A stretch of DNA of 64,000 bases from a virus (taxonomy: Duplodnaviria > Caudoviricetes), in the IMG/VR virus record IMGVR_UViG_2700988850_000001, positions 1-64,000 of that record; one strand, written 5' to 3'. The translations under genes were made by a program, and so were the position numbers. The notes under the pieces were generated by a model. It did no database searches. It saw nothing but the letters and a program-made list of their open reading frames with translations, and was not told the DNA's origin. This document shows, piece after piece, positions 1 to 64,000 of this stretch (positions are counted from its first letter, which is position 1; every line of letters starts with the position of its first letter).

Positions 1-113
1 TCAGGGTGTTGTGGACTGCGGTTTTCCGCGCCGGATGATCATAGCCCGTGGTGGGGCGAATGCACAACCCAACCACCCGAACCCGCTGGCAGCGTGCCGT
101 TATCGGTCAGTCC

Positions 114-143
114 TTGAAGTACTCTAGGGTTAGCCTATAGACT
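114..143 (+). promoter_or_regulatory. SigA-like promoter for gene 1, probably leaderless
   Basis: TTGAAG (114-119), 18-nt spacer, TAGACT (138-143); ATG at 152 lies 8 nt downstream with no SD. Confidence 0.6.
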
Positions 144-151
144 CGCGAAAC

Positions 152-1039
152 ATGACGGCATTAATCGAGAATGGCTTCGATCTATTCTGGCGCAATCCTC
201 ACAACTACGTGAACGAGATGAAGCAGAATCACGAAGTGAATGTCGCATGGGACCGCGGCATTCTTACAAAGCTTCGCATCGACCAGTACATGTACTCGAA
301 GATGAAGTTCGGCCCGCTCGGGAAGTTCTGGCGAAGCTACAACATCAGCTCGTGGGACTGCATCGAGTACGACGCGGACTGCGAGCCTGGCAAGCCAAGA
401 GCTGTGTACCCGGCTTTCGACTGGTGCAACGAAGACCTCGACACGCTGCTGGGGTACATCGCTGCACCCTGGGGCGAGGACGCTTCGCTCTATCGGGACA
501 CGTCCATCCCTCGACACCTCCGGCCAGTGAAGGGCCAGCCTCACCGCATCTTCATTACCAACCTGCCGAGCATGCGGACGCTGGAAGGTAAGTACCAGCT
601 CGTAGTGCTCGCGAAGATTCAGCGCAAGTTCCCGCAGGCCGAGTTGTTCATCCACCGGCTCTACGGATTCGGCGACCTGTTCGGTAACAAGTTCAGGGCT
701 GGCGACATTGACCCTCGCATGATCGCGAGCAAGGGGAAGATCTACCTGACAAACGGTCGATACTTCGACACCCGCACTGCCGACCGCGACATGCTGTCGA
801 ACTACGTGCGTCCTTTGGGTTGGTCGGTCGATGAGCTGGACGACGCGAAGAACCGATGCCGGTACAACATGCACGCGGCCAAGTGGGCATCGTTGCATTG
901 GGACAAGGAGGGCAGACCTCCGATGCACGTTCCGAAGGACTTCCGTCCGGACCATGAGTCGTCTGATCTAGACTTGAATCCACTCATGGTAAAAAAAGAT
1001 CACCCGGTCTCAAGCTCGCTGAGCTTGGAGACCGGATAG
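152..1039 (+). CDS. Gene 1, 0-frame product (295 aa), function unknown; N-terminal part of a probable frameshift fusion
   Basis: Long ORF with phage-like codon usage immediately upstream of the terminase region. Confidence 0.8.
   Translation: MTALIENGFDLFWRNPHNYVNEMKQNHEVNVAWDRGILTKLRIDQYMYSKMKFGPLGKFWRSYNISSWDCIEYDADCEPGKPRAVYPAFDWCNEDLDTLLGYIAAPWGEDASLYRDTSIPRHLRPVKGQPHRIFITNLPSMRTLEGKYQLVVLAKIQRKFPQAELFIHRLYGFGDLFGNKFRAGDIDPRMIASKGKIYLTNGRYFDTRTADRDMLSNYVRPLGWSVDELDDAKNRCRYNMHAAKWASLHWDKEGRPPMHVPKDFRPDHESSDLDLNPLMVKKDHPVSSSLSLETG
991..1035 (+). promoter_or_regulatory. Candidate programmed -1 ribosomal frameshift signal
   Basis: In-frame A AAA AAA at 991-997, 6-nt spacer, then hairpin CCGGTCTC-AAGCTC / GAGCTT-G-GAGACCGG (1004-1035). 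Confidence 0.7.
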
Positions 1040-1548
1040 TTTGCAACGAGTGCTCGCTATGGAATAGCTGCACCTACTATCGAGAAGGGAACATGTGCAC
1101 CGTGCCAGGATCAGAAGGCAAGAAGCTTGCCGATTACTTCAAGTCTACCAACCCTGCTGAGATTGCAGAAGGCATGCGCAGCATTGTCGCCGAGCAGGCT
1201 GACATTGTTGACGAGATGCTTGCTGATCACAAGGCGCGGGGCACAGACGAGACTGACCCCGAGCTGATGAAGAACATGAACAGTGTCTTCAAGAATGCAA
1301 AGAGTCTGCACGATATCGTCAACCCGAAGCAGAAGGGTCCGCTGGTCCAGATCGGCATTGCCAATGGCATGCCTCTTCCGGCGATCAACTCCTCTAGTGA
1401 TCCGCGAGAACTTGCTGCGATGGTAGTGAAGGAACTTGAGGCTCAGCTTCCTCCCGGTACAGAGATCACCGACGAGATGGTGAAGATGCGACTCGAGCAA
1501 TACGTCGGCGCACAGAAGGCTATCGAGGCTGAGGTGATCGAACCGTGA
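997..1548 (+). CDS. -1 frame extension of gene 1 (contains ORF 1093-1548); Cys cluster plus helical domain, candidate terminase small subunit
   Basis: Frame open from 967 to 1548; encodes CNECSLWNSCTYYREGNMC running into ATG 1093; lies directly upstream of TerL. Confidence 0.6.
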   Translation, partial: RSPGLKLAELGDRIVCNECSLWNSCTYYREGNMCTVPGSEGKKLADYFKSTNPAEIAEGMRSIVAEQADIVDEMLADHKARGTDETDPELMKNMNSVFKNAKSLHDIVNPKQKGPLVQIGIANGMPLPAINSSSDPRELAAMVVKELEAQLPPGTEITDEMVKMRLEQYVGAQKAIEAEVIEP

Positions 1549-1607
1549 TGATTCTCATTGACCTTGCTGTCGTTCTGTTCCGTCTACTAGTGACAGGACT
1601 TGGATAA
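1548..1607 (+). CDS. 19-aa hydrophobic minigene MILIDLAVVLFRLLVTGLG
   Basis: Starts in a TGATG overlap with the upstream stop and ends in a TAATG overlap with the TerL start. Confidence 0.5.
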   Translation: MILIDLAVVLFRLLVTGLG

Positions 1608-3589
1608 TGTCTCACCCGCTCGGGCCGAACATTGACGCGATCCTCGCAGAGAAGAAGTGGCTTGACCAGCATCCTCAGTTCGAGGAGCGCCCGGCAACCA
1701 TGCGTGAGTTCGTCACTGCCAAGTACCTGAACATCGAGGCCAATGTTCGACCGGGCGTCATGGCTGCGCTCATTGAAATCTTCGGCGACAAGATTGATCC
1801 GAACTGGATCAGCGTGAAGCGCAAGGCCGTCATGACTGGCGGCATCGGCATCGGCAAGACCACGTTCGCTTCGATCGTACTGCCGTACATGGTGCACTGG
1901 GTCTACTGCCTCAAGGACCCGCAGGACTTCTTCGGACTCGCACCCGGATCGAAGATCGCCTTCATGATGATGAGTACGTCAGAGAAGCAGGCGACTGAAG
2001 TTCTGTTCGGCGATGTGAAGGCTCGCGTCGAGAACTCGCCCTGGTTCGAGCGACGCTGCCCGTACGATCCGAAGTTCGAGAAGCAGCTTCGATTCGCGAA
2101 GAAGAACCTGTGGATTCTTCCAGGTGGTTCCGAGGAAACCCGGTTCGAGGGTTACAACATCCTTGGCGGTGTCATTGACGAGGGTGACTCGCACAAGAAA
2201 ACTGCGCGCAAGGACTACGCAGAAGAAGGCTACGATACGATCCACTCCCGTATCGAGTCTCGGTTCATGGATCACAAGGCTGGGAAGTTCAAGGGTATTC
2301 TTATCCTGATCGGCCAGACCAAGAGTGCTACCGGATTCATGCGGCGCATGTACAACGAGTTCATGAAGGAACCCGACGCTGCCGCGATCCGCATGTCGAT
2401 CTGGGAATCTTACGGCTGGCATCGGTACACCGAGAATCCGGACGACGAGAAGAACTACCGCGAGACTGCGCCACGCAAGAGCTTCGTCTACGACGTGATG
2501 CGCAAGGAGATTATCAAGAAGGAAGATGCCGACGCAGCAGGCATCGACTACCAGAGTGGCAATGACAAGTTCATCGAGGTGCCGCTCGCCTACATCGCTG
2601 GCTTTATCAAGAACCCAGTGAAGGCTCTCCGAGACCTTGCAGGTATTCCTCCGGAAGCTTCCGACCCGTTCATCGCCATGACGCATCGTATCACCGAGTG
2701 CCAAGATCGCTGGCATGAGCGCATGGGTGCGAAGGTTCCTGTGAACGACTCGGCGCATGCCCCGAAGTTCGAGCCGTGGTTCAAGGCAACCGATCGAATC
2801 AAGCGCGTCATGCATGTGGATATCGGCGTGTCCGATGAGGGTGACGCCTTGGGCATGGCGATGGGTCACGTCCCGGAGATTGTGGAGATTGACGGGGAGT
2901 GGAAGCCACTGATTGTCTTTGACTTCCTGCTCCGCTGGCACGCAGCCAAGGGTACACAGATCGTGCTCGGTGATGTGCGCCGACTGATCTATCACCTGAA
3001 GAACGACCTGAAGTTCAATCTGACTCACGTCACGACTGACTCATTCCAGTCCACGGACTTCCAGCAGCAGCTTCGTAAGAACAAGTTCAACGTCCAGGAG
3101 ATTTCCGTTGATCGTAAGAAGATGCCCTACGAAGACTTCCGTGACGCTGTATACGATGGGCGAGTTCTATTTCCGCACTACAAGACGCATCTTTACAAAG
3201 GTGATACCGACCTCGTGGATATCGCGTTTCGAGAACTTTCTCAGCTGAGCGACACCGGACAGAAGATCGACCACCCTCCGAAGGGAAGTAAGGATGTTGC
3301 GGACTGCATGGCTGGCGTGGTCCATCACCTTATGAACGACAGCCAGTTCCGGCGCGGCGCTCGCCGGGATCGGCAGGATGGTGTCAATGTTGCACCGGAC
3401 ACTTTCGGTGCTGTTGACCTTTCGAAGATCGTCAGCGGTCACGTCGAGGACGAAGGTTCAAAGGTTATGAACCCCGTGTCGTTCGACAACTTCGATGAGG
3501 GAATGCTGAATCAGTTCGGACCGAACCAGCCGACCAGTCTGTCGGGAAGTCCTTTCGGATTCGATCCTAACGTCCCCCCGATCTGGTGA
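1607..3589 (+). CDS. terL: Terminase large subunit
   Basis: Walker A GGIGIGKT, Walker B GGVIDE, RNase H-like nuclease motifs HVDIG and SKDVAD. Confidence 0.93.
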   Translation: MSHPLGPNIDAILAEKKWLDQHPQFEERPATMREFVTAKYLNIEANVRPGVMAALIEIFGDKIDPNWISVKRKAVMTGGIGIGKTTFASIVLPYMVHWVYCLKDPQDFFGLAPGSKIAFMMMSTSEKQATEVLFGDVKARVENSPWFERRCPYDPKFEKQLRFAKKNLWILPGGSEETRFEGYNILGGVIDEGDSHKKTARKDYAEEGYDTIHSRIESRFMDHKAGKFKGILILIGQTKSATGFMRRMYNEFMKEPDAAAIRMSIWESYGWHRYTENPDDEKNYRETAPRKSFVYDVMRKEIIKKEDADAAGIDYQSGNDKFIEVPLAYIAGFIKNPVKALRDLAGIPPEASDPFIAMTHRITECQDRWHERMGAKVPVNDSAHAPKFEPWFKATDRIKRVMHVDIGVSDEGDALGMAMGHVPEIVEIDGEWKPLIVFDFLLRWHAAKGTQIVLGDVRRLIYHLKNDLKFNLTHVTTDSFQSTDFQQQLRKNKFNVQEISVDRKKMPYEDFRDAVYDGRVLFPHYKTHLYKGDTDLVDIAFRELSQLSDTGQKIDHPPKGSKDVADCMAGVVHHLMNDSQFRRGARRDRQDGVNVAPDTFGAVDLSKIVSGHVEDEGSKVMNPVSFDNFDEGMLNQFGPNQPTSLSGSPFGFDPNVPPIW

Positions 3590-3603
3590 CCTGAGACCTA
3601 AGC

Positions 3604-3632
3604 GTGACAGGAAAAGCCCGCTCATATATGCT
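3604..3632 (+). promoter_or_regulatory. Putative promoter for portal operon
   Basis: GTGACA, 17-nt spacer, TATGCT in the TerL-portal gap. Confidence 0.45.
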
Positions 3633-3688
3633 CCGTCGATCAGCCCTGTTTGCACAAGTGCATCCTCGGCGAATCGACAGGAGAATAT

Positions 3689-5428
3689 ATGAGCGGGCTT
3701 CTTGGTCCCGATGGTGGACCAGCCAGCAGTTACTACGAACGCAAGACGGGTCGTCCAAAGAACCCCAAGCCGCTAGTCGGCGAAGTGGCAGGAGCCTGGG
3801 GTGGCGCTGACGCAACCTTCGTCAACCTTCCAGGTGGAGGTGCACTGAAGGTTGACACCAGTCGCCTGACGCTTGGAGACTTCCGTCGCATGTCGGAACA
3901 TCCGCAGATCGCATCCTCGCTTCGGCTCATGTCTTTCATGATGCACCAGCTCGACTGGAAGCTTGAGGGCGGTACGGCGCAAACGCGCAAGCACTGCGAC
4001 GAGAACTTGCGGATGATCTGGACTCCGCTCATTCGCTCCATGTCCAGCTCGCACATCTTCGGCTTCTCTCCGAACGCTACCCAGTGGGAGAACAAGCCCG
4101 GCAGCTCGCGCATCTGGTTGAACAAGATCAAGGACCTTGTTCCAGAGGAGTGCGAGGTCAAGTGGAAGTTCATCGACGGCGCTCCGATCCCGAGCGAGAT
4201 TCCCGGAGCTGAGCCGCTGAAGCAGAAGGTTCCGATCTTCGATGGAATCATGCAGCGCGGCAAGCATACCGTTCCGGTGACGAACTCGTTCTGGTACCCG
4301 CTGCTCATGCAGAACGGTGACTACAAGGGAACCAAGCTTCTGCGTGCGGCGTTCCAGTCGTGGTACTTCTCGAACCTGATCAAGCTGTTCGCGAACCAGT
4401 ATTACGAGCGGTTCGGTTCCCCGCTGCCGGTTGGTCGTGCGCCTTACGACGAAGAGATTAACGTCGGCACCGCTGAGAATCCGAAGATGATTCCGGGCAA
4501 CAAGCTCATGGGTCAGATCATGACGAACCTTCGTAACCGAAGCATTGTTGTTCTTCCGAACCAGCGAACCCAGGACGGCCTGGGCGGTACGCGAACCTTT
4601 GACTACGAGCTTGAGTACCTTGAGTCTCAGATGCGTGGCGTCGAGTTCGACCGGATGCTTCAGCGGTACGACGAGGAGATGAGCCTTGCGCTCTTTACTC
4701 CACTGCTGCTCATGCGGACCGCAGACGGCGGTGGATTCAACCAAGGTGTCGGACACCAGCAGGTGTGGCTCTGGATGTTGAACGCCCTGGCTGGCGATTA
4801 CGGCGAGTACATCAACCGCTACATCCTTGCGCCCATGGCGCGGTTCAACTTCGGCGCGAACGTCGAGCCTCCGCGAATCAAGTTCCGCAAGCTCGGTGTC
4901 GCGCAGCAGGAGACCCTGCGCGCCATTGCTCAGGCGATGCTCAGCAAGGGTCAGATCAAGGTTGACGTTGACGAGCTTGGCGCTCACCTCGGCATGGAAC
5001 TTGAAGAGATCGAGGTTCTGGATCAGCCGATCGAAGCTCCCGAGGAGACCGACGACGGAGAGCCGCAGAAGGATAAGCGCACGAACCGTGACGAGCGACT
5101 GAAGAATGACGACCTGCCGAACGTCACCAACCCCAAGTCGGTGACCAAGCAGATCACTCAGCGAGTGGCTCAGCAGGCAACGAAGGAGTTCGCCAGCGGC
5201 AAGGCTCGCAAGGATTGGACCCCCTCTTTGGGTTACCACCGGCAACTCACCGCGGCTCTCGAAGCGAGCGGCGAGTGGGCCGCAGAGGACCTAGCCACGG
5301 CCTATTCGTCCCAGCTCACGGCGCTGCTCCGGGACGGTATCGGGTCCGGCTGCTACCACAGCGCGAGTGACTTCATGGAGGACTTCGAGAAGCTGTCCGA
5401 CATGGTACTGGAAGGACTTATCGACTAA
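3689..5428 (+). CDS. Portal protein (Mu gp29/DUF935-like)
   Basis: Follows TerL; G..LLR.A...WYF and ERFGSP motifs; SD AGGAG before ATG 3689. Confidence 0.88.
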   Translation: MSGLLGPDGGPASSYYERKTGRPKNPKPLVGEVAGAWGGADATFVNLPGGGALKVDTSRLTLGDFRRMSEHPQIASSLRLMSFMMHQLDWKLEGGTAQTRKHCDENLRMIWTPLIRSMSSSHIFGFSPNATQWENKPGSSRIWLNKIKDLVPEECEVKWKFIDGAPIPSEIPGAEPLKQKVPIFDGIMQRGKHTVPVTNSFWYPLLMQNGDYKGTKLLRAAFQSWYFSNLIKLFANQYYERFGSPLPVGRAPYDEEINVGTAENPKMIPGNKLMGQIMTNLRNRSIVVLPNQRTQDGLGGTRTFDYELEYLESQMRGVEFDRMLQRYDEEMSLALFTPLLLMRTADGGGFNQGVGHQQVWLWMLNALAGDYGEYINRYILAPMARFNFGANVEPPRIKFRKLGVAQQETLRAIAQAMLSKGQIKVDVDELGAHLGMELEEIEVLDQPIEAPEETDDGEPQKDKRTNRDERLKNDDLPNVTNPKSVTKQITQRVAQQATKEFASGKARKDWTPSLGYHRQLTAALEASGEWAAEDLATAYSSQLTALLRDGIGSGCYHSASDFMEDFEKLSDMVLEGLID

Positions 5429-6795
5429 TGGCAGACTACCAGAAGATCTACTTGCGGATCACTGGCACCATTGGTGACACCCCGGAAGATGCTGACCCGT
5501 TCCCGGATCGCGTCATGGCGACCGGCTCTGCCTTCATCAAGCCGAACATTCGCGACGGCTACGCCGAGAACGCTGTCGGTCCGGACGGCATTGACGAGCT
5601 GAACCTTCCGTCCCCGATCACCTGCACCATTACCGACGGCATGGTCACCTACAATGGTGAGCCATTCGTCTGGCTTCTCGTGTCGAATGAGAAGTGGAAC
5701 TGGAACATCAGCTTCCCGCAGCTTCGAATCAATGGCGTCACCAAGAAGTTGGACTCATTCAACTTCGACCTCGAGCCTGCGACGACTGCACAGAAGGCTG
5801 ATCCGAACTACCCCGGCATCAACCTCGCACCGCTGATCGAGTTCCCTAACCCGGAGACCGGACAGAAGTCTGTTCGCGGTCCTCGCGGTTGGGGTATCGA
5901 GACGATTGAACTTGTCGGCGATGATCAGTTCCGGTTCACCCTGGACGATCCGCTGCACACAGTTCTTCCGCTGGTTACCGTTCCGGCCCTGACGATCAAT
6001 CAGGAAACTCTTGATGCTGCTGCGGCTGCGGTATACGGAGCCGAGCTGAGTTACCAGAACAAGCTTGCAAGTGATGCGGCTCGCGACCTCAGCTTCACGT
6101 ACCGGAATGCTGCTGAGGGATTCAAGAACACTGCCTCTACTCAGGCAACCACTGCAACGACAAAGGCTGGCGAGGCAACCACTGCCCGCAACGAAGCATT
6201 GGGGTTCCGTAATGAAGCGGAGGGTTTCAAGAACACAGCTGGAACGTCAGCAAGTAACGCGGCGACTTCGGCGAGCGAAGCGCTCGGGTACCGGAACACA
6301 GCCGGAACTCACGCGAGCAATGCTAGTACTTCGGCTAGCAATGCTTCTGACAGTGCTACCACTGCTGGTAATCATGCTGCTAGTGCGCTGACCTATCGCA
6401 ACCAGGCCGAGGGGTTCAAGAACACGGCAGAGCAGGCTGTGCTCGGGGTCGTACCCGACAACAGTATTGCTACCGCGAAGCTTCAGAACCTTGCGGTGAC
6501 TGCTGCCAAGATTGCGAACGCCACGATCACCGGCACGCAGATCGCTGGCAATGCTATCTCTTCTTCGCACATTGTAGACGGCACAATCACAAACGCTGAC
6601 ATTAGCGCGACTGCTGGCATCGCCAAGACGAAGCTTGAGACTGGGGTTCAGACTTCGCTTGGACTTGCGGACAATGCTCCGCAGATGTACGCAGGTCTCA
6701 CGAAGATCACCGAGTGGTACGGCACCCAGGCGGCGTACGACCTTCTGCCTAGCGGCACTAAGACTGCTGCTGGATTCCGGGCGGCGATCTACTAA
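5428..6795 (+). CDS. Fibre-like virion protein with Ala/Thr-rich repeats
   Basis: Repeated (Y/F)RNxAEGFKNTA units, followed by IATAKL/VTAAKIA-type repeats typical of phage fibres. Confidence 0.65.
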   Translation: MADYQKIYLRITGTIGDTPEDADPFPDRVMATGSAFIKPNIRDGYAENAVGPDGIDELNLPSPITCTITDGMVTYNGEPFVWLLVSNEKWNWNISFPQLRINGVTKKLDSFNFDLEPATTAQKADPNYPGINLAPLIEFPNPETGQKSVRGPRGWGIETIELVGDDQFRFTLDDPLHTVLPLVTVPALTINQETLDAAAAAVYGAELSYQNKLASDAARDLSFTYRNAAEGFKNTASTQATTATTKAGEATTARNEALGFRNEAEGFKNTAGTSASNAATSASEALGYRNTAGTHASNASTSASNASDSATTAGNHAASALTYRNQAEGFKNTAEQAVLGVVPDNSIATAKLQNLAVTAAKIANATITGTQIAGNAISSSHIVDGTITNADISATAGIAKTKLETGVQTSLGLADNAPQMYAGLTKITEWYGTQAAYDLLPSGTKTAAGFRAAIY

Positions 6796-7679
6796 TGCCA
6801 TACCTCTACAGCGGCAACAAGCCGAAGAAGATGTACATTGGCAGCAATGTCATCAAGAAGATTGTCCAGGGAACTGGAAGTGCTATCGCGACGCTGTGGC
6901 AGAACACGATCCCGTTCCAGATGATCGTCAAGTCTGGTACGCAGCAGTTGGGTAACGGCACCTGGGAGAAGATTACCGGCTGGTCCATCAATCCTGCCTA
7001 CACCGAGACTGAGATTGTCAACGATGCACTTGTCGTTGCTGGTCGTGCGTCGTTCATCATCGAGGCGACTGTCACGTACAGCGGCACATCTTCTTCATCG
7101 AAGGGATGCCGGGTGGTCGGCTGGGGCAACGTTACCATTGTGGAGACTTCCGTATCTAACTCGAACACTGCACGTAGCGTGAGCTTTGTCATGCCGGATG
7201 CTACCGACACCACGCTCGAACTGTACGGAATGTACGGAAGCTCAATTACAAGTAACCGTGTTGTTCAGGCTGGCAGCACCAACCTTTCGGTAAGAGTTGG
7301 AAGCTACTATGAGCAGATGGTTACTGTCGATTACTACACTTCTGGCGCGCAGACGGAAGCTGTTCTTGAGCCGAACGCAGTTGCCGAGTGGCCTCGAGTT
7401 CCCGGTCAGGGAATCTTCCTGAAGGCTGGAACGTACACCCTGAACTGGCAGCTTTACAGCACCGGATGGGGAACGGACTGGCGAGTAGCTTGCGATGTTG
7501 GCGGAACTTTGAATGAGGCGATGGTGCTCGGCACCAGTGGTAACACCTGGAACCTTATATCACAGACGATCACGGTTCCGTCCGACATGTACGTGATGCC
7601 TAAGGTTCGCTCTACGAGTTCAAGCTACAAGACACTTGGCCCCAACCAACTCAATCTTTTCATCTCCAAGCTTCCCTAA
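6795..7679 (+). CDS. Putative minor tail/fibre-associated protein
   Basis: N-terminal KKMYIGSNVIKKI motif typical of fibre partners; beta-rich sequence; TAATG coupling. Confidence 0.55.
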   Translation: MPYLYSGNKPKKMYIGSNVIKKIVQGTGSAIATLWQNTIPFQMIVKSGTQQLGNGTWEKITGWSINPAYTETEIVNDALVVAGRASFIIEATVTYSGTSSSSKGCRVVGWGNVTIVETSVSNSNTARSVSFVMPDATDTTLELYGMYGSSITSNRVVQAGSTNLSVRVGSYYEQMVTVDYYTSGAQTEAVLEPNAVAEWPRVPGQGIFLKAGTYTLNWQLYSTGWGTDWRVACDVGGTLNEAMVLGTSGNTWNLISQTITVPSDMYVMPKVRSTSSSYKTLGPNQLNLFISKLP

Positions 7680-7687
7680 GGAGCGAT

Positions 7688-9100
7688 ATGACAACCCCTA
7701 CCAACCCGGTCGTAGATGCGCTCTGGGAAAGAATCGCAGCTATCTCTCCTCGCGCAAGCGGGTTCAATGTCAAGCTGTACGGCGCGAAAGGCGACGGAGT
7801 AAACGATGACCTTCCTGCGATCCTTGCCGCAATTGATGCGGCGAATCTACAGGGCGGTGGAGCGATTTACTTCCCGGCTGGAATGTACAACATCAGTGCA
7901 TCCATTAGTAATGGCGCTCAAGGGTTCACGTCTATACGATTCACTGGCGACGGCGTTCTTTCGTCGGTGATCGTTGCACTGGGAGACTTCCCGGTATTCG
8001 CTGGCGCATTGCACAACTGCAAGCTCGACAACATCCTTGTGCACGAGAACGGCCAGGGCGCTCCCGGCATGAACGTGTACCTTGATAAGAGTTACATCGA
8101 GCACCTGAAGATTGTCGGCTGGTCCGGCTCCGGCATGCGCGTCAACGACGGAACCTATGGCGACCTTGGCCTGCTCAACCACATCAACGATGTGCACATC
8201 GAGCAGGCAGAAGGCTACGGGATCTATGCTACTTACATGTTCGCTGACTCGTGGATTCGCTTCTGCAACATCGGCTCCACGCTGGCAAACCTTTCGCTCG
8301 AAGGTGGACCAATTCGTGTGCTCGGCAATCACTTGAACGGTTCGCCCCGACACAACATCGAGCTTCGTGGCAACCGTCGCGTCACCATCTCGGACAACAT
8401 CATGGAAGGTTCTCGGCGCGAAGCCTTGATCTACACGATGCCTCCGTGGTTGACGGTAGACAATCCGCAGGTGCAGATCACCGGTAACGCCTTCTCGAAT
8501 GGCGGCAAGGAGAATAAGAATAACTTCTCCGCTATCAAGTTCACTGGCGTTGACTCTGCAAAGCTGGTGAACGATCTGTCCGTCACTGGCAACATCTTTG
8601 CATGCGACGACCCGGATGCGGGATGGAAGTACATTGTTGAGGCGATGTACGCCGACCGAATCTCCGTCACCGGCAACCAGTGGAAGACCGCTTACAGCAT
8701 GCCGGAACCTGTGGCTGCCCCGCAGGCCAAGGATCTTAATGTCGTCGGCAACTCTGGTGGCGGCAACGTGGCGCAGATTCGCGTCTACTCTGAGGCGAAC
8801 TACTCCGGCACCAAGGCTCTGCCTTCGTACGCGCAGGGTTCGCTGACAAAGATTCGACTGACCGGCAACACGACGATCACGCTTCCGAATGGCACGTCCG
8901 GTCAGTCGTACACTATCACGTTGGAAGTTACCCAGGATGCAACGGGCGGTAAGACGTTCGCCATTCCTGGCGTAGCATGGGCAGGCGGCGCGGCTCCGAT
9001 CGTATCCGCTGGCCCGAATGAGAAAGACATTATCCATATCACCTGGACGGGGACCGGGTGGATCGGCGTCGTGGGGGCGCAGAAGGTTGGGAGTTCTTAA
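7688..9100 (+). CDS. Pectate-lyase-like beta-helix protein (tailspike/depolymerase)
   Basis: NVKLYGAKGDGVNDD...AIDAA...GGAIYFPAGMY N-terminal motif and parallel beta-helix repeats (IxGN). Confidence 0.8.
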   Translation: MTTPTNPVVDALWERIAAISPRASGFNVKLYGAKGDGVNDDLPAILAAIDAANLQGGGAIYFPAGMYNISASISNGAQGFTSIRFTGDGVLSSVIVALGDFPVFAGALHNCKLDNILVHENGQGAPGMNVYLDKSYIEHLKIVGWSGSGMRVNDGTYGDLGLLNHINDVHIEQAEGYGIYATYMFADSWIRFCNIGSTLANLSLEGGPIRVLGNHLNGSPRHNIELRGNRRVTISDNIMEGSRREALIYTMPPWLTVDNPQVQITGNAFSNGGKENKNNFSAIKFTGVDSAKLVNDLSVTGNIFACDDPDAGWKYIVEAMYADRISVTGNQWKTAYSMPEPVAAPQAKDLNVVGNSGGGNVAQIRVYSEANYSGTKALPSYAQGSLTKIRLTGNTTITLPNGTSGQSYTITLEVTQDATGGKTFAIPGVAWAGGAAPIVSAGPNEKDIIHITWTGTGWIGVVGAQKVGSS

Positions 9101-10207
9101 TTGTTTGCCCCTTTCATTGAAGCTCGACTAGACGCAATCGCAGGGCGACCGGCGGCTGTGTCTACCGAGCTGAACACATGGATCACGCCAGAGCCTTCTG
9201 ACATGAAGGCGGGCATTAGCCTTTATGTTGCTTACACGGCAACCGGAAGCCTGGTTGCCAACTTTGGAGCAATGGCTCAGTACGGTTCCGGCAACGGTGT
9301 GTCCGGTGGTGCGCTGTATCTTCAGACTCGTCCACCGGCATCCCCTGGCATTCAGATGCGACTTGATTCAGCTGGCGGATCATCGAACATCGGAGTGAGG
9401 GAGGAGCTTGGAAGAAATGCCGGAGTGCACGTGCACTCAACTGTGGTAAGTCCAGGCATCACAAATCTGACCTGCTCACTGGATGCCGGACCTCTTGTCG
9501 TGGGCAGTGTTCCGACTCCTGGAAATGGCATACCGAGAGAGCGGCTTATCCTCACGCCTACACCTTCATCTGGGACTGCCGAGATTGTTCCAATCTTTGC
9601 TGTAGCTTACAACACTGCGCATGACCTGCACACTCGACGCAAGATTGAGCAGCACCTCATGGGACTGGCAAAGTCGGGAACATTCCTTCTTCCGACAACC
9701 CAACCGACTCAGCCAATCTTCACCAGGTTTGGCACTGGAACGGTAAACCTTACTCCCGCTCAGACTCCCGCACGAGAATCGCCGGTAACTCTCTACGGAT
9801 GCTGGGCCGGACTTACCGGATCAGAGCGGGTGACCATCAATCCTGCAACGTCTGGAACAAGTTGGCTATCAGTCGGACGCGGAGGAAATGGCAAGCTGTT
9901 CGGCATGAGGTTTACAAACCTTCAAACCAGAATCGCTTACGCTGATCCAGTCCTCACTGATAACACTTCGCTCGTTGCGTCAGTAATGGCTAACAAGTCC
10001 AAGCTGAGCGTCATGTCTCTTGGCGATGGTCCAGCAAGATCGTCTGCCGTGACGCTTACTGATGAACTTCATCCAGACCCTGCTATATCTGTAAGCCTTA
10101 GCGGAACCTCTCCTGTCTGCTGGATATTCAACGAAGAACATTCTGACGCGAAGAGAGACATGATCATGCGAGCAATGGCTTACAGATATGGGATACCAGT
10201 GACATGA
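9101..10207 (+). CDS. Hypothetical beta-sandwich (lectin/LamG-like) virion protein
   Basis: Two similar halves, each ending in H(D/S)xxxRxxIxxx(L/M); atypical codon usage. Confidence 0.5.
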   Translation: MFAPFIEARLDAIAGRPAAVSTELNTWITPEPSDMKAGISLYVAYTATGSLVANFGAMAQYGSGNGVSGGALYLQTRPPASPGIQMRLDSAGGSSNIGVREELGRNAGVHVHSTVVSPGITNLTCSLDAGPLVVGSVPTPGNGIPRERLILTPTPSSGTAEIVPIFAVAYNTAHDLHTRRKIEQHLMGLAKSGTFLLPTTQPTQPIFTRFGTGTVNLTPAQTPARESPVTLYGCWAGLTGSERVTINPATSGTSWLSVGRGGNGKLFGMRFTNLQTRIAYADPVLTDNTSLVASVMANKSKLSVMSLGDGPARSSAVTLTDELHPDPAISVSLSGTSPVCWIFNEEHSDAKRDMIMRAMAYRYGIPVT

Positions 10208-10473
10208 CAACACACACCTTGAGATGCACCTGTGCACGCAAGACGATCCTCGGCGTCTACGGGATCAATGAACAAGGGCAACTGTTCTTTCATCAGATCA
10301 TACGCAAGCAAGGTGATATCAAGGGTCAGGTCTACACCACTAGCGACATTCACGTTTGGTGTCATAGTTGCCACATGTGGTGGAAGCTTGATATCAATAA
10401 GCATCAGAGACCCAGGGCAAAAGAGATGCCAGTGCCCGGACCGCTGCGCACCGACCATCGCCAACCGGAGTAA
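10204..10473 (+). CDS. Small Cys-containing (zinc-ribbon-like) protein
   Basis: CxC and CxxC motifs; ATGA overlap with upstream gene. Confidence 0.55.
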   Translation: MTTHTLRCTCARKTILGVYGINEQGQLFFHQIIRKQGDIKGQVYTTSDIHVWCHSCHMWWKLDINKHQRPRAKEMPVPGPLRTDHRQPE

Positions 10474-10476
10474 TGC

Positions 10477-10506
10477 TTGCACCCCGTCTAACCAGGACAG
10501 TAAGGT
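10477..10506 (+). promoter_or_regulatory. Putative leaderless promoter for capsid operon
   Basis: TTGCAC, 18-nt spacer, TAAGGT; ATG 10515 lies 8 nt downstream. Confidence 0.45.
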
Positions 10507-10514
10507 AACGCACG

Positions 10515-11750
10515 ATGAATACGAACTCGAGCACCCTGACACGGCACCCCAATACGGTGCTGTTCTCGGCTGCGGATTCTTCCCTTGGATTCGGCAAGTT
10601 GCCGGAACATCGGTGGGAGAAGGGGCCGAACGGCAACGACATTCTTGTCCTGCCTCGCGTTCCGGTTTTCCGTTCGGGCGAGTTTGCCGACAGCATGGGT
10701 CGGGAACATCTTTGGGAAGACATGCACATCCAGACCATGGCGAGCAACTACAACTTGCTCCGTGACACTGGTGTGTTCAAGGATGTTCCGATCCGCTGCG
10801 ATCATCCGTCGTTCTTCGACGGCGGTCTCCTGAAGGATGTTATCGGCTACCACGGCGACGTGGTTACCGAGAAGCGCATCTCCAAGGTTGACGGCAAGGA
10901 GTACACATACTTCCTGGCTGATCTTCACATCATCCGGGAGGACGCCCAGCAGAACATTCTTAATGGTCTGTGGCGGAACCGTTCGTCCGAGGTTGGCAAC
11001 TACGTTACCAACAACAAGGCCGAGCACTGGCCCGCATACATGGGCGTTGCCTATGTGGACATTCCCGCTGTAGAGGGACTGGACCAGTTCGCAAAGAAGC
11101 ATCAGACAAGTGACTACACTTTTCTCACGGAGGAATACATGGACCCGAACAAGGGAACGGTCAATCCGCAGCCTGCTCCGCAGCCTGAGATCAAGCCGTC
11201 CTTCTCGTTCAGCCTCGCCGGTACCCAGGGCGGCGCTGCAACTACTACCGACTTCGCGAAGGTGCAGGAGCACATCAATGCTCAGTACGCTCGCATTACC
11301 GAGCTGACCGGCCAGGTCGCCGAGCGCGATACTCGCATCCAGACTCTCGAGGCTTTCCAGAAGGAGACCGTCGAGGGCGCTCGAGTTGACTTCGCCAAGG
11401 GCCTGGTCAAGGAGGGCAAGGTTCTCGGTACCGAGGAGGAGACTCTGGTTGAGTTCTGCAAGGGACTCAGCGACGAAGCCTTCGCTCAGTACAGCAAGAT
11501 GATGAGCACCGCTCCGGCTGCGCCCATCCTCGGCAACTACGGCAACTTCAGTGCCGCAGCTCCCGCTGCTCCCGGAACCCAGCAGGCATCTGCCGACCAG
11601 CAGAAGTCTGATCGCATCAGCGTTCTGCGTGAGCAGGTCCAGATGCATGCGCGCTCCGGCAAGCCTGCCGAGAAGATCATGGAGTTCGGTTCCTACAAGG
11701 AGCTGGCGACTCTCGACGCCTCGGCAGCCGCTGCCGCCCTCAAGGTCTAA
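10515..11750 (+). CDS. Capsid maturation protease fused to scaffolding domain
   Basis: PIRCDH, RSSE and GVAYVDIPAV (Mu gpI-like); coiled-coil C-terminal half; position before capsid genes. Confidence 0.8.
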   Translation: MNTNSSTLTRHPNTVLFSAADSSLGFGKLPEHRWEKGPNGNDILVLPRVPVFRSGEFADSMGREHLWEDMHIQTMASNYNLLRDTGVFKDVPIRCDHPSFFDGGLLKDVIGYHGDVVTEKRISKVDGKEYTYFLADLHIIREDAQQNILNGLWRNRSSEVGNYVTNNKAEHWPAYMGVAYVDIPAVEGLDQFAKKHQTSDYTFLTEEYMDPNKGTVNPQPAPQPEIKPSFSFSLAGTQGGAATTTDFAKVQEHINAQYARITELTGQVAERDTRIQTLEAFQKETVEGARVDFAKGLVKEGKVLGTEEETLVEFCKGLSDEAFAQYSKMMSTAPAAPILGNYGNFSAAAPAAPGTQQASADQQKSDRISVLREQVQMHARSGKPAEKIMEFGSYKELATLDASAAAAALKV

Positions 11751-11764
11751 GGAGATAAAAGAAA

Positions 11765-12238
11765 ATGCCAGGACTGTGGAAGAACGTTACGGGGGATACC
11801 CCCACGTTCGGCAAGAACAACTTCCTTCGCTCCACCCAGCCGGGTACCTACACCACGAACTCGCGCACCATCGCGAAGGACTCTTTCCCGACTGAGACGT
11901 GGGGCGAGAGCACTGACCAGAAGATTCTTCAGCCCGGCGAAGTCCTGGCGAAGATCACCTCCGGTCCGGACGCTGGCAAGTACGGCGTGTTCTCGATGGA
12001 CACTACGGGCGTGACTGATGGTCGTTCGAACCCGGACAACATCGTCGGCATCAACAAGAGCTTCTACCCGTACCAGCTCATGGACCGGGACGTGGAAGTT
12101 GCGAACGTTTACTACGGCATTGTCTACCAGCCGTGGTGCACCGTTCGCGATGCTGCCGGTAAGCGCATCCCCATGCCCAACTCGATCGCTGACGCCTTCG
12201 GCGCGCGCCGCGATCTCAATATCACCTTCCAGTCTTAA
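11765..12238 (+). CDS. Head decoration protein (lambda gpD-like)
   Basis: LQPGEVLAKIT...GKY...DG pattern; immediately upstream of the major capsid gene. Confidence 0.75.
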   Translation: MPGLWKNVTGDTPTFGKNNFLRSTQPGTYTTNSRTIAKDSFPTETWGESTDQKILQPGEVLAKITSGPDAGKYGVFSMDTTGVTDGRSNPDNIVGINKSFYPYQLMDRDVEVANVYYGIVYQPWCTVRDAAGKRIPMPNSIADAFGARRDLNITFQS

Positions 12239-12250
12239 GGAGCACCAGAC

Positions 12251-13480
12251 GTGGACCACTACGGACCTTCCGGCATTGCAGCCGCGCTGGGTGGCATGAA
12301 TGGTGCTGCTCAGTTCGGGATGCAGCCCGGTGTGCAGAACTTCGCACAAGCTTACCCCCTCGATCGACTGATCCGCAAGGAGGTGTCTCTCGGTTCCATC
12401 CGCGAGATTGGTCCTCCCGAGGATCACATCGGCCTGAAGTACTTCCCGTTCCATGCGGTTCAGACCGACGACTTCATCTTCAACTACCTGAAGGGCGACA
12501 GCCAGGGTGGCCTTGCCCCGGCTCGCGCTCAGGATGCCGAGTCGGAGCTGGCACAGAAGGATCTGTTCCTTTCCGGTTCGGGTCGCGGTGCGGTCATTGA
12601 CTGGGCGATCAAGGATCACTACGACGCCACGGACATTCTGACTTACCGTCAGCTCGAGGCGGTCAAGGCTCAGATTCAGGAAGGCGCTCCGCTGCCGACC
12701 CTCCTGGCTGGCACCGCTGCTGCCGAGTTCCCGAACATCCTTGCTCGCGACGCCGATCGTCGGATGCGCTTCTTGCACAACCGAATCGAGCACATGATCT
12801 GGACCTCGGTGATCGAGAACCAGTACAGCTACAACGACGGCAAGGTCAACTTCGTTCAGCCGTGGGGTCGTCCTGCGGATCAGACGAACCAGGCTCCCGA
12901 GTCGGGTCCTTACACGGGTACCACGCACAACCCGATCAAGGACTGGCTGCACGTCGATGAGTTCATGTACGAGCGCCACGGCGTCAACATCAAGCGTGCG
13001 ATCATGTCGCGCAAGATGGCGAACCGTATGGTGAACTCGGAGTACTTCACCGCTCGCGCAGGTCTGATCACTCAGCCGGGTTCCACTCCGGTTGACCTGA
13101 ACTACCTTCTCGACGGCTGGGGTCCGCAGGCTGCACTTAACGCAGTCACGGGTGCGACTGGCATCTCTGTTGAGATTAACGATTCGGTTTACCGGACTCG
13201 TCCTCTCGGAAGCACGGTCCACACCAACCAGCGCTTCATCCCGGAAGATGTTATCGTCTTCCTCCCGGATGAGTCGCAGATCGCTCAGTACGATTCGTCG
13301 CCGCTGGGTCTCGGCAAGGTCGTCACCTCTCCGCACGCGGAGGGCAACTTCCAGCCCGGCTTCTACGAGTGGGAGCAGAACACGGTTGACCCCTGGGGTA
13401 CCAGCCGTGGTACGGGAATCAAGGCGTTCCCGATCTTCCCGCACATGGAGCTGACCTACACCATGAAGGTCGAGCTGTAG
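12251..13480 (+). CDS. Major capsid protein (lambda gpE-like)
   Basis: Size, position, RIEHM and C-terminal DP...AFP motifs; strongly biased codons. Confidence 0.88.
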   Translation: MDHYGPSGIAAALGGMNGAAQFGMQPGVQNFAQAYPLDRLIRKEVSLGSIREIGPPEDHIGLKYFPFHAVQTDDFIFNYLKGDSQGGLAPARAQDAESELAQKDLFLSGSGRGAVIDWAIKDHYDATDILTYRQLEAVKAQIQEGAPLPTLLAGTAAAEFPNILARDADRRMRFLHNRIEHMIWTSVIENQYSYNDGKVNFVQPWGRPADQTNQAPESGPYTGTTHNPIKDWLHVDEFMYERHGVNIKRAIMSRKMANRMVNSEYFTARAGLITQPGSTPVDLNYLLDGWGPQAALNAVTGATGISVEINDSVYRTRPLGSTVHTNQRFIPEDVIVFLPDESQIAQYDSSPLGLGKVVTSPHAEGNFQPGFYEWEQNTVDPWGTSRGTGIKAFPIFPHMELTYTMKVEL

Positions 13481-13488
13481 GAGGAAGC

Positions 13489-13656
13489 ATGGCAAAGGTG
13501 AATCCGTCTGGCACTGTCACTCTTGTGACTGGTGTCGGCCACGGTACATCGAAGGGCAACGGGACTGGTAACCCGAAGCGATCCGCTCCACTCGCTATCA
13601 CTGGCGGTGGCACCGGAACGCTGAAGGTCATCCCGAAGCGAGACAAGCCGGTATAG
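13489..13656 (+). CDS. 55-aa Gly/Thr-rich protein (not in ORF track)
   Basis: SD GAGGA then ATG 13489; MAKVNPSGTVTLVTG...KRDKPV; ends just before a terminator. Confidence 0.6.
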   Translation: MAKVNPSGTVTLVTGVGHGTSKGNGTGNPKRSAPLAITGGGTGTLKVIPKRDKPV

Positions 13657-13665
13657 CATTACCGG

Positions 13666-13697
13666 AAGCCGGGGCAGGAAAATCCTGCCCCGGCTTT
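13666..13697 (+). terminator. Intrinsic terminator after capsid genes
   Basis: AAGCCGGGGCAGGA / TCCTGCCCCGGCTT inverted repeat ending in TTT. Confidence 0.75.
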
Positions 13698-13716
13698 GCC
13701 ACTACCAGGAGGAACA

Positions 13717-14001
13717 ATGGCAGAGAGCAACGATCAGGAAGTCGCGTACCTGAACGCGGACCCGATTTACACCGACTACTCGAACGACGTTGACAAGCCC
13801 ATCAACGTGACCGCTGAGGTGAAGGACTGGAACCTGCCGCTTCAGTACGCCAACGGCGAGGTGCCTGCCGAGCTTCAGGAGTCCGAGGAATCGGACGAGC
13901 AGGAGAAGAAGGACGAGCAGGACAAGGGTGACGACAAGCCGAAGGCTGCTCCGGCACCGTCTCCCGCTGCTGCTCCGAAGCCTGCGGCTTCCGACAAGTA
14001 A
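13717..14001 (+). CDS. Acidic, Pro/Ala-tailed hypothetical protein
   Basis: SD AGGAGG before ATG 13717. Confidence 0.7.
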   Translation: MAESNDQEVAYLNADPIYTDYSNDVDKPINVTAEVKDWNLPLQYANGEVPAELQESEESDEQEKKDEQDKGDDKPKAAPAPSPAAAPKPAASDK

Positions 14002-14010
14002 GGAATCATC

Positions 14011-14520
14011 ATGGCGCTAAGGGATGGATACTGCGAACCGGCTGATCTGCTTCTGTCTGGACAGAAGATGATTGCCGGTACCCCGGAGCAGTACATCGCC
14101 ATGGCGTCTGATGAGATTGACGCCTTCATCGGACACCTTTACCGGACTCCGATAATGGTCAATGTTCTTGACGCCGAGAAGCGTCAGGACTCGTTGGTCT
14201 TGAAGGGCGTCTGCTCGCAGCTCGCCACCGGACGATACCTTACGGGTGCGTCGTCCGGTGGCGAGCAGTCGCGCACACACGCTTACGGCGAGTACCTTCT
14301 TCGGTTCGCGTACAACCGCCTCAAGCAGATCGCATCAGGCGCGATCGAACTCACGTCAGCCGAGAAGATTCCTCAGATGGAGGAGGACAAGACGCTGCGT
14401 GGTCCGATCATCATGCAGAAGCATGAGGTCAGCCTTGTCGATGGGTACTACGACACGTTCAACCCTGAGGGCTTTATTTCGCCGAGACAACCCTCTGACC
14501 TTGACTGGATGGGATTCTAA
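14011..14520 (+). CDS. Head-to-tail adaptor (Mu gp36-like)
   Basis: YCEPADL...ASDEIDAFIG.LY..P pattern; synteny. Confidence 0.75.
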   Translation: MALRDGYCEPADLLLSGQKMIAGTPEQYIAMASDEIDAFIGHLYRTPIMVNVLDAEKRQDSLVLKGVCSQLATGRYLTGASSGGEQSRTHAYGEYLLRFAYNRLKQIASGAIELTSAEKIPQMEEDKTLRGPIIMQKHEVSLVDGYYDTFNPEGFISPRQPSDLDWMGF

Positions 14521-15011
14521 TGCTCGCCCTGGTTGCCGACTATGCCGGTGGCTGGGCGCTGCGCGACCTTGAGAAGATCGACGCGGGGCTGAGTCCGGCT
14601 GGCATCGCCCCGTTTCTCAAGGCACTTGTCAATCAGTTCCAGTCGTCCGCGAGGGACCGCTTCGCGACAGAGGGTGCGGACGTTGGCGGATGGGAAGAGC
14701 TGAAGGAGTCTACGCTCAGAATACGTGAGGAGCTTGGATTCCCGCCTGGCCCAATCAATGAGCGGACCGGGCGACTTAAGCAGTACGTCGTGGAGAACCA
14801 AGGCGAGGTGCTTTATGATGGAATCGGTACCCAGCTTCAATGGCCCTCACCCGCACCAGGTGGAGGTACAGACCTTGCCTACTCGTACGGGACCGCGCAA
14901 GCCGGTAGCAATCATTGGAGAACTCCCGCCCGTCCTGTCGTCGCACTCACCTTCGATGACATGGTGGCAATCAATCTTGCTCTCGGAAGATTCGTCGGAG
15001 GTATTCTGTAA
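14520..15011 (+). CDS. Virion morphogenesis/neck protein (Mu gpG-like)
   Basis: RFATEG...W.EL..ST...RTGRL...PARP motif. Confidence 0.7.
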   Translation: MLALVADYAGGWALRDLEKIDAGLSPAGIAPFLKALVNQFQSSARDRFATEGADVGGWEELKESTLRIREELGFPPGPINERTGRLKQYVVENQGEVLYDGIGTQLQWPSPAPGGGTDLAYSYGTAQAGSNHWRTPARPVVALTFDDMVAINLALGRFVGGIL

Positions 15012-15520
15012 TGGCAATCGAGGGGAACGAAGTCATGTTCCCGAACAACGTGGTCAATGTGACTGCGGCTCGAATCGAAGACACCTTTGACCTTGACGGT
15101 TACGTTGTTCGCAGGCCGCTGACGACACTTGATCCCGATGAGTCTATCGGCGTAGTGGCAGCGACATGGGTGCCGACCGGAAAGCCTGAGATGGGTCAGC
15201 GCGAAAATCCCTTCGAGAACTTTTCGCAGGGGTACAGCGTAATGATTCAGGCTTTGATTGTAGACGGCGACGAAGAGCGTGCCATTGCCAGGCACTCAAT
15301 TCTCTCAACCCGTGTGCGTCGTATGCTTTACAGAGACCCGGTGCTTCTGGGAACATTCCTGGATAGAGATGCTGGGTTGAAGGTAATTGCAGATGGGGTG
15401 ACCGAGACCATCTCCAAGCTGGAAGTAAGGTCTCAGAGGTTCCTCGTTCACAAGGAAGAGGGAAGCTCTCGTTACCTGAGCATCCTTGAGTTTTACTTCG
15501 AGACCCAAATCCAACTATAA
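15011..15520 (+). CDS. Putative tail terminator/neck protein
   Basis: Synteny and size; TAATG coupling. Confidence 0.5.
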   Translation: MAIEGNEVMFPNNVVNVTAARIEDTFDLDGYVVRRPLTTLDPDESIGVVAATWVPTGKPEMGQRENPFENFSQGYSVMIQALIVDGDEERAIARHSILSTRVRRMLYRDPVLLGTFLDRDAGLKVIADGVTETISKLEVRSQRFLVHKEEGSSRYLSILEFYFETQIQL

Positions 15521-15531
15521 CAAGGAGAGCA

Positions 15532-15873
15532 ATGTCCGACGACCTGACAAAGCTTGACGATCGCATCGCCAAGCTTCGCGAAGAGCTTCAGGAAAAGAAG
15601 GACGCTCGGGCGAACGCCGAGAGCGAAGCCTTCGAACGGCACCTGCGTGACGAGAAGCTGAACGAGATCAAGAAGCTCGAAGCAGCGATCGCAAATGAGG
15701 ATGCAATTGCTGCCCTCGTTTCGCGAGCCGGTGCCAAGCAGGAAGAGCCTGAGCCTGTCTCGCAGAAGGAGCAGGAGGAAGTCAAGACTCCTGTCGCCAA
15801 TGCCCAGGCGATCAGCGCACTGGCTGCCCGAGCGTCCCAGACTCCCGAGCAGAAGAACGAAGAGGAGAACTAA
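15532..15873 (+). CDS. Coiled-coil hypothetical protein
   Basis: SD AAGGAG; E/K-rich helical sequence. Confidence 0.7.
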   Translation: MSDDLTKLDDRIAKLREELQEKKDARANAESEAFERHLRDEKLNEIKKLEAAIANEDAIAALVSRAGAKQEEPEPVSQKEQEEVKTPVANAQAISALAARASQTPEQKNEEEN

Positions 15874-15876
15874 GAA

Positions 15877-16893
15877 ATGGGTTACTCGTCCCTCGGTGGC
15901 GTAACCATTTTCCGTACCCAGACGGCCAAGGGTGTTACGGCTGCGGACATTGATACCGAAGGTATGGCTGTCCGACTTCTGTCCGGAGCAATGGCAGGCA
16001 ACCGCGAGCTTCTTATCCCCGACCCTGAGATGGGCGGAAACCGAGATGTGAGCGACGGACTCGGCGGACCGATTTCTTACGGTACCGACTACGAGTTCAA
16101 CCTCCGGTTCAACTTCATCGCGACCTTCCTGAAGGCTGCGCTGGGTAGTGCGGTGACCGCTGGTACCGCAGCCGAAGGTTTCACTCACACCTTCACCCCG
16201 ACCGACACGTCCGAGCTTCCGTACCTGACGATCTTCGAGCGCATCTCCGATGGTCTCGATTACAGCATGTACACGGACTGTGTTGTCAACACCTTCCATC
16301 TCGAAACCGATCCCGGTTCGTACCTTACGGGTACCGTCGGCATCATCGGTCGCGAGCAGGTCGCTGGTGTCCCGGACATTCCGACCACGGGACTTTACGA
16401 CAACACCACGATGACCGTGGGCACCAACGTTCTCGTCAAGTACAATGGTACGGACGTTGCTGCGAAGTCGTTCAGCATTGATATCAACAACAACTTCGAG
16501 GACGACGACTTCCGTCTCGGCTCCTTCTTCCTGAAGGACCTGACCCCGAAGCGTCGCGAAGTTACCATGTCGATGAACCTTCGTCACGAGAACAAGGACA
16601 AGATGCGCCAGGCGCTTCTCGGTTCTCCCACGGCTACCACGCCTCAGGGTATCACGACGAAGTTCGGACTGTCGGTCGAGATCACCACTTACGAGAACAT
16701 TCCGGGGACCACTCCCCCGAAGCGGTACTCGTTGACGCTCACGATTCCGCAGTGTATCTTCGAACCTGCGGCATTCGAGCCGTCCGGTGATGATGTTCTG
16801 GAAACCGAGTTCTCCGTGCGCGCTGTCCGCCCGAACCCGGCAACTCCCATCCTCACCGCAGTCCTTGTCAATGGCAAGGAAGAGATTGCGTAG
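15877..16893 (+). CDS. Major tail tube protein
   Basis: THTFTP and LPYLTIFE motifs; position upstream of chaperones and tape measure. Confidence 0.85.
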   Translation: MGYSSLGGVTIFRTQTAKGVTAADIDTEGMAVRLLSGAMAGNRELLIPDPEMGGNRDVSDGLGGPISYGTDYEFNLRFNFIATFLKAALGSAVTAGTAAEGFTHTFTPTDTSELPYLTIFERISDGLDYSMYTDCVVNTFHLETDPGSYLTGTVGIIGREQVAGVPDIPTTGLYDNTTMTVGTNVLVKYNGTDVAAKSFSIDINNNFEDDDFRLGSFFLKDLTPKRREVTMSMNLRHENKDKMRQALLGSPTATTPQGITTKFGLSVEITTYENIPGTTPPKRYSLTLTIPQCIFEPAAFEPSGDDVLETEFSVRAVRPNPATPILTAVLVNGKEEIA

Positions 16894-16906
16894 TCATTAC
16901 GCAATC

Positions 16907-16944
16907 TGAGTGGGGGCAAGGAGGAGAGGCCTTGCCCCCACTCA
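16907..16944 (+). terminator. Strong hairpin after tail tube gene
   Basis: TGAGTGGGGGCAAGG / CCTTGCCCCCACTCA 15-bp stem with no clear U tract. Confidence 0.55.
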
Positions 16945-16981
16945 ACACCTCTCTATTTTAACGGACCTAGAAAGGGCCACA

Positions 16982-17548
16982 ATGACTACCACGCAGGATA
17001 TCTCTTCTTTCGACGGCGATCCCCACGTCGAGGCAACCCACCAGAACATGGTGGACGCTGGCGTAAGGGTCGAGACGCCGCAGATCGTTGACTACTGGTC
17101 GTTCTCCACGACCGAGCGGTTCATGCTTCCCGATGGTGTTCAGTACATCGAGTTCAAGAAGATGACCGAGGCGGACAAGACGGAGTTCCAGGCCAAGACG
17201 AACCGCGACATTCGCGTTCAGTCCACGACCAAGGATATCAAGCTCCGCATGGACCCCGGTCTCGAGCGTCGAGTTCTTCTGGATATCTGCGTCACCGGCT
17301 GGCTGTTCTACCGCCCGTCCACTCGTCCGCAGGACAACGGCGCACTTGTTCAGATCGGCTGGGACAAGCGCCTCTGGGCTGAGTGGCTGACCAAGGCTGA
17401 CCCCGAGATTGTTCAGAATCTCGAGAAGGCTATCCGCGATGCGAACCCGTGGATGCGCCAGCAGGCTACCCCGGAAGAGATCAAGGCTGAGATCGCCAGC
17501 CTGCAAGAGCAGCTCGAAGAGGCGGAGCTTCTCGAACTGGAAAAATAA
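16982..17548 (+). CDS. Tail assembly chaperone (gpG)
   Basis: Lies between tail tube and tape measure; ends ...CTG GAA AAA TAA. Confidence 0.82.
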   Translation: MTTTQDISSFDGDPHVEATHQNMVDAGVRVETPQIVDYWSFSTTERFMLPDGVQYIEFKKMTEADKTEFQAKTNRDIRVQSTTKDIKLRMDPGLERRVLLDICVTGWLFYRPSTRPQDNGALVQIGWDKRLWAEWLTKADPEIVQNLEKAIRDANPWMRQQATPEEIKAEIASLQEQLEEAELLELEK

Positions 17549-17820
17549 CCTTCCGCGAGCAGGCTTCGCAGTACGCTCGCGGTGAGAAGATCGAGAACAC
17601 GCACCCCATCATCAAGCTGTTTCACCGCTGCAAACTCTACAAGACACTCCCCTGGGCAGGTGGTCTCATGGACCAGGACCCGATGATCTTGGACATGTTC
17701 GATGTCATCAATGGGGAGATTGCTCGAGAGGAAAATGCGCGACAAGAGAAGCAGCGCAAGGAGATGGAGCGCAAAAAAGGTTCCGGCAAGAGCCTCGCCG
17801 GACGCCGGAACCGCAGGTAG
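16982..17820 (+). CDS. Tail assembly chaperone gpGT via -1 frameshift at GGAAAAA (17539-17545)
   Basis: The -1 frame is open to TAG 17818-17820 and contains LPWAGGLMDQDP, a typical gpT motif, with no start of its own upstream of that motif. Confidence 0.8.
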
Positions 17821-17866
17821 GAACAGGAGCTATGCTTTACAGCATAGCTCCTGTTCCTTTATTCTT
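17819..17866 (+). terminator. Intrinsic terminator-like hairpin before tape measure
   Basis: 18-bp perfect stem AGGAACAGGAGCTATGCT / AGCATAGCTCCTGTTCCT followed by TTATTCTT. Confidence 0.7.
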
Positions 17867-17900
17867 CGCAAGTTAGATCAACTGACTCGAAAGGTCTAGA

Positions 17901-20900
17901 GTGGATACTCTCGGTAGTGAGTACAACATCCTTATTCGCGTGATTGCCAAGCAGGCTCGCGCTGAGGTTGCTGCCCTCCGTGCTGAGATTGCCGCACTGA
18001 CTAAGGCTGGCGCAGGTTCCAATGCCGCTGCCGCTGCCGGACTTGGACCGGCTGGCACTGCGGCAATGAAGCAGTCGGCAGCGGCGACTACCGCTGCAAC
18101 CGCTGGAACCTTGGCTTACACCAATCAGGTGAAGGCTGCGTCGGCTGCAAGTGGTGCATGGGCAGTCAAGGTGCAGGCGGCAAACAGTGCAGTTCTTCGG
18201 GCGCACGCTGCACTCGCCAATGCAACGGACGCGCTCCGTGTCGCGGAGCTTCGTCGCAAGGCAGTGCTCGCGAACCCGAAGGCGTCTGAGCTTCAGATCG
18301 CAGCGGCAGAGACTTCTCTCGCCACTGCGCGTCGTCGTGTCACTGTTGCCACTGACGCAGTTGCAACAGCGGAAGGTCGGCGCACCGCAGTCCTTAACGC
18401 TTCGAGTGCAGCGGCAGCGAAGGCTGCGGCTGCGGAAGCTGGTCTCGCAAGTACCAACACGCTGAACCGCATGCGCGCCCTGGGTGCCGCGACTACCTGG
18501 TCCGGCAAGCAGATCAGCATGTTCTTCACCCTACCCCTGGCTGCGGCTGGTGCCGCTGCCTTCAAGTGGCAGATGGACAACGAGAAGGCTGCCACCCATC
18601 TGGCTAAGGTCTACGACGGACTCGCGTCCGACATTGACTCGAACCTGGACATGGATGGTGTGCAGTTCAACGGCTCGAGCCTGGACAAGTTCTTCACTGC
18701 GCTGTCGGAGAAGATGGGCCAGGCAAAGAGTGACGTCATTGAGATTGGCGCTATCTGGGCACAGGTTGGCGTCAAGGGTAGCCAACTTGCAGCGGCAACC
18801 AGGCTCACCACTGAGGCGATGGTTCTCGGTGACATGGATGCCACCCAGGCTACTGACGCCTTGGTTGCTATCCAGGCGCAGTACCGACTTGCATTCGGCG
18901 ACTTCGAGAAGGAAGCGAAGGCCGTACAGGATGCAGTGGCGAACAACATGCCGATCCCAGAGTTCCAGACTCTGACCTCGGTTCTTGCGCAGCTTAACAT
19001 CATCGAGAACCAGACCGGTGCCTCGATGCAGGACCTTGTTATCGCGTTCTCCAAGACGGCAGCTAACGCTCGCCAGGCTGGCATTGACGCCAAAACTCTT
19101 GGCGCTCACATTGCAGCCCTGGTTCCGTCGATGGGTTCTGCGGCAAACGCGGGTACCGCACTCAAGTCGATCTACGCTCACATCTTCCGTGCGCCTGAGA
19201 TTGAAAAGTCTGCTGCGGCAATGGAGTACCTGGCTACGAACGCTGGCCTCACGGCTGATGCGTTCATGTCGGCGGACTTCAAGGGCAAGGGTCTCGGCGT
19301 TGGTCTCGAGCAAATGGCTGATGCCTACGCCAAGCTGAACGGTGCGCAGAAGCTTGACTTTGCGCAGAAGGTCTTTGGCATCCACCAGTACGGTCGAGCC
19401 ATGCAGCTTCTTGATGATATCTCGCTGCGAGCTGGCGCACCTGACGGTGGACTTGCTGGGATTGTAGATCGGTTCAATGATCTCGATGAGGCTGGCAAGC
19501 GTGCACTGATCATCGAGAAGTTCTCCGACGCGACGGTTACCGCTCGCGCCGGGTTCGATGCGCTTAGTGAGTCCGAGCAGCGTGCCGCTATTCAGACCGG
19601 CATGACTGCCGATGAAATCGCGGACCACATGCGGAAGCTTGAGAAGGCTACCAGCGAGGGGGCTGAAGGTCTCAGCTACTACAGCAAGGCGCTCGAGGGC
19701 GCGACCGACCAGAAGAAGACTTACGATACGTACTTCAAGGAGCTTAAGACTGTCCTTGAATCCAATCCGCAGAAGTTCAAGCAGATTGGCGTAATCCTTC
19801 AGAACGCAATGACCGAGGCGATCATCCCGATCATCCCGGCATTGCTCTGGATTGCAAAGAGCGTAGCCAAGGTCGCTGTCGCCTTTGGTAACCTCAGCCC
19901 GGAAATCCAGAAGATCATCATGCTCTTCCTTCTGGCTATCGCGGCTGTTGGCCCACTGGCTACAGTGTTCGGTTCCTTTATTCTTATGGGTTCCGTGCTG
20001 GGCCGAGTGTTCGGTTCGCTCAGCAAGATGGTTAAGTTCCTCGGGTTCCACTTCCTGGGACTTGGGGATGGTGCAAAGGCTGGCGCTGAGGGCGTCGCGA
20101 AGAACACCAGCTTCATTAAGAAGCTCCTTCGTGGCCTGACCTTCTGGCGTGCGACCGATGCAACAAAGAACCAGACTATTGATGCTGCCGCTGAAGCTTC
20201 GCGTACTGCCACCGCGCAGTCTGGAGCAAGTGCTCGAGTCGGTATCGGGCAGTGGGAACAAGCTGCCCGTGCAGCAGCAGCCGGTGGTGGTACTGCTGCG
20301 GAAGCTGTGAACCAGGCTACTCAAACCCAGGTGCAGAAGGCTGGCATAACGAAGCGAGTCAAGGACTCGTGGGGAGAGATGGTCAAGCGCGCTGAGTCCA
20401 CCATGGCTGGCGCATCCTGGCGTACTCGTGCCGAGATCGCAGAGCAGCAGCGCCGCGCTCAGGTGATCGCCACTTCTCCCACCGTCGCGGCTGAGGCCAC
20501 GATGCAGGGCAAGCGCACAGCTATCGCGAAGTCCTACTCGGACGTTATGACGAAGCTTGAGACAAGTCGTAACGCTCGTCGTGCGGCAGCAACGGTTGCA
20601 AGTTCTACCGTTGTCGATGCTGCCGATGTTTCGGTCGAGGCCAAGCGTAACGTTATCGCCGCTAAGTACGCCGCACTCTCGGGCAAGCTCGAGCATGCGC
20701 GTAATGCACGGCGTGCCGCCTCCGCTGCCGCCAGCTCTGTCGCACTTGATGCTGCGGATATTACCACCGAGACTCGGCGTGCGATGATCGCAACTCGGTA
20801 CGCAACCTTGATGGGCAAGCTCGAGGCTTCTCGAAACGCTCGTCGGGCCGCTGCCGTTGCGGCAAGCTCAACGGTTGTTGATGCTGCCGATGTTACAATG

Positions 20901-23900
20901 GAGACCAAGCGCTCCGTCATTGCATCCAAGTACGCGGCTATCATGTCGCGGCTCGAGGTTCGACGCAACGCCATGCGGGCAGCCTCGACCACGGCAAGTT
21001 CTGCTGCACTGAACGCTGCCGACCTTGGCGTCGAGACTCGCCGTGCGATGATCGCGACTCAGTACGCGACGACCATGGGTGCGCTCGAGGCAAGTCGAAA
21101 CGCTCGACGTGCTGCGGCTGCTACGGCAAGTGGTGCCGCAATCACCGTTGCCGACACGACACTTGAACAGCGTCGTGCTGCAATCCAGGCGCGCTACGCC
21201 ACGCTTTCCGCAACACTGGAAGCGCAGCGCCAGTCTCGCCGGGCCGCGACCATCGCTGCCGGTACCCCTGCTGCGCTTGCTGCACAGAAGGCACAGGACG
21301 CTGCAATCGCTGGCGCTGCTGCCGGTGGAGCCGCAAAGACCAAGGGCAAGGGTGGAATCTTCGGCTCCCTGGCAACGGGTGCCATGGCAGCGTTCTCGCT
21401 GCTGAAGCCTTCCACTCTACTTAAGGGTGCGCGTGCTATCCCGTCGGCTCTTGGTGCTATCCTCTTGAAGGCTGGCAGCGCGTTCAAGGTTCTCGGCAAG
21501 CCCATCAACGCCCTGAGCAAGCTTCTCGGCGTGAGCGGTCCTATCGGTTGGGCGATCATGGGTGCTATCACCTTGATCACCGCATTCCCCGGTCGAATCA
21601 TGGAAGCTCTGCGCGGAGCTGGCGACAAGGTTGTCGAGCTGTGGAACAACGTCTTCGGTGGAGACAGCAAGGTTCCGCTCCTCGCTCGCCCGTTCGTCTT
21701 TGGCCTTGAGGTTATCAAGTCTGCACTGCTGGCACTGCCGCGCATTGTCGTCGGCGTGTTCAACATGGTCGTGGAGCTGATCGGCAAGGCGGCGAAGAAG
21801 GTGTACGAGTTCTTCTCGTACATCAACCCCTTCGCTCACCACTCGCCTTCGCTGGTGGAGAACGTCACCGAAGGCATGGCGATCGTTACCAACGAGTTCG
21901 GCGACGCTAGCAAGTCTATCCAGATGAGCATGCGTAGCGCGTACGGCATGATTGCAAAGTTCGGCACCGCTACTCGTGGACTGCGCATGCAGGTTGCCGG
22001 ACGCGAGGATGCCAAGAAGCGTGAGGACATTCGTCGCGCCGCACCAGAGACCGAGCCTGCCTACAACATGATGCTTGCTACGCAGGCACGCCTTGAGGAG
22101 AACCTGAAGGCTGTCAACGCGCAGATCAAGGCACAGGAGAAGGTGCTCGAGTCTGCCAAGGGTGTTGTCGAGGCGTACGACAAGCAACTCGACGGAATGA
22201 GCAAGCAGCTTCAGGTTCTCGAGAAGGCCGCGACTGCCGCGTCCAACTCGCTGAACGCCGCGCAGGATCGACTCGACCGATACTCCAACGCGCAGCTCAA
22301 GGGCATGCGCGCCATGGAAGATCAGATGTTCGAGAACGAAATGGCGCAGAAGCGTTTGCAGCTTGCACTCATGGACATGGGCGCTGATGGTGTGGACGAT
22401 GCAACCGAAGCCTTTGCAAAGTTGCAGGGTCAGATCGAAACCGTGTCCGGCATTCGCAATGAGCTGCGCATGGCTGGCGCTGGTTCCGATATCACGTCTG
22501 TGTTCACTGACCAGATCAATGATCTTATGGGTCAGCAGCAGCAGACGAACATGGGTCCGATCGAAGAGATGCGCAAGGAGCTTGAGCGACTTGAGCAGCA
22601 GGCAAAGCGCATGGACCTTGTTAGCGCATTGCAGTTCGATCCGCTCAACCGTCAGATCGACCAGCTAAAGAGCAACACGGAGGAACTTTCCTTCGAGGCA
22701 ATTACATCCGGTATCCGAAGCGGTCGTGCTGAGGTTGCCGGATATACAGCACTTCTGGACCAGGCTAACGCCGCTGTCGATAATCAGCGTGCGTCGATCG
22801 AGCGTGTCCAGGAAGCGCGAGACCTTGCGAGCGAAGCTGTTGATCGCGAGCAGGTCAAGCTTGACGGCATCAAGGAAACGTACGACCAGGTTCAGCAGGC
22901 GCTCGCAGACGTGGGCACTGCACTTGATCAGTACAACTCTGATATCGCCAACACGATCCAGTACCTTGATGAGCTGGCTCGCGCTGCCGAGGAAGCGAAG
23001 AAGAAGCAGGAGGAGCTTGCCGATAGCCTTGCAGCACTCGAGGGTGCTGAAGGTATGGATGTTCCAGGCGGCACTTACAATGTCGATGAGGACCTGCCGT
23101 CTATTGACGACATGACCAAGGAGCTTCAGGATAACCTGACCAACTCCTTTGGCGGGTTCTCGATCACCGAGCCGCTGAAGAACCTCGGTCGTTCGATCGG
23201 AGATTTCTTCCGCAACCTGTGGAACGATTACATCTGGCCTGGCATTCAGGCTTTGCCGGGTGCGCTGATCAACTTCTTCATGGGCCTTCCGGGAATGCTG
23301 TTCTCGGCAATGAGCTACCTCGGTGGCTGGGCAGCTGGTGCACTTGTTCGCATCATCTGGGAAGCCCTCAAGGGTCTCTTCAACTTCTCTCAGTGGATCG
23401 TTGAGATGGTTGACAAGGCCTTTGGTGCGGTTGTCGAGTGGGTCAAGAGCGGCGGCATTGGTCGCATGTTCAGCGCAGTTGGCAACTGGTGGAGTGGGAT
23501 TGACTGGGGCAAGACCGCCGGTGATCTGTGGGATGGACTCTGGGGCGGCATCACTGGCGTCTTTAAGAACATCTGGGGATTCATCTACGACAACATCGTT
23601 CGCCCGTTCATTGACGGCATCAAGGATGGCTTCGGTATCCACTCGCCTTCGACCGTCATGGCCGAGATTGGCGGATACATCATCGAGGGCCTTATCAATG
23701 GCCTCGAGGCTATCGTCGGAAAGGCTATCGACTTCTTCGTTAGCCTCCCAGGACGACTACTCGACGCCATGGGCGATATCGGAAGCTTCCTTGCCGACAA
23801 GTGGAACAAGGCATTCGAGTGGCTGAAGGAGCGGCTGCCCGATCAGGTCAGCGGTGTGCTCACGTTCTTCCAGGAACTCCCCGGCAAGGTTATCAACGCA

Positions 23901-26900
23901 CTTGGTGATGCTGGTAGCTGGCTGCTTGGCGTGGGCGAGAACATCATCCACGGTCTTATCAACGGTGCCGGAAACATCCTCAGCAAGCTGGGGGACTTCT
24001 TCCTGGACAAGGTTCCTGGCTGGATCAAGGAACCGTTCAAGAAGGCTCTCGGCATTCACTCGCCGTCGCGAGTGTTCGCTGAGTACGGCGTCAACGTCGG
24101 ACAAGGCTTCGTTGACGGCGTAGCGTCCATGTCCGGCGCGGTCTCGGATGCCACGGCAGCCATGGCCGACGCTGCCATGCTGGACACGATGCCCACGGTC
24201 GCGCTTGGCGTGGACGTGGAATCGGACACGGGTGCAGCAAGTGTCAAGGCTCCTACCTCGACTCTTGCGCAGCAGGTCGAGATCGACGTGACCAATGCTC
24301 AGGTTGCCTGGGATGCTTACGTGGCTTACATGATGGGGTCGGCTAACACGTTGGCTGTGTTCTACTCCACCACGTACTCCAAGATCGGTGCGGACAATGC
24401 TTCGCAGATGAACCTTATGGTGACCACGCAGCTTGCTGCGCTGGATACTCTGAACACGAAGTCCACCGCCACACTTACCGCGATGAGCGTGGCACAGCTT
24501 GCGATCATGACCAAGCTGGTCCAGGACATTCTGGCTCAGATCACCTTGATGCGGGACACGATCGACGTTCTGTTCAAGGACACCAACACTCGCGTCACCA
24601 ACTCGTTCCAGAACCTTGCGACGAACCTGAATGATATCTTCGCAAACCAGATCAAGCCGATGTTCGACTCGTTCGAGCCGATGCTCGGCACTCTGGAAGG
24701 TTGGTTCGAGAACACGGTCGCCAACATCGGGACCATCTGGGATGGAGTCAAGGAGCCGGTTGCAAAGCCGTCCCGCTTCATCATCAATGATGTGTACAAC
24801 GGTGGCGTAAGGGTTGCCTGGAACAACGTCTCCGGCTGGCTGGGTCTTGATAGCCTGCCTGAGTTCGTCGCGCCGTTCCAGACTGGCGGTCTTATTGCAC
24901 GCGACTCTCTGGTCAACCCGAACTCTCCGGTGAACATCGCTCGCGGTGGAAACCTTACGGGTCCGGCTGACGGAGACCGCAAGCTGTTCGCAGGCCAGGG
25001 TGGCGAGTATGTGTTCAGCCGCAAGATGGTTGCTGCTGCTGGCGGCACCCGTACCCTTGACGCATTCCGATCCGCTGTCATGGCGGGGAAGAACCTCGAG
25101 GGTGGCGGCTCGGTTCTGGGCTTCCAGACTGGCGGTACGATTCCTGGTGCCGCACTGTACGCACAGGAAATGGCGCGCAAGACCTTCACTGGTCAGCCTT
25201 ACCTGTACGGCGGTGTCGGTCCTGACGGATGGGACTGCTCCGGTCTTGTCGGTACCGTATGGGCTTGGCTCACTGGACAGCCGAACCCGTACCAGCGGTT
25301 CTTCACCACGGAGGCGGACTTCTCTCGGTTCGGTTTCGAGCGTGGCCTGAATGGATACTTCACCATGGGTGTCCACAACGGCGGTGGCGGAATGCTTTCG
25401 CATACTGCCTCGACACTTCTCGGCACGAACATCGAGTCGGGTGGCGCGCACAACTCTTCCATCTACGGTGGACCGGCAGCGGGCGCGGATCATCCGCAGT
25501 TCGAGAACCAGTACACCTTGAAGGAGATTGGCGGCGTATTCCAGAGCGGCGGCATGGGCGGCGGAAGCGCAGCGTCGATGCTGGACCGTGTTACCGCAGA
25601 GTTCAAGAAGGTCATGGACCCGATCAAGGGTTCCGTGCCTCAGCTCGAAGGTAGCATCGCCGCGCTGGCCGGTACCGGCTACCAGAAGTACTACGACGAC
25701 GTTAGCAAGTTCCTGTACGGCAAGGCCAGCGAGTACGATGCTGCCCACCCGGCACGCGGGAACATGCCTTACGACGGCTCCGGTGTTGAGCAGTGGCGCG
25801 GTATCGTGCAGAAGGTTCTGCGCGAGAAGGGCCTGCCCCTTAATCTGGATGAGAAGGTTCTCTACCAGATGATGACGGAATCCGGTGGTAATCCCAATGC
25901 CATTAACGATTGGGATATCAACTGGCAGAACGGTACGCCTTCCAAGGGTCTGATGCAGGTTATCGACCCGACGTTCCAGTCGTACAAGGATGCCGGTTAC
26001 GACAACATCTGGGACCCGGAGTCGAACATCCGCGCCTCGATCAACTACGCCTTGGCGCAGTACGGTTCGCTTGAGAACGCTTACCGTGGCGTCGGGTATG
26101 ACCGGGGCGGGTGGCTCCTGCCCGGCGAGAACCAGAAGGTCTTCAATGCTACCGGCAAGCCGGAAGCTGTTCTTACGAACGAGGACTGGAACGCGATCTA
26201 CGAAGCTGCCAACAACCCTGTTGACGCTGACATGATCACGGAAGGTGTTGTCTCCGCAACGCAGCAGATGTTCGGGTTCTCCGCACTGGATAACCTTGCT
26301 GAAGCTGTCAGCGGTGCCAACGAGAAGTGGACCCAGAACATCTACGGTGCAACCAAGGATACTTCCGAAGCTGCACAGGATGTTGCCACCAACACTGGCA
26401 AGACTCTCGCAGTGCTGGATGATTTCACCAAGATCGGTGGAGACATTGCAACGGGCCTGACCGAGCTGGGCAAGATTGCCTTTGCTATCGAGGCAGCGTA
26501 CAACTCCGAAGATCAGAACTTCCAGACGTGGGCACCTGTGGTCACGATGGTCGGTGAGCTGCTGGCGAAGCTGCCTGACGCCAAGGCTGACTACGTTCCG
26601 TGGGCTGGATTCGATGTTGAGTGGACGACTGGAATGCGCTTCCAGAAGTTCGGCAACGACGTTTCCAACATCGGCAAGGGTCTATACAACGTCGTCAAGG
26701 ATGTTCTGCCTCCGCTCTTGAAGAGCACGGCGACCATCGGTTCGGCTATCGAGAAGTTCGCAATCGAGCAGGGTCCGGTTATCACGGCAGCCATTGCCAT
26801 GTTCCCGACCAACCCGGTAGGTGCTGCCATTATGGCTGTGCCTGCTATACTCCAAGCTATCTTCACGATCCTGCCCATGGTTATCAGTGCCATTGTCGAA

Positions 26901-27206
26901 ATCGTGCCGACGCTGATCAAGTCCATCATGCGGTTCTTCTCAAGCTTCATGCCGGACTCGGTGTTCTCGTACGAAGATATGGCAGCTGCTGCCGAAGCTG
27001 TCACCAAGAATGAGCAGGCAATCAAGGACGGAACCTACCTTGCCAGCCGTGGCGTTAACCAGCCTGGCTACGCGATCGAGAATCCGGCCAACCAGAATGT
27101 GAACATCAACATCTACGGAGACTTGGTTATGCCGAACGTCAAGAATGGCGATGACGCTGACAGCTTCATCAACAACGTGACCGACCTTGCCGGTGGTGGT
27201 GCATAA
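17901..27206 (+). CDS. Tape measure protein with NlpC/P60-like and lytic transglycosylase domains
   Basis: 3101 aa, Ala-rich helical; HSPS motifs; PYLYGGVGPDGWDCSG and TESGGNPNAINDWD...GLMQ. Confidence 0.95.
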   Translation: MDTLGSEYNILIRVIAKQARAEVAALRAEIAALTKAGAGSNAAAAAGLGPAGTAAMKQSAAATTAATAGTLAYTNQVKAASAASGAWAVKVQAANSAVLRAHAALANATDALRVAELRRKAVLANPKASELQIAAAETSLATARRRVTVATDAVATAEGRRTAVLNASSAAAAKAAAAEAGLASTNTLNRMRALGAATTWSGKQISMFFTLPLAAAGAAAFKWQMDNEKAATHLAKVYDGLASDIDSNLDMDGVQFNGSSLDKFFTALSEKMGQAKSDVIEIGAIWAQVGVKGSQLAAATRLTTEAMVLGDMDATQATDALVAIQAQYRLAFGDFEKEAKAVQDAVANNMPIPEFQTLTSVLAQLNIIENQTGASMQDLVIAFSKTAANARQAGIDAKTLGAHIAALVPSMGSAANAGTALKSIYAHIFRAPEIEKSAAAMEYLATNAGLTADAFMSADFKGKGLGVGLEQMADAYAKLNGAQKLDFAQKVFGIHQYGRAMQLLDDISLRAGAPDGGLAGIVDRFNDLDEAGKRALIIEKFSDATVTARAGFDALSESEQRAAIQTGMTADEIADHMRKLEKATSEGAEGLSYYSKALEGATDQKKTYDTYFKELKTVLESNPQKFKQIGVILQNAMTEAIIPIIPALLWIAKSVAKVAVAFGNLSPEIQKIIMLFLLAIAAVGPLATVFGSFILMGSVLGRVFGSLSKMVKFLGFHFLGLGDGAKAGAEGVAKNTSFIKKLLRGLTFWRATDATKNQTIDAAAEASRTATAQSGASARVGIGQWEQAARAAAAGGGTAAEAVNQATQTQVQKAGITKRVKDSWGEMVKRAESTMAGASWRTRAEIAEQQRRAQVIATSPTVAAEATMQGKRTAIAKSYSDVMTKLETSRNARRAAATVASSTVVDAADVSVEAKRNVIAAKYAALSGKLEHARNARRAASAAASSVALDAADITTETRRAMIATRYATLMGKLEASRNARRAAAVAASSTVVDAADVTMETKRSVIASKYAAIMSRLEVRRNAMRAASTTASSAALNAADLGVETRRAMIATQYATTMGALEASRNARRAAAATASGAAITVADTTLEQRRAAIQARYATLSATLEAQRQSRRAATIAAGTPAALAAQKAQDAAIAGAAAGGAAKTKGKGGIFGSLATGAMAAFSLLKPSTLLKGARAIPSALGAILLKAGSAFKVLGKPINALSKLLGVSGPIGWAIMGAITLITAFPGRIMEALRGAGDKVVELWNNVFGGDSKVPLLARPFVFGLEVIKSALLALPRIVVGVFNMVVELIGKAAKKVYEFFSYINPFAHHSPSLVENVTEGMAIVTNEFGDASKSIQMSMRSAYGMIAKFGTATRGLRMQVAGREDAKKREDIRRAAPETEPAYNMMLATQARLEENLKAVNAQIKAQEKVLESAKGVVEAYDKQLDGMSKQLQVLEKAATAASNSLNAAQDRLDRYSNAQLKGMRAMEDQMFENEMAQKRLQLALMDMGADGVDDATEAFAKLQGQIETVSGIRNELRMAGAGSDITSVFTDQINDLMGQQQQTNMGPIEEMRKELERLEQQAKRMDLVSALQFDPLNRQIDQLKSNTEELSFEAITSGIRSGRAEVAGYTALLDQANAAVDNQRASIERVQEARDLASEAVDREQVKLDGIKETYDQVQQALADVGTALDQYNSDIANTIQYLDELARAAEEAKKKQEELADSLAALEGAEGMDVPGGTYNVDEDLPSIDDMTKELQDNLTNSFGGFSITEPLKNLGRSIGDFFRNLWNDYIWPGIQALPGALINFFMGLPGMLFSAMSYLGGWAAGALVRIIWEALKGLFNFSQWIVEMVDKAFGAVVEWVKSGGIGRMFSAVGNWWSGIDWGKTAGDLWDGLWGGITGVFKNIWGFIYDNIVRPFIDGIKDGFGIHSPSTVMAEIGGYIIEGLINGLEAIVGKAIDFFVSLPGRLLDAMGDIGSFLADKWNKAFEWLKERLPDQVSGVLTFFQELPGKVINALGDAGSWLLGVGENIIHGLINGAGNILSKLGDFFLDKVPGWIKEPFKKALGIHSPSRVFAEYGVNVGQGFVDGVASMSGAVSDATAAMADAAMLDTMPTVALGVDVESDTGAASVKAPTSTLAQQVEIDVTNAQVAWDAYVAYMMGSANTLAVFYSTTYSKIGADNASQMNLMVTTQLAALDTLNTKSTATLTAMSVAQLAIMTKLVQDILAQITLMRDTIDVLFKDTNTRVTNSFQNLATNLNDIFANQIKPMFDSFEPMLGTLEGWFENTVANIGTIWDGVKEPVAKPSRFIINDVYNGGVRVAWNNVSGWLGLDSLPEFVAPFQTGGLIARDSLVNPNSPVNIARGGNLTGPADGDRKLFAGQGGEYVFSRKMVAAAGGTRTLDAFRSAVMAGKNLEGGGSVLGFQTGGTIPGAALYAQEMARKTFTGQPYLYGGVGPDGWDCSGLVGTVWAWLTGQPNPYQRFFTTEADFSRFGFERGLNGYFTMGVHNGGGGMLSHTASTLLGTNIESGGAHNSSIYGGPAAGADHPQFENQYTLKEIGGVFQSGGMGGGSAASMLDRVTAEFKKVMDPIKGSVPQLEGSIAALAGTGYQKYYDDVSKFLYGKASEYDAAHPARGNMPYDGSGVEQWRGIVQKVLREKGLPLNLDEKVLYQMMTESGGNPNAINDWDINWQNGTPSKGLMQVIDPTFQSYKDAGYDNIWDPESNIRASINYALAQYGSLENAYRGVGYDRGGWLLPGENQKVFNATGKPEAVLTNEDWNAIYEAANNPVDADMITEGVVSATQQMFGFSALDNLAEAVSGANEKWTQNIYGATKDTSEAAQDVATNTGKTLAVLDDFTKIGGDIATGLTELGKIAFAIEAAYNSEDQNFQTWAPVVTMVGELLAKLPDAKADYVPWAGFDVEWTTGMRFQKFGNDVSNIGKGLYNVVKDVLPPLLKSTATIGSAIEKFAIEQGPVITAAIAMFPTNPVGAAIMAVPAILQAIFTILPMVISAIVEIVPTLIKSIMRFFSSFMPDSVFSYEDMAAAAEAVTKNEQAIKDGTYLASRGVNQPGYAIENPANQNVNINIYGDLVMPNVKNGDDADSFINNVTDLAGGGA
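20500..21260 (+). repeat. About six degenerate 132-bp (44-aa) tandem repeats inside the tape measure gene
   Basis: RNARR-like units start at 20568, 20700, 20832, 20964, 21096 and 21228. Confidence 0.85.
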
Positions 27207-29752
27207 TGGCACGCATCACTTACCGGCCCACGACCGTTGTCAACTACGGCAACACTGGGCCGACCGGCGGTAGCGGTAACATACTTGGCGACGGCAACGA
27301 CAACACCTTCCAGTCGTACTACGAAGGCTCGGGTTCTATCGCAGTGTTCCCGAACTTCAATGAGTCCTTGATCCCGGTCAACAAGTCCGTCATTGCAGTG
27401 CGCGTCGCGCATCGTATGACGAACGAGTTGGCCGGGGGCTTGGGCCTGTTTAACGGCTGGCCCGCCTCGTACTTGCGTATCAACAACACGCGAGTCAATG
27501 AGACTTACAACTACAAGCAGGATGGATACAGTAACGGTCGCCGTACCGTTATGGGTCCGCCTCTGTACAAGTCTCAGACAGGCGGCTGGGATGTTGCCGA
27601 CCTCAACCGCATGGGTGCCGATGTAGGCGCAGCGGTCGGAACCATCGGCCCGAATAAGAAAAACCGTTGGTGTGTCGCTACCGACGTGTGGATCGCAGTG
27701 GTGACGGACGAGCCGGTACCCGTACCGACTTCTCCGTCCCCTGCGAACAACGAAACCATCTCAACTTCGAGTGTGAACTTCTCGGCTCAGGTTCCTGCGC
27801 CGCAAGAGGAGCAGTCTGTCCGCGCAATCTTCCAGGTTGCGCGTGACAGCGCCTTCACTCAGGAGGTCAAGACTTTCGTTGGCGGGTTGAACGGACTCGA
27901 GACTCCTACTTCTCGCAGCTACTACCAGTCGATTCCAGGCAAGGATTCCTACACCGGCCTTGGTCCGGGCGAGTGGTACTTGCGAATGAAGGGTCGCGAC
28001 TACCGTGGCGTGGAATCCGCATGGGGTGCCGCCACCAAGTTCAAGATCACTCACGGTGCCCTGCCGACCCCGACGCTGGCAGAGCCGCAGCCCGGCGTGG
28101 TCTCCTCGAACCCGTACGCCATGCGCACCGCAACCTTCACCAACCTCACGACCGAAAACTCGGGCGCTCGCAAAGTGGGCGCAGAATGGCAGTTCGCTAA
28201 GGACAGTGCATTCACCAACAGTGTAGTGAGCTGGCAGAATCGGCAGGGAAGGTTCGATTCGGGATCGGTAAGCTACAACCCGTATCCGAACCCGGAGACC
28301 AAGCCTGGGCTGTACGGTCCAACCGTAAGCCTTGAGGACCCACCTCAGCGTCTGTCGCAGGGACTTACGTACGCTCGAGTCCGTGGTGTGGATGAGTGGG
28401 GTCAGGTCGGACCTTGGAGTCAGACGTACAGCTTCGAGGTCCGGCACATCCCGGTTCCAGCAGACGCTACCCCCAAGCTGGGTAACGACTTTGATCCCTC
28501 GACCATGCCGATCACGTGGCGGTTCACCGACCCTTGGAACCAGGACACCCAGACGGCTTACCGCATCACGATTAAGGACAGCTCGAACACTGTCGTTTAC
28601 AACAGTGGTAAGGTGCTGTCTACCTATGAGCGTGCACAGGTGACGTTGCCGCAGTCGCTCATGTTCCAGACCCTCAAGTACACGCTTGAACTGTGGGACA
28701 TTGACGACGTGAAGTCCACGGCAATTGACGAATACACATTCGTCATGTCGAAGTCTCCCGTGATTACCTGCCCCTTCCCTGCGGATGCTGAGCAGATCGT
28801 CACGGGCGAACCGACCATCACTTGGAGCGTAGCCTTCTCTCGGGCAGGCGTTACGCAGAAGAGCTTCCGGATCGTGTTCCGTAACATCGCGGATAGTTCA
28901 GTGGCCTTTGATACCGGAGTCATCTCCGGTACTGCCACTACCTGGACTCCACCGCGACCGATCCTGAAGAACCTCAGCGGATACCAAATGTCGCTGACTG
29001 TTACGGATAGCAAGGATCTTAGCTCCACACTTATCCGCAACTTCTCCACCAACTTCATTCGACCTTACGGAACTCAGGCGTTTGCGGATGCGTCGAACTA
29101 CCTTGATGGGGGATACGTCAATGTCATTTGGTCTGGGGAACTTGATCCGTACTTCGCAGAGTGGCGCATCTACCGGCGCAAGGTTAACGCAGAGTCTCCT
29201 GCTGAGTGGGACCGCGTTGGTACTGTTGACTCTCCCGACCAGTTGTCTTACAACGATTGGACGGTTGCTGGATCAGGAGAGTTCGAATACTCCGTCACAC
29301 AAGTCGCATACCGATATGGCTCACTGGTAGAGTCCGAGCATGAGACTTACCCTGTCGCCGTCTACATCCACTCGGAAGATTACTGGCTGATCGTCCCGGA
29401 TGATGAGTCGCGGAACATCCGACTGTTCTCGGTGAAGGGTGACAAGTACACGGAGCGTCGTCAGCAGAACGAATACGATATCATTGGTGGCGGTACTCGC
29501 CTCAGTCAAGGCCCTCGCATTGGCATGAGCGGTACCCTCTCCTGCTCGATTCGTCACAGTACGAAACTCACCGCCAGCGAACAAGTCGCAGTCCTCCGTG
29601 AACTTATGTTCATGAACGGCTGGGTACTCATGCGCGATCCGTTCGGCAACATCACCAAGATTGGCATTAAGGATATCAGTGTCGATCGCATCCCAGGCGT
29701 TGGCAACAACGAGTATGCGGACATTGAGATTCCTTACGTGGAGGTTATGTAA
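27206..29752 (+). CDS. Minor tail protein with FN3/Ig-like repeats
   Basis: Follows tape measure; WYLRMKGRD...SAW and YARVRGVD...GPWS FN3-like motifs; C-terminal MRDPFG. Confidence 0.8.
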   Translation: MARITYRPTTVVNYGNTGPTGGSGNILGDGNDNTFQSYYEGSGSIAVFPNFNESLIPVNKSVIAVRVAHRMTNELAGGLGLFNGWPASYLRINNTRVNETYNYKQDGYSNGRRTVMGPPLYKSQTGGWDVADLNRMGADVGAAVGTIGPNKKNRWCVATDVWIAVVTDEPVPVPTSPSPANNETISTSSVNFSAQVPAPQEEQSVRAIFQVARDSAFTQEVKTFVGGLNGLETPTSRSYYQSIPGKDSYTGLGPGEWYLRMKGRDYRGVESAWGAATKFKITHGALPTPTLAEPQPGVVSSNPYAMRTATFTNLTTENSGARKVGAEWQFAKDSAFTNSVVSWQNRQGRFDSGSVSYNPYPNPETKPGLYGPTVSLEDPPQRLSQGLTYARVRGVDEWGQVGPWSQTYSFEVRHIPVPADATPKLGNDFDPSTMPITWRFTDPWNQDTQTAYRITIKDSSNTVVYNSGKVLSTYERAQVTLPQSLMFQTLKYTLELWDIDDVKSTAIDEYTFVMSKSPVITCPFPADAEQIVTGEPTITWSVAFSRAGVTQKSFRIVFRNIADSSVAFDTGVISGTATTWTPPRPILKNLSGYQMSLTVTDSKDLSSTLIRNFSTNFIRPYGTQAFADASNYLDGGYVNVIWSGELDPYFAEWRIYRRKVNAESPAEWDRVGTVDSPDQLSYNDWTVAGSGEFEYSVTQVAYRYGSLVESEHETYPVAVYIHSEDYWLIVPDDESRNIRLFSVKGDKYTERRQQNEYDIIGGGTRLSQGPRIGMSGTLSCSIRHSTKLTASEQVAVLRELMFMNGWVLMRDPFGNITKIGIKDISVDRIPGVGNNEYADIEIPYVEVM

Positions 29753-31497
29753 TGGCTAACAAGCCTACGCCTTACATTGAGAAGGCATTCCTTCAGCCAG
29801 TCGTTGACATTATCCGGCGCATCGAAATCTATGAGTACGACGGGCGTACGCCATGGAAGCCGGAGTTGTGGGATCGACTTCTGATCGACGGTTCTGTCAC
29901 CGCTGATCACGACTCGGAGAACCGACGGTCCTTCGAAGTCACGCTCGATAACCTGGACAACGAACTCGACCCGGAGGCTGGCAACCTCTGGTTCGATAAG
30001 GTGTTCAAGGTTATGTACGGCATCGAACTGAATCAGAAGCCGCGCAAGCCGAAGATCCTTATTGCGGAAGAGTACCAGTCCACGGGACAGGCGCTGCTGT
30101 TGAAGGCAGCCCTGTCCCGTGCAGGGTTCAAGTTCGTGCACTACAATCCGCAGGCAGACTTGTACAGCGATGTTGAGCAGTTCGATATCATCGTGAGTAT
30201 CAGCTCCGACTACACCCGCAAGCTGGCACTTCTCACCGAGGCGTTCAGCAAGGGTAAGTCCATCATCACCTTCGGTCTCAATGCTACGTCTGCACAGCTC
30301 CCCTACCTTATCGCAGGCGCAGGATTGAACATGTCCACCGATAGTGGAGTCCGGTCTATTGCACCGAATACTTCCCTGGTGAGCGAGGTGACAGTCGGCT
30401 GGTCTCAGTGGAACCTTGTCGGTCCTCAGTCGTACCGCAAGATCGACACGCCTCACGCGGAGGCGCAGGTCTTGGCGTGGCAGACGGATGCAACCAACGG
30501 CATCTCGCCTGGTGTTGTAGCTCGCTCAGCCTTCGGAGGCTCGCGGTGGATGCACGTGATGCAGAACAAGTTCGGCGCGTCTGACTTCAACTCCACCAAC
30601 GACGCCGACCAGTTCGAGCAGTTCCTCGCGGCGTCGGTTGACTGGGTTGACACCTTCGTTCCACAAGCCAAGTGGGAAACGCAGATCGGTGAGTTCATCT
30701 CCGACAGCATCGGGTACGCCGACGACTTTGGCGATACCATCAAGGTGACCGGACGCGACTACACCAAGCGCTGTCAGCTCTCAAAGCTTGTTGCGGCGAC
30801 CATGTTCACTAAGGATCAGAAGGTCGAGGAGGTCATCAAGACCCTCGCGCTGAACTGCAACATTGACAAGTTCAATCTGATCACGACGAACAAGACGCTC
30901 GGCAAGGATATGACTTACGAGCGCGACACGGATCGCTGGTCGATCATGAAGGAGATCGCTACGGCGCACAGCTATGAGCTGTTCTTCGACGCCTCGGGAT
31001 ACCTTACCATGACCGAGTTCAATGATCCACTTCTCACTCCCCCGACGCTGGTACTTACTACCGGCGTCGGGGGTAACCTCGTGTCGCGAGGACGTAAGAC
31101 TTCCGACTCGCGACTGTTCAATCACATCGTCGTAGTGGGCGAGAGTTCCGACTCCTCCAAGCTGCCGGTGTGGGCTGAGGCGAAGAATGAAAACCCGAAC
31201 TCGGCAAGCAACATCCAGACCATCGGCGACCGTGTGATGGTGTACACTTCCAGTGCCATCACTGAGACGGGACAGGCGATGGAACTTGCCAACTCGTACC
31301 TCAGCGTGGCGGCACTGGAAGAGTTCGAGCTTAACTTCTCGAGCGTCATGTTCCCGTGGATCGAGCCTGGCGAAATCCTCGAGATGCAAGACGACGAGAC
31401 CTGGGGTCCAGGACGATTCCTGATCGGACAGTTGACATTCCCTCTCGACCTTAGCCCGATGAGCGGAACCGGAAAGCGGGTGACGAAGGTAGCATGA
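29752..31497 (+). CDS. Minor tail (baseplate hub/Tal-like) protein
   Basis: IKVTGRD, LFFDASG, FNHIVVVGE and PWIEPGE motifs. Confidence 0.8.
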   Translation: MANKPTPYIEKAFLQPVVDIIRRIEIYEYDGRTPWKPELWDRLLIDGSVTADHDSENRRSFEVTLDNLDNELDPEAGNLWFDKVFKVMYGIELNQKPRKPKILIAEEYQSTGQALLLKAALSRAGFKFVHYNPQADLYSDVEQFDIIVSISSDYTRKLALLTEAFSKGKSIITFGLNATSAQLPYLIAGAGLNMSTDSGVRSIAPNTSLVSEVTVGWSQWNLVGPQSYRKIDTPHAEAQVLAWQTDATNGISPGVVARSAFGGSRWMHVMQNKFGASDFNSTNDADQFEQFLAASVDWVDTFVPQAKWETQIGEFISDSIGYADDFGDTIKVTGRDYTKRCQLSKLVAATMFTKDQKVEEVIKTLALNCNIDKFNLITTNKTLGKDMTYERDTDRWSIMKEIATAHSYELFFDASGYLTMTEFNDPLLTPPTLVLTTGVGGNLVSRGRKTSDSRLFNHIVVVGESSDSSKLPVWAEAKNENPNSASNIQTIGDRVMVYTSSAITETGQAMELANSYLSVAALEEFELNFSSVMFPWIEPGEILEMQDDETWGPGRFLIGQLTFPLDLSPMSGTGKRVTKVA

Positions 31498-32288
31498 CGA
31501 AGAACTTTGGTAACTTCAACACAGCCGAAGAGCTGGTCCGTGCAATGCGGCAGATTGCGCAAGACGAAATCAGCAAGGCTCGTCCTGCACTTCGTAGCGC
31601 GGAGGTAATCTCGTTCGTGGAGAACGAGAAGGCTGTCATGGTCAGGTTCGTGGGTGAGCCGGAGGCGGTGAAGGTCCCGTACAACAGTGTGGCACCGAGC
31701 TACGCTGGGCAGTACGTGCGAGTCGGGGGAACGCAGGGCGACCGTGCGGTGCAAGAAGTCATGGGAGACAGCGACGACCTCGCTCGCATCAAGACTCTCG
31801 AGGATACTTCGAAGGCGCGTGACCCTGACTTCCTGTACCACACCATCGTTGCAGACTGGACCCCGGCAAGAGCCGCCACTGTTCGCGTGCCTTTCGTCGG
31901 GTTCGTTGAGACCTCGAAGTTTGTGGACAATCCAATCAGCATTGATCCGTCTGGTCTTGTGACCTTCAATGAGGATGGGTACTACAAGATTCATTCCAAG
32001 ATGGGATTCAATACCGGATCGTCCGGCGCTGAATATGTGCATGGATGGTTGCAAAAGATTACGCCTGGTGGCTCTTGGGATATTGACCAAGATACATACG
32101 ATGCACGCGGCATGGACGGCGAGCGAGCGGAGGGTGGCATTCACCTGTTTGGCTTCTCGCACTTTCTAGCGGGAGAGCAGTTGTCTGTAAACATCTACAC
32201 TTCTGCTGGTCGTACACTTTTCAAAACCAAGACCAACCTTTATGTCGAAATGAAGAAGCGAGGACCACGGTCAGTCGCTCCGTCGTAG
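31494..32288 (+). CDS. Minor tail (tip) protein
   Basis: OB-fold-like N-terminus, jelly-roll-like C-terminus; ATGA overlap. Confidence 0.65.
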   Translation: MTKNFGNFNTAEELVRAMRQIAQDEISKARPALRSAEVISFVENEKAVMVRFVGEPEAVKVPYNSVAPSYAGQYVRVGGTQGDRAVQEVMGDSDDLARIKTLEDTSKARDPDFLYHTIVADWTPARAATVRVPFVGFVETSKFVDNPISIDPSGLVTFNEDGYYKIHSKMGFNTGSSGAEYVHGWLQKITPGGSWDIDQDTYDARGMDGERAEGGIHLFGFSHFLAGEQLSVNIYTSAGRTLFKTKTNLYVEMKKRGPRSVAPS

Positions 32289-32298
32289 GCTGTTATGT

Positions 32299-32328
32299 TT
32301 GACACGTGCGTAATGGTCGGTCTATTCT
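32299..32328 (+). promoter_or_regulatory. SigA-like promoter for lysis cassette
   Basis: TTGACA, 18-nt spacer, TATTCT. Confidence 0.65.
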
Positions 32329-32364
32329 CAGGTGTTCGTAAGGTTCTCTGACCAAGGAGGAATT

Positions 32365-32625
32365 GTGCAGGAAGAAGAAACGTTAGGCTGGAACGATCGG
32401 GTTCCTGAGCCTGCACTTGTCCGTGGCGCACTCGTAGCAGTTTCGGCAGTTGTTGCGGTTGTCGTCGGCCATGAAGTCGATGTTGCGTGGGTAGACTACG
32501 TGACGAATATCTACGCGGCATTGTCTGCACTTGTTGCTGGCATTGTCATTCGACGCAAGGTCACCCCCGTTGAGGTGTCGAATGCGAACGTGCAGGCGGC
32601 ACTTTACTCTGACCCCCCGAGGTAG
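32365..32625 (+). CDS. Holin-like membrane protein
   Basis: SD AAGGAGG before GTG; EPAL, two TM segments and RRKVTP, typical of actinophage holins. Confidence 0.72.
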   Translation: MQEEETLGWNDRVPEPALVRGALVAVSAVVAVVVGHEVDVAWVDYVTNIYAALSALVAGIVIRRKVTPVEVSNANVQAALYSDPPR

Positions 32626-32627
32626 CA

Positions 32628-33617
32628 ATGGCGTACATTGAAATCCTCTCCCCCAATAAGCACTACAAGGGGTTCAAGAAGAACATCATCGTTCTTCACA
32701 CGAACGAGCCTGGCCCCTACGCGCCTGGCAAGTTTCCTGGTACTGCCGAGTCTCTTGGCCTGTACCTTAAGGACCCTTCTCGTCAGGCAAGCTACCAGCT
32801 TATCGTGGACCGCAACGGCGACGTGTGCCGAAGTGTGCGGGACACCGATTGCGCATGGGCGGCGGGGCCGATTGCCAACAACGAAGGCCTTCACATTTGC
32901 GTGAACGGCTGGGCAGCTCAGACCCGCGCAGAGTGGTTGCAGTACGATAAGCAGCTCAACCAGACGGCGGTTGAGATTGCACGCTGGTGCAAGCAGGAAG
33001 GCATTCCCGCAAAGAAGCTTACCCCCGCAATGTTCAAGGATGCGGAGTGGGGCATCGGCGGACACGGCGACGTTGCGCTTGCGTGGCGAGAGACAGATCA
33101 CACTGACCCAGGAGCAAACTACCCGTATGATGTGCTGATTCAGAAGGTGCTTGCCATTCTGAATCCCGCACCGCCTGCGGGCAATGCCGGAAACGGAGCA
33201 GCAAAGATGAGCGATGAGATGATCCAGTTCATGGGTCCGAGTGGTGACGGCTGGATTGAGCTTGCACCACAGAAGGACCCCCAGGGCAAGTCGTTCTCGA
33301 TCTTCAAGTTCCTTCAGGGCAAGGAACCGAACGTCAAGAAGCAGACGGTTGTCGAGGCAATCGCTACGCTTATCTTTGAGGCTACGCTTCGCATCCGCCC
33401 GTACCGGGGCAAGGATGCAGACCGCGTACCTGAGACCGTCCTTGGTCACGCGGCAACGGCAGCCGGTACCGGCCTTGACAACCGCGAACTGCTGTTGCAA
33501 GTGCTGCTGAATCAGCAGGCCATTGCTGAGAAGGTCGGCGTTGCCCTTCCGGACATAACTCTACAGGGTCAGCCGGTCCCCGGAGAGCTTCTTGGAGAGC
33601 CTGCACGTAAGGAGTAG
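32628..33617 (+). CDS. lysA: Endolysin, N-acetylmuramoyl-L-alanine amidase (LysA)
   Basis: IVLHTNE, ASYQ, AWAAG, GHGD and HTDPG Zn-amidase motifs. Confidence 0.9.
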   Translation: MAYIEILSPNKHYKGFKKNIIVLHTNEPGPYAPGKFPGTAESLGLYLKDPSRQASYQLIVDRNGDVCRSVRDTDCAWAAGPIANNEGLHICVNGWAAQTRAEWLQYDKQLNQTAVEIARWCKQEGIPAKKLTPAMFKDAEWGIGGHGDVALAWRETDHTDPGANYPYDVLIQKVLAILNPAPPAGNAGNGAAKMSDEMIQFMGPSGDGWIELAPQKDPQGKSFSIFKFLQGKEPNVKKQTVVEAIATLIFEATLRIRPYRGKDADRVPETVLGHAATAAGTGLDNRELLLQVLLNQQAIAEKVGVALPDITLQGQPVPGELLGEPARKE

Positions 33618-33901
33618 TGATGCCGGACCAGGAGTTCTTCGGAATTTCTCTTGGCATTCTTACTCCGAGTGCGCTCTGTGGCCTGTTCGTTCTGTTTATC
33701 CTGACCGGAAAACTCGTGCCTAAGTCCACAGTGGACTCACGAATCCAGGATAAGGATGATGTTATCGCCGAGCTACGAACTACAAGTACAACTCGGGAGA
33801 AGCATGTCAACACTCTACTTGAGCAGAACAGCCTTCTTCTTCGAGGAGCTGAAACAACTCTGCACGTCGTTGAATCCCTCCCTCGCGTGGATGGGGGATG
33901 A
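33617..33901 (+). CDS. Membrane protein with coiled coil (lysis cassette)
   Basis: N-terminal TM followed by GKLVP, common in actinophage lysis cassettes. Confidence 0.7.
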   Translation: MMPDQEFFGISLGILTPSALCGLFVLFILTGKLVPKSTVDSRIQDKDDVIAELRTTSTTREKHVNTLLEQNSLLLRGAETTLHVVESLPRVDGG

Positions 33902-33902
33902 G

Positions 33903-34133
33903 ATGGAGTGGCCTTGGAGCAGGAAGAGGAACAGAGAACGGGAGCCGAGCAGGGAAGTTCTTGAGGCGCGGGCTGAGCGTAAGCAAGCTCAGTCCGCCCT
34001 CGAGGCCACGGCTGCAAACACTTCTTCGATCATCAACATCACGGAGAAGTTGGAATCGTCCAGACGGCGGAACCATTACGGAGAAGCTATTGAGCTGGCG
34101 TGGATCAGGAAGAATGGGCATGCCACACCGTAA
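33903..34133 (+). CDS. Small lysis-cassette protein
   Basis: MEWPW...RRRNHYGEAI pattern; start uncertain. Confidence 0.6.
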   Translation: MEWPWSRKRNREREPSREVLEARAERKQAQSALEATAANTSSIINITEKLESSRRRNHYGEAIELAWIRKNGHATP

Positions 34134-34521
34134 GAAGGCGAAGGCTGTTAAGGTCGTTGCTGTACTCGGCGGCGTGGCCGTCGTGCTCACAGGCAACTCG
34201 CAACTCGTTGGCAACATCTTCATCACAGCGATAGCGGTTCTGTCGTGGACCTTCTGTCTGATCTACGTGACCCAGTTCGATTGGCGACACACCTTCGCTG
34301 GAAGATCAATCCTGTATGACCAGCTAGTGCTTGCCGCGCTTTCGACACATGTGGCAGCATCCAACTGGGTTGACTACCCGTTCAGGGATCAGATAAGACC
34401 AGTGCTGTATCTTGTCTCGATGCTGGCGGTGCTCAACCTCCTCGTCACCTTCCTTATCTACGAGTATGGCTGGGGATCGCGTGAGAAGGAAGAAGAACAA
34501 GAGGCAGCTCGACAGAAGTAA
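34114..34521 (+). CDS. Multi-TM membrane protein (putative second holin)
   Basis: About four hydrophobic segments and WRHTFAGR motif; start uncertain. Confidence 0.62.
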   Translation: MGMPHRKKAKAVKVVAVLGGVAVVLTGNSQLVGNIFITAIAVLSWTFCLIYVTQFDWRHTFAGRSILYDQLVLAALSTHVAASNWVDYPFRDQIRPVLYLVSMLAVLNLLVTFLIYEYGWGSREKEEEQEAARQK

Positions 34522-34564
34522 GAAAACCCCCGGTACCTAATGAAAGGTACCGGGGGTTTTCTTA
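34519..34564. terminator. Bidirectional terminator between converging arms
   Basis: 20-bp inverted repeat TAAGAAAACCCCCGGTACCT / AGGTACCGGGGGTTTTCTTA. Confidence 0.9.
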
Positions 34565-34566
34565 TG

Positions 34567-34809
34567 TCACATGTTGCGCAGTTGCTCTTCCATGAGGAAC
34601 ACTGTCAGGTTCTCAGTTGAATGGCGCGTGTTCTTACTTATCGCGAACATGCTGTGAACCATTGCGACCGTGCCCTCAGGGTTAGCCTGGCAGAGTGGAG
34701 TGTGCAACGCTTGCCGCATGGCCTCTACTGATGCCGTGAAATTGGCAAGTGCGTCGTCGAGCTTTTCCTCAAGGAACTCGAGCGGTTGCTTGTCGGGATC
34801 GGCAGCCAT
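34567..34809 (-). CDS. Hypothetical protein
   Basis: ORF packed in the minus-strand operon. Confidence 0.65.
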   Translation of the reverse strand: MAADPDKQPLEFLEEKLDDALANFTASVEAMRQALHTPLCQANPEGTVAMVHSMFAISKNTRHSTENLTVFLMEEQLRNM

Positions 34810-34810
34810 G

Positions 34811-34996
34811 TCAGAACCTCGAAGTGGTGTGTTGAGTCGCCGGGGAGATGGACTCTTCCAGCTGGTTCAGATTAACAGTCAGACGCTTCAACCCTTTCGC
34901 AAGGGTTACCACCTTGTCGGGACCAATGTTAGCGATGATCCACTCGCCGCTACTGGAACCCTTGACCTTGACTCGATCGCCAGTTTCGAAGCCCAT
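34811..34996 (-). CDS. Small SH3/KOW-like protein
   Basis: FETGDRVKVK motif. Confidence 0.6.
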   Translation of the reverse strand: MGFETGDRVKVKGSSSGEWIIANIGPDKVVTLAKGLKRLTVNLNQLEESISPATQHTTSRF

Positions 34997-35000
34997 GACA

Positions 35001-36212
35001 TTACCCCTTCAGTGAGACACTTGGATTCGGGTCGCTGTACGTCATGCTGAACACTTCCTTGAGCTGGGCACTCTTCTCGTCGCCAAGCTCATTGGACTTG
35101 ATCAGTGCATCTACCGACGACACGTTGACCTTTGCAATCGTCTGCATCACCTCAGGTCCGACGATAAGACCTACCTGCCTGGTGTCAACCTGACGAGATG
35201 CCTTGCTCTTGTACTCGACCGTGAAGTTGTCAGTCTCCCAGCGGTCGATATCCATTTCCTGAGCGCGTCGGTCGATGATCTTCTTGATCTCACCAGCCGC
35301 ATACTTGTTTGCCTTCTCGGCAGCATTGGCTTCGTAGAGCGCACGCAGCAGATCATCGTCGGTTTGATGCGACCAGGTGCCACCATTCTCTGCGTTCTTC
35401 TTCAGAGTCTTGCAGGTAGCCTTGAGCGGGCAGTACGTGCAACCGTCGTGGATAGTTTCTTCCACGTCCTTTTCATCCATGGCAAGGATGATGTTGGCCG
35501 TCTCCCGTATATCCTTCCAGCTCTCACGGCATTCCTCTACCGTGTACTTGACCTGGACCTCGCCGTACCGGAGCATGTCAGACATGACCCAGATTTCGTC
35601 AGCGTTCGAGTCCTTGAACTGGATGGACGCCGCCACCGCATACATCTTGAACTGAAGCTTTTCCTTCACGTCCGAGTTGCTGAGGTTCTTGCGGTAGCTC
35701 TTGTAATCGACAACGCGGATGATGTGCTTCCAGTTGTCGCCAGCCTGAGGAGTCGGGCTAACTTCGCCCGTGACAACGTTCTCCCAGAACTCGTGGCAGC
35801 AGTCCCAAACGTAATTGTACTTCTTGAGACCGTCGTTCGTCTTGATCATAATGTGCGACTTGAGTTCGGTGGAGATGACCCGAACCCTGGCGAGATTGTC
35901 GCTACGCTTGAACCAGTTCTTCAGCATCGACACGCCGTCCTTGTAGCGTTCGTCGTGGCGATCTGAGAACTTGAACACCTCCTTGAATGCCTCGTGGAAG
36001 AACTCGAGGAGGAGCTTCTGGCTAGGCTCGTGCGTTTTCTTAATGTGCACAGCTTGCACGTACAGCTCGAGAGCCAGGTGGCAGGCGGTACCAGTGTCGG
36101 CAGGTCCGCCATTCTCTGAGCGAGGAACGCGCTTGATGTACTCAGCCCAGTACCTCTTGCTGCACCCAATGAAGGATTCAAACCTCGAGGCACTGATGGA
36201 ATAGAGCTGCAA
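35001..36212 (-). CDS. Cas4/RecB-like PD-(D/E)xK exonuclease
   Basis: SASRF...C, GTACH, VDYKS, QFKMYA and CTYCP...C Fe-S ligands. Confidence 0.88.
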   Translation of the reverse strand: MQLYSISASRFESFIGCSKRYWAEYIKRVPRSENGGPADTGTACHLALELYVQAVHIKKTHEPSQKLLLEFFHEAFKEVFKFSDRHDERYKDGVSMLKNWFKRSDNLARVRVISTELKSHIMIKTNDGLKKYNYVWDCCHEFWENVVTGEVSPTPQAGDNWKHIIRVVDYKSYRKNLSNSDVKEKLQFKMYAVAASIQFKDSNADEIWVMSDMLRYGEVQVKYTVEECRESWKDIRETANIILAMDEKDVEETIHDGCTYCPLKATCKTLKKNAENGGTWSHQTDDDLLRALYEANAAEKANKYAAGEIKKIIDRRAQEMDIDRWETDNFTVEYKSKASRQVDTRQVGLIVGPEVMQTIAKVNVSSVDALIKSNELGDEKSAQLKEVFSMTYSDPNPSVSLKG

Positions 36213-36227
36213 CTTATCTCCTGTGGG

Positions 36228-36428
36228 TCATTGTTTCTTGTTTCGAGTTTGTAGTTTTCCACCCCAGATACCGAAGCGCTCGTCCATTCGAACCTGGTAG
36301 TCGCTGCACTCGTCTCGCACTGGACACGACATGCAAAGCTTCTGCGCCTCTAGCCTGCGCTTAGACTGGCCTCGCTCCGCGAAGAACGCATCTGGGTCTA
36401 ACGTGCCACCGCAGCTAGCGTCTCGCAT
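36228..36428 (-). CDS. whiB: WhiB-family transcription regulator
   Basis: C...DPDAFF...CxxCPV...C...GIWGG. Confidence 0.92.
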   Translation of the reverse strand: MRDASCGGTLDPDAFFAERGQSKRRLEAQKLCMSCPVRDECSDYQVRMDERFGIWGGKLQTRNKKQ

Positions 36429-36445
36429 CCACGGTTCGTCTTGAG

Positions 36446-36748
36446 CTAGGAAGTCTGCGTAGAGGGTGCGCTCTCCTTGGGCTTCCCACTGGCCTTCACC
36501 GCAGGTGCAGTCTGAACCGGGTGAGGAAGGCTTCGGCTCTGGGTAACGGGGAGAACAGGGGATACTCCCTCGCTGCTTGACGATGAGTCCGCAGATTCCA
36601 GAGCAGACAAGTCTTTTGGGTTGGTCACCTCTTCCGGTGTGACTGCCTTCGGTCGGCAGTCCATGAAGTTCACGCCCGGAAGGGGGATGCGTTCGTTGTC
36701 GTAGAAGTGGACCAGAGGTTGTGGCTGCGGGTCCATGGGGTCTGACAT
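36446..36748 (-). CDS. Hypothetical low-complexity protein
   Basis: SD GAGGA; fills the gap in the operon. Confidence 0.5.
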   Translation of the reverse strand: MSDPMDPQPQPLVHFYDNERIPLPGVNFMDCRPKAVTPEEVTNPKDLSALESADSSSSSEGVSPVLPVTQSRSLPHPVQTAPAVKASGKPKESAPSTQTS

Positions 36749-36809
36749 GCGGTTTCCTCTCTATGGATCAGGGGTCAAGCATTACGGTACCACGCGGTAC
36801 GCTGAAAAC

Positions 36810-37520
36810 CTACGAGAACAATCCCACATCATCCTGCAATTTGCGGACTGCCTTCTTCCAGTTGTTCTCGTCAAGCTCCATTGCGATCGCATTTCTTCCG
36901 ATCTCCTTGGCTGCCCTGACTAGCGAACCGCTTCCGCCGAATGGATCGACAACCAGGTCTCCCTCGGATGATGAGTGCCGGAGGAGAATCTGTAGAAGTT
37001 CTACTGGTTTTTCGTGGGGATGGATCAGTGTGTTTGCCGGAAGCTGGCCCACACGGATAACGCCAGGGCGCCGTTTGTCAGTACGAATCCTCTTCCCTTT
37101 CTTGAGGAAGAGGATAACCTCGTATGAGGTGCCCCATGAGTTAGTATCCCCCATGCTCGCGCCATTCTTCTCCCAGATGAGCATGTTCTTGTACGTGAAT
37201 CCATGACGACTAAGGTCATGCGCAACGCCGATCCAATGGTCAAGGACATGCCATGAGGTGAAGATGTATAGGTCGCAATCATCCGACGTTTTGGGTAGCA
37301 GAGAATCCATAACCTTGTTAAATACTTCGATTGCCACCTGTGGGTCTGAATCGTTAGCAATCTTCCGCGCATACTCCTTGCCCTTCTCGGTGACCGACTG
37401 ATTGCTGATCGCGTCAATCCCGAAGGGCGGGTCGGTGATCACACAGTTCACCGACCCGCTCGGGAGAATGGCGCACAAGTCAACGGCATCGCCGAGCCAG
37501 ATATCGTGCACCGTTTCCAC
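36810..37520 (-). CDS. DNA N6-adenine/N4-cytosine methyltransferase (beta class)
   Basis: ITDPPF, HPHEKP and DPFGGSGS in beta-class order. Confidence 0.9.
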   Translation of the reverse strand: METVHDIWLGDAVDLCAILPSGSVNCVITDPPFGIDAISNQSVTEKGKEYARKIANDSDPQVAIEVFNKVMDSLLPKTSDDCDLYIFTSWHVLDHWIGVAHDLSRHGFTYKNMLIWEKNGASMGDTNSWGTSYEVILFLKKGKRIRTDKRRPGVIRVGQLPANTLIHPHEKPVELLQILLRHSSSEGDLVVDPFGGSGSLVRAAKEIGRNAIAMELDENNWKKAVRKLQDDVGLFS

Positions 37521-37523
37521 GTT

Positions 37524-37679
37524 CTACCTCCACTTGAATGTGACGCAACCGGCAACCTTCTTTGCTCGCCGCATTGCAATGATCGACTTGATCAGGCTGT
37601 CCCCGTAGTAGACGGAAACGTCCGTGTAGCCTTCATCCTCGAGAGGAAGCCAGGCCAGCACCTCATACTTCCACCCCAC
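37524..37679 (-). CDS. 51-aa hypothetical protein (not in ORF track)
   Basis: GTG start overlapping the LysB stop; MGWKYEVLAW...TFKWR fills the gap. Confidence 0.55.
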   Translation of the reverse strand: MGWKYEVLAWLPLEDEGYTDVSVYYGDSLIKSIIAMRRAKKVAGCVTFKWR

Positions 37680-38518
37680 TAGCTGAACACCGCCTTCTTG
37701 TAAATGTCATCCAGGATCATGTCGAACACGCGGCGTCCGTCGATCCTGAAGTCTGCGTACCGATTGTGGACCAGGCTGTCCGAGTAGTACTTGAGCTGGT
37801 TGATGGTGTTCCGCCACCGACTCAGGTAGCGCACCAGACCCTCGCCGCCCTGCGTAAGTTCCGGGTACATCTTGACGGCGTTGATCAGTCCGAGTTCATG
37901 GATCACGTCACGTGCAAAGGTGAGTGGATCACTCACGCTGAACATGTCCACGTAGTAGGGGAGACGCTTGAGCAAGGTGGTGTTGGGATCGGACGATCCG
38001 ATGATATCACCTTGTGCGCAGATTTCCCAGACCCTTCCCTTCCAGTCTCCCCACCATCCGTCAGCGGGAGCGAAGCTGATACCCTCGCCGCCTGGGTCCG
38101 GGCCGACGATATGCCCTGGCTGGCGGTGCGGGTTGGCGATCAAGTAGATACCCTTGATCTTCAGCATGGTGTCGCGTGCCACCCGGTCACCATCGTTCGC
38201 CATGCGAATGAGATGCTTGATTGCCTTCGTGACGACCGTGCCACCCTGGCTGTAACCGGCAACGAAGATTGCCTGCCTGGTGAATCGGTTGTCGATCAGG
38301 ATTTTGACAAGCTTGTTCACGCCGATCATGTAGGAAGAAGAGTAGGTGGGCTCACCAGACTTCAACCCGAAGGCTGCCGGGTACGGCAGCGAGAACTCTT
38401 GGAACTCGTTCGGCAGCTTGCTCGAGATGTTGGACAGCATCCCGACTACCTTGTCGCTAGGCGACCCGCTGGAAACTTCCCCGGTCCCCGAGACTGCGAT
38501 GAACAGATTGTTTTTCAT
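37679..38518 (-). CDS. lysB: Cutinase-like esterase (LysB)
   Basis: GYSQG nucleophile elbow, SGTG, YPA, IANP.R, GDII and H..Y. Confidence 0.82.
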   Translation of the reverse strand: MKNNLFIAVSGTGEVSSGSPSDKVVGMLSNISSKLPNEFQEFSLPYPAAFGLKSGEPTYSSSYMIGVNKLVKILIDNRFTRQAIFVAGYSQGGTVVTKAIKHLIRMANDGDRVARDTMLKIKGIYLIANPHRQPGHIVGPDPGGEGISFAPADGWWGDWKGRVWEICAQGDIIGSSDPNTTLLKRLPYYVDMFSVSDPLTFARDVIHELGLINAVKMYPELTQGGEGLVRYLSRWRNTINQLKYYSDSLVHNRYADFRIDGRRVFDMILDDIYKKAVFS

Positions 38519-38684
38519 TCTCTTCTTTCTTGTAGAGGAAGTCAACTGTGACTGCACGGTACCCGAGAGCCTTGCCTGTGTGCTGCGGCTTGTGCCCCCA
38601 CTTGGACGGCGCGAATTGAAACACGAAGGTGAGAATCGCTAGGCACAGTGCCAGCAACACCAGGACAAGGCCCCCGTTACTCAT
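38457..38684 (-). CDS. Small membrane protein
   Basis: N-terminal hydrophobic helix; ATGA overlap with upstream gene. Confidence 0.5.
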   Translation of the reverse strand: MSNGGLVLVLLALCLAILTFVFQFAPSKWGHKPQHTGKALGYRAVTVDFLYKKEENEKQSVHRSLGDRGSFQRVA

Positions 38685-39094
38685 GTCAAATCCTTCCCCT
38701 CAAGAATCTCTGCAATGCGAGGCCCCACCCAGCCTTCCGGCTTGCCAATCTTCGAGACCAGCGGCTCACCCTTCCAGACGATGGGGCCATGCTTGCCGTT
38801 GATCTTGTCGTCGTTGGAGCGAGCAACTTCGGCTGCGGCTGCCCTGGTCATTTCCAGGCCGAACTTGGCGACAGCATTTCCATAGGCGACCACGATGATA
38901 TCCAGGAGCGCATCGAGTTCTTCAACTTCGTCATCTTCGGCGACGGCATTCCAGTATTCCCTGATCTCTTCGCTCAGCATATCCAAGCGCTCGGCGTCAA
39001 GTTCTTCCGTGTACTCCTGCTCCGATTGTCCCGACACCACCATGAACTTCTCGGTAGCTTCGATCAGTCCGATGGGGTTGTTCTGCTCAGTCAT
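38681..39094 (-). CDS. MazG-like nucleotide pyrophosphohydrolase
   Basis: EEIRE...ELDALLD...VARSNDDK...KIGKPEGW. Confidence 0.85.
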   Translation of the reverse strand: MTEQNNPIGLIEATEKFMVVSGQSEQEYTEELDAERLDMLSEEIREYWNAVAEDDEVEELDALLDIIVVAYGNAVAKFGLEMTRAAAAEVARSNDDKINGKHGPIVWKGEPLVSKIGKPEGWVGPRIAEILEGKDLT

Positions 39095-39291
39095 ACGAGT
39101 TCTTCCTCTTCCATTTCCTTGGCGTACTTGTCTGCCTGCATCTGGGCGATGCTACCGACGTGATCGGCAGCCATGGTGATGAGCGTTGCTACTTCTGGAT
39201 TACCGAGTGGGCTGTTCGCACTGATAGTCACCCGCACATCTACGCCGGTGAACTTATCCTCAGCCCTTACAGATACGTTCATGGTCTCCAC
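39091..39291 (-). CDS. Hypothetical protein
   Basis: Coupled small ORF. Confidence 0.55.
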   Translation of the reverse strand: METMNVSVRAEDKFTGVDVRVTISANSPLGNPEVATLITMAADHVGSIAQMQADKYAKEMEEEELV

Positions 39292-39836
39292 ACATTCGAG
39301 TTGGCCTTGCGTTCTCTACGTTCCTTCTCGCGTCGCTCCATGAGTTCCAGAGCTGCGATACCTTGGGCCGTCAGGCCGTAGGTTCCAAAGTGGGAAGGCT
39401 CGTTATCCTTGATGCCGTACTTCAGTTCGATCAAGACGAACGAAAGTGCATCCGGACCCTGGTCAATCATCACGGACTCGACCCGGATCACGTCGCGATC
39501 GTCCTCAATGAGCACCCCCTGCAACGCGTCCTCCGTCCCCTTCTGTAGGTTGGTGGCATCCGCTCCGTTGCGAGTTGAAGTGCGAGAGTCGGTAGTGACT
39601 TTGTACCCGTAGACCTGTCGCGAGAACGAGAATCGCAGGGCGTAGTCGCCAGGAAGAACTCTCGCGCCGAGCAAGGTAAGCTCGTCCTTCACCGCGTTCT
39701 GGTAGACGACCAGGTTCTTATTGGGTCCGACTGAACCACTCAGCTTCTTGGTTCCGGGGACGCGTCGGATGGATACGTCACCGATTGCCCAAGGCTCAGG
39801 GTTGAGGGGGAGTGCATACGCGACAATGTTAGACAC
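39279..39836 (-). CDS. rusA: RusA-like Holliday junction resolvase
   Basis: DATNLQK...DALQGVLIEDDRDV. Confidence 0.85.
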   Translation of the reverse strand: MSNIVAYALPLNPEPWAIGDVSIRRVPGTKKLSGSVGPNKNLVVYQNAVKDELTLLGARVLPGDYALRFSFSRQVYGYKVTTDSRTSTRNGADATNLQKGTEDALQGVLIEDDRDVIRVESVMIDQGPDALSFVLIELKYGIKDNEPSHFGTYGLTAQGIAALELMERREKERRERKANSNVWRP

Positions 39837-40188
39837 CGAGCACCGTCGCAAGCTTCGCAAGGTTCTGCTCGCCCCAGATTGTGGGGAGTAGCTGGTACTC
39901 TTCGCTCAGTGTGCACACCACCATCTTGAGCTTGTCTGCAACCCAGAGTTCCAGTCGCGCTCCACGGCTAGCCTCCCACCCTTCGAGAAGAATGATGCCG
40001 TCGCAATCGAGCATGGACTTGAGGTCACGCTTCAGGTACCACTCCCAGTCCTGAGAGAAGTCGTCAGTCAACTCGTGAGGGCTGACAATCTCGTGATGCC
40101 TTGATCGCAGCTCCTCGGCCACCTCTTGGAATCGGGGGTAGTTATGCCCTTCGATCCCAGTCATGGGACCTGAGATGTAGTACTTCAT
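39829..40188 (-). CDS. Nucleoside 2-deoxyribosyltransferase-like (DUF4406) protein
   Basis: YISGPMTG...N...F, CDGI, GWEASRGARLE. Confidence 0.85.
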   Translation of the reverse strand: MKYYISGPMTGIEGHNYPRFQEVAEELRSRHHEIVSPHELTDDFSQDWEWYLKRDLKSMLDCDGIILLEGWEASRGARLELWVADKLKMVVCTLSEEYQLLPTIWGEQNLAKLATVLGV

Positions 40189-41300
40189 CCGTTCTTAACC
40201 TCTCGCCGTGGAACAACCCAACACTTGTATTCATCCTCACCCTCGAATCGGACGGCGGAGAGGGGCCGGTCGATTGAGTAGTTGATGGTGACCAAGATGC
40301 CGGGGGCTTTGCCTACTGCGTTCACGAAATACTCAGGTGTGAACTTGAACTTGATCGGCTCGTGAATGCACTGGCCTGGCAACTCCAAGGCGTCGTCAAT
40401 GCTATTGACTCCCGCCTCGTCTTGCGTGTAGAAGGAAATCTCCTCGTTGCCAATCGTAACCCAGAGGTCGGTCTGCCTGTCCTTTGCGATGACTGTCATA
40501 ATGCGCTGGACAATTTCGACCATCTGCTCACGGTTCGCAAGGATGGTGTTCTCAGTCTCTTGGCTTGTGACCTTCGAGACTGGCGGGTAGTTCTCGCCCA
40601 GCAGTACACACTTGATCTGCGTGTAATCATTGGGCGCGAGGCACAGGAAGTTTCCGTCAACCCGTCCTCGAGTCTCGTCCATCTGCGACAGCAAAGGTGC
40701 GAGCACTGCCATGGGGACGAGAACGCTGTCCTCTTCCATGTTCAGTGCCAGCGGAGCAGTGACCAGCTTGTACCCGTCGGTCGCCACGATGGATTCACCG
40801 TCAAGGTAGACGGAGGACGTAGCCTGAGATTCCTTGCGCGAGACTGCCCAGGCTACCTGGTCAAGTCGAGCACCGAATCCGTTGAGCGGGCTGGTCTCTT
40901 CGTAGTCGAAGTCCTCCCACTCCGGGTACTCGCGGTCAATGAGTCCGACCGATGCGCGAGTTCTTCCCGAGGTAATTCGAATCTTGTTTCCCTCGAGCTT
41001 AAACGTGCACTTCTTTCCCGACCCGATAGGCAGGGCGTTGATGATACCCGATGTGACTGCGGAAGGTACGCGCCACGTCGTGGCCTCCCCTTGGATGGAG
41101 AGCGGGTTCATCCACTCCTTGTAGAACACGCCACCATTGGTGGCATGGGCGACGACCTGACCGCCACCCATGCCGTCCGGCAGAATCTCAAGAAGGATGC
41201 CAGCATACTTCTCAATCTCGGTGCCCTTCATCGGGGCAATCCGCGCAGCCTTCTTGAGAGTATCTGCCAGAGCTGCCGTCTCAAAGACAACTTCAGTCAT
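40185..41300 (-). CDS. dnaN: DNA polymerase III beta sliding clamp
   Basis: 371 aa; VATDGYKL, YP motifs, C-terminal VVPR. Confidence 0.88.
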   Translation of the reverse strand: MTEVVFETAALADTLKKAARIAPMKGTEIEKYAGILLEILPDGMGGGQVVAHATNGGVFYKEWMNPLSIQGEATTWRVPSAVTSGIINALPIGSGKKCTFKLEGNKIRITSGRTRASVGLIDREYPEWEDFDYEETSPLNGFGARLDQVAWAVSRKESQATSSVYLDGESIVATDGYKLVTAPLALNMEEDSVLVPMAVLAPLLSQMDETRGRVDGNFLCLAPNDYTQIKCVLLGENYPPVSKVTSQETENTILANREQMVEIVQRIMTVIAKDRQTDLWVTIGNEEISFYTQDEAGVNSIDDALELPGQCIHEPIKFKFTPEYFVNAVGKAPGILVTINYSIDRPLSAVRFEGEDEYKCWVVPRREVKNG

Positions 41301-41920
41301 CCGGCAACAGCTCCAACCTCACGAAGCGCACCGAGAAGCTGCACGGACTCCACGATATCCTGAAGAACTCGGTGCGACTTCGTGGGCGCGAGGAGCTTCA
41401 TGGCCTTCTCGTAGAGCTTCGGGTTGATCACCTTGGTGTGCTCGGAGATGGAGGAGAAGTCGATGTTCCGGTAATGGAAGTATCCATTGAACTCTTCGGT
41501 GCCAAAGAAGTTCAGCCACTCGCGGTCGAAATGGATCGAGCTACCGCACAGCGGGTGACCGCGTTCCACGTCGTTCGACTTGAGCCAGTTGATCGCGTCG
41601 TGCATCACCGTGTACAGATGATACGGACCGAAGTCGTTACCGTCTCCGAGAATGTCCTGCTTGCTGAGGTCCATTACCTCGGCGAGAAGTCCACTGTTCA
41701 CGTGCATGTCGTACGCAACGTTTCCAGACTTCCAGTCCTCCGAGCCGGGAGCGCCACGAAGGAAGCTGTACGACTGGTCAGTCAGGCAGACAGACTGAAA
41801 GGCGTCGATCATCTCAAGCTGAGGAGAGTACAGCGCCATGCCCAGCTCGAGAATGTGACCCTCGGAAGGCTTCAGGCCAGTGGTCTCGAGGTCGAGCAAG
41901 ATGAATCCGTTGAAGCTCAT
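41297..41920 (-). CDS. orn: Oligoribonuclease (DEDDh)
   Basis: DLETTGL, HILE, MHVNSGL, LCGSSIHFDR, FHYRNID, HRVLQDI.ES. Confidence 0.9.
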   Translation of the reverse strand: MSFNGFILLDLETTGLKPSEGHILELGMALYSPQLEMIDAFQSVCLTDQSYSFLRGAPGSEDWKSGNVAYDMHVNSGLLAEVMDLSKQDILGDGNDFGPYHLYTVMHDAINWLKSNDVERGHPLCGSSIHFDREWLNFFGTEEFNGYFHYRNIDFSSISEHTKVINPKLYEKAMKLLAPTKSHRVLQDIVESVQLLGALREVGAVAG

Positions 41921-42069
41921 TTACCATTCTCCTTCTTGAGGTGGACTATCCACCTGCGGCCGACCTTCTCGGCCTTTACGATTCCGTCCCGACACCATCT
42001 GCGGGCGGTGTATTCAGTGATGTGGTACCGCTGAGCAAGTTCCTCTACGGTGATCGTCTCACGTGGCAT
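41917..42069 (-). CDS. 50-aa excisionase-like winged-HTH protein (not in ORF track)
   Basis: MPRETITVEELAQRYHITEYTARRWCRDGIVKAEKVGRRWIV; ATGA overlap with orn. Confidence 0.75.
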   Translation of the reverse strand: MPRETITVEELAQRYHITEYTARRWCRDGIVKAEKVGRRWIVHLKKENGK

Positions 42070-42184
42070 TCTTCTTGCGCTCCTCAACAATATCCAGGAG
42101 CCATGATGGAAAGATGTAAGTCTCGCCGTTAACCACAGCCGACTGCTTTCCGGTGCGCTCGATCTTGTCCAGGTTAAGCTGCAT
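42059..42184 (-). CDS. 41-aa hypothetical protein (not in ORF track)
   Basis: MQLNLDKIERTGK...RKKNAT fills the gap after the helicase. Confidence 0.5.
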   Translation of the reverse strand: MQLNLDKIERTGKQSAVVNGETYIFPSWLLDIVEERKKNAT

Positions 42185-43676
42185 TCTTCTGTCGTTTCCT
42201 CAGGTCCTCAAGCATGCTCTTAACAAGCTTCTTCTCGAACTCCTTCTGCTCGACAATGTTTTCGAACAGATTCTTTTTGACCTTGAGGATGCTCTCGACC
42301 CTGGACTCCACAGTGTCGCGAGCCTGGTAGTCGAAGATCTGTACCGACTGGGTAGTGCTCTGACCGATGCGGTTCATCCGGTCAACCGCCTGCTGGTTAA
42401 GAAGCGGGACAAACAACTTGTCGAGGAACTGACCATGCCTGGCTGCCGTCATGTTAAGTCCGATGCCCGCCACCTGGGTCATGCAGACGATAACTGCGGG
42501 GCCGTCCACTGCCGCCCACTCCTTGACGATGCCCTGACGCTGGTCGTTGGGTACGTCGCCGTGAAGTGCGAACACAGGAACCTGCGTTGCCTTGCCGTTC
42601 ACTGGAACATTGGCGAGCGCCACGTTCAGGCGATCAATGTAGCAGTGAAGAACTGATCTGAACTGCGTGAACACCACGATCTTGTGGCCGTTCTCGCAAA
42701 TCTCTACCGCATCCTCGGTAGCCAGGTCCAGCTTTGCGGACTTGTCCAGCCCGTCCTCGCGAACGGAAGCCGTGGTACCGCAAATCTGCTTGAGCCTCAG
42801 GAACTTGGTCATGGGGTTCTCGATAGCATCAGGGTCGCCGCTGCCGGTGTCGAGAAGAAGTTCAGTAGCCACCTGGTCGTACAGCTTCTTCTGCTCAGGC
42901 AGCAGGTCAACCTTGCGGGTGATGTACTGGACCTCAGGAAGATCGAGCACTTCATCCTTGGTCCGGCGCAACATGATAGCTGCCATGTCTCGCCGAAGCT
43001 CTTCCTCATTCTTCGGGCCAACAATCTGCTTGCCCTGCCAGCCTCCGAACGCGCAATACTTCTGAGTGAATCCCCAGTACGTACCCCACTGTCCGGGTTG
43101 AATGCGATCGAGAAGAACCCACAACTCGCTGACGTTATTCAGGAGCGGTGATCCCGTCAGCATGAAGCTGCGCTGCGTACGCAAGGATTGAAACGCCTTG
43201 GTGCGCTGGGATTTGTGGTTCTTCAGGTAGTGCGCCTCGTCCGCGCAGACGATATCGAAGCCGAACTTGTTAATCTCTGCGAGGTGAGCCTTCACCTGTT
43301 CGTAGTTCACGATCAGGACTCTAGAGCCTTCGATCTTTGCGAACTCTTCGAGCTGCTGCTTCCGAACCTTCGGAGTGCCGTCGAGCTTCACATAGTCGAT
43401 GCGAGTGAACTTCTCAATCTCGTCTGCCCAGTTGGACTTGAGGCTGACGGGGCAGACGACAAGCATCTGAGAACGGACGCCGTACTTCTGATGCATCTTC
43501 TGGCAGTGAATACCGAACACTGTCAGAGCTGTCAGGGACTTGCCGAGACCCATATCGTCGGCCAGGAGGAACGACTGCATATTCCAAAGGCGACGGACGC
43601 CCTCGGTCTGGTGCTCATAGTAGTCAACGTCGTCCTTGATGAACGGCTCGAGCGACTTCCTGTTATGAAGCCCCAC
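42174..43676 (-). CDS. SNF2-family helicase
   Basis: LADDMGLGKS, DEAH, TGSP, GLNMT, QAVDRMNRIGQ. Confidence 0.93.
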   Translation of the reverse strand: MGLHNRKSLEPFIKDDVDYYEHQTEGVRRLWNMQSFLLADDMGLGKSLTALTVFGIHCQKMHQKYGVRSQMLVVCPVSLKSNWADEIEKFTRIDYVKLDGTPKVRKQQLEEFAKIEGSRVLIVNYEQVKAHLAEINKFGFDIVCADEAHYLKNHKSQRTKAFQSLRTQRSFMLTGSPLLNNVSELWVLLDRIQPGQWGTYWGFTQKYCAFGGWQGKQIVGPKNEEELRRDMAAIMLRRTKDEVLDLPEVQYITRKVDLLPEQKKLYDQVATELLLDTGSGDPDAIENPMTKFLRLKQICGTTASVREDGLDKSAKLDLATEDAVEICENGHKIVVFTQFRSVLHCYIDRLNVALANVPVNGKATQVPVFALHGDVPNDQRQGIVKEWAAVDGPAVIVCMTQVAGIGLNMTAARHGQFLDKLFVPLLNQQAVDRMNRIGQSTTQSVQIFDYQARDTVESRVESILKVKKNLFENIVEQKEFEKKLVKSMLEDLRKRQKNAA

Positions 43677-43892
43677 TGATATCCGCCTCCTTTATCTTCC
43701 AGCCTCGCTCGCCGCCATGAAAAACGATCGAGTAAACCTTGTGCCTCTTACCCGTGTCCAGTGATAGCTCACTAGCCACTCGAAAGGCGTCCTTCCAACG
43801 AAAAAGCGCGATACCGGAACCCAAGGCAAGAACATCGTCAATCCAGTTGTGGGCCATAACCTTTCGGTCCGCATCCCACCAGAGCTTATCCC

Positions 43893-44471
43893 TCAGCCCC
43901 AAGCCTGCTTGTGCTTGCATCCGTCACATCCTCCCGTGCCAGGCTCGCGAAGCATGCGATCTTCCAGCGAGAACACGAACATGTGGCAACCCTTGCAGCG
44001 GAAGTATCCCTCGTTGTTCGGGTCCGGCTCGATGTTGTACTTCTCCATGTCACGCTCTTGAGTGCTCGGTGCCTGTAGATTCGACAGGGCTTCACGCGCC
44101 TCGTCGTGCGTGATTTTGTGCTCGCCGTTCTCGTCGTCCATGACGCTCGGTCCGGCAGACCACGGAGTGTCGCCACCATTCCAAGAGCGACCATGCTTGA
44201 ACATCAGGCATCCGATAATGACGCCGGAAAGGTTGTAGCCCACCTCGCCGCTTTCGATAGTCATGGTGACGATATCGTGCAGCGTCTTGAGCTGATCGAC
44301 GTTGAGTCCGTCGATGAAGTTGTGAATGACAGCCTTGGACATTTCATCCTCGAGCTTGTGTCGCTCGGCGTGACGCTCAGCGCCTTCTCCGAAGACCTTC
44401 ATCTGCGCCCGCATGGCTGCCTCGATCATGGCCTGGATTTCTTCGGGCATTCCGTTTTCGTCGTCGCTCAT
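43893..44471 (-). CDS. Hypothetical protein with C-terminal CxxC...CxxC
   Basis: SD AGGAG; zinc-ribbon-like C-terminus. Confidence 0.7.
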   Translation of the reverse strand: MSDDENGMPEEIQAMIEAAMRAQMKVFGEGAERHAERHKLEDEMSKAVIHNFIDGLNVDQLKTLHDIVTMTIESGEVGYNLSGVIIGCLMFKHGRSWNGGDTPWSAGPSVMDDENGEHKITHDEAREALSNLQAPSTQERDMEKYNIEPDPNNEGYFRCKGCHMFVFSLEDRMLREPGTGGCDGCKHKQAWG

Positions 44472-44491
44472 GTCGTCTCCTAAGTTTGTTT

Positions 44492-44529
44492 GAGAAGAAG
44501 GGCGGGGTCAGGAAACCCTGACCCCGCCC
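44492..44529 (-). terminator. Intrinsic terminator after SSB-like gene
   Basis: 13-bp GC-rich stem (44500-44529) followed by TTCTTCTC on the minus strand. Confidence 0.75.
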
Positions 44530-44561
44530 GATTACTTAGTCACACTGTGACCAAGTGTCTA

Positions 44562-45152
44562 TCAGAACGGCGGCTCGTCGTCGTCGTCCGGTGCACTTGC
44601 AGCAGGCTGCGAGGCAGGCTGCGAGGCAGGCTTGACTGCACTGGGCATCTTCGCTGCCGAGACAGTAGATGCGGCAGGCTTGTCCTCCACCGCATTGAAC
44701 GCCTGCTCGGGCTGCGAAGGTGCCGGAGAATCCGAACCGTACTGACCGACGCCACGCTCCTCGCGAATGTCTTCGAAGAGGTTGTTGTTGCCGTCGTTCC
44801 ACGCCTGAGCGATCTTCAGGTTCTCACCATCGAGACCCTGAGGAACGATGTAGGCGTTGCCGCCAGCCGCCTTCGGCTGCTGGTAGACCAGGGCAATCGG
44901 AAGCTTCTTGCCGATGTAGCGCTTCAGGTTGTCCTTGATCGCGGCGTTGAACCACATGACGCCGAGGTGAAACTCTTCCGTGCTCAGGTCGAGAACATCC
45001 ACGACCACAGCCTCAGCGGCGTCGTCGTACTTCGTCTTGATGCCCTGCTTGAAGTCGAGCACCTTCACCAGGAGAGGTCGATTTGCAATGTCCGACGGCT
45101 TCAGCTTGTCGCCACCGGCCTGCATTTCGAAAGTCTCGAGGGTATCCGTCAT
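44562..45152 (-). CDS. Putative single-stranded DNA-binding protein
   Basis: Beta-rich N-terminus, P/A/S/Q linker and acidic DDDDEPPF tail. Confidence 0.6.
   Translation of the reverse strand: MTDTLETFEMQAGGDKLKPSDIANRPLLVKVLDFKQGIKTKYDDAAEAVVVDVLDLSTEEFHLGVMWFNAAIKDNLKRYIGKKLPIALVYQQPKAAGGNAYIVPQGLDGENLKIAQAWNDGNNNLFEDIREERGVGQYGSDSPAPSQPEQAFNAVEDKPAASTVSAAKMPSAVKPASQPASQPAASAPDDDDEPPF
44602..44632. repeat. 12-bp tandem repeat, about 2.6 copies (PASQ linker)
   Basis: GCAGGCTGCGAG twice, then GCAGGCT. Confidence 0.8.
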
Positions 45153-45194
45153 TTCTGTTTTCTCTTTTCCTGTTTGCAGTTGCACTGGGCCGGA

Positions 45195-45857
45195 TTAGTC
45201 CAGTGCGGTAAGGCCACCAGCTGGTGAAGGCGCTGGCTTTGATGGGGCCTGAGAAAGAATATCTGTCCATTCGCGATAGAGTGGAAGATACTCAGACACC
45301 CAAGCTTCCTGGTTCGTCTCACTGCCGCGCTTGATCGAGAGCTGCGAGTAACGGGTACCGTTTCTCGACTTAGCTACCTCGAGATGCAGCGAGCAAAGGT
45401 TGACGAACAGTGGAGTCTGGTGTACCTGGTGGTACTTGGCGTACCTGGCTACCTCCTTGACGGAGGAGCCTGACACGCTGAGGATGTGGACCTTGCCTTC
45501 GATCAGAAGGATCATGTCCCACGAGTTCGAGCAGGCAATCGTTCCAGGATCAGTGTAAGGCTGCTCACTGACATTGGTTCGATAGTTGCAAGTCGAACAG
45601 AGTGTTGGCTTGTTGGGGCTGGGGAAGTTCTGATTCGGGTGAGGGTGCTCACCATCGTTTGACTTGCACCCTACTACAACCTTGGGATTGTCCGCGTACT
45701 TCAGGAACAGTACACGCTTGCGAACCAGTCCGATAGGAACCGCGTCCTCAATCTTACTTCCCAGTGTTTCCCGACTCTGCGAGTTTGCTATCTCAAACTC
45801 CCCAGCTCTGTGTGCAATCTTGAGAGGTATTGATTGCGGGAGCTGAACCAAGTCCAT
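45195..45857 (-). CDS. Cys-containing hypothetical protein, possibly replication/recombination related
   Basis: CKSNDG...CSTC...C; position beside the SSB-like gene. Confidence 0.6.
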   Translation of the reverse strand: MDLVQLPQSIPLKIAHRAGEFEIANSQSRETLGSKIEDAVPIGLVRKRVLFLKYADNPKVVVGCKSNDGEHPHPNQNFPSPNKPTLCSTCNYRTNVSEQPYTDPGTIACSNSWDMILLIEGKVHILSVSGSSVKEVARYAKYHQVHQTPLFVNLCSLHLEVAKSRNGTRYSQLSIKRGSETNQEAWVSEYLPLYREWTDILSQAPSKPAPSPAGGLTALD

Positions 45858-45888
45858 GTTTGCTGTCTCCGTTTTGTCCGGTGAACAT

Positions 45889-45918
45889 ACGATAACACAA
45901 CGCTATGCAACATGTCCA
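45889..45918 (-). promoter_or_regulatory. Putative promoter
   Basis: TGGACA, 18-nt spacer, TATCGT on the minus strand. Confidence 0.4.
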
Positions 45919-45943
45919 CATGGTCTGACCTGGGCGTATTGCC

Positions 45944-46264
45944 CTATCGGGTTTGAACGTGCCGACTCGTATAGAAATTGACCTTACGCTTTCGGCACCA
46001 CCGAATGAGTTCTTCTTCTGTGACCCTCCACTCGGCAGCTTCATTCAGTCCTCGAATGTTAATTGCCCGAAGCATCATGGGGTCTTGCTTCTTCATCTCG
46101 CGTCCGACATAGAATAGAATCTTCTCGCGAAGATGCTTCTCGCTTATGTCGAACATGTAAGCGATCTGATCCACCGTGTACATGAATGTCTTGAGTGGAA
46201 GCTCGATCGCGTCGGCCATGAGGTCGGCCCTCAGATCGGCGATCTGTTTCTTGCTGGCAGGCAT
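45944..46264 (-). CDS. HTH DNA-binding protein (MerR/excisionase-like)
   Basis: YTVDQIAYMFDISE...WRVTEEELIRW; SD AGGAG. Confidence 0.72.
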   Translation of the reverse strand: MPASKKQIADLRADLMADAIELPLKTFMYTVDQIAYMFDISEKHLREKILFYVGREMKKQDPMMLRAINIRGLNEAAEWRVTEEELIRWCRKRKVNFYTSRHVQTR

Positions 46265-46277
46265 TGATTCAACTCCT

Positions 46278-46340
46278 AGAAGAAGCTAAGGGACCGGACA
46301 CAAGTCCGATCCCTTAGCGGCACTCTGACCCACAGAGTGC
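46278..46340 (-). ncRNA. Candidate ~60-nt small RNA or attenuator leader (hairpin plus terminator)
   Basis: GCACUCUG-UGGGU-CAGAGUGC, then a 15-bp stem and UUCUUCU, directly downstream of a promoter. Confidence 0.5.
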
Positions 46341-46344
46341 GGTC

Positions 46345-46373
46345 ATAGTACCATGATCCTCGGAACTTGTCGA
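46345..46373 (-). promoter_or_regulatory. SigA-like promoter with extended -10
   Basis: TCGACA, 17-nt spacer ending TGG, TACTAT. Confidence 0.62.
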
Positions 46374-46382
46374 GCTATGTAC

Positions 46383-46721
46383 TTACAGCATGCCCTGTCT
46401 GCGCATCTCGCTGAGCGTCATAAACTCGTACGGGTTCTTCATGTCCTCCTTACTGGGGAGGGGTAGACGAACCTCGTCGGGACTTCTGACCATGTGAATG
46501 AGCCACTGCTCGGGGGTCATGTTGCCCTTCTCGTTGTTGCAGTTGGCGCAAGCTGGGCGCATGTTTCTGGATTTATTCTTGCCACCCTTCGATAGTGGCA
46601 TCCAGTGGTCCATGGTCTCGCCACCGCCAGTGCAGTAGGTGCCACGCAGGAAGCAGGACGTTCCATACTTGGCGTATACCTTCCCCCGCCTGGCTGGCGT
46701 CACCGACTTTCGTCTGCTCAT
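46383..46721 (-). CDS. HNH endonuclease
   Basis: TMDHWMPLSKGG.N...N...CANCNNEKG. Confidence 0.9.
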   Translation of the reverse strand: MSRRKSVTPARRGKVYAKYGTSCFLRGTYCTGGGETMDHWMPLSKGGKNKSRNMRPACANCNNEKGNMTPEQWLIHMVRSPDEVRLPLPSKEDMKNPYEFMTLSEMRRQGML

Positions 46722-46722
46722 G

Positions 46723-47403
46723 TCATCGCCTGTGCCTCTCTGATCTGCGAACGCGCTTGGATTCTTCCTTCATCTGCTCGAGGCCCTTAGTCAGCCCGTC
46801 CACGGTAAGAGTCATGAACCTGATCGGGTTCCGCTCAATGATAGCGAAGCCCATCTTCTCCCACCGATCGAACACGGCACCAATAGCACCGACACTTGGG
46901 GGATTGTCCGGGTCGATTACAAGTGACACGAACTTCGGGGTGCACAGTTCGCTGAACTCGCCGGTCATGTAGCGGTTCACGACTTGACGCACCTGATCTT
47001 CCAGCTGCCCGCTGCCGCGTCCCCGTGCGTTCGGTTCGAACGACCTACCCGACACCCGGAGTCCGGCTACCTCGGTACCGTCTGGCGTGGTGAACGGTTT
47101 CTCTTCGACTACGCGATGAGTGGATGCCCCCCCAGCCAGAAGTTCGACTGCGACGTCTTGTCGATAGGTCTCGAGGAACTCGAAGATTCCTGACTTGTAG
47201 GGCTTGTACTGGGGGTTTTGGTAGGGGGTCCGAGTGATCCCGCTCGCCTCGCACATCTTCGTGATGCGATGGTGGCAGTCGCACGGGCAACCCTCGTAGT
47301 CAGTGCATACCTTGCACGGTTTACCGCTCGGTGACTTCGGAGAAGTCCCCTCATGAAAGCCCACACTACAGAATCCACTGACCATCTTCCTCTTGGTTGC
47401 CAC
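46723..47403 (-). CDS. Hypothetical protein with Cys/His-rich N-terminus
   Basis: C...H...CxxC...CxCxCH; possible winged-helix C-terminus. Confidence 0.7.
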   Translation of the reverse strand: MATKRKMVSGFCSVGFHEGTSPKSPSGKPCKVCTDYEGCPCDCHHRITKMCEASGITRTPYQNPQYKPYKSGIFEFLETYRQDVAVELLAGGASTHRVVEEKPFTTPDGTEVAGLRVSGRSFEPNARGRGSGQLEDQVRQVVNRYMTGEFSELCTPKFVSLVIDPDNPPSVGAIGAVFDRWEKMGFAIIERNPIRFMTLTVDGLTKGLEQMKEESKRVRRSERHRR

Positions 47404-47883
47404 TTAGTTAGCCTTTCCTACGAATGCCATTGCCCACTCCACGAACCGCTGAGTCTCGACAGTATTGTCTCCTTGCTGAATCGCAGAGGAGTAGACGTGA
47501 TCCATGCAATACTTGGCGATCCTGCCGTCCTGATACACGTAGATGTAACCGGCGTTCTTCTTGCAGCGCGCCTTCTCGAGTGCCGCATCGCGCTTCGCCT
47601 TCATCATGGCGTCATACTCTTCGTCCCCCTTTCCCTCCTTGTTGTTCTTGTAGGTTGCATACAGAGGCAGGTGGCCGTACTTGATTCCATCGCAGGCGTG
47701 CTTGGTTGGGTAGTCCTTCTGGTGGCCTGGGTAGTAACCCACCTCAACCTTTTTGTGCGGGCTGGGAATCTTGGCAATCCAGGGGCAGGCTGCCAGCATC
47801 CCGGCTCGATCAGTGAGCATGCCCTTGATGTTGAACATTGCCTTGGGTCGTGTTTCTTTCAGCTTGGTCACGTGTTGCTCCAT
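47404..47883 (-). CDS. Hypothetical protein
   Basis: ORF in operon; start uncertain. Confidence 0.6.
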   Translation of the reverse strand: MEQHVTKLKETRPKAMFNIKGMLTDRAGMLAACPWIAKIPSPHKKVEVGYYPGHQKDYPTKHACDGIKYGHLPLYATYKNNKEGKGDEEYDAMMKAKRDAALEKARCKKNAGYIYVYQDGRIAKYCMDHVYSSAIQQGDNTVETQRFVEWAMAFVGKAN

Positions 47884-48164
47884 TCCGGCGTGCCGAACAC
47901 TGCCGCCTCTGTGTACTTGACATTGGCCTTCATCCACTCCGCACCTTTGAGTCGAGCGACAACCCGGTACGTGGTATTGGATAGCCAGATCTTCCGCTTC
48001 TGACCCTTGGCGATCGAGCTGGTACCAAAGGAACAGTTGCCGATGTTGATGTAGTAAGTCGTCAGCGCCTGGATGATTTCCAGCGCATCCTTCTTGTTCA
48101 CCTCAACGTAGCAGTTGTACGCTTTGCTGAGGTACTTGTCATACGGATTCGGAATCCAGGGCAT
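47868..48164 (-). CDS. Hypothetical protein
   Basis: TAATG coupling at 48164 (MPWIPNPY...). Confidence 0.6.
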   Translation of the reverse strand: MPWIPNPYDKYLSKAYNCYVEVNKKDALEIIQALTTYYINIGNCSFGTSSIAKGQKRKIWLSNTTYRVVARLKGAEWMKANVKYTEAAVFGTPEWSNT

Positions 48165-48463
48165 TACAGAAGTCCCATCGCTCGGAGCCTGAGTTGTCCA
48201 CGTTCCTCTGCGGTCAAGAAGCCCAGGCCGGGGATCAGGTAGTCTCTCGGGTACAGGTAGACATTCTTCTTGATGCTCCCGTCCCTCAGGATGTGCTGCG
48301 CCTTCCGGGTCGGGCATCGCATGCACACTAGAACCTGAATGAATCCACCACGGGGACGCTCAACCGTGTGGTACTTCCATGCGTGCATGAGTGCACGGCA
48401 CGTCACGTACTTGTCGGGAATGTCATTGATCGTCGGCTTCTTCGGCCTGGACTTCTTGCTCAT
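48164..48463 (-). CDS. Small Cys/His-containing protein
   Basis: CR...HAW...CxxC; overlaps the recombinase stop. Confidence 0.65.
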   Translation of the reverse strand: MSKKSRPKKPTINDIPDKYVTCRALMHAWKYHTVERPRGGFIQVLVCMRCPTRKAQHILRDGSIKKNVYLYPRDYLIPGLGFLTAEERGQLRLRAMGLL

Positions 48464-49269
48464 AGCTCTACACCTTCTCGCATCTGTTCGAGAGCAACAG
48501 CCGTGTAAGTTTCTGTGGTCTTGGAGCTTGCATGACCCAGGAACTCTTGCACTACACGAATGTTGTTTGTTTTGTTGTGCATTGCAGTAGCTACCGTGGC
48601 CCGCCCATCATGAGTGGCGGAATCGCCGAGACCGGCCTTACCTGCAATGTCCTTCCAGCGACGCCGTGCCGTCCGATCAGACAGCGGCACAAGCATTTCG
48701 CCGGGTCCAGCCTCGCTAATGCGGTCACGAAGGTCTTCCCAAGCCTGGCTCGAGATGGGAACCTCGCGAGTCTTATCCCCCTTGCCGATCACCGTGATCA
48801 CGCGCTCGTCAGTGTCGATGCTATAAGTTGAGAGTGATCGCACCTCACTGATGCGGAGACCGCACCTACCTAGCAGTGTTACAAGTGCTCGGTCGGTAGG
48901 CGTCTCGCACACGCTGACCATCTTGGCAACGGCGTCCATGCCTCCGCTAAGCGGATGGGGTTTCGGTCTCGGAGGTCGGGGCGGGGAGTAGTCCTCCAAG
49001 ATCGTCCCCATCCCAGCCCACTTCCCGTAGGTCTTGAACGTCGCCAGTCTCCTGATTACTGTTCTCGGCGCTGAGTCCTTCCTTGTCGTCGTCAAGTACT
49101 TCGAGGCTGCCTCCTCGAAGGTTGATGACGTGTCGCCTGACGTACGAATCCAGGCTAGCAACCCACTCAGATCGCTTCCGTAGGAACGGGTAGTGTGTGA
49201 ACTTCGTCCCCTCTCGGACAAGTATTCGAGGAACCTGGCGATAGAGTCGATGGTAAGAGTCGTCTCCAT
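48460..49269 (-). CDS. XerC/D-like tyrosine recombinase
   Basis: Catalytic set R(GLRISE), K(GKGDK), HxxR(HDGR), H(LGH), Y(TETY) intact; start uncertain. Confidence 0.9.
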   Translation of the reverse strand: METTLTIDSIARFLEYLSERGRSSHTTRSYGSDLSGLLAWIRTSGDTSSTFEEAASKYLTTTRKDSAPRTVIRRLATFKTYGKWAGMGTILEDYSPPRPPRPKPHPLSGGMDAVAKMVSVCETPTDRALVTLLGRCGLRISEVRSLSTYSIDTDERVITVIGKGDKTREVPISSQAWEDLRDRISEAGPGEMLVPLSDRTARRRWKDIAGKAGLGDSATHDGRATVATAMHNKTNNIRVVQEFLGHASSKTTETYTAVALEQMREGVEL

Positions 49270-49567
49270 TTGCGAACGCCTCCTGGGCGATTCGATCTCT
49301 AGCCTCCACGATGGACTGCGCTTGAGCAAAGGAGATATCCCAAAACTCCTTGGTCGCCGCCAGTTCATCACGGGTCATGTCGGATAGCTTGGCCGATACA
49401 ACCCTGTTCTGTGCTCGCATTCTCACGACCACATCGTGTCCGGCCTCGCCACTGAAGTATCTGTTCTCCTCATTCTTATTGATGAACAAGGTGAAGCTGA
49501 TGTGGTTCACATCCAGAAGCGCCCTGGTGTAGTCGGCAAGCTTTGCTCTGATCTTTCTCTGTGCCAT
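48947..49567 (-). CDS. Hypothetical protein overlapping the recombinase 5' end
   Basis: Starts 2 nt after the upstream stop; only ORF covering 49372-49567. Confidence 0.55.
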   Translation of the reverse strand: MAQRKIRAKLADYTRALLDVNHISFTLFINKNEENRYFSGEAGHDVVVRMRAQNRVVSAKLSDMTRDELAATKEFWDISFAQAQSIVEARDRIAQEAFANGDDSYHRLYRQVPRILVREGTKFTHYPFLRKRSEWVASLDSYVRRHVINLRGGSLEVLDDDKEGLSAENSNQETGDVQDLREVGWDGDDLGGLLPAPTSETETPSA

Positions 49568-49569
49568 GT

Positions 49570-49782
49570 CTACACCCTGTTAATCTTCCGGGGTGACCAC
49601 CCCTTGGGAATCTTGTACGCCCGATCCTTTGCGCAGCAATCGGGGCACAACCAAGACTCGGTTCTCGTCTTGAGGCAGGCAGGGTTCTCGCCCATCTCCA
49701 AGAAGGAAACCTTTTTCACGATCAATAGATCACGGTCGGTTGGCTTGCTGCACTCGGTGCACTTGTATTCGAACTCTATCAT
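49570..49782 (-). CDS. Zinc-ribbon protein
   Basis: CxxC...CxxC; ATGA overlap. Confidence 0.7.
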   Translation of the reverse strand: MIEFEYKCTECSKPTDRDLLIVKKVSFLEMGENPACLKTRTESWLCPDCCAKDRAYKIPKGWSPRKINRV

Positions 49783-49919
49783 CGCCGGTTCCGTGCTCTC
49801 TGTTGTTGCATTGCTTCTTGGTACAGCTTGCTCAGGTTGTCCATGCCCTGGTTCAGCTTCGTTGTATCTACCTTTGTGAAGCCGGATCGTTTAGCTGATA
49901 CACCCTGAGATTGCCCCAT
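49779..49919 (-). CDS. 46-aa hypothetical protein (not in ORF track)
   Basis: MGQSQGVSAKR...RARNRR; ATGA overlap with the downstream gene. Confidence 0.5.
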   Translation of the reverse strand: MGQSQGVSAKRSGFTKVDTTKLNQGMDNLSKLYQEAMQQQRARNRR

Positions 49920-49932
49920 AGGTTCTTCTGCC

Positions 49933-50664
49933 TTAGAGGTGGGATGGAACCGCCTCCTTGAGTGAGTTTGCAGTCTCGGCGCAACTCAGACACCTGGTTG
50001 TGTATGCGATGGACCACTTGTCATAGATGCTTAGTGCATGCACCTCTGGGTGGAAAGATGATGTGCATTCCTTGAGGGTGAATATTCCATCATCCTTGGC
50101 GAACTCATCTTCGAACTCCGACATGACGATCCCGTACAAGTCTCGCATCGAGAACGGGTACTCGACCAGTCCGCACAGTCGCTGTGCCGACTGTCTGCCG
50201 GGTTCGGGTGGAAGTTTCAGCCACACTTCGCGCAGGTCTGTCGAGTGCCTGGGTTCCCGTGGAATCTTTGTGCCTATTTCGTGCGAGTCTGCTGTCGCCT
50301 CAGTCAAGAGTTCCACCTCGGCGAACAATCCTTTGCGCGGAAGGACTGGAACAAGCATGCTGTCCGGGTCGTAGTACGCAAACAGTAGCGTCTCGATCTT
50401 GTTCTTCAGTACATAGGAAATCTCGTCGCTGTACGGGGAGGCGTGACGCATCTGGTTTGGATTAATGGTCGTGACATTAAGCACCCCGTCAACTCGCATG
50501 ATCTGAGCATCGAACAAGTTGCCATTACCTGTCGTGATCCTCAGCTTTCCGCCGTTGAGTACATCAACCCGTCCGCTCTTATCTTCGAACGCCTGCTTCA
50601 TGTAGAACTCTGCGAGAGTGACGCGCCTACTCTCTGCGTTCTCCTCTTCAAGTGGTCTTACCAT
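49933..50664 (-). CDS. Hypothetical protein
   Basis: Likely start at ATG 50664; alternative start at 50769. Confidence 0.6.
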   Translation of the reverse strand: MVRPLEEENAESRRVTLAEFYMKQAFEDKSGRVDVLNGGKLRITTGNGNLFDAQIMRVDGVLNVTTINPNQMRHASPYSDEISYVLKNKIETLLFAYYDPDSMLVPVLPRKGLFAEVELLTEATADSHEIGTKIPREPRHSTDLREVWLKLPPEPGRQSAQRLCGLVEYPFSMRDLYGIVMSEFEDEFAKDDGIFTLKECTSSFHPEVHALSIYDKWSIAYTTRCLSCAETANSLKEAVPSHL

Positions 50665-50765
50665 TCTCCACCTACTCTCATCTAGAAAGGGGCGAGAGTG
50701 CCAAGATAATATGCCACCCCCACCCCCTCTGTCTAGTACCAGGGTACCTATTCGATCCTGGTTAG

Positions 50766-51524
50766 TCAACCCGCTTCGTGTGCCGCCACCTCGGCAGCGA
50801 TCTGCTCGATCACAGACACGTCTACCTTGTAGACCTTCGCGAGCGAAGGGAACGGAAGCTTCGCTCCGATGCCCCGGCGAATCGAGACAAGCTGAGTCTC
50901 GTCCAACCCATGGTTGCCGTTGGAGCTTGCCTGAGGCTTGGGTTCCGCCTTCTTTGCCGGAGCCTTCTTCGCCCGTTCCTTCTGCTCGTTGCGCAGAGCC
51001 TTGTCTCGCTGCACTGCGAGGTTGTCCGATCCCATCTGCCCCTTGGTTCCGGGAGGCATCGGAACCTCTTCGCCAGCAACGATTGCCTTGTATCGCTTCA
51101 TGGCGAACTTGGCAATCTCGTCGCTGCTCTCGACCTCAGGCTTGACCATCTCGAAGAGTGCGACAGCGAAGGCTCGAGCTGCACCACGCTTCTCGTTCCA
51201 TACCTTGTGATCGTCAGCCGTAGCGTCATCGCCCGGCTTACCTTCCACCACATCCTTCACAGCGGCATCCATGTGGGACCACAGTCTGCTGATGATTGTC
51301 ATGCTTACCTTTTCTCTACTCTCACCTGTCAGTGGACATGAACTCTTGAGGTGCTTGTCTCGAACCTCGGCAGCCTTCTCTCGGGTCGGGTGCGCCGTGT
51401 TCCAGTGGCATCCGTGTGTGCCGCACTTGAATACCCAGGGATTGCGTTCGAGTTCAGCCTTGATAACAAGGCTGTTATCCATATCCCTCGGGTATATGTC
51501 CGGCCATTCAGCCGGGGGCGTCAT
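50766..51524 (-). CDS. Hypothetical protein with N-terminal C2H2-like finger and C-terminal HTH-like segment
   Basis: CGTHGC...H....C; LAKVYKVDVSVIEQI. Confidence 0.7.
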   Translation of the reverse strand: MTPPAEWPDIYPRDMDNSLVIKAELERNPWVFKCGTHGCHWNTAHPTREKAAEVRDKHLKSSCPLTGESREKVSMTIISRLWSHMDAAVKDVVEGKPGDDATADDHKVWNEKRGAARAFAVALFEMVKPEVESSDEIAKFAMKRYKAIVAGEEVPMPPGTKGQMGSDNLAVQRDKALRNEQKERAKKAPAKKAEPKPQASSNGNHGLDETQLVSIRRGIGAKLPFPSLAKVYKVDVSVIEQIAAEVAAHEAG

Positions 51525-51667
51525 ACTTCCTCGATGATAAGGATGGTTGCCTTCGTCTCTTGATCGGTCTTGACTTCCTTCGGTACGTACGTCAGTCCAC
51601 TGTTCGGGTCCAGGATCACCACCGGGTAGTTACCCGTGCCCTTGTGTGCGAACTCCTTGCGCACCAT
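51521..51667 (-). CDS. Small hypothetical protein
   Basis: ATGA overlap with the downstream gene; start uncertain. Confidence 0.5.
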   Translation of the reverse strand: MVRKEFAHKGTGNYPVVILDPNSGLTYVPKEVKTDQETKATILIIEEV

Positions 51668-51677
51668 CTCGGTGAAA

Positions 51678-51935
51678 TCAAATCCCTGCAAGGGTCTTCC
51701 ATCCTTCTCTGTTGTACCAATCGCAGGCGTCAAAGCCTGCGTACTTCTCGGCCACCCGATCAATCTCTTTGCGAGCGTCGCGGCCAGTCGCCTTACGCTG
51801 CGCCTCGAGCGACGCGTGAACGTCTCGGTTTCCATCTTGCATGTGCTCGAGCCACAGCAAGATGGTGTGATCTTCCTGGGCCATGACGCTTGTAACCTTG
51901 CGTGTTCGAGTAACTGTTCTCTCAAGTCCTGCCAT
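51678..51935 (-). CDS. Hypothetical protein
   Basis: SD AGGAG before ATG 51935. Confidence 0.6.
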   Translation of the reverse strand: MAGLERTVTRTRKVTSVMAQEDHTILLWLEHMQDGNRDVHASLEAQRKATGRDARKEIDRVAEKYAGFDACDWYNREGWKTLAGI

Positions 51936-51962
51936 GTTTTCTCCTGGTACTAGTCTGACTTC

Positions 51963-51991
51963 AAAGAGAAGCGGCACCGTAGTGCCGCTCT
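51963..51991 (-). terminator. Intrinsic terminator
   Basis: AGCGGCAC-TACG-GTGCCGCT followed by TCTCTTT on the minus strand. Confidence 0.7.
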
Positions 51992-52000
51992 CCTTGTGGA

Positions 52001-52522
52001 TCAGAAGCCGGGGTCGTCCTCGTCGTACTCGGTGCCCTCGATATCCTCGGACTCGTCCTCAAGCTCGAGGTCTTCCGCCTCCGGATCAGCGCCCGCCTCG
52101 GCGATAGCCTTCTCACGACGGGACACGTCGTGGAAGTGGCCCAGGTCCAGGCCCTCGTGGTCGATTTCGTTGTGAAGATCGAGGGCGTCCTCGCTCGACA
52201 GCTCGTTGATATCGGCCACGCGGTACGCGTGATTGTCGAGAAGGTGGCGCTTCACATTCTCGGCAGTGACCGGGTTCAGTCGCTTGGCCCTGAGCTTCGC
52301 AGGCTTGCGCTCCGGAGCCTTCCAGTCAGCGATGCGATCGGAGGTAACCAGCTCGGTAGCCGACTTACCCTTCTCGCGCAGGATGTACATGCCGCCGTTT
52401 GCCTCGACGACCTGGTACTCCTTGGCCTCGCCTTCATTGCCCTCGTCGTCCCGAAGAACGATGGTGCAAATCTTGCCCTTGAAATCCTCGAGGTCGTTGA
52501 GGATGCTCTCTGCCGTGGTCAT
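52001..52522 (-). CDS. Hypothetical protein with acidic C-terminal tail
   Basis: Strong SD GGAGGAG; His-rich core; ends DEDDPGF. Confidence 0.75.
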   Translation of the reverse strand: MTTAESILNDLEDFKGKICTIVLRDDEGNEGEAKEYQVVEANGGMYILREKGKSATELVTSDRIADWKAPERKPAKLRAKRLNPVTAENVKRHLLDNHAYRVADINELSSEDALDLHNEIDHEGLDLGHFHDVSRREKAIAEAGADPEAEDLELEDESEDIEGTEYDEDDPGF

Positions 52523-52605
52523 TTTAATCTCCTCCGTGGGTCCTTGGGTGGTGCCCGTTACCGTTACGCTATCACGATAGCGAGCACCACCGCAACCCAA
52601 TGCAA

Positions 52606-54540
52606 TCACATTAGGCGTTTGCCTAGATGCTGCACGACACGCGGATAATCCTCGTGCCCGTGTACTGCCACAGTATCGAGTCCGTGAGCGGTCGGGGAGT
52701 CCGTGCAGATTCCCACGCCGAGAAGCGTGATCCCCTTCTGCTTGCACAGTCTGATCTCACTCTGTAGCACGGGAAGTTCTTCCCTTGTTCCAGCACCAGG
52801 CATGGCACCGTCGGTGAAGTACATGATGATTTTGTCCGTGGCTCGAGACTTCTCAATCATCTTCCGGTAGAACTGCAACGAGTGACCGTCGAAGTTTGAA
52901 CCGGCGTTGCCCATGAGACGGAGGCGATCCTTGGTTGCCGAACTCCACGGGTCCTTGACAGTCTTGACCGTGTGGATATCCATGGTGTACCCACCAGCCG
53001 CATGCCCCGTGTTGTGGGTGTAGATAGAGAACTTGATACCGAGTCGCTGGCATACCTCAGCCAGTGCGTACACGGATTCCTTGAGCATCTGTAGCCGGTT
53101 CTTATTCTGACCGTAGACGCCAGAGGAAGTCGAGCCTGAGATATCGAACCCGATCAGGACTTCGTAGTCCCGCTTGTCCGGCACCTTCTTGGTCTGGAAC
53201 AGTCGCCCGTCCTTCGGATTCCATGCACGCTTCCCCAGCGACGACGATGCAATGCGCCCCGCCTTCTGGTTGCGATGGTACTCAACCCGTGCATTGATAC
53301 CGAACGCGATGCGAGCATGGTTAACCGCCTTGCCTAGCACCCGCTCGGATGGAATCTCCATATCACCTTCCCACTTGTCGCCATGGCAAGGTCCAGCGTC
53401 AGCTTCATGCACACGGATGTGATCAAAGCTGCCGGGGATGTTGTCAAGGTGCTCGAGGTTCATCACCACCCGATCCATGGCGTGTGAGAAGTTGGGGTCG
53501 TGGTCCTGCGGGAGACCGCTTCCGCCACCCTCACCATCCTCGGCCTGCGTCACTTCACCCTCGCCTGCACCGTGACCCAGGATTCCCTTAAGGATGCCAC
53601 CGAGAAGCTTCATAAGCTCCTCGAACTCCTCACGTTCTTCGTCGGTCATTTCCTCTACAGGCTTTCGGTTCTCAGTGAAGAACCCAAGCTCACGCAGCTC
53701 GGCGAGAAGTTTCGCCGATGCAATCAGCGTTGCCTTCGCATCGGCGTGGTCGGCAACGTCACTCAGGATGGACTGAACCTTGGGCGTCTCGACAGCATCC
53801 ACCGCGTCGTCGTCAAGGTGCCCTCGAAGATTGAACCCTTCCATGCTGAACAGGCACCCGATCATGACCTGCTCGTCTCGACTACGGTCACCCCAGAGCA
53901 GGTAGCTTCCGTCATCCATGGGGGTGCCGTTGCGCAGAATGTCCTGGCTTGTTGCTCGCATACTCAGCCGCAAGGCTGGTTCGAGCTTGTAGCTGGCCGT
54001 GTTGATCCGGTGATCTTCCAGCGGCATGTTCAACATGCTCAGGTGCGGATGAATCTTGCTAGCCAGCGAGAGTGAGGTTTCACACTTCGAGCTGTCAGTC
54101 CGCCTCCACAGCTCCTGGATGTGATCATTGTACTCGGGAAGAATCGGTCGGATTAGATCGTAGATATCACCGATGCCGTAGTACGAGAACTGATGAAAGC
54201 TTCCGTGCATGATGTGCGCCAGCTCGTGGTGCAGGTGCGTGGTGACTTCATCCCGACTCTTGCATGCCCGGCAGATCAAGTGCCCGTCATATCCACGTGC
54301 GCCACACAGATTCATCTGGTGCTTGATCCTGTCGCCGAGCGAGGCGGGCGGACGAATCTCGATCTTGACTCCATCCGTCTGAGTCTTGGTGGACGGAACT
54401 ACATAGACCCGCCTGCCCGCCTTGCTGCTGGCGTACCGAGAAAGACCGGGCGTCATCTTGCGGAACTCAGAGTAGGCACGGCGTGCTCGCGCTTCGGCGT
54501 TGCGCTTTGCCTGTTCGGTGGCCGGTTCAAGCATGGACAT
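52606..54540 (-). CDS. vWA-domain protein (CobT-like) with N-terminal HExxH motif
   Basis: HHELAH, LEDHRIN, MIDAS DISGS, FTDG and LLGVGI. Confidence 0.87.
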   Translation of the reverse strand: MSMLEPATEQAKRNAEARARRAYSEFRKMTPGLSRYASSKAGRRVYVVPSTKTQTDGVKIEIRPPASLGDRIKHQMNLCGARGYDGHLICRACKSRDEVTTHLHHELAHIMHGSFHQFSYYGIGDIYDLIRPILPEYNDHIQELWRRTDSSKCETSLSLASKIHPHLSMLNMPLEDHRINTASYKLEPALRLSMRATSQDILRNGTPMDDGSYLLWGDRSRDEQVMIGCLFSMEGFNLRGHLDDDAVDAVETPKVQSILSDVADHADAKATLIASAKLLAELRELGFFTENRKPVEEMTDEEREEFEELMKLLGGILKGILGHGAGEGEVTQAEDGEGGGSGLPQDHDPNFSHAMDRVVMNLEHLDNIPGSFDHIRVHEADAGPCHGDKWEGDMEIPSERVLGKAVNHARIAFGINARVEYHRNQKAGRIASSSLGKRAWNPKDGRLFQTKKVPDKRDYEVLIGFDISGSTSSGVYGQNKNRLQMLKESVYALAEVCQRLGIKFSIYTHNTGHAAGGYTMDIHTVKTVKDPWSSATKDRLRLMGNAGSNFDGHSLQFYRKMIEKSRATDKIIMYFTDGAMPGAGTREELPVLQSEIRLCKQKGITLLGVGICTDSPTAHGLDTVAVHGHEDYPRVVQHLGKRLM

Positions 54541-54552
54541 GACGCCCCCTTT

Positions 54553-56160
54553 CTAGTGGTTGCTCTTGTTAACTTCGGACAGGATCATCTCGCGTGCCTC
54601 AGGCTCGAGATAATCCGCAGCCGCCAGCCGGAAGGCTTCGGGCATGGAGAACAGTCGCAGTGCTCGTGCCACCTTGATGTTCTGTCGGATACCCCACGTC
54701 ACCGGAAGGGCACCGTCCTCGCCGAGCTTGCGCAGCTCGGCAGAGATCTTCATGAGCGTGGACAGCTCGGAGGAAGGTAGGTCGAACCCGTCCAGCTTGC
54801 ACCGCTTGAGAATGATTTCCTTCTCAAGCTTCTCCGTCGGGTAGTCCACGAAGATGTGCATGAGTCGGGAGCCGTCAGCATCGGAGATAACTTCCGCGCC
54901 AATGTTGCGGGCATCCCACGCCGGGTTCATTGCCATGCCCAGGTAGCTGAACTTGTGCCGGTCTACGACCTGACCCTCGTTAGCATCAAGGACTAGCTGC
55001 TTGGCGTTGTCTGTCATGGGTCGGATGAACTGCCAGACTTCCGGGCCACCGACGTTCGGCTCGTCCAGCACCTGAACACAAGGCTTGGCCCACGCTCGAG
55101 GGATGCGGCCCTCCACGAAGTAGGTACCCTTGCCTTCTTCGTAATGCGTCTTGCCTTGCAGGTCGTCCAGCTCAGTTGACTTGGTGATACTCACCCGCTC
55201 GAACGGGAGACCCATGAGCCAGGCGAGCCAGCGGAACGCCTCAGTCTTACCCGTGCCAGCCACGCCGTGCAGTGCGGGAGTCTCACCCAGGTCCCAGATC
55301 GCACTGATCTTGTAGAGCAGATTGTCGTGGTCCTTGTACAGCTCAGGATGGTTCTCGTCCCCGGTCTGAGGAATCTTTGCCAGCTCGTCCGGGTCGTTGA
55401 TGAAGAAGTCCCGGTCGAAGATGGGGAGCATTACACTCTTGGTGTGGCTGTCGTTCCAGATTTCACGCCACGCCTTGATGCCACAATCCTTGTCCTCCTG
55501 TGTCACAGGCTTGTCTGTGCTGTAGTCTTGCGGGTCCTGGACGGGTGCCTCAGGCTGCGGAACATTCGCCCCGAACTTGTCGAGCTTAGGGAATGCAGGC
55601 TGCAATTCAGGGAACAGGATCGCGTCACCGAGAAGGTTGTCGATGTGCTCGTCAATGTTCGGGGCGTGGATCATCTCGCCTTCGGTGCACGCCTCGGCAA
55701 CCTTGCCAGTCTTGGCTTGGGAAACTAGGATGCCACGCTTGGCGCAGTACCCATAGTTCATGCCGAACTCTTTCTGCACCACCTTGGAGTCAACGTGGAA
55801 GTGGCAGCTCCGGCACGAGTGGGGCGCACCCCACTGCTCGCGACTTGACTGCTGCCCCTCGGGGGTCGGCATGGTCGGCATGGGAAGTGCGACGGCGAGC
55901 GACGGCGAATCCTTTGCCGAGCGAGGGCGCGGCTTGCCGTGCGAGTCACAGGTGCGAGCGACCTGCTCCTTGATCTTTGAGTTCACCTTCGGATCACCCT
56001 CGGGTGAACCGAGGAGCTTGCCCTTCAGGGGGCAGGTGTCAGCCTTGAGAATGGTTCCGTAGGCAGACACCTGCCCCTCGAAGCTTAGAGCCGCGAGCAT
56101 GCTCGGACAGGTTGCACACGACTTAGCCGGTGCGGTGGTCTCCTCTTGTACCTCAGTCAT
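54553..56160 (-). CDS. MoxR/CobS-like AAA+ ATPase with Cys-rich N-terminus
   Basis: GVAGTGKT, VLDEPN, AMNP, SRLM...DYP, WGIR; adjacent to the vWA gene. Confidence 0.9.
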   Translation of the reverse strand: MTEVQEETTAPAKSCATCPSMLAALSFEGQVSAYGTILKADTCPLKGKLLGSPEGDPKVNSKIKEQVARTCDSHGKPRPRSAKDSPSLAVALPMPTMPTPEGQQSSREQWGAPHSCRSCHFHVDSKVVQKEFGMNYGYCAKRGILVSQAKTGKVAEACTEGEMIHAPNIDEHIDNLLGDAILFPELQPAFPKLDKFGANVPQPEAPVQDPQDYSTDKPVTQEDKDCGIKAWREIWNDSHTKSVMLPIFDRDFFINDPDELAKIPQTGDENHPELYKDHDNLLYKISAIWDLGETPALHGVAGTGKTEAFRWLAWLMGLPFERVSITKSTELDDLQGKTHYEEGKGTYFVEGRIPRAWAKPCVQVLDEPNVGGPEVWQFIRPMTDNAKQLVLDANEGQVVDRHKFSYLGMAMNPAWDARNIGAEVISDADGSRLMHIFVDYPTEKLEKEIILKRCKLDGFDLPSSELSTLMKISAELRKLGEDGALPVTWGIRQNIKVARALRLFSMPEAFRLAAADYLEPEAREMILSEVNKSNH

Positions 56161-56198
56161 TATTCCTCATTCCCCTGTGGGTCAGGTCGCTGGTTCTA

Positions 56199-56227
56199 AT
56201 AGTAACACATTACTTGGGCGCTGTCAA
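56199..56227 (-). promoter_or_regulatory. SigA-like promoter
   Basis: TTGACA, 17-nt spacer, TACTAT. Confidence 0.75.
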
Positions 56228-56268
56228 CTAGGACTAGACGCCCGATGTTGGGAGACCAAGCCCCGTTC

Positions 56269-56763
56269 TTAGTTGCACGCATCCATCTCGGCAGCAGTCT
56301 TGGCGTTGTCCATGCACTCCGTGAAGGAGTTCCAGTCGTTGCCAATGTTGTCGAGGTCGTTGCCAAGATCGTTGAGCGCGCCGAAGAAGATTGCCATTCC
56401 CCAGATGCCGAGGATCACGGCGAGCACCGAGGTGATCACTCCGAAGATCGCAGTCTTCTTGTTGGTTGCCTTGTTCTTCCGGACGCGAGACCATCCGGCC
56501 AGTCCGAGGATCAGGCCAGTGACGCCGACGGCGAAGGCGATGAACCCGGTGAGCGGGACCATGCCGAAGAGCATGCCGACGATGCCGAGAATCAGGGCAG
56601 CAAGGCCCAGCCCGTTACGCTCCGGGTTCGGGGAGGTCGCCCCCGCAACGTAGCCTCCCTCCTCGGTGTGAAATGTCTGGTGCATCGGAGGCAGCGAAGG
56701 TGCCGTGTACCCATGGGTCCGGTCGTCCGGGAACTGTGCGCCGGGATTGTGTGGCTGAGTCAT
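56269..56763 (-). CDS. Membrane protein (DUF4190-like)
   Basis: NGLGLAALILGIVG...GLILGLAG, three TM segments. Confidence 0.8.
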   Translation of the reverse strand: MTQPHNPGAQFPDDRTHGYTAPSLPPMHQTFHTEEGGYVAGATSPNPERNGLGLAALILGIVGMLFGMVPLTGFIAFAVGVTGLILGLAGWSRVRKNKATNKKTAIFGVITSVLAVILGIWGMAIFFGALNDLGNDLDNIGNDWNSFTECMDNAKTAAEMDACN

Positions 56764-57154
56764 TGTTCTTCTCCTTCTCTTGATGCATGAGCCTCGCCTT
56801 GAGGCTCACTGCAATAGATACCACCTTGTCAAGGGTCTCTCGCAATTCGACACCCTCTGTCTGACCTTGCGCGAGATACACGCACAAGTCCATAGCCTCG
56901 TCGTATGCATCCTTGATTGCGTTGCGCCCGTTGTGCGGCTGCAATGCGGTGCCATACTTCTTGAGGCCAAACTCTTTGCGTGCCTTCATGTCGGCAATGA
57001 AGGCTGCCTGGATATCCGAGTGTCCAGTTTGAGCTGCACCAAAGGTGCGCAGGTACATGCCAGCGATCACGATATCGTGACAGCTTATGTTGTCGTTGTG
57101 TACGGGGTCCGGCTCGGCATCGGGTGCCTGCAAGCCTTCACGGTCGTCACTCAC
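56615..57154 (-). CDS. Hypothetical protein, possible all-alpha NTP-pyrophosphatase fold
   Basis: R...G..KYG..L...DAYDEAMDL.VY; C-terminus overlaps the next gene. Confidence 0.6.
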   Translation of the reverse strand: MSDDREGLQAPDAEPDPVHNDNISCHDIVIAGMYLRTFGAAQTGHSDIQAAFIADMKARKEFGLKKYGTALQPHNGRNAIKDAYDEAMDLCVYLAQGQTEGVELRETLDKVVSIAVSLKARLMHQEKEKNNDSATQSRRTVPGRPDPWVHGTFAASDAPDISHRGGRLRCGGDLPEPGA

Positions 57155-57318
57155 GAGTCGGTCCCCTTATCGTAGCCTTCCTCGTAGCCTTCCTGCCGTC
57201 CCTCGGCAAAGCCTTCCGAGTTCGCCTCGTCGATCCAGTTCTCGATCTTCTTAGCCTTGTCCTCGATCTGCATGTCGGACTTGATCAGCTCGATGATGTT
57301 CGCCTGCGTGACTGCCAT
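57151..57318 (-). CDS. 55-aa protein with GxxxG repeats (not in ORF track)
   Basis: MAVTQANII...EGFAEGRQEGYEEGYDKG; GTGA overlap with the downstream gene. Confidence 0.6.
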   Translation of the reverse strand: MAVTQANIIELIKSDMQIEDKAKKIENWIDEANSEGFAEGRQEGYEEGYDKGTDS

Positions 57319-57319
57319 G

Positions 57320-57655
57320 TTAGTTGCTCTTTCCTACGGGGAGGGTTACCTTGACCATCTCGGGGCCGCGAATCCACAGCTCCGAGATGACTTCATCTTC
57401 GTTGTGCACGGTGATCACGGACATGCTCTCCATGTCCTTCGTGGTCAGGCGACCGTACTCTTCCTGCCACTTCTCTACGGCAAGTCGATTGCCTTCACGT
57501 GCTGCGAACTGGCGCTTGGTCTCGCCGTCCTTCAGGTCGTTGCTCGTCACGTTCTCGAGCTTGATCCGGACGCTCGAAGTTCTTGATTCGGCACCCAGGC
57601 TGAACCGCATGGGTGACGTAAGCGTTACTGTTGCGTGGTCTGGTTCCTTCTTCAT
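57320..57655 (-). CDS. Hypothetical protein
   Basis: ORF in operon, likely start MKKEPD. Confidence 0.6.
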   Translation of the reverse strand: MKKEPDHATVTLTSPMRFSLGAESRTSSVRIKLENVTSNDLKDGETKRQFAAREGNRLAVEKWQEEYGRLTTKDMESMSVITVHNEDEVISELWIRGPEMVKVTLPVGKSN

Positions 57656-58118
57656 TCTTTCCCCTAAGTATGTCCAGGTAACGTCCGAGGTGTATAGCAT
57701 CTTCCAGTTTTATCCTTTGCCCGTGCCCGAAGTTGATCAGCGTCTTCGGTTTGAGCGAGTATCCGGTGACCTGGTGGATGCCCTTGGATATCGTCAGCCA
57801 GCTGAGTTGGCGCTCAGCTTTGACTGATATCATCCTGTCCCGCAGCGCATCTTCTATCGGGAACCTGTCGTCCGATTCCATCTTCACGGATTCGTCGTAC
57901 ATGAACTGTACCTTGAACTCGTTGGCTGAAACCTTCTTGATGTATGACCTGAATCCGTTGCGCCTCGCCCACCTTGCGGCAGATGTGCGGCACTGATTGT
58001 AGTTCGGCAGTCCAGTGTCCTTGACCCAGACCCGGACGACCGTGCCGTTCGTAGCGGCTATCTTGTGCCAGATTCTGGTGGACTTGCGTGCCTGCTTCGG
58101 TGGATCACCCAGGTGCAT
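57495..58118 (-). CDS. Hypothetical protein with possible XRE-type HTH
   Basis: LSWLTISKGI...SLKPKTLINFGHG; C-terminus overlaps the next gene. Confidence 0.55.
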   Translation of the reverse strand: MHLGDPPKQARKSTRIWHKIAATNGTVVRVWVKDTGLPNYNQCRTSAARWARRNGFRSYIKKVSANEFKVQFMYDESVKMESDDRFPIEDALRDRMISVKAERQLSWLTISKGIHQVTGYSLKPKTLINFGHGQRIKLEDAIHLGRYLDILRGKNEEGTRPRNSNAYVTHAVQPGCRIKNFERPDQARERDEQRPEGRRDQAPVRST

Positions 58119-58135
58119 CTCTCACCTGCCGTCGC

Positions 58136-58426
58136 TCATGCTCGGTCTCCCGTGGATCGACCGGGATCGGAAGCCTTCTCAGGCCCGCCGGTCTTGTTGG
58201 TCGTCGCCGTCTCGCCAGTGTTGACGTTGGTCAGTCGTGGCGAATCGAAGGTGTACTCCTTGAGCGCGCCTTCGACCATGGTCTCGATCGTGACCCGCTC
58301 GCACCCGTGCTGGTAGAAGTGGATCGAAGTTGCCACCCCACGAATGCCGGTCTGCTTGTCGAGGTACCGCTCACCGAGAATGATATCGGTGTCGTAGTTG
58401 ACCTTGCTCTTCTTCTTCAGTCCCAT
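58136..58426 (-). CDS. Hypothetical protein (SH3-like)
   Basis: SD GAGGAG; LG..Y.D..TG..G...GC motif. Confidence 0.65.
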   Translation of the reverse strand: MGLKKKSKVNYDTDIILGERYLDKQTGIRGVATSIHFYQHGCERVTIETMVEGALKEYTFDSPRLTNVNTGETATTNKTGGPEKASDPGRSTGDRA

Positions 58427-58427
58427 T

Positions 58428-58718
58428 TCAGTTCTCCTCCACGTACAGCACTGCAATGACTTCGGTGGTCGTGTGTGTGATCAGCCATGCCACCACATCC
58501 CACTCGATCTTCCCGTAACGATCGCCGTACTCCCTGACTGCACGCTTGCGCGCCATGTCCTCAGCCTCGATCCGAAGCTTGTTCAGGTCACCCTGAGGAA
58601 AGGACGGCAGCCTGACCGTGACCGTGACGATCGGGTTGTCCTTCATGAACTTCCGAAGCCAGTTCCGGGAGTTCATGCGGGCATCGACATGCCTGATCTT
58701 GGGTCCGCGTGCAGCCAT
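58428..58718 (-). CDS. Hypothetical protein
   Basis: SD AAGGA; fits operon packing. Confidence 0.6.
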   Translation of the reverse strand: MAARGPKIRHVDARMNSRNWLRKFMKDNPIVTVTVRLPSFPQGDLNKLRIEAEDMARKRAVREYGDRYGKIEWDVVAWLITHTTTEVIAVLYVEEN

Positions 58719-58842
58719 TGAAGTATCCTTCTCATATGTGCCCGCCCCATCTACCGGGGAGGGCGAAGCGTGTGCCCGCGCAGCGTGGACGACGGGAGCA
58801 ATCCGCCGTCGTCCACGCCTCGCCGGGTGGATGGTCTGTGGG

Positions 58843-58998
58843 TCAGGGCTGGTCCAGCCTGTTTACGTCGTGATCGTAGTACGTATTGTCTACGCCAAGT
58901 TGTTCCTGCGCCTTGTCGTGAGCTTCGTCGGGATCGTGGGCCTCGACAACGGCCCGCCTGTAATCACGGAAGTAGAAGATCACCTCGTACTGTGCCAT
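58843..58998 (-). CDS. Small hypothetical protein
   Basis: SD GAGG; MAQYEV...VEAHDPDEAHDKA. Confidence 0.6.
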   Translation of the reverse strand: MAQYEVIFYFRDYRRAVVEAHDPDEAHDKAQEQLGVDNTYYDHDVNRLDQP

Positions 58999-58999
58999 A

Positions 59000-59467
59000 T
59001 CAGAACACCTCTTCCGGGGGAAGCTTGTGGTCGAGGGGCTTCTGCTCCTCGTAGATCTTCTGGTACTGCTCGACCGGCTCGGTCGGGTAGTCTCCCAGGT
59101 CAGGGTTCGGCGCATAGATATCAGCAAGGCGAGACTGGAAGTCTGCCTCGAGTGCCGCCGCCTGTGCAGCTTCCCGTGCCGCCTGCTCGGCTCGGTAGTC
59201 TACATACTTGCCGTGAGCTTTGGTGACCACTGTATCGTGCAGCTCGGACAGCTTGCCGATGGTCAGTAGTACGCCGAGGATCACGACCGGGATTAACAGG
59301 AACGGGAAGAGCAGGCAGGCGAACCCGGTCAGTGTCACCGCGAACACAGCGCCCAGCATGCTGAGCAAGTTCTCACCGTCAGAGTTCGCAGCTACCCCGA
59401 TGCTGTGACCCTTGCCTAAGGTATGCTCCCGTTGGAACTCCTCATTGTCCATGTGATGATATGTCAT
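59000..59467 (-). CDS. Membrane protein
   Basis: Two TM segments; ATGA overlap. Confidence 0.65.
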   Translation of the reverse strand: MTYHHMDNEEFQREHTLGKGHSIGVAANSDGENLLSMLGAVFAVTLTGFACLLFPFLLIPVVILGVLLTIGKLSELHDTVVTKAHGKYVDYRAEQAAREAAQAAALEADFQSRLADIYAPNPDLGDYPTEPVEQYQKIYEEQKPLDHKLPPEEVF

Positions 59468-60180
59468 GGCATGTACACGCCCTTCATATCATTTACCCAA
59501 TTGATGTGGGCAATGTTCCGCTTCTCGCAGTCCGGCCCGATGCCATACCAGATGGACCTTGCATCTGTGAGCTGCTTCCCGCAGTTGCCGCAGCATCCCT
59601 TCTCCGTGGCGAAGTCGAACGCTGCCTGGTACGGATTGGCTACGATCAAGCCGATCAGTTCCGACAACCGTTCTCCGGCAACCATGCGATTGTTCTGGAA
59701 CACTAGCTCGCCCGACTTCTTGTAGATCAGGCGATTCGTTCGCACATCCCCGTGCTGTGTCTTGACAACCAGGTGGTCCTTGTAGGTGCCACGCTTCGGT
59801 CGAGTCACATGGAAGAACACGTACTGCTTCGGCCCGTCGGTCACGTCCGGTGTCACTGCATACCTACCATCCCGGATCAGGTTCACGATCTGGAAGGTGA
59901 CGATTGCTTTCTTCGGGGAGTTCGGGTCCATGTCCGGCTGCTTCTTGAGGTAGGTGATGATGCGGGATGCATGCGCTCGAGACTCGGCAGGTTTCATCTG
60001 CCCCTTGTATCCCTTGCGCTTGATTAGGTCCTCGATGTACTGCAACTGTGCAGCAGTCGGCAGCAAGTCCGACATGGTTACCCGGCGTGATGCCTGGGCG
60101 ACGTTACTTCTACCCGAACAGTTCCGAACACCGCTCGTGTCTTGATGGTATCCCTTGCAGTGATAGCAACGAATCGCCAT
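59464..60180 (-). CDS. DUF6011-like zinc-finger protein
   Basis: CGNCGKQLTD..S...GIGPDC; PTAAQLQYI short motif; SD GGAGG. Confidence 0.75.
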   Translation of the reverse strand: MAIRCYHCKGYHQDTSGVRNCSGRSNVAQASRRVTMSDLLPTAAQLQYIEDLIKRKGYKGQMKPAESRAHASRIITYLKKQPDMDPNSPKKAIVTFQIVNLIRDGRYAVTPDVTDGPKQYVFFHVTRPKRGTYKDHLVVKTQHGDVRTNRLIYKKSGELVFQNNRMVAGERLSELIGLIVANPYQAAFDFATEKGCCGNCGKQLTDARSIWYGIGPDCEKRNIAHINWVNDMKGVYMP

Positions 60181-60217
60181 TGTCTAACCTCCAACTGTGT
60201 TGCTGGGCAATGGTACT

Positions 60218-60247
60218 AGACTATATTAGCCTAGCGTCCCATGTCAA
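60218..60247 (-). promoter_or_regulatory. SigA-like promoter
   Basis: TTGACA, 18-nt spacer, TAGTCT, followed by AGTACCA. Confidence 0.7.
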
Positions 60248-60330
60248 GTGGGTCATTAATGAGTGGGGACTTGGAGCGCAACCCCTGTGTATCCAACGCT
60301 CCAAGTCCCCACGATCAGGGTAGCCTCAGG

Positions 60331-60681
60331 CTACGGGAGGATACCGGCGATCTGGTACTGCGCCTTCTCGACAGCCTCTTCGACACTGGACGCCTTGACC
60401 GTGACCATGAGCGGCTGCTCGCGGTGCGTCTTGGTGTCGTGCGAGAAGTGCGTGTTCTCGATCTCACGGGGGGAGTGGTAGCCCGACGCGTGAGCTTCCC
60501 CGCGCTTCTGATCCTCCGTCTTGGTGATCGCCTGGTAGGTGCGCTGGACGCTGACGCTCACCTCGTAGGAATCTTCCACCACGTCACCGACCTGGGGAAC
60601 GGTGCCCAGTACGACTGCCGGTCGAACGTCCGACTTCTTGTCGGTCGATGCACCGTTGGAAGATGCTGCTGCACGTGCCAT
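60331..60681 (-). CDS. Hypothetical protein
   Basis: SD AGGAG; strongly biased codons. Confidence 0.7.
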   Translation of the reverse strand: MARAAASSNGASTDKKSDVRPAVVLGTVPQVGDVVEDSYEVSVSVQRTYQAITKTEDQKRGEAHASGYHSPREIENTHFSHDTKTHREQPLMVTVKASSVEEAVEKAQYQIAGILP

Positions 60682-60851
60682 GTCTTATTCTCCTGTGGGT
60701 CTGGTACTAGTGTGAGTGTTTAGAGAAGCCGGGTGCATTGCGCATCGAGGCGTTTCTATGCACCCGGCTTCTCGTTGAAGGGCCACCTGATCCGGTCGAT
60801 AGCCTGACGTTTAGTCCCGTCAGGTTTGCACCGAATGCTGCGCTGCCCTTG

Positions 60852-60981
60852 CGCGTTGTGAGGGAATCGAACCCTCAGTGAAGCCTACGTGTTCTTCACT
60901 GTAGCAGACAACCCTGGCGCCCAATGATCTTGCGATCGAAGGGAGTTACTATCCCAGTCCTTGTCACCAGCTACACAACGC
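60852..60981 (-). ncRNA. 130-nt tRNA-like structured RNA (not a canonical tRNA)
   Basis: Acceptor stem GCGTTGT/ACAACGC, T arm GAGGG-TTCGATT-CCCTC, discriminator G; D and anticodon arms replaced by other helices. Confidence 0.7.
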
Positions 60982-61122
60982 TGCCCCGTGGTCTGACTCA
61001 CACAGAAGATGTTCGACCTGCCTCAACACAGGTGTTGCATCTAACGTGTTCGACAAGAGTCTGACCTTGGAGCCGGGTGAGGTGAGCAGCCGCCAGAACT
61101 ATTCACCTCACCCGGAGTCTTG

Positions 61123-62052
61123 CTAGGCCTTGTACGCGCCCTTGATACCCTGCGCGTTCTCGCCCGGCTGGATGCCCTCAACGGTGCAGTTGGTCGGGTT
61201 GCCCTTGCTGTCCTTGGGGAACAGGCGAGCCGAGATTGCACCAGCCGACGGGCTGTCCTCGCCGTACTCCTCCGACTTGGTGTTCTTGATCTCGCTCACC
61301 GTGAGGAAGGTGCCCGACTCGAGACCGTTGAACGCGTTCAGGATGTGCGCCGCCACGTCACGCCGGGTGCCCTGGAAGGGCTGCCCTGCCGGACGACCCG
61401 GCTTGCGCGGACCCTTGCCTGTCGCGATCTTGACCGCGTGCTTGACCACGATCGAGACCTCAGGCTCGTCGCCGCGAGTCTCCGGGTCAGCCTGCGACCA
61501 GTCCAGGTACGCCTTGGCAGCGTCGATGGTGTCGTCGTCGCTGATCTCGGAAGCCCAGTCGCCCAGTCCCTCGGGAACCAGGGGACCTTCCGCCAGGTCC
61601 ACCGCGAGACGGAGAGCCTGGACGCGATCGGCGAAGACCTTCTCCTGGCTGACGGTCGGCTTGGCAGCGCCGCCACCCGAAGATGCACGCGGCGTGGTCT
61701 CGAGAACCGCACCGTTAATCAGGTTCCAGGCAACAGCCTGGGTGATCGGAGTGTCCGTCTCGGGAGAGAGCGCGTCCTTCATCTGGTCAGCGATGAAGTT
61801 CTTCGCCTTGTTCTTGAACTTGGCGCCGCCCTCGATATCACGGTACGCCTCCTTGACCGGCTGAAGCTGCGCCGGAGCGAGCGAACCCGTCTCGTGGTCA
61901 GCGTCGGCAGCGACAGTCTTGGCGACGTTCTGGAACTCTTCGACGAGAGCTTCCAGGCGCTCCTGCTCGGCAGCCTGCTCGGCCTGCTCCTGCTCGGTCA
62001 GCTCGACTTCGGCAGCTTCGGGAGCGTCGATGGTTGCAGTGTTCTCAGACAT
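61123..62052 (-). CDS. Hypothetical protein (309 aa), probably highly expressed
   Basis: SD AAGGAG, own promoter, strong codon bias. Confidence 0.8.
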   Translation of the reverse strand: MSENTATIDAPEAAEVELTEQEQAEQAAEQERLEALVEEFQNVAKTVAADADHETGSLAPAQLQPVKEAYRDIEGGAKFKNKAKNFIADQMKDALSPETDTPITQAVAWNLINGAVLETTPRASSGGGAAKPTVSQEKVFADRVQALRLAVDLAEGPLVPEGLGDWASEISDDDTIDAAKAYLDWSQADPETRGDEPEVSIVVKHAVKIATGKGPRKPGRPAGQPFQGTRRDVAAHILNAFNGLESGTFLTVSEIKNTKSEEYGEDSPSAGAISARLFPKDSKGNPTNCTVEGIQPGENAQGIKGAYKA

Positions 62053-62111
62053 TTCGTTCTCCTTGTGGGTCATTGTGCTGGGGCCGCATCCCCGGTTTGT
62101 TTGATGCCTCC

Positions 62112-62139
62112 ACTGTATCAGAACTGTGTGAGGTGTCAA
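62112..62139 (-). promoter_or_regulatory. SigA-like promoter
   Basis: TTGACA, 16-nt spacer, TACAGT. Confidence 0.6.
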
Positions 62140-62172
62140 CACGATTCGTGGGAAAATGTGATCGGGTTTCCC

Positions 62173-62211
62173 CGACCGCTCACCCCGCCTGGTTGACGGG
62201 ATGAGCGATCG
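62173..62211 (-). terminator. Hairpin after small-gene operon
   Basis: CGATCGCTCATCCCG / CGGGGTGAGCGGTCG, fully paired with G-U on the minus strand. Confidence 0.55.
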
Positions 62212-62222
62212 TAGAACACCGC

Positions 62223-62405
62223 TCAGACTGGTCGGGTTATGAACCGGGCAAACAACCCGGCGACCAGGCAGAACAAGCCTGCCGCGATACTCTGCGAAGA
62301 GTTCACGATGCCTAAGTCTGGCACCATTAACACTCCACCTACGCCCAGCAAGAATGCCAGGCTGAACGCTACTACCATGAACACTCGGGCAAGGCGTACT
62401 ACCAT
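62223..62405 (-). CDS. Small two-TM membrane protein
   Basis: Two hydrophobic helices; start uncertain. Confidence 0.55.
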   Translation of the reverse strand: MVVRLARVFMVVAFSLAFLLGVGGVLMVPDLGIVNSSQSIAAGLFCLVAGLFARFITRPV

Positions 62406-62644
62406 CGGCTGCGCTTCCGGTATGCCGGATTGTGCATGCGCTCTACCATTTCGAGATGCTCTCGCCATGCCTTGCTGTCCTGCTCATTCCAGAATGTATT
62501 CCAGGCGCACACTGCCGAGACTATTCCGGCGAAGATTGGCAGGAAGCCTATGGCAAATCCCATGATGACAAGCCACGCGCCTACGCCGATCCCGACCGCT
62601 GCGCCTACTGCGCACAGTGTCGTGATGACTTTGTATATCATCAC
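62399..62644 (-). CDS. Small membrane protein
   Basis: Two hydrophobic helices; GTGA overlap. Confidence 0.6.
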   Translation of the reverse strand: MMIYKVITTLCAVGAAVGIGVGAWLVIMGFAIGFLPIFAGIVSAVCAWNTFWNEQDSKAWREHLEMVERMHNPAYRKRSRW

Positions 62645-62979
62645 TCACCCCGCATCAAGATGTTCAGCTCATGCTTGAACTCGTGGACGTAGGTGTCTCG
62701 GATGCTGGTGATCCGAGTTGCGTACACCTCAGGCATGATGCCCCAGCTCAGCAAGATGGGTTCCATGCCCCAGTCACTCGAGTCGAAGGCGCTGAGGTGC
62801 CCATCGCACAGCCCGTCGAAGCCCTTGTTCTCGGCTTCCCATAGGTCGTGGGCATTCATCCACGCCAGGTTCTTCAGGAACCTGTCGAGGTCACCGTCGA
62901 GCACGGACTTCTCGCCCTTGCTGATGACTGTCTGAGCTGCACGCATGATGTTCATACGTACCGGCTGAACGTGTGACAT
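62641..62979 (-). CDS. Hypothetical protein
   Basis: TAATG coupling with the upstream ORF. Confidence 0.65.
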   Translation of the reverse strand: MSHVQPVRMNIMRAAQTVISKGEKSVLDGDLDRFLKNLAWMNAHDLWEAENKGFDGLCDGHLSAFDSSDWGMEPILLSWGIMPEVYATRITSIRDTYVHEFKHELNILMRGE

Positions 62980-63128
62980 TAGAATGGCCGCCTTCCTAGA
63001 TGAATCCAGCTGACTTCTACCCTGCTGGTGTTGGTTGCACGGGTGCAGGGCTGCCCTGCCTTTGCGTTGCAGATGGGGCAGTCACGCTCAGCGCGCGCCT
63101 TCCGATCTATTTCTTCCCAGCTTGGCAT
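62979..63128 (-). CDS. 49-aa zinc-finger protein (not in ORF track)
   Basis: CPICNAKAGQPC...H..R; SD GGGGAG. Confidence 0.7.
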   Translation of the reverse strand: MPSWEEIDRKARAERDCPICNAKAGQPCTRATNTSRVEVSWIHLGRRPF

Positions 63129-63129
63129 G

Positions 63130-63351
63130 CTACTCCCCTGCCTCTAGTTCGATTCGGTAAGTCAGGCCGCTACTCTCGAAGGTCACGACACCATCTGCCT
63201 CGAACGTCATAGGGGTCTCGGTCCGAAGTCCCTTGGTCTCCACCATGGCGAGGGCAACCTTCATGGCCCACTCGGTGAACTCCCCAAGGTTCTCGAAGTC
63301 TTGCTCACCTACCCGTATGTTCTCGACATACGTTATTGCCTTAACCTTCAT
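63130..63351 (-). CDS. Hypothetical protein
   Basis: SD GAGG before ATG 63351. Confidence 0.6.
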   Translation of the reverse strand: MKVKAITYVENIRVGEQDFENLGEFTEWAMKVALAMVETKGLRTETPMTFEADGVVTFESSGLTYRIELEAGE

Positions 63352-63359
63352 GTCTAGCC

Positions 63360-63512
63360 TCACTCTCTGGTGGTCGTGCCGCCATGCTGGTTGCACGGGG
63401 ACTTCATGCTGCCGTACTTGTTAGAGAATCCGCCATACTCAGGTGCGTAATACTGAATCTCTACCACGCACCCGCATTCAAGTTTGACGTCATCTTCCCA
63501 GTCGTCGGACAT
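63360..63512 (-). CDS. 50-aa Cys/His protein (not in ORF track)
   Basis: MSDDWEDDVKLECGC...PCNQH; first gene after a promoter. Confidence 0.55.
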   Translation of the reverse strand: MSDDWEDDVKLECGCVVEIQYYAPEYGGFSNKYGSMKSPCNQHGGTTTRE

Positions 63513-63538
63513 TTGTTCCCGTCCTTTGCTCTGGTACT

Positions 63539-63567
63539 AGTCTATCATAAGGCATTCAGAATGCCAA
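63539..63567 (-). promoter_or_regulatory. SigA-like promoter with overlapping palindrome
   Basis: TTGGCA, 17-nt spacer, TAGACT, then AGTACCAG; GGCATTC-A-GAATGCC at 63551-63565. Confidence 0.7.
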
Positions 63568-63611
63568 CCCTATCCCCGGATATACCGGGGATAAGATTCG
63601 AACTCTGACTG

Positions 63612-63839
63612 CTAGCGTCGGGTGTAGATGCGCTGAGTTGCGCGACGCTGGTTCTTCCGAGCACGGGCTACCTTCCACGCTTGGTCCAGCGTGGCCCCCT
63701 CGGTGCAGTAGATGACGATGAACTCGCTCTCGTCCACCTGAGACCGGCGCTCGCCCTGCTGCTGTAGGTACTCGACCGCCCGGTTACCGGCCTTCGTGCC
63801 GATGAACTTGTCAGATGCCTTCTCGATTGCGACAGACAT
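63612..63839 (-). CDS. Hypothetical protein
   Basis: SD AGGAGG. Confidence 0.65.
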   Translation of the reverse strand: MSVAIEKASDKFIGTKAGNRAVEYLQQQGERRSQVDESEFIVIYCTEGATLDQAWKVARARKNQRRATQRIYTRR

Positions 63840-64000
63840 ATCTTGCCTCCTATTCTGGGATGCGACCGACCAGGCAGTATGCCCACCCGATTACGTCGCC
63901 GTTGCTCGGGTCGATGATAGACCAAGACTCGCCGGTATGATCCGTGCCGCCATGGACGGTACGGTACCCGTCGAAGTCCTCACGCAGCATGGTCATGAGG

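What the first reader, a model, noticed from the sequence alone, without database searches (positions are those of the whole stretch)
152..1548. Candidate programmed -1 frameshift in gene 1, upstream of terminase
Seen: gene 1 reads ATG GTA AAA AAA GAT, giving a correctly phased X XXY YYZ heptamer A AAA AAA (991-997). Six nt later comes a 14-bp hairpin with one bulge (1004-1035). The 0 frame stops at 1039. The -1 frame is open from 967 to 1548 and encodes RSPGLKLAELGDRIVCNECSLWNSCTYYREGNMC..., a 4-Cys cluster that the ATG at 1093 would cut apart. Established: slippery heptamer, 5-9 nt spacer and stem-loop is the canonical -1 frameshift architecture (dnaX, IS elements). Inference: the gene makes a 295-aa and a ~465-aa isoform, the longer carrying a metal-binding, TerS-like C-terminus. 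This would be a second recoding site besides the usual tail-chaperone one, and in the packaging module.
Basis: partly seen in the sequence, partly recalled or inferred. Interest (0 to 1): 0.85.

Follow-up and report, generated by a model that had tools for sequence, protein, structure and literature searches.

The report
Frameshift site splitting phage small-terminase gene
A phage packaging gene that is one continuous gene in most relatives is here broken into two reading frames at a slippery run of seven A's followed by a hairpin, so the full protein can probably only be made when the ribosome slips back one base.

Summary

- **One family, two frames.** ORF 152-1039 and the -1 frame 997-1548 are the N- and C-halves of one family, phrog_6902, annotated terminase small subunit. 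That family is a single ~460-485-aa ORF in 35 of 35 checked Gordonia/Tsukamurella phage records and 32 of 33 IMG/VR relatives.
- **The Cys cluster needs a frame change.** The four Cys are invariant in 99 aligned homologues. Three of them lie upstream of any ATG, GTG or TTG in the -1 frame.
- **The break is conserved.** Rhodococcus phage Perlina (67% nt identity) has it in the same register, on an A9 run, with a hairpin identical at 31 of 32 bases. Eleven further metagenomic N-halves end at the same alignment column. All 13 form one group on a tree.
- **The heptamer looks selected.** AAA is 4% of Lys codons, and this is the only in-frame AAA-AAA pair among 39 Lys-Lys pairs.
- **It is not an assembly error.** Independent contigs of a 98%-identical strain show no indel.

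Best reading: a programmed -1 ribosomal frameshift giving a 295-aa and a 465-aa isoform. Unexpectedly, the N-half is predicted to be a TIM barrel closest to TGT/DpdA.

The parts
152..1039 (+). 0-frame ORF (295 aa plus stop): the N-terminal half of the family, a predicted TIM-barrel domain (residues ~10-250) followed by a linker that holds the shift site
   Evidence: ORF. phrog_6902 E 5.3e-39, residues 9-271 on profile 10-270/469. AlphaFold2 pLDDT 93.5, pTM 0.89.
991..997 (+). Slippery heptamer A AAA AAA, in phase with the 0 frame (codons GTA AAA AAA)
   Evidence: Sequence. Only A7 run in the window. Only AAA-AAA pair among 39 Lys-Lys pairs. Perlina has A9 in the same register.
998..1003 (+). 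6-nt spacer (GATCAC)
   Evidence: Perlina has a spacer of the same length, AATCTC.
1004..1035 (+). Stem-loop: 14 bp, one bulge, 3-nt loop
   Evidence: Fold. One of the 12 most stable 36-nt sites in the window. 31 of 32 nt identical in Perlina against 67% overall. Perlina's version folds at -27.4 kcal/mol, z = -3.83.
1037..1039 (+). 0-frame stop codon TAG, directly after the hairpin
997..1548 (+). -1 frame continuation (183 codons plus stop TGA): Cys4 cluster and helical C-terminal half of the family
   Evidence: Translation. phrog_6902 E 1.2e-39 on profile 293-463/469. AlphaFold2 pLDDT 83.
1042..1098 (+). Cys4 cluster C-x2-C-x5-C-x8-C (Cys codons at 1042, 1051, 1069, 1096), preceded by the invariant Asp of GDR (1030-1032)
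   Evidence: D12, C16, C19, C25 and C34 are the only invariant columns in 99 aligned homologues. The same motif lies inside continuous ORFs of 28 loci.
1093..1095 (+). First ATG of the -1 frame. It is the start of the 151-aa ORF that gene callers report. It aligns with Val (GTG) in Perlina and Val in fused homologues.
1607..3589 (+). Terminase large subunit, the next gene downstream
   Evidence: phrog_2 E 1e-21. Perlina and GMA7 annotations.

Best explanation
Genes '1' and '2' of this phage are one gene of the phrog_6902 family (annotated small terminase), expressed through a programmed -1 ribosomal frameshift.

Proposed mechanism (inferred): ribosomes translating from ATG 152 reach GTA AAA AAA. 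There the two tRNA-Lys can re-pair one base back on the A7 run while the ribosome is held by the 14-bp hairpin that starts 6 nt downstream.

- Ribosomes that do not shift stop at TAG 1037-1039 and release a 295-aa protein: the TIM-barrel domain plus a 13-residue out-of-frame tail.
- Ribosomes that shift continue to 1548 and make a 465-aa protein. This adds the invariant Cys4 (presumably zinc-binding) cluster and the helical C-terminal domain, which is the architecture that relatives encode in one ORF.

Shown here: the frame break, the signal, its conservation, and the homology of both halves. Inferred: that ribosomes (rather than RNA polymerase) slip, the efficiency, and any separate role of the short isoform.
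For: 1. **One family, two frames.** phrog_6902 matches the 0-frame part on profile 10-270 and the -1 part on 293-463 of 469. Both halves lie in one frame in 35 of 35 phage records that appear under the same accession in both listed tables. GMA7's CDS 42-1499 is one such single ORF. The same holds in 32 of 33 IMG/VR loci.
2. **The -1 region upstream of ATG 1093 is translated.**
   - D12, C16, C19, C25 and C34 are invariant in 99 homologues.
   - Between the window and Perlina, all family-conserved residues of 1039-1092 are kept, four of them through synonymous changes (CTA/TTG, TAT/TAC, CGA/AGA, GGG/GGA).
   - No ATG, GTG or TTG lies in the -1 frame between 967 and 1092.
3. **The junction is placed in the A run.** The predicted PLMVKK|RSPGLK aligns without a gap to the continuous P0011 PLSIKRLSPGLK.
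4. **The signal is conserved.** Perlina has the same register, an A9 run, a 6-nt spacer and a hairpin identical at 31 of 32 nt. Positions 990-1044 are 51 of 55 identical against 67% overall. Among residues identical in both phages, the same codon is used at 10 of 12 in 997-1036 against 140 of 273 elsewhere (P = 0.024).
5. **The break is conserved across a clade.**
   - 11 of 13 hits to the N-half are 282-295 aa and end at one alignment column just after the conserved Lys, with unrelated short tails.
   - P0031 and P0054 add two more.
   - All 13 split rows form one side of a branch (1 change, SH-aLRT 83) with fused P0011 as sister. The tree used the first 60 of the 110 rows of A4, barrel columns only.
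   - The tail of P0005 and the first 10 residues of P0017 can be encoded by one DNA in -1 register at a single offset; 0 of 2000 shuffles can.
6. **The heptamer is selected against codon bias**.
7. **It is not an error.** Contigs of a 98%-identical strain in three runs of one study span 700-1400 with 0 gaps. 11 of the 12 listed differences are at third positions of the frame proposed for each half, and the twelfth is Ile to Val.
8. **The site falls in an inter-domain linker.** pLDDT falls from 94-98 (residues 11-250) to 57-82 after residue 250.
Against: - No protein, ribosome-profiling or reporter evidence exists, and no RNA run holding the phage was listed.
- DNA of the recoding site is available for only two phages plus a near-identical strain. 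Hairpin covariation therefore cannot be tested: the single difference opens the loop-closing pair rather than compensating.
- A AAA AAA is a weaker shifter than A AAA AAG in E. coli (passage of PMC5009743), and nothing is known for Rhodococcus ribosomes.
- No SD-like stimulator was seen upstream (direct reading).
- Five members of the split clade end ...PKG or ...PKD and cannot carry an A7 run. They must use another heptamer or a stop-start overlap. That would mean the two halves can work as separate proteins.
- Synonymous-site suppression is only P = 0.024. The 13-codon window ranks 13th of 450. Another 30-nt stretch (332-361) is 100% identical between the two phages.
Confidence: 0.7

Rival explanations
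1. Programmed transcriptional slippage. RNA polymerase adds one A in the A run, so a fraction of mRNAs carry A8 and encode the 465-aa protein in one frame. The products are the same as with a ribosomal shift.
For: - Inserting one A gives exactly the same protein as a -1 shift (direct reading).
- Perlina has A9.
- Relatives with ...VKKK... (P0005, P0007) may have runs of 9 or more.
Against: - The window's run is only 7.
- The conserved element is a hairpin 6 nt downstream, the geometry that acts on ribosomes (established for dnaX and IS3; the review PMC5009743 was read only in passages).
- The five PKG/PKD members of the same clade cannot hold a long A run.
- The run is kept in the X XXY YYZ phase in both phages through rare GTA/ATA codons. 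That is needed for tandem tRNA slippage but not for polymerase slippage.
Confidence: 0.12
2. There is no recoding. The ancestral gene has truly split into two cistrons. A 295-aa barrel protein and a 151-aa C-terminal protein started at ATG 1093 are made separately and act as a complex. The stretch 997-1092 is not translated.
For: - Gene callers report exactly these two ORFs in the window and its relatives.
- The position of ATG 1093 is GTG in Perlina, so a start codon is present at the same place in both.
- A purine-rich AAGG precedes it in both phages.
- P0017 shows that one relative has a start upstream of the Cys cluster.
Against: - Starting at 1093 removes three of four Cys and the Asp, which are the only invariant residues in 99 homologues.
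- Those residues are preserved in the -1 frame in the window and Perlina through synonymous changes.
- Val/Met at that position is the normal family residue, and the AAGG is forced by the conserved YYR[EQ]G codons.
- This reading does not explain a heptamer of rare codons (P about 1.8e-4) or the conserved hairpin.
Confidence: 0.1
3. Artefact or decay. The frame break is a homopolymer sequencing error or a recent inactivating mutation.
For: Homopolymer runs are classic sites of indel errors and mutations. Most of the family is a continuous ORF.
Against: - Independent contigs of a 98%-identical strain show no indel.
- Perlina has the same register at 3,499x coverage.
- Thirteen split proteins with identities down to ~40% break at one column and form one group.
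- Both halves evolve under purifying selection in their own frames.
Confidence: 0.02

Closest known systems
IS3-family transposase OrfA/OrfAB -1 frameshift
   Same: Two overlapping ORFs with the second in the -1 frame. An A-rich heptamer is followed by a stem-loop. The 0-frame product is short, and the transframe fusion is the long, complete protein that carries the extra domain.
   Different: The gene is a phage packaging-module gene, not a transposase. The heptamer ends in A rather than G. The comparison rests on established knowledge and on passages of PMC5009743 and PMC13313380, not on a test here.
E. coli dnaX tau/gamma frameshift
   Same: Lys-Lys heptamer, 6-nt spacer, a simple stem-loop, and two isoforms that share an N-terminus and differ by C-terminal domains.
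   Different: In dnaX the shifted ribosome terminates almost at once, so the frameshift product is the short one, and an upstream SD-like element helps. Here the shift gives the long product, and no SD-like element was seen in direct reading.
Tail assembly chaperone G/GT frameshift of tailed phages
   Same: A late-gene -1 frameshift in a phage that yields a long fusion at a fixed ratio. This phage has one as well: 16910-17548 continues in the -1 frame to 17820 at ...GGA AAA ATA A....
   Different: A different gene and module. That site is a Lys codon next to a stop, and no hairpin was examined there.
Continuous small-terminase-annotated genes of Gordonia/Tsukamurella phages (GMA7, GTE7, TIN2-4 and ~90 SEA-PHAGES genomes; phrog_6902)
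   Same: Same family over both halves (27-39% identity), the same Cys4 cluster, and the same position just upstream of TerL.
   Different: They are single ORFs of ~460-485 aa with no frame break.
Streptomyces phage Hau3 terminase (proposed translational bypassing)
   Same: Recoding proposed in a phage terminase gene (passages of PMC5009743).
   Different: The mechanism is bypassing at a UUA codon, not -1 slippage. The phage and gene are unrelated.

Membership tests
Canonical bacterial -1 programmed ribosomal frameshift cassette | In-phase X XXY YYZ heptamer inside the overlap of the two frames | tested here: met
   A AAA AAA at 991-997 with 0-frame codons AAA AAA. It is the only such motif in the overlap 967-1039.
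Canonical bacterial -1 programmed ribosomal frameshift cassette | Stable downstream structure 5-9 nt after the heptamer | tested here: met
   6-nt spacer and a 14-bp bulged hairpin at 1004-1035. The same is found in Perlina.
Canonical bacterial -1 programmed ribosomal frameshift cassette | The -1 ORF lacks its own start and encodes a conserved extension | tested here: met
   No ATG, GTG or TTG in 967-1092. Invariant D and Cys4. Homology to profile positions 293-463.
Canonical bacterial -1 programmed ribosomal frameshift cassette | Site and signal conserved in diverged relatives | tested here: met
   Perlina DNA. 13 split proteins end at one column and form one group. Overlap test on P0005/P0017. 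Hairpin covariation could not be tested with two sequences.
Canonical bacterial -1 programmed ribosomal frameshift cassette | Transframe protein actually produced | not testable with these tools
   This needs mass spectrometry, western blot or a reporter. No RNA holder was listed.
phrog_6902 'terminase small subunit' family | Profile match over the whole length | tested here: met
   E 5.3e-39 for the N part and 1.2e-39 for the -1 part, covering profile 10-463 of 469 between them.
phrog_6902 'terminase small subunit' family | Gene directly upstream of the large terminase | tested here: met
   TerL at 1607-3589. Same order in Perlina and GMA7.
Small terminase (functional class) | Known TerS fold (DNA-binding domain plus oligomerisation core) or demonstrated pac/cos recognition | tested here: inconclusive
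   The C part gives only generic helical-hairpin matches, best Z 7.1; a T6 small terminase chain is at rank 45 with Z 6.2. The N part is a TIM barrel. No other TerS candidate was found among 83 further ORFs. The function rests on annotation and synteny.
TGT / DpdA (guanine transglycosylase) superfamily | TGT-type TIM barrel | tested here: inconclusive
   The top four of 48,161 chains are archaeosine TGT (Z 12.5, rmsd 3.3, 206 aligned), DpdA 7ui4 (Z 11.2), TGT (10.8) and QTRT2 (10.4), but an unrelated TIM barrel follows at 10.3. Foldseek gives TGT at E 3.4e-4, TM 0.46. BFVD hits phage 'queuine tRNA-ribosyltransferase' entries at E 1e-4 to 1e-3.
TGT / DpdA (guanine transglycosylase) superfamily | Sequence-profile match to the TGT family | tested here: not met
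   No Pfam family for the window protein. 0 of 110 family members match a TGT model at E <= 1. No PDB sequence match.
TGT / DpdA (guanine transglycosylase) superfamily | Catalytic Asp residues and a Zn site of the TGT type | not tested
   No residue-level structural alignment was available. A Cys4 cluster follows the barrel, but whether its spacing, C-x2-C-x5-C-x8-C, matches the TGT site was not compared.
Programmed transcriptional slippage | Long homopolymer (typically 9 or more; recalled, not from a call) | tested here: inconclusive
   A7 in the window, A9 in Perlina.

The most novel reading that the evidence does not exclude
A whole clade of actinophages has turned its 'small terminase' into a recoded two-isoform gene. 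A barrel-only protein and a barrel + zinc-cluster + helical-domain protein would be made at a ratio fixed by a -1 frameshift, or in some members by a stop-start overlap. The protein would also not be a classical TerS. It would be a TGT/DpdA-derived TIM-barrel DNA-recognition protein or enzyme recruited to the packaging module, with the isoform ratio tuning packaging initiation.
Probability: 0.25. Interest if true: 0.8.

Novelty: new member of a known kind. Interest (0 to 1): 0.66.

Why it matters
- **Annotation.** In the window and in its public relative Perlina, the N-half is called hypothetical or stands alone, and a 145-151-aa 'TerS' is called from an internal codon that cuts through the family's only invariant motif. 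Recognising the shift corrects the annotation of the first gene of these genomes.
- **A new recoding context.** It adds a packaging-module gene to the short list of phage genes expressed by -1 frameshifting. The searches, the Perlina announcement, and the 'terminase' passages of the 2016 recoding review found no such case.
- **A natural experimental series.** Fused sister, A-run plus hairpin members, and PKG/PKD members can be compared to ask why a fixed ratio of truncated to full-length protein is useful in packaging.
- **What the protein does.** The TGT/DpdA-like fold of the N-half raises the separate question of what this 'small terminase' does with DNA.

Tried and rejected
**Searches that gave nothing useful**
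- IMG/VR scan with the N-half alone found no relative.
- The hairpin pattern in IMG/VR gave 0 matches.
- The genome-contig scan found no relative.
- The metagenome scan found only 4 distant loci; three of them (L037-L039) hold a continuous 464-468-aa ORF and L040 holds only the start of the N-half.
- As a result, DNA of the other split-clade members (Logan/ENA/JGI proteins P0003-P0013, P0031, P0054) could not be obtained, and hairpin covariation is untested.
- No RNA holder was listed for the stretch.
- Rfam had no family at the site.
- The terminator scan does not call the hairpin, which has no T tract.
- The repeat finder missed the hairpin because of the bulge.
- Pfam, PDB-sequence and Atlas searches of the N-half gave nothing.
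- The C-half has no significant Foldseek match, and only generic helical matches by VIA-align.
- No tRNA gene is in the window.
- No preQ0-pathway or second TerS candidate was found by PHROGs in 65 + 18 other ORFs.
- Paper PMC3020559 is not held, and accession NC_023706.1 is not in the collection. Whether that older paper discusses the gene is therefore unknown.

**Readings considered and rejected**
- Homopolymer error.
- Pseudogene.
- Hairpin acting as an intrinsic terminator.
- A second hairpin at 1036-1060 acting as part of the signal; it is not conserved in Perlina.

**Not excluded and not tested**
- The conserved 55 nt also serving as a pac site. Perlina is reported as circularly permuted, with headful packaging suggested.
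Full report
**What is in the sequence**

The window is the first 64,000 bases of a 75,772-base virus record rated 100% complete. The ORF from ATG 152 reads ...ATG GTA AAA AAA GAT... across 986-1000. The A7 run at 991-997 is therefore an in-phase X XXY YYZ heptamer.

- Six bases later, 1004-1035 forms a 14-bp stem with one bulge and a 3-nt loop. For the 76-nt stretch the MFE is -29.3 kcal/mol, z = -3.96, and 1 of 200 shuffles folds as well.
- The 0 frame ends at TAG 1037-1039, giving 295 aa.
- The -1 frame is open from 967 to 1548, and its first ATG, GTG or TTG is ATG 1093.
- A shift on the A run predicts 282 + 183 = 465 residues, with the junction ...LMVKK|RSPGLK...

**Is it more than chance?**

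- One A7/T7 run in 64 kb is not in itself unusual (2.4 expected), but this is the only one.
- The hairpin is one of 12 distinct + strand sites at or below -23.4 kcal/mol among 31,982 36-nt windows (mean -7.1, sd 3.4). The more stable ones shown (the 15 lowest-energy windows, 7 sites) are perfect or near-perfect G+C-rich stem-loops; their positions relative to genes were not examined.
- AAA is a rare codon here, 30 against 661 AAG in 26 genes. Codons 992-997 are the only AAA-AAA among 39 in-frame Lys-Lys pairs.
- With GTA at 9.7% of Val codons, GTA AAA AAA has a probability of about 1.8e-4 given Val-Lys-Lys.

**What the two frames encode**

PHROG family phrog_6902 ('terminase small subunit', 469 profile positions) matches the 0-frame protein on positions 10-270 (E 5.3e-39). 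It matches the -1 frame protein on positions 293-463 (E 1.2e-39). Pfam has nothing for either half. The next gene, 1607-3589, is the large terminase.

The family is normally one continuous ORF:

- By tblastn, 95 phage records hold the N-half and 112 hold the C-half, nearly all of them Gordonia and Tsukamurella phages.
- In all 35 records listed under the same accession in both tables, the two matches are in the same frame. In GMA7 they lie in one annotated CDS, 42-1499.
- In IMG/VR, 32 of 33 distant relatives (24-38% identity) have both halves in one frame. The Cys motif sits inside continuous ORFs, mostly of ~460-475 aa.
- An exhaustive profile-free search with the fused homologue P0011 found 327 cluster representatives at E <= 1e-3. 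Of the best 150, almost all are 420-520 aa.

**The stretch upstream of ATG 1093 must be translated**

- In an alignment of the -1 product with 98 homologues, the only invariant columns are D12, C16, C19, C25 and C34. These are the Asp of GDR and the four Cys.
- Three of those Cys and the Asp are encoded upstream of 1093.
- Between the window and Perlina, region 1039-1092 lies beyond the 0-frame stop, so no other frame constrains it. It keeps every family-conserved residue. Four are kept through synonymous codon changes, and the variable positions differ.
- There is no start codon in this frame between 967 and 1092. Translation can therefore only enter from the upstream ORF.

**Where the frames join**

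The continuous homologue P0011 (461 aa, 45% identical) reads ...APLSIKRLSPGLKGMEQGDRIICNVCSL... The predicted transframe product reads ...NPLMVKKRSPGLKLAELGDRIVCNECSL... It aligns to P0011 without a gap. This puts the change of frame inside 992-999, which is the A run.

**Conservation of the break and the signal**

The nearest public relative is Rhodococcus phage Perlina (PP782351.1). It shares 67% nucleotide identity over the gene and 67% and 58% protein identity for the two halves. It has the same arrangement across its record origin:

- a 288-aa 'hypothetical protein' ending in ...ATA AAA AAA AAT..., an A9 run in the same phase;
- a 6-nt spacer;
- the same hairpin, identical at 31 of 32 bases (-27.4 kcal/mol, z = -3.83);
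- a -1 frame that runs into the annotated 145-aa 'terminase small subunit'.

Positions 990-1044 are 51 of 55 identical. Among residues identical in both phages, the same codon is used at 10 of 12 in 997-1036 against 140 of 273 elsewhere (P = 0.024). This is modest evidence: the window ranks 13th of 450, and another stretch, 332-361, is 100% identical.

The Perlina announcement (PMC11556095, whole text read) reports 3,499x coverage and mentions only a tail-chaperone frameshift.

At the protein level:

- 11 of the 13 hits to the N-half are 282-295 aa.
- All of them end at one alignment column just after a nearly invariant Lys, followed by short unrelated tails...VKKDHPVSS......IKKNLPVSS...VKKKLQEW......LKKDCPA...VKKKRLTAE......PSPKG...PIPKD.
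- P0031 (...VQKKVLTP...) and P0054 (...GPKG) add two more.
- A maximum-likelihood tree was built on the barrel columns only. It used the first 60 of the 110 rows of alignment A4 and left out the junction. All 13 split proteins form one side of a branch (one change; SH-aLRT 83). Fused P0011 is their sister (92).
- The tail of P0005 and the first ten residues of the separately called C-half P0017 can be encoded by one DNA in -1 register at exactly one offset. None of 2000 shuffles can. A third lineage therefore shares the -1 relationship.

**Not an error**

Logan contigs from three runs of one silage-metagenome study carry a 98%-identical strain. They span 700-1400 with 13 substitutions and no gap, at word depth about 17. 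Of the 12 listed differences, 11 fall on third codon positions of the frame proposed for each half, and the twelfth is Ile to Val. Both halves are therefore under purifying selection in different frames.

**Mechanism**

The in-phase heptamer is kept in phase by the rare codons GTA (window) and ATA (Perlina). With the 6-nt spacer and the conserved 3' hairpin, this is the architecture of bacterial -1 ribosomal frameshifting, as in dnaX and IS3 elements. That comparison rests on established knowledge; passages of PMC5009743 were read.

I put 0.70 on a ribosomal shift giving a short (295 aa) and a long (465 aa) isoform.

Transcriptional slippage would give the same proteins and cannot be excluded (0.12). 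Perlina's run is A9. However, the window's run is only A7, the conserved structure is downstream, and five clade members (...PKG, ...PKD) cannot carry a long A run.

Those five members are a caveat. Without their DNA I cannot say whether they use another heptamer or a stop-start overlap. An overlap would mean the halves can function as separate polypeptides.

Separate translation of the C-half from ATG 1093 (0.10) would discard the invariant motif and explains neither the heptamer nor the hairpin.

**What the protein is**

- **N part.** AlphaFold2 with 110 sequences gives a very confident model (pLDDT 93.5, pTM 0.89). It is an alpha/beta barrel over residues ~10-250 followed by a lower-confidence linker, so the shift site lies between domains.
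- **N-part fold matches.** The best structural matches are archaeosine TGT (Z 12.5, rmsd 3.3, 206 aligned), the DNA preQ0 insertase DpdA (Z 11.2), bacterial TGT (10.8) and QTRT2 (10.4). An unrelated TIM barrel follows closely at 10.3.
  - Foldseek gives TGT at E 3.4e-4.
  - Among viral models it gives phage 'queuine tRNA-ribosyltransferase' entries and a Gordonia phage 'terminase small subunit'.
- **No sequence-level link.** Pfam gives 0 of 110 members, and there is no PDB sequence match.
- **No supporting genes.** No preQ0-pathway gene was found in the whole genome.
- **C part.** It models as the Cys cluster plus a long helical hairpin and two further helices (pLDDT 83). It has no specific match.

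'Small terminase' therefore rests on annotation and gene order. The TGT/DpdA likeness is a fold-level lead, not a membership.

**Literature**

Full-text searches returned no paper whose listing describes a frameshift in a small-terminase gene. I saw listings only, apart from three papers that I checked for the terms frameshift, small terminase and TerS:

- PMC11556095, read whole;
- passages of PMC4563357;
- passages of PMC13313380.

None of the three describes a frameshift in a terminase gene.

In the held part of the 2016 recoding review (PMC5009743, first 300,000 characters), 'terminase' occurs only for the proposed bypassing in Streptomyces phage Hau3. The 2011 paper on related Rhodococcus equi phages is not held. 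I cannot say whether it comments on this gene.

**Verdict**

This is a real, conserved recoding site of a known mechanistic kind in a new gene context. It comes with a surprising fold for the protein it splits. Experimental confirmation of the transframe product is still needed.

Noticed in passing
window 152-997 (protein residues ~10-250): The N-half of this 'small terminase' is predicted with high confidence to be a TIM barrel. Its best structural matches are TGT, archaeosine TGT, QTRT2 and the DNA preQ0 insertase DpdA (Z 10.4-12.5). There is no sequence-level match and no preQ0 genes in the genome.
   Followed up: partly
window 16910-17820: The tail assembly chaperone (phrog_3096) ends ...CTG GAA AAA TAA at 17537-17548. 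A -1 frame ORF continues to 17820, reading ...GKITFREQ... This is a second likely -1 site that also uses a Lys AAA codon, here next to a stop. The Perlina paper describes its own chaperone shift as -2.
   Followed up: partly
proteins P0008, P0009, P0010, P0012, P0013, P0054 (no DNA available): A subgroup of the split clade ends ...PKG or ...PKD, mostly with the stop immediately after. It cannot hold an A7 run, so it may use another heptamer or a stop-start overlap.
   Followed up: no
proteins P0005 and P0017: P0017 is a 181-aa C-half with its own called start six residues before GDR, upstream of the Cys cluster. Its first 10 residues can overlap the 0-frame tail of P0005 in -1 register. In that lineage, independent initiation of a complete C-half is possible.
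   Followed up: partly
L033 2501-3419 (IMG/VR relative): This is the only one of 33 distant IMG/VR relatives with the two halves in different frames (+1), at a different place, and with the first ~120 residues of the N-half unmatched. It may be a broken or misassembled copy.
   Followed up: no
window 332-361: A 30-nt stretch is 100% identical between the window and Perlina, against 67% overall. It encodes ...NISSWDCIE... in the barrel domain. The reason for nucleotide-level conservation is unknown.
   Followed up: no
window 40992-41025, - strand (gene 40188-41300, DNA polymerase processivity factor): Two further in-phase X XXY YYZ heptamers, GGGAAAG and GGGAAAC, lie 27 nt apart. No alternative frame was examined.
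   Followed up: no
window 13663-13698, 17821-17856, 31039-31074, 34523-34558, 44495-44530: The most stable local hairpins of the + strand (-27.5 to -31.7 kcal/mol) are perfect or near-perfect G+C-rich stem-loops; at least two (13663, 34523) are followed by a short run of T. Their positions relative to genes were not checked.
   Followed up: no
window 48463-49371 (-) and 52609-56160 (-): There is an integrase-family ORF (phrog_216 and phrog_1, E ~2e-34) and a CobT-like cobalamin-biosynthesis protein with an adjacent ATPase. The CobT-like gene is also noted for Perlina in its announcement.
   Followed up: no
window 700-1400: A 98%-identical strain of this phage is present in three silage-metagenome runs of one study. 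A 159-nt piece of a more distant relative is in a soil metagenome run.
   Followed up: partly

Follow-up and report, generated by a model that had tools for sequence, protein, structure and literature searches.

The start-associated sequences (SAS) of Cluster K mycobacteriophages were described in 2011 (Pope et al. 2011, PMC3203893), and papers from 2024 and 2025 still call their role unknown (PMC11373665, PMC12699233). By layout, not by mechanism, they are the closest known analogue of a leader tag, GACCCACAG, that recurs in the phage genome considered here. Both the SAS and the tag are private, asymmetric short repeats of the non-structural arm, both stand in one orientation a few nucleotides before the starts of unrelated genes, and both have a single copy of opposite orientation that lies away from gene starts (as far as the account in PMC3203893 goes; here on the + strand at 46327). 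The 13-bp SAS consensus, GGGATAGGAGCCC, differs in sequence from the tag, which is an analogue and not a member of that group; moreover, the SAS contains the Shine-Dalgarno (SD) sequence whereas the tag adjoins it, and SAS precede 11-19 genes as against the 5-6 tagged genes found here. The reverse copies differ in their surroundings as well, the one reported here lying within a compact promoter-to-terminator unit, whereas for that of phage Anaya no adjoining promoter or terminator was found. In Anaya, the reverse SAS (L032 44871-44883; record 59870-59882) falls in the 10-nt apical loop of a hairpin; the surrounding non-coding gap is 385 bp long, lies at gp96-gp97 and follows a canonical terminator. 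A matching stretch is present in 138 Mycobacterium phage records, where it is mostly unannotated, and the hairpin is kept in all five of the phages that were aligned. Covariation of SAS and loop was not seen among these five: in two of them, Amohnition and TClif, the loop is changed by a deletion while the SAS stays GGGATAGGAG (16 and 14 forward copies, respectively, and 0 reverse copies).

By mechanism, the closest described systems would be the c4 antisense RNA of P1/P7 and the sar RNA of P22, as presented in a review (PMC12197685). The likeness, which for the present locus is proposed from sequence, is that of a short phage RNA whose loop-exposed sequence pairs around a ribosome-binding site and blocks translation. 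The c4 and sar RNAs face one target (ant) within an immunity circuit, whereas here one seed would face at least five dispersed leaders, and there is no sequence or structural homology between those RNAs and the unit.

A further comparison is with the stoperators of Cluster A phages, which, to the extent that PMC9283540 sets them out, resemble the tag in that they are short and asymmetric, lie in promoter regions or in small gaps between genes, and are oriented according to the direction of transcription; stoperators act on DNA via a monomeric immunity repressor, are present in more than 20 copies of 13 bp, and are inactivated by reversal. The present genome differs in that it has six exact copies of the tag, that the tag tracks the SD sequence, and that no repressor was found, an integrase-family gene being present at 48460-49371. 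Attenuated or antiterminated operons, of which lambda PR'-tR' is an example, classically place a promoter and then a terminator ahead of the gene, and in leaders of the lambda PR'-tR'/6S RNA type a constitutive promoter with a terminator within tens of nucleotides yields a short RNA unless the terminator is overcome. The unit is like these leaders in the order of promoter, terminator and gene; nothing in it was recognised as an antiterminator, a pause element or an alternative structure, and a leader of this type would leave the complementarity to other leaders unexplained.

Genome and gene neighbourhood

The window, that is, the whole stretch of DNA that was analysed, comprises the first 64 kb of the 75,772-bp viral record IMGVR_UViG_2700988850_000001, with rightward structural genes up to about 34.5 kb and leftward genes from 35 kb on. 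Among named phages, Rhodococcus phage Perlina is the closest, with a nucleotide identity of about 70-75% over the parts that can be aligned, and a common architecture is found in some 100 Gordonia and Tsukamurella phages at protein identities of 33-46%. The unit fills the 118-nt intergenic stretch between a gene for an HNH endonuclease and a gene for a 106-aa helix-turn-helix (HTH) protein (Table 1). The orthologue of the HTH protein in Perlina is 66% identical and annotated as 'excisionase'; the protein itself belongs to phrog_6746, matches HTH_17 with an E value of 0.0046, which is below the cut-off, and has no sequence match among solved structures. Perlina has an unrelated 161-aa gene in the place of the HNH gene. 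Elsewhere in the leftward arm, a full-length tyrosine-recombinase gene (48460-49371; Phage_integrase and SAM-like N domain) lies near the middle, and a WhiB-like gene (36228-36428) stands directly before the tagged exonuclease leader. A Com-like protein has been reported to be encoded by Perlina in the paper on that phage; a 70-aa Com-like candidate in the genome under study had no Pfam match.

Table 1. Positions in the window of the parts of the unit, of the genes beside it and of the copies of the leader tag
Feature	Position	Strand	Details
-35 TCGACA	46373-46368	-	read from sequence
-10 TACTAT	46350-46345	-	TG upstream; 17-nt spacer to -35
Hairpin 1	46340-46320	-	GCACUCUG-UGGGU-CAGAGUGC; 8-bp stem; predicted transcript 5' end
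Mirror copy, 13 nt	46325-46337	-	CTCTGTGGGTCAG, reverse complement of CTGACCCACAGAG; within hairpin 1
Hairpin 2	46318-46285; tail 46284-46278	-	15 pairs, loop UUGU, tail UUCUUCU; intrinsic-terminator-like
HTH gene	45944-46264	-	106 aa; ATG at 46264; SD AGGAG 46277-46273; downstream of unit
HNH endonuclease gene	46383-46721	- (leftward)	upstream neighbour of unit
Exact tag leader	56175-56183	-	before AAA-ATPase gene 54553-56160; 15 nt past TTGACA-17-TACTAT
Exact tag leader GACCCACAGGAG	60693-60701	-	before 116-aa gene 60331-60681
Exact tag leader GACCCACAGGAG	36221-36229	-	before PD-(D/E)XK exonuclease gene 35001-36212, TTG start
One-mismatch leader GACCCACGG, then AGGAG	52534-52542	-	before gene 52001-52522
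One-mismatch leader GACCCACAA, then GGAG	62063-62071	-	before gene 61123-62052
Two-mismatch leader GATCCATAG	36761-36769	-	context CTGATCCATAGAG; before gene 36446-36748
Exact sense copy, non-leader	58836-58844	-	overlaps stop codon TGA; 14-bp hairpin follows
Exact sense copy, non-leader	37338	-	inside methyltransferase coding sequence

The promoter-to-terminator unit

Read on the - strand, the locus consists of TCGACA, 17 nt, TACTAT, 7 nt, hairpin 1, one C, hairpin 2, UUCUUCU, AGGAG and ATG, and this small-RNA-like anatomy of promoter, 5' seed and terminator is real. The preliminary description had claimed the promoter TCGACA-17-TACTAT, which direct reading finds on the - strand, and a second hairpin with a 15-bp stem and UUCUUCU, which agrees with both the sequence and the fold. 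It had given the first hairpin as CUCUG-UGGGU-CAGAG; the hairpin and its loop stand, with a stem of 8 bp rather than 5. The minimum-energy fold contains both hairpins and reaches -43.4 kcal/mol (z = -6.2), a stability that none of 200 shuffled sequences equalled.

The candidate promoter scores 9/12 in the promoter scan, and between 40 and 52 kb five promoter matches were found against 4.5 expected, so that a match by itself is at chance level; between 52 and 64 kb the count of promoter-type sites is eight against 3.7 expected, four strong ones standing before genes. Similar hexamers are used by other promoters of the right arm, including that of the ATPase gene (56227-56199), which has the -10 TACTAT too. 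At the other end of the unit, the tail of hairpin 2 is identical to that of a terminator-like hairpin at 44529-44500. Since several intergenic hairpins in this phage directly precede the SD sequence of the next gene, hairpin 2 may be leaky, or may be a stability element.

There is no conserved open reading frame in the unit: the sole 10-codon frame starts inside the -10 hexamer and has no counterpart in Perlina, and none of the listed frames of at least 30 aa lies on the - strand within 46265-46382. No Rfam family was matched at gathering scores across the whole window. Read on the + strand, the locus presents a hairpin, 8 nt, and then GACCCACAG.

A tag adjoining Shine-Dalgarno sequences

Six exact copies of the tag occur in the window against 0.86 expected, a number reached by none of 100 shuffles, and the count for the whole 75,772-bp genome is likewise six, all but that at 46327 (+ strand) lying on the - strand; the copy in the unit had been singled out as the only reversed one, which is correct for exact copies. 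With up to one mismatch allowed the window holds 15 sites against 20.6 expected, a raw count not above chance, and the 19 such sites of the whole genome are mostly inside coding sequence. A first control based on open reading frames was too permissive to be informative, and it was superseded by an SD-anchored test, whose strict rule asks for an SD core 0-3 nt from the last base of the tag, followed by a start codon and an open reading frame. Two of the six exact sites and four of the 19 one-mismatch sites qualify, whereas 400 permuted 9-mers gave a mean of 0.005 and none of them reached two. The association of the tag with the SD sequence is thus statistically solid, and the tag is a real start-associated element.

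The tag stands directly 5' of the SD sequence of at least five right-arm genes, the tagged set comprising the AAA-ATPase gene that heads an ATPase/CobT-like pair, the PD-(D/E)XK exonuclease gene and four genes without an assigned function. In four of five leaders the sense copy is 0-1 nt from the SD sequence, whereas its spacing to a promoter ranges from 7 to 46 nt or the promoter is absent. The sequence had been described as a leader motif; of the five exact sense copies, three are leaders (36221, 56175 and 60693) and those at 37338 and 58836 are not. Similarly, a copy that had been quoted near 52000 (51994, GATCCACAA) marks a gene end before a terminator-like hairpin and is not a leader, and the second of its changes is not a wobble. 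A gene that ends with TGA inside a tag-like sequence and is followed by a strong hairpin is encountered twice on the - strand (58782-58846 and 51960-52003; CTGACCCACAGA, CTGATCCACAAGGAG), which could be chance, or the tag could have a further role at 3' ends.

Other repeats are found in the right arm. About 8-10 early genes on the - strand share a second, far more repetitive cassette in front of them (window 63353-64000 and L031, 63.3-69.3 kb), its parts being CTGAGCGCGTTTGC, a 10-14-bp hairpin, a near-consensus promoter GTTGACATTCTCAG..TAGACT and a shared leader CCACCGAGAGTGAGGCTAGAnATG, and a related repeat, TTGACATTCTGA, is present in Perlina in 9-16 copies. The box CTAGTACC(A) follows the -10-like hexamers TAGACT, TAGTCT, CAGACT and CACACT (window 63540, 60710, 60219 and 51953, all on the - strand); two of these boxes have good -35 sites and two come after terminator-like hairpins. 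Phage GTE7 has seven copies of CTAGTACCA on the gene strand of its right arm, and CTAGTCC occurs in Perlina.

Conservation in Perlina and in a close variant

The unit is also located upstream of the orthologous HTH gene in Perlina, even though the gene upstream of the unit differs, and reads there TGGACA-17-TAGGAT, 9 nt, CTCTGTGGGTCAG, a 17-bp hairpin, UUUUAUCUU, GGAGG and ATG. The 13-nt mirror copy is identical at 13 of 13 positions and forms the longest invariant block of an otherwise diverged intergenic alignment; the key bases of the -35 hexamer and the TA..AT of the -10 hexamer are kept, and differences fall in the spacers and at the top of hairpin 2. Minimum-energy and centroid folds give two independent hairpins in both phages. 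In the RNAalifold consensus of the two, hairpin 1 retains a 5-bp core, CUCUG/CAGRG, with the loop UGGGU, and hairpin 2 is retained via three compensatory pairs. The UGGGU seed had been said to be exposed in the loop, and so it is in the fold computed here; the minimum-energy fold of Perlina pairs part of that loop, so that UGGGU is not left open.

In a close variant represented by DNA contigs from runs X1/X2, the unit differs only at 46340, the outermost base of the stem, and by a 1-nt deletion at 46268, the 13-nt seed being unchanged. This variant carries replacements or deletions of 220-770 nt relative to the window at 47851-48171, 57655-58428 and 62416-62639, and outside those three places the pieces that were compared show about 1-4% base differences. 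The contigs from runs X1, X2, X4 and X5 are all DNA, and a search for RNA runs that contain the locus returned none.

Perlina has copies of the tag before starts at 69613, 58666, 54044 and 50355, and the tag-bearing gene sets of the two phages overlap only partly. In both of the orthologous leader alignments that were made (the ATPase leader at 56175 and the leader at 52534, whose Perlina counterpart is GACCCACAC) the tag is an island of identity. At the unit itself, it is the primary sequence that selection maintains. Tag and mirror copy are identical in the only two lineages found with the unit, the present phage and Perlina, and an RNA pairing and a shared DNA site therefore predict the same thing.

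Searches for further relatives

Scans of viral, metagenome and genome contigs with the HTH protein or its alignment revealed no further relatives, nor were any found with the neighbouring 226-aa protein or with two DNA patterns as queries. Three matches were set aside, one being a chance match in an unrelated high-GC contig (L029), one an unrelated IF-2-like gene (L030), and one spanning 13 residues only (L023). A scan based on the ATPase returned 14 loci, all at or below 46% identity except one (L060) with 59% over part of the protein. The record of that locus (G001) contains one leader-like copy after TTGACC-18-TACCAT and another copy inside a long open reading frame; the 19.8 kb of it that were examined hold no reverse copy of the tag and no HTH homologue.

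An overlap between the HTH gene and the gene upstream of it is seen in Diabla, TIN2, TIN4, GTE7 and MrWormie, and GACCCACAG occurs 0-1 times in each of these phages; CCCACAG is found before a start once each in Diabla and MrWormie. In the latter two phages (Diabla L045 18743-18807 and MrWormie L027 ~3040-3092) a terminator-like hairpin is followed by GTGCCCACAGGA and then by the SD sequence of the orthologue of the gene at window 43893-44471, from which it follows that a CCCACAGGA leader is present once in each of these distant relatives. The unit resembles this hairpin-leader module inverted.

A borderline covariance match (E 0.043) in BirksAndSocks consists of CTGTGTCAGGGTG and a hairpin, and was rejected as a counterpart, the complement CTGACACAG not being a leader tag in that phage, where it has 17 sites against 28 for a control, none of them at an SD sequence. 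The region concerned (L051 15180-15274, about 62.08-62.17 kb, genes 82/81) reads TTGCGA-17-TACACT, CTGTGTCAGGGTG and a 16-bp hairpin on ACTAAG/CTTAG. Taken as sequence evidence, this look-alike would support neither side of the argument about the unit.

Predicted pairing between the mirror copy and the leaders

The preliminary description had put the possible pairing at 9-13 bp, and indeed 10-13 contiguous pairs, with G-U allowed, can be drawn between the 13-mer and five leaders, those before the starts at 56160, 36748, 52522, 36212 and 60681. The context of the ATPase leader at 56175, CTGACCCACAGGG, forms 13 pairs with the mirror copy, one of them G-U, and the degenerate leader at 36761 also forms 13, two of them G-U. 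Among the 192 SD-anchored starts of the genome under study, five pair at least 11 contiguous bases with the 13-mer (four tag leaders and a G-U-rich match at 65762), as against a mean of 0.63 starts for shuffled 13-mers, none of 200 of which reached five, a test that largely restates the repetition of the tag. The same test in Perlina is weak, with three of 158 starts at 11 bases or more, one of them a tag leader, and one of 200 shuffles reaching three.

Other measures are less favourable to pairing. A whole-genome scan of duplex energies placed the leaders at -24 to -29 kcal/mol, where they overlap the genomic background and do not stand out, and half of the 13-mer is locked in the 8-bp stem of hairpin 1 in the present phage. 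It had further been argued that deviations in the leader copies keep the pairing as wobbles. By our own count four of 13 deviations preserve pairing against about 26% (7/27) expected, which is chance level. The three internal deviations of the tag (positions 3-7) are all C-to-U.

A possible antisense RNA and the alternatives

The best reading of the unit, which we put forward tentatively and on the strength of its sequence, is that it encodes an antisense RNA of about 60 nt that pairs with the tagged leaders. From the anatomy of the locus, its conservation and the association of the tag with the SD sequence we infer transcription, termination, pairing and an effect of that pairing. Such an RNA would be short and non-coding, about 60 nt long here and about 70 nt in Perlina, starting some 7 nt past the -10 hexamer and ending at hairpin 2. 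Its 5' hairpin would offer CUCUGUGGGUCAG, which is complementary to the private tag, (CU)GACCCACAG(RG), found next to the SD sequence of at least 5-6 genes. Pairing would begin at the UGGGU loop, grow to 10-13 bp and reach the first G of the SD sequence, and the resulting duplex would either block binding of the 30S subunit or expose the mRNA to decay, so that the tagged set would be turned down together. The HTH gene would be supplied by read-through of an imperfect terminator. This antisense interpretation is plausible, and it is strengthened by conservation, though unproven.

One would expect a very similar pattern if the asymmetric sequence of 9-13 bp were bound as double-stranded DNA by a protein of the phage, the HTH protein encoded next to it being the simplest candidate, with the reversed copy as an autoregulatory operator and the sense copies as operators or stoperator-like blocks to elongation. 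An asymmetric site bound by that protein would explain both orientations, and a shared site is expected from HTH proteins that are 66% identical. The reversed copy begins 7-9 nt past the -10 hexamer in both phages, which corresponds to roughly +3 to +20 relative to the HTH promoter, and what is kept there is primary sequence rather than the outer stem. Several sense copies are promoter-proximal as well: that at 56175 is 15 nt past TACTAT, the ATPase copy of Perlina is 14 nt past TAACAT, and the Perlina copy at 58666 is 7 nt past TAGACT. The precedent would be the Cluster A stoperators, which PMC9283540 describes as asymmetric, biased in orientation and located in short gaps between genes; however, according to the same account, reversal of the L5 site abolishes the elongation block. 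The sense copies, moreover, hold a fixed place relative to the SD sequence and not relative to promoters, they number about eight at most as against more than 20 for stoperators, and no repressor was found among the genes. HTH homologues in Gordonia and Tsukamurella phages occur without the upstream unit and without the repeated tag. On balance, we consider an operator of this kind rather unlikely.

A role confined to the locus itself has to be weighed too, and we would place it, likewise, on the unlikely side. The promoter, the structured 5' leader and a leaky terminator would then form an attenuator controlling how strongly the HTH operon is expressed, and the mirror copy would be a site for a cis-acting factor or a conserved leftover of an inverted module of terminator plus tagged leader, with no targets in trans. 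The order of promoter, terminator and gene is, as in lambda PR'-tR', the classic one for an attenuated or antiterminated operon, yet neither the minimum-energy nor the centroid folds of either phage contain an alternative antiterminator structure. A standard module of this genome (60693, 51953, 44529) has a tag or SD sequence within about 5-25 nt of a preceding terminator-like hairpin, the + strand reading of the locus looks exactly like such a hairpin-tag module, and the covariance model of the unit matches, in antisense, the leader of Diabla gene 65, which is composed of a hairpin and GTGCCCACAGGAAGG (E 0.0037). Given this antisense match and the module-like + strand reading, the unit may have arisen by inversion of a hairpin-tag-leader module. 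A neutral relic, however, should not remain identical at 13 of 13 positions while its flanks diverged, which argues that the mirror was maintained for a reason after any inversion, and no conserved + strand open reading frame lies behind a 'leader' reading. It could also be that the hairpins merely end the upstream operon, that the promoter match is spurious and that the reverse 9-mer arose by chance, about 0.4 exact copies per strand being expected and promoter-like matches occurring at background frequency. Such a coincidence is quite improbable. The motif to which the mirror is complementary was derived separately, from the leaders, the key bases of the -35 and -10 hexamers are conserved, and the identical 13-mer stands at the equivalent place in Perlina; it is this conservation that makes pure chance unlikely. 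As to fit, a DNA operator, or a cis leader or relic, accounts for the observations equally well as an antisense RNA.

Implications

A conserved promoter-to-terminator unit with an exact mirror of the tag offers a concrete and cheap hypothesis for start-associated sequences. Cultures exist of Perlina as well as of its host, Rhodococcus qingshengii S10, and for Cluster K phages both genetics and RNA-seq are available. Should the HTH protein bind the site instead, the locus would represent a small network similar to that of stoperators in a new lineage of phages, a more ordinary outcome. Were the RNA real, the phage would possess an antisense regulator with several targets among its own genes, and a small RNA encoded by a phage would be a rarity in an actinobacterial host. 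In its widest form the idea, about which we are more hesitant, is that one small phage RNA could be the missing trans factor for a start-associated tag, pairing with at least five mRNAs and controlling a set of genes at translation, that the same logic may hold for the reverse SAS of Cluster K, and that anti-leader RNAs may constitute a general, undescribed layer of phage gene timing. If true, this would explain why Cluster K phages carry a single reverse SAS within a conserved hairpin.
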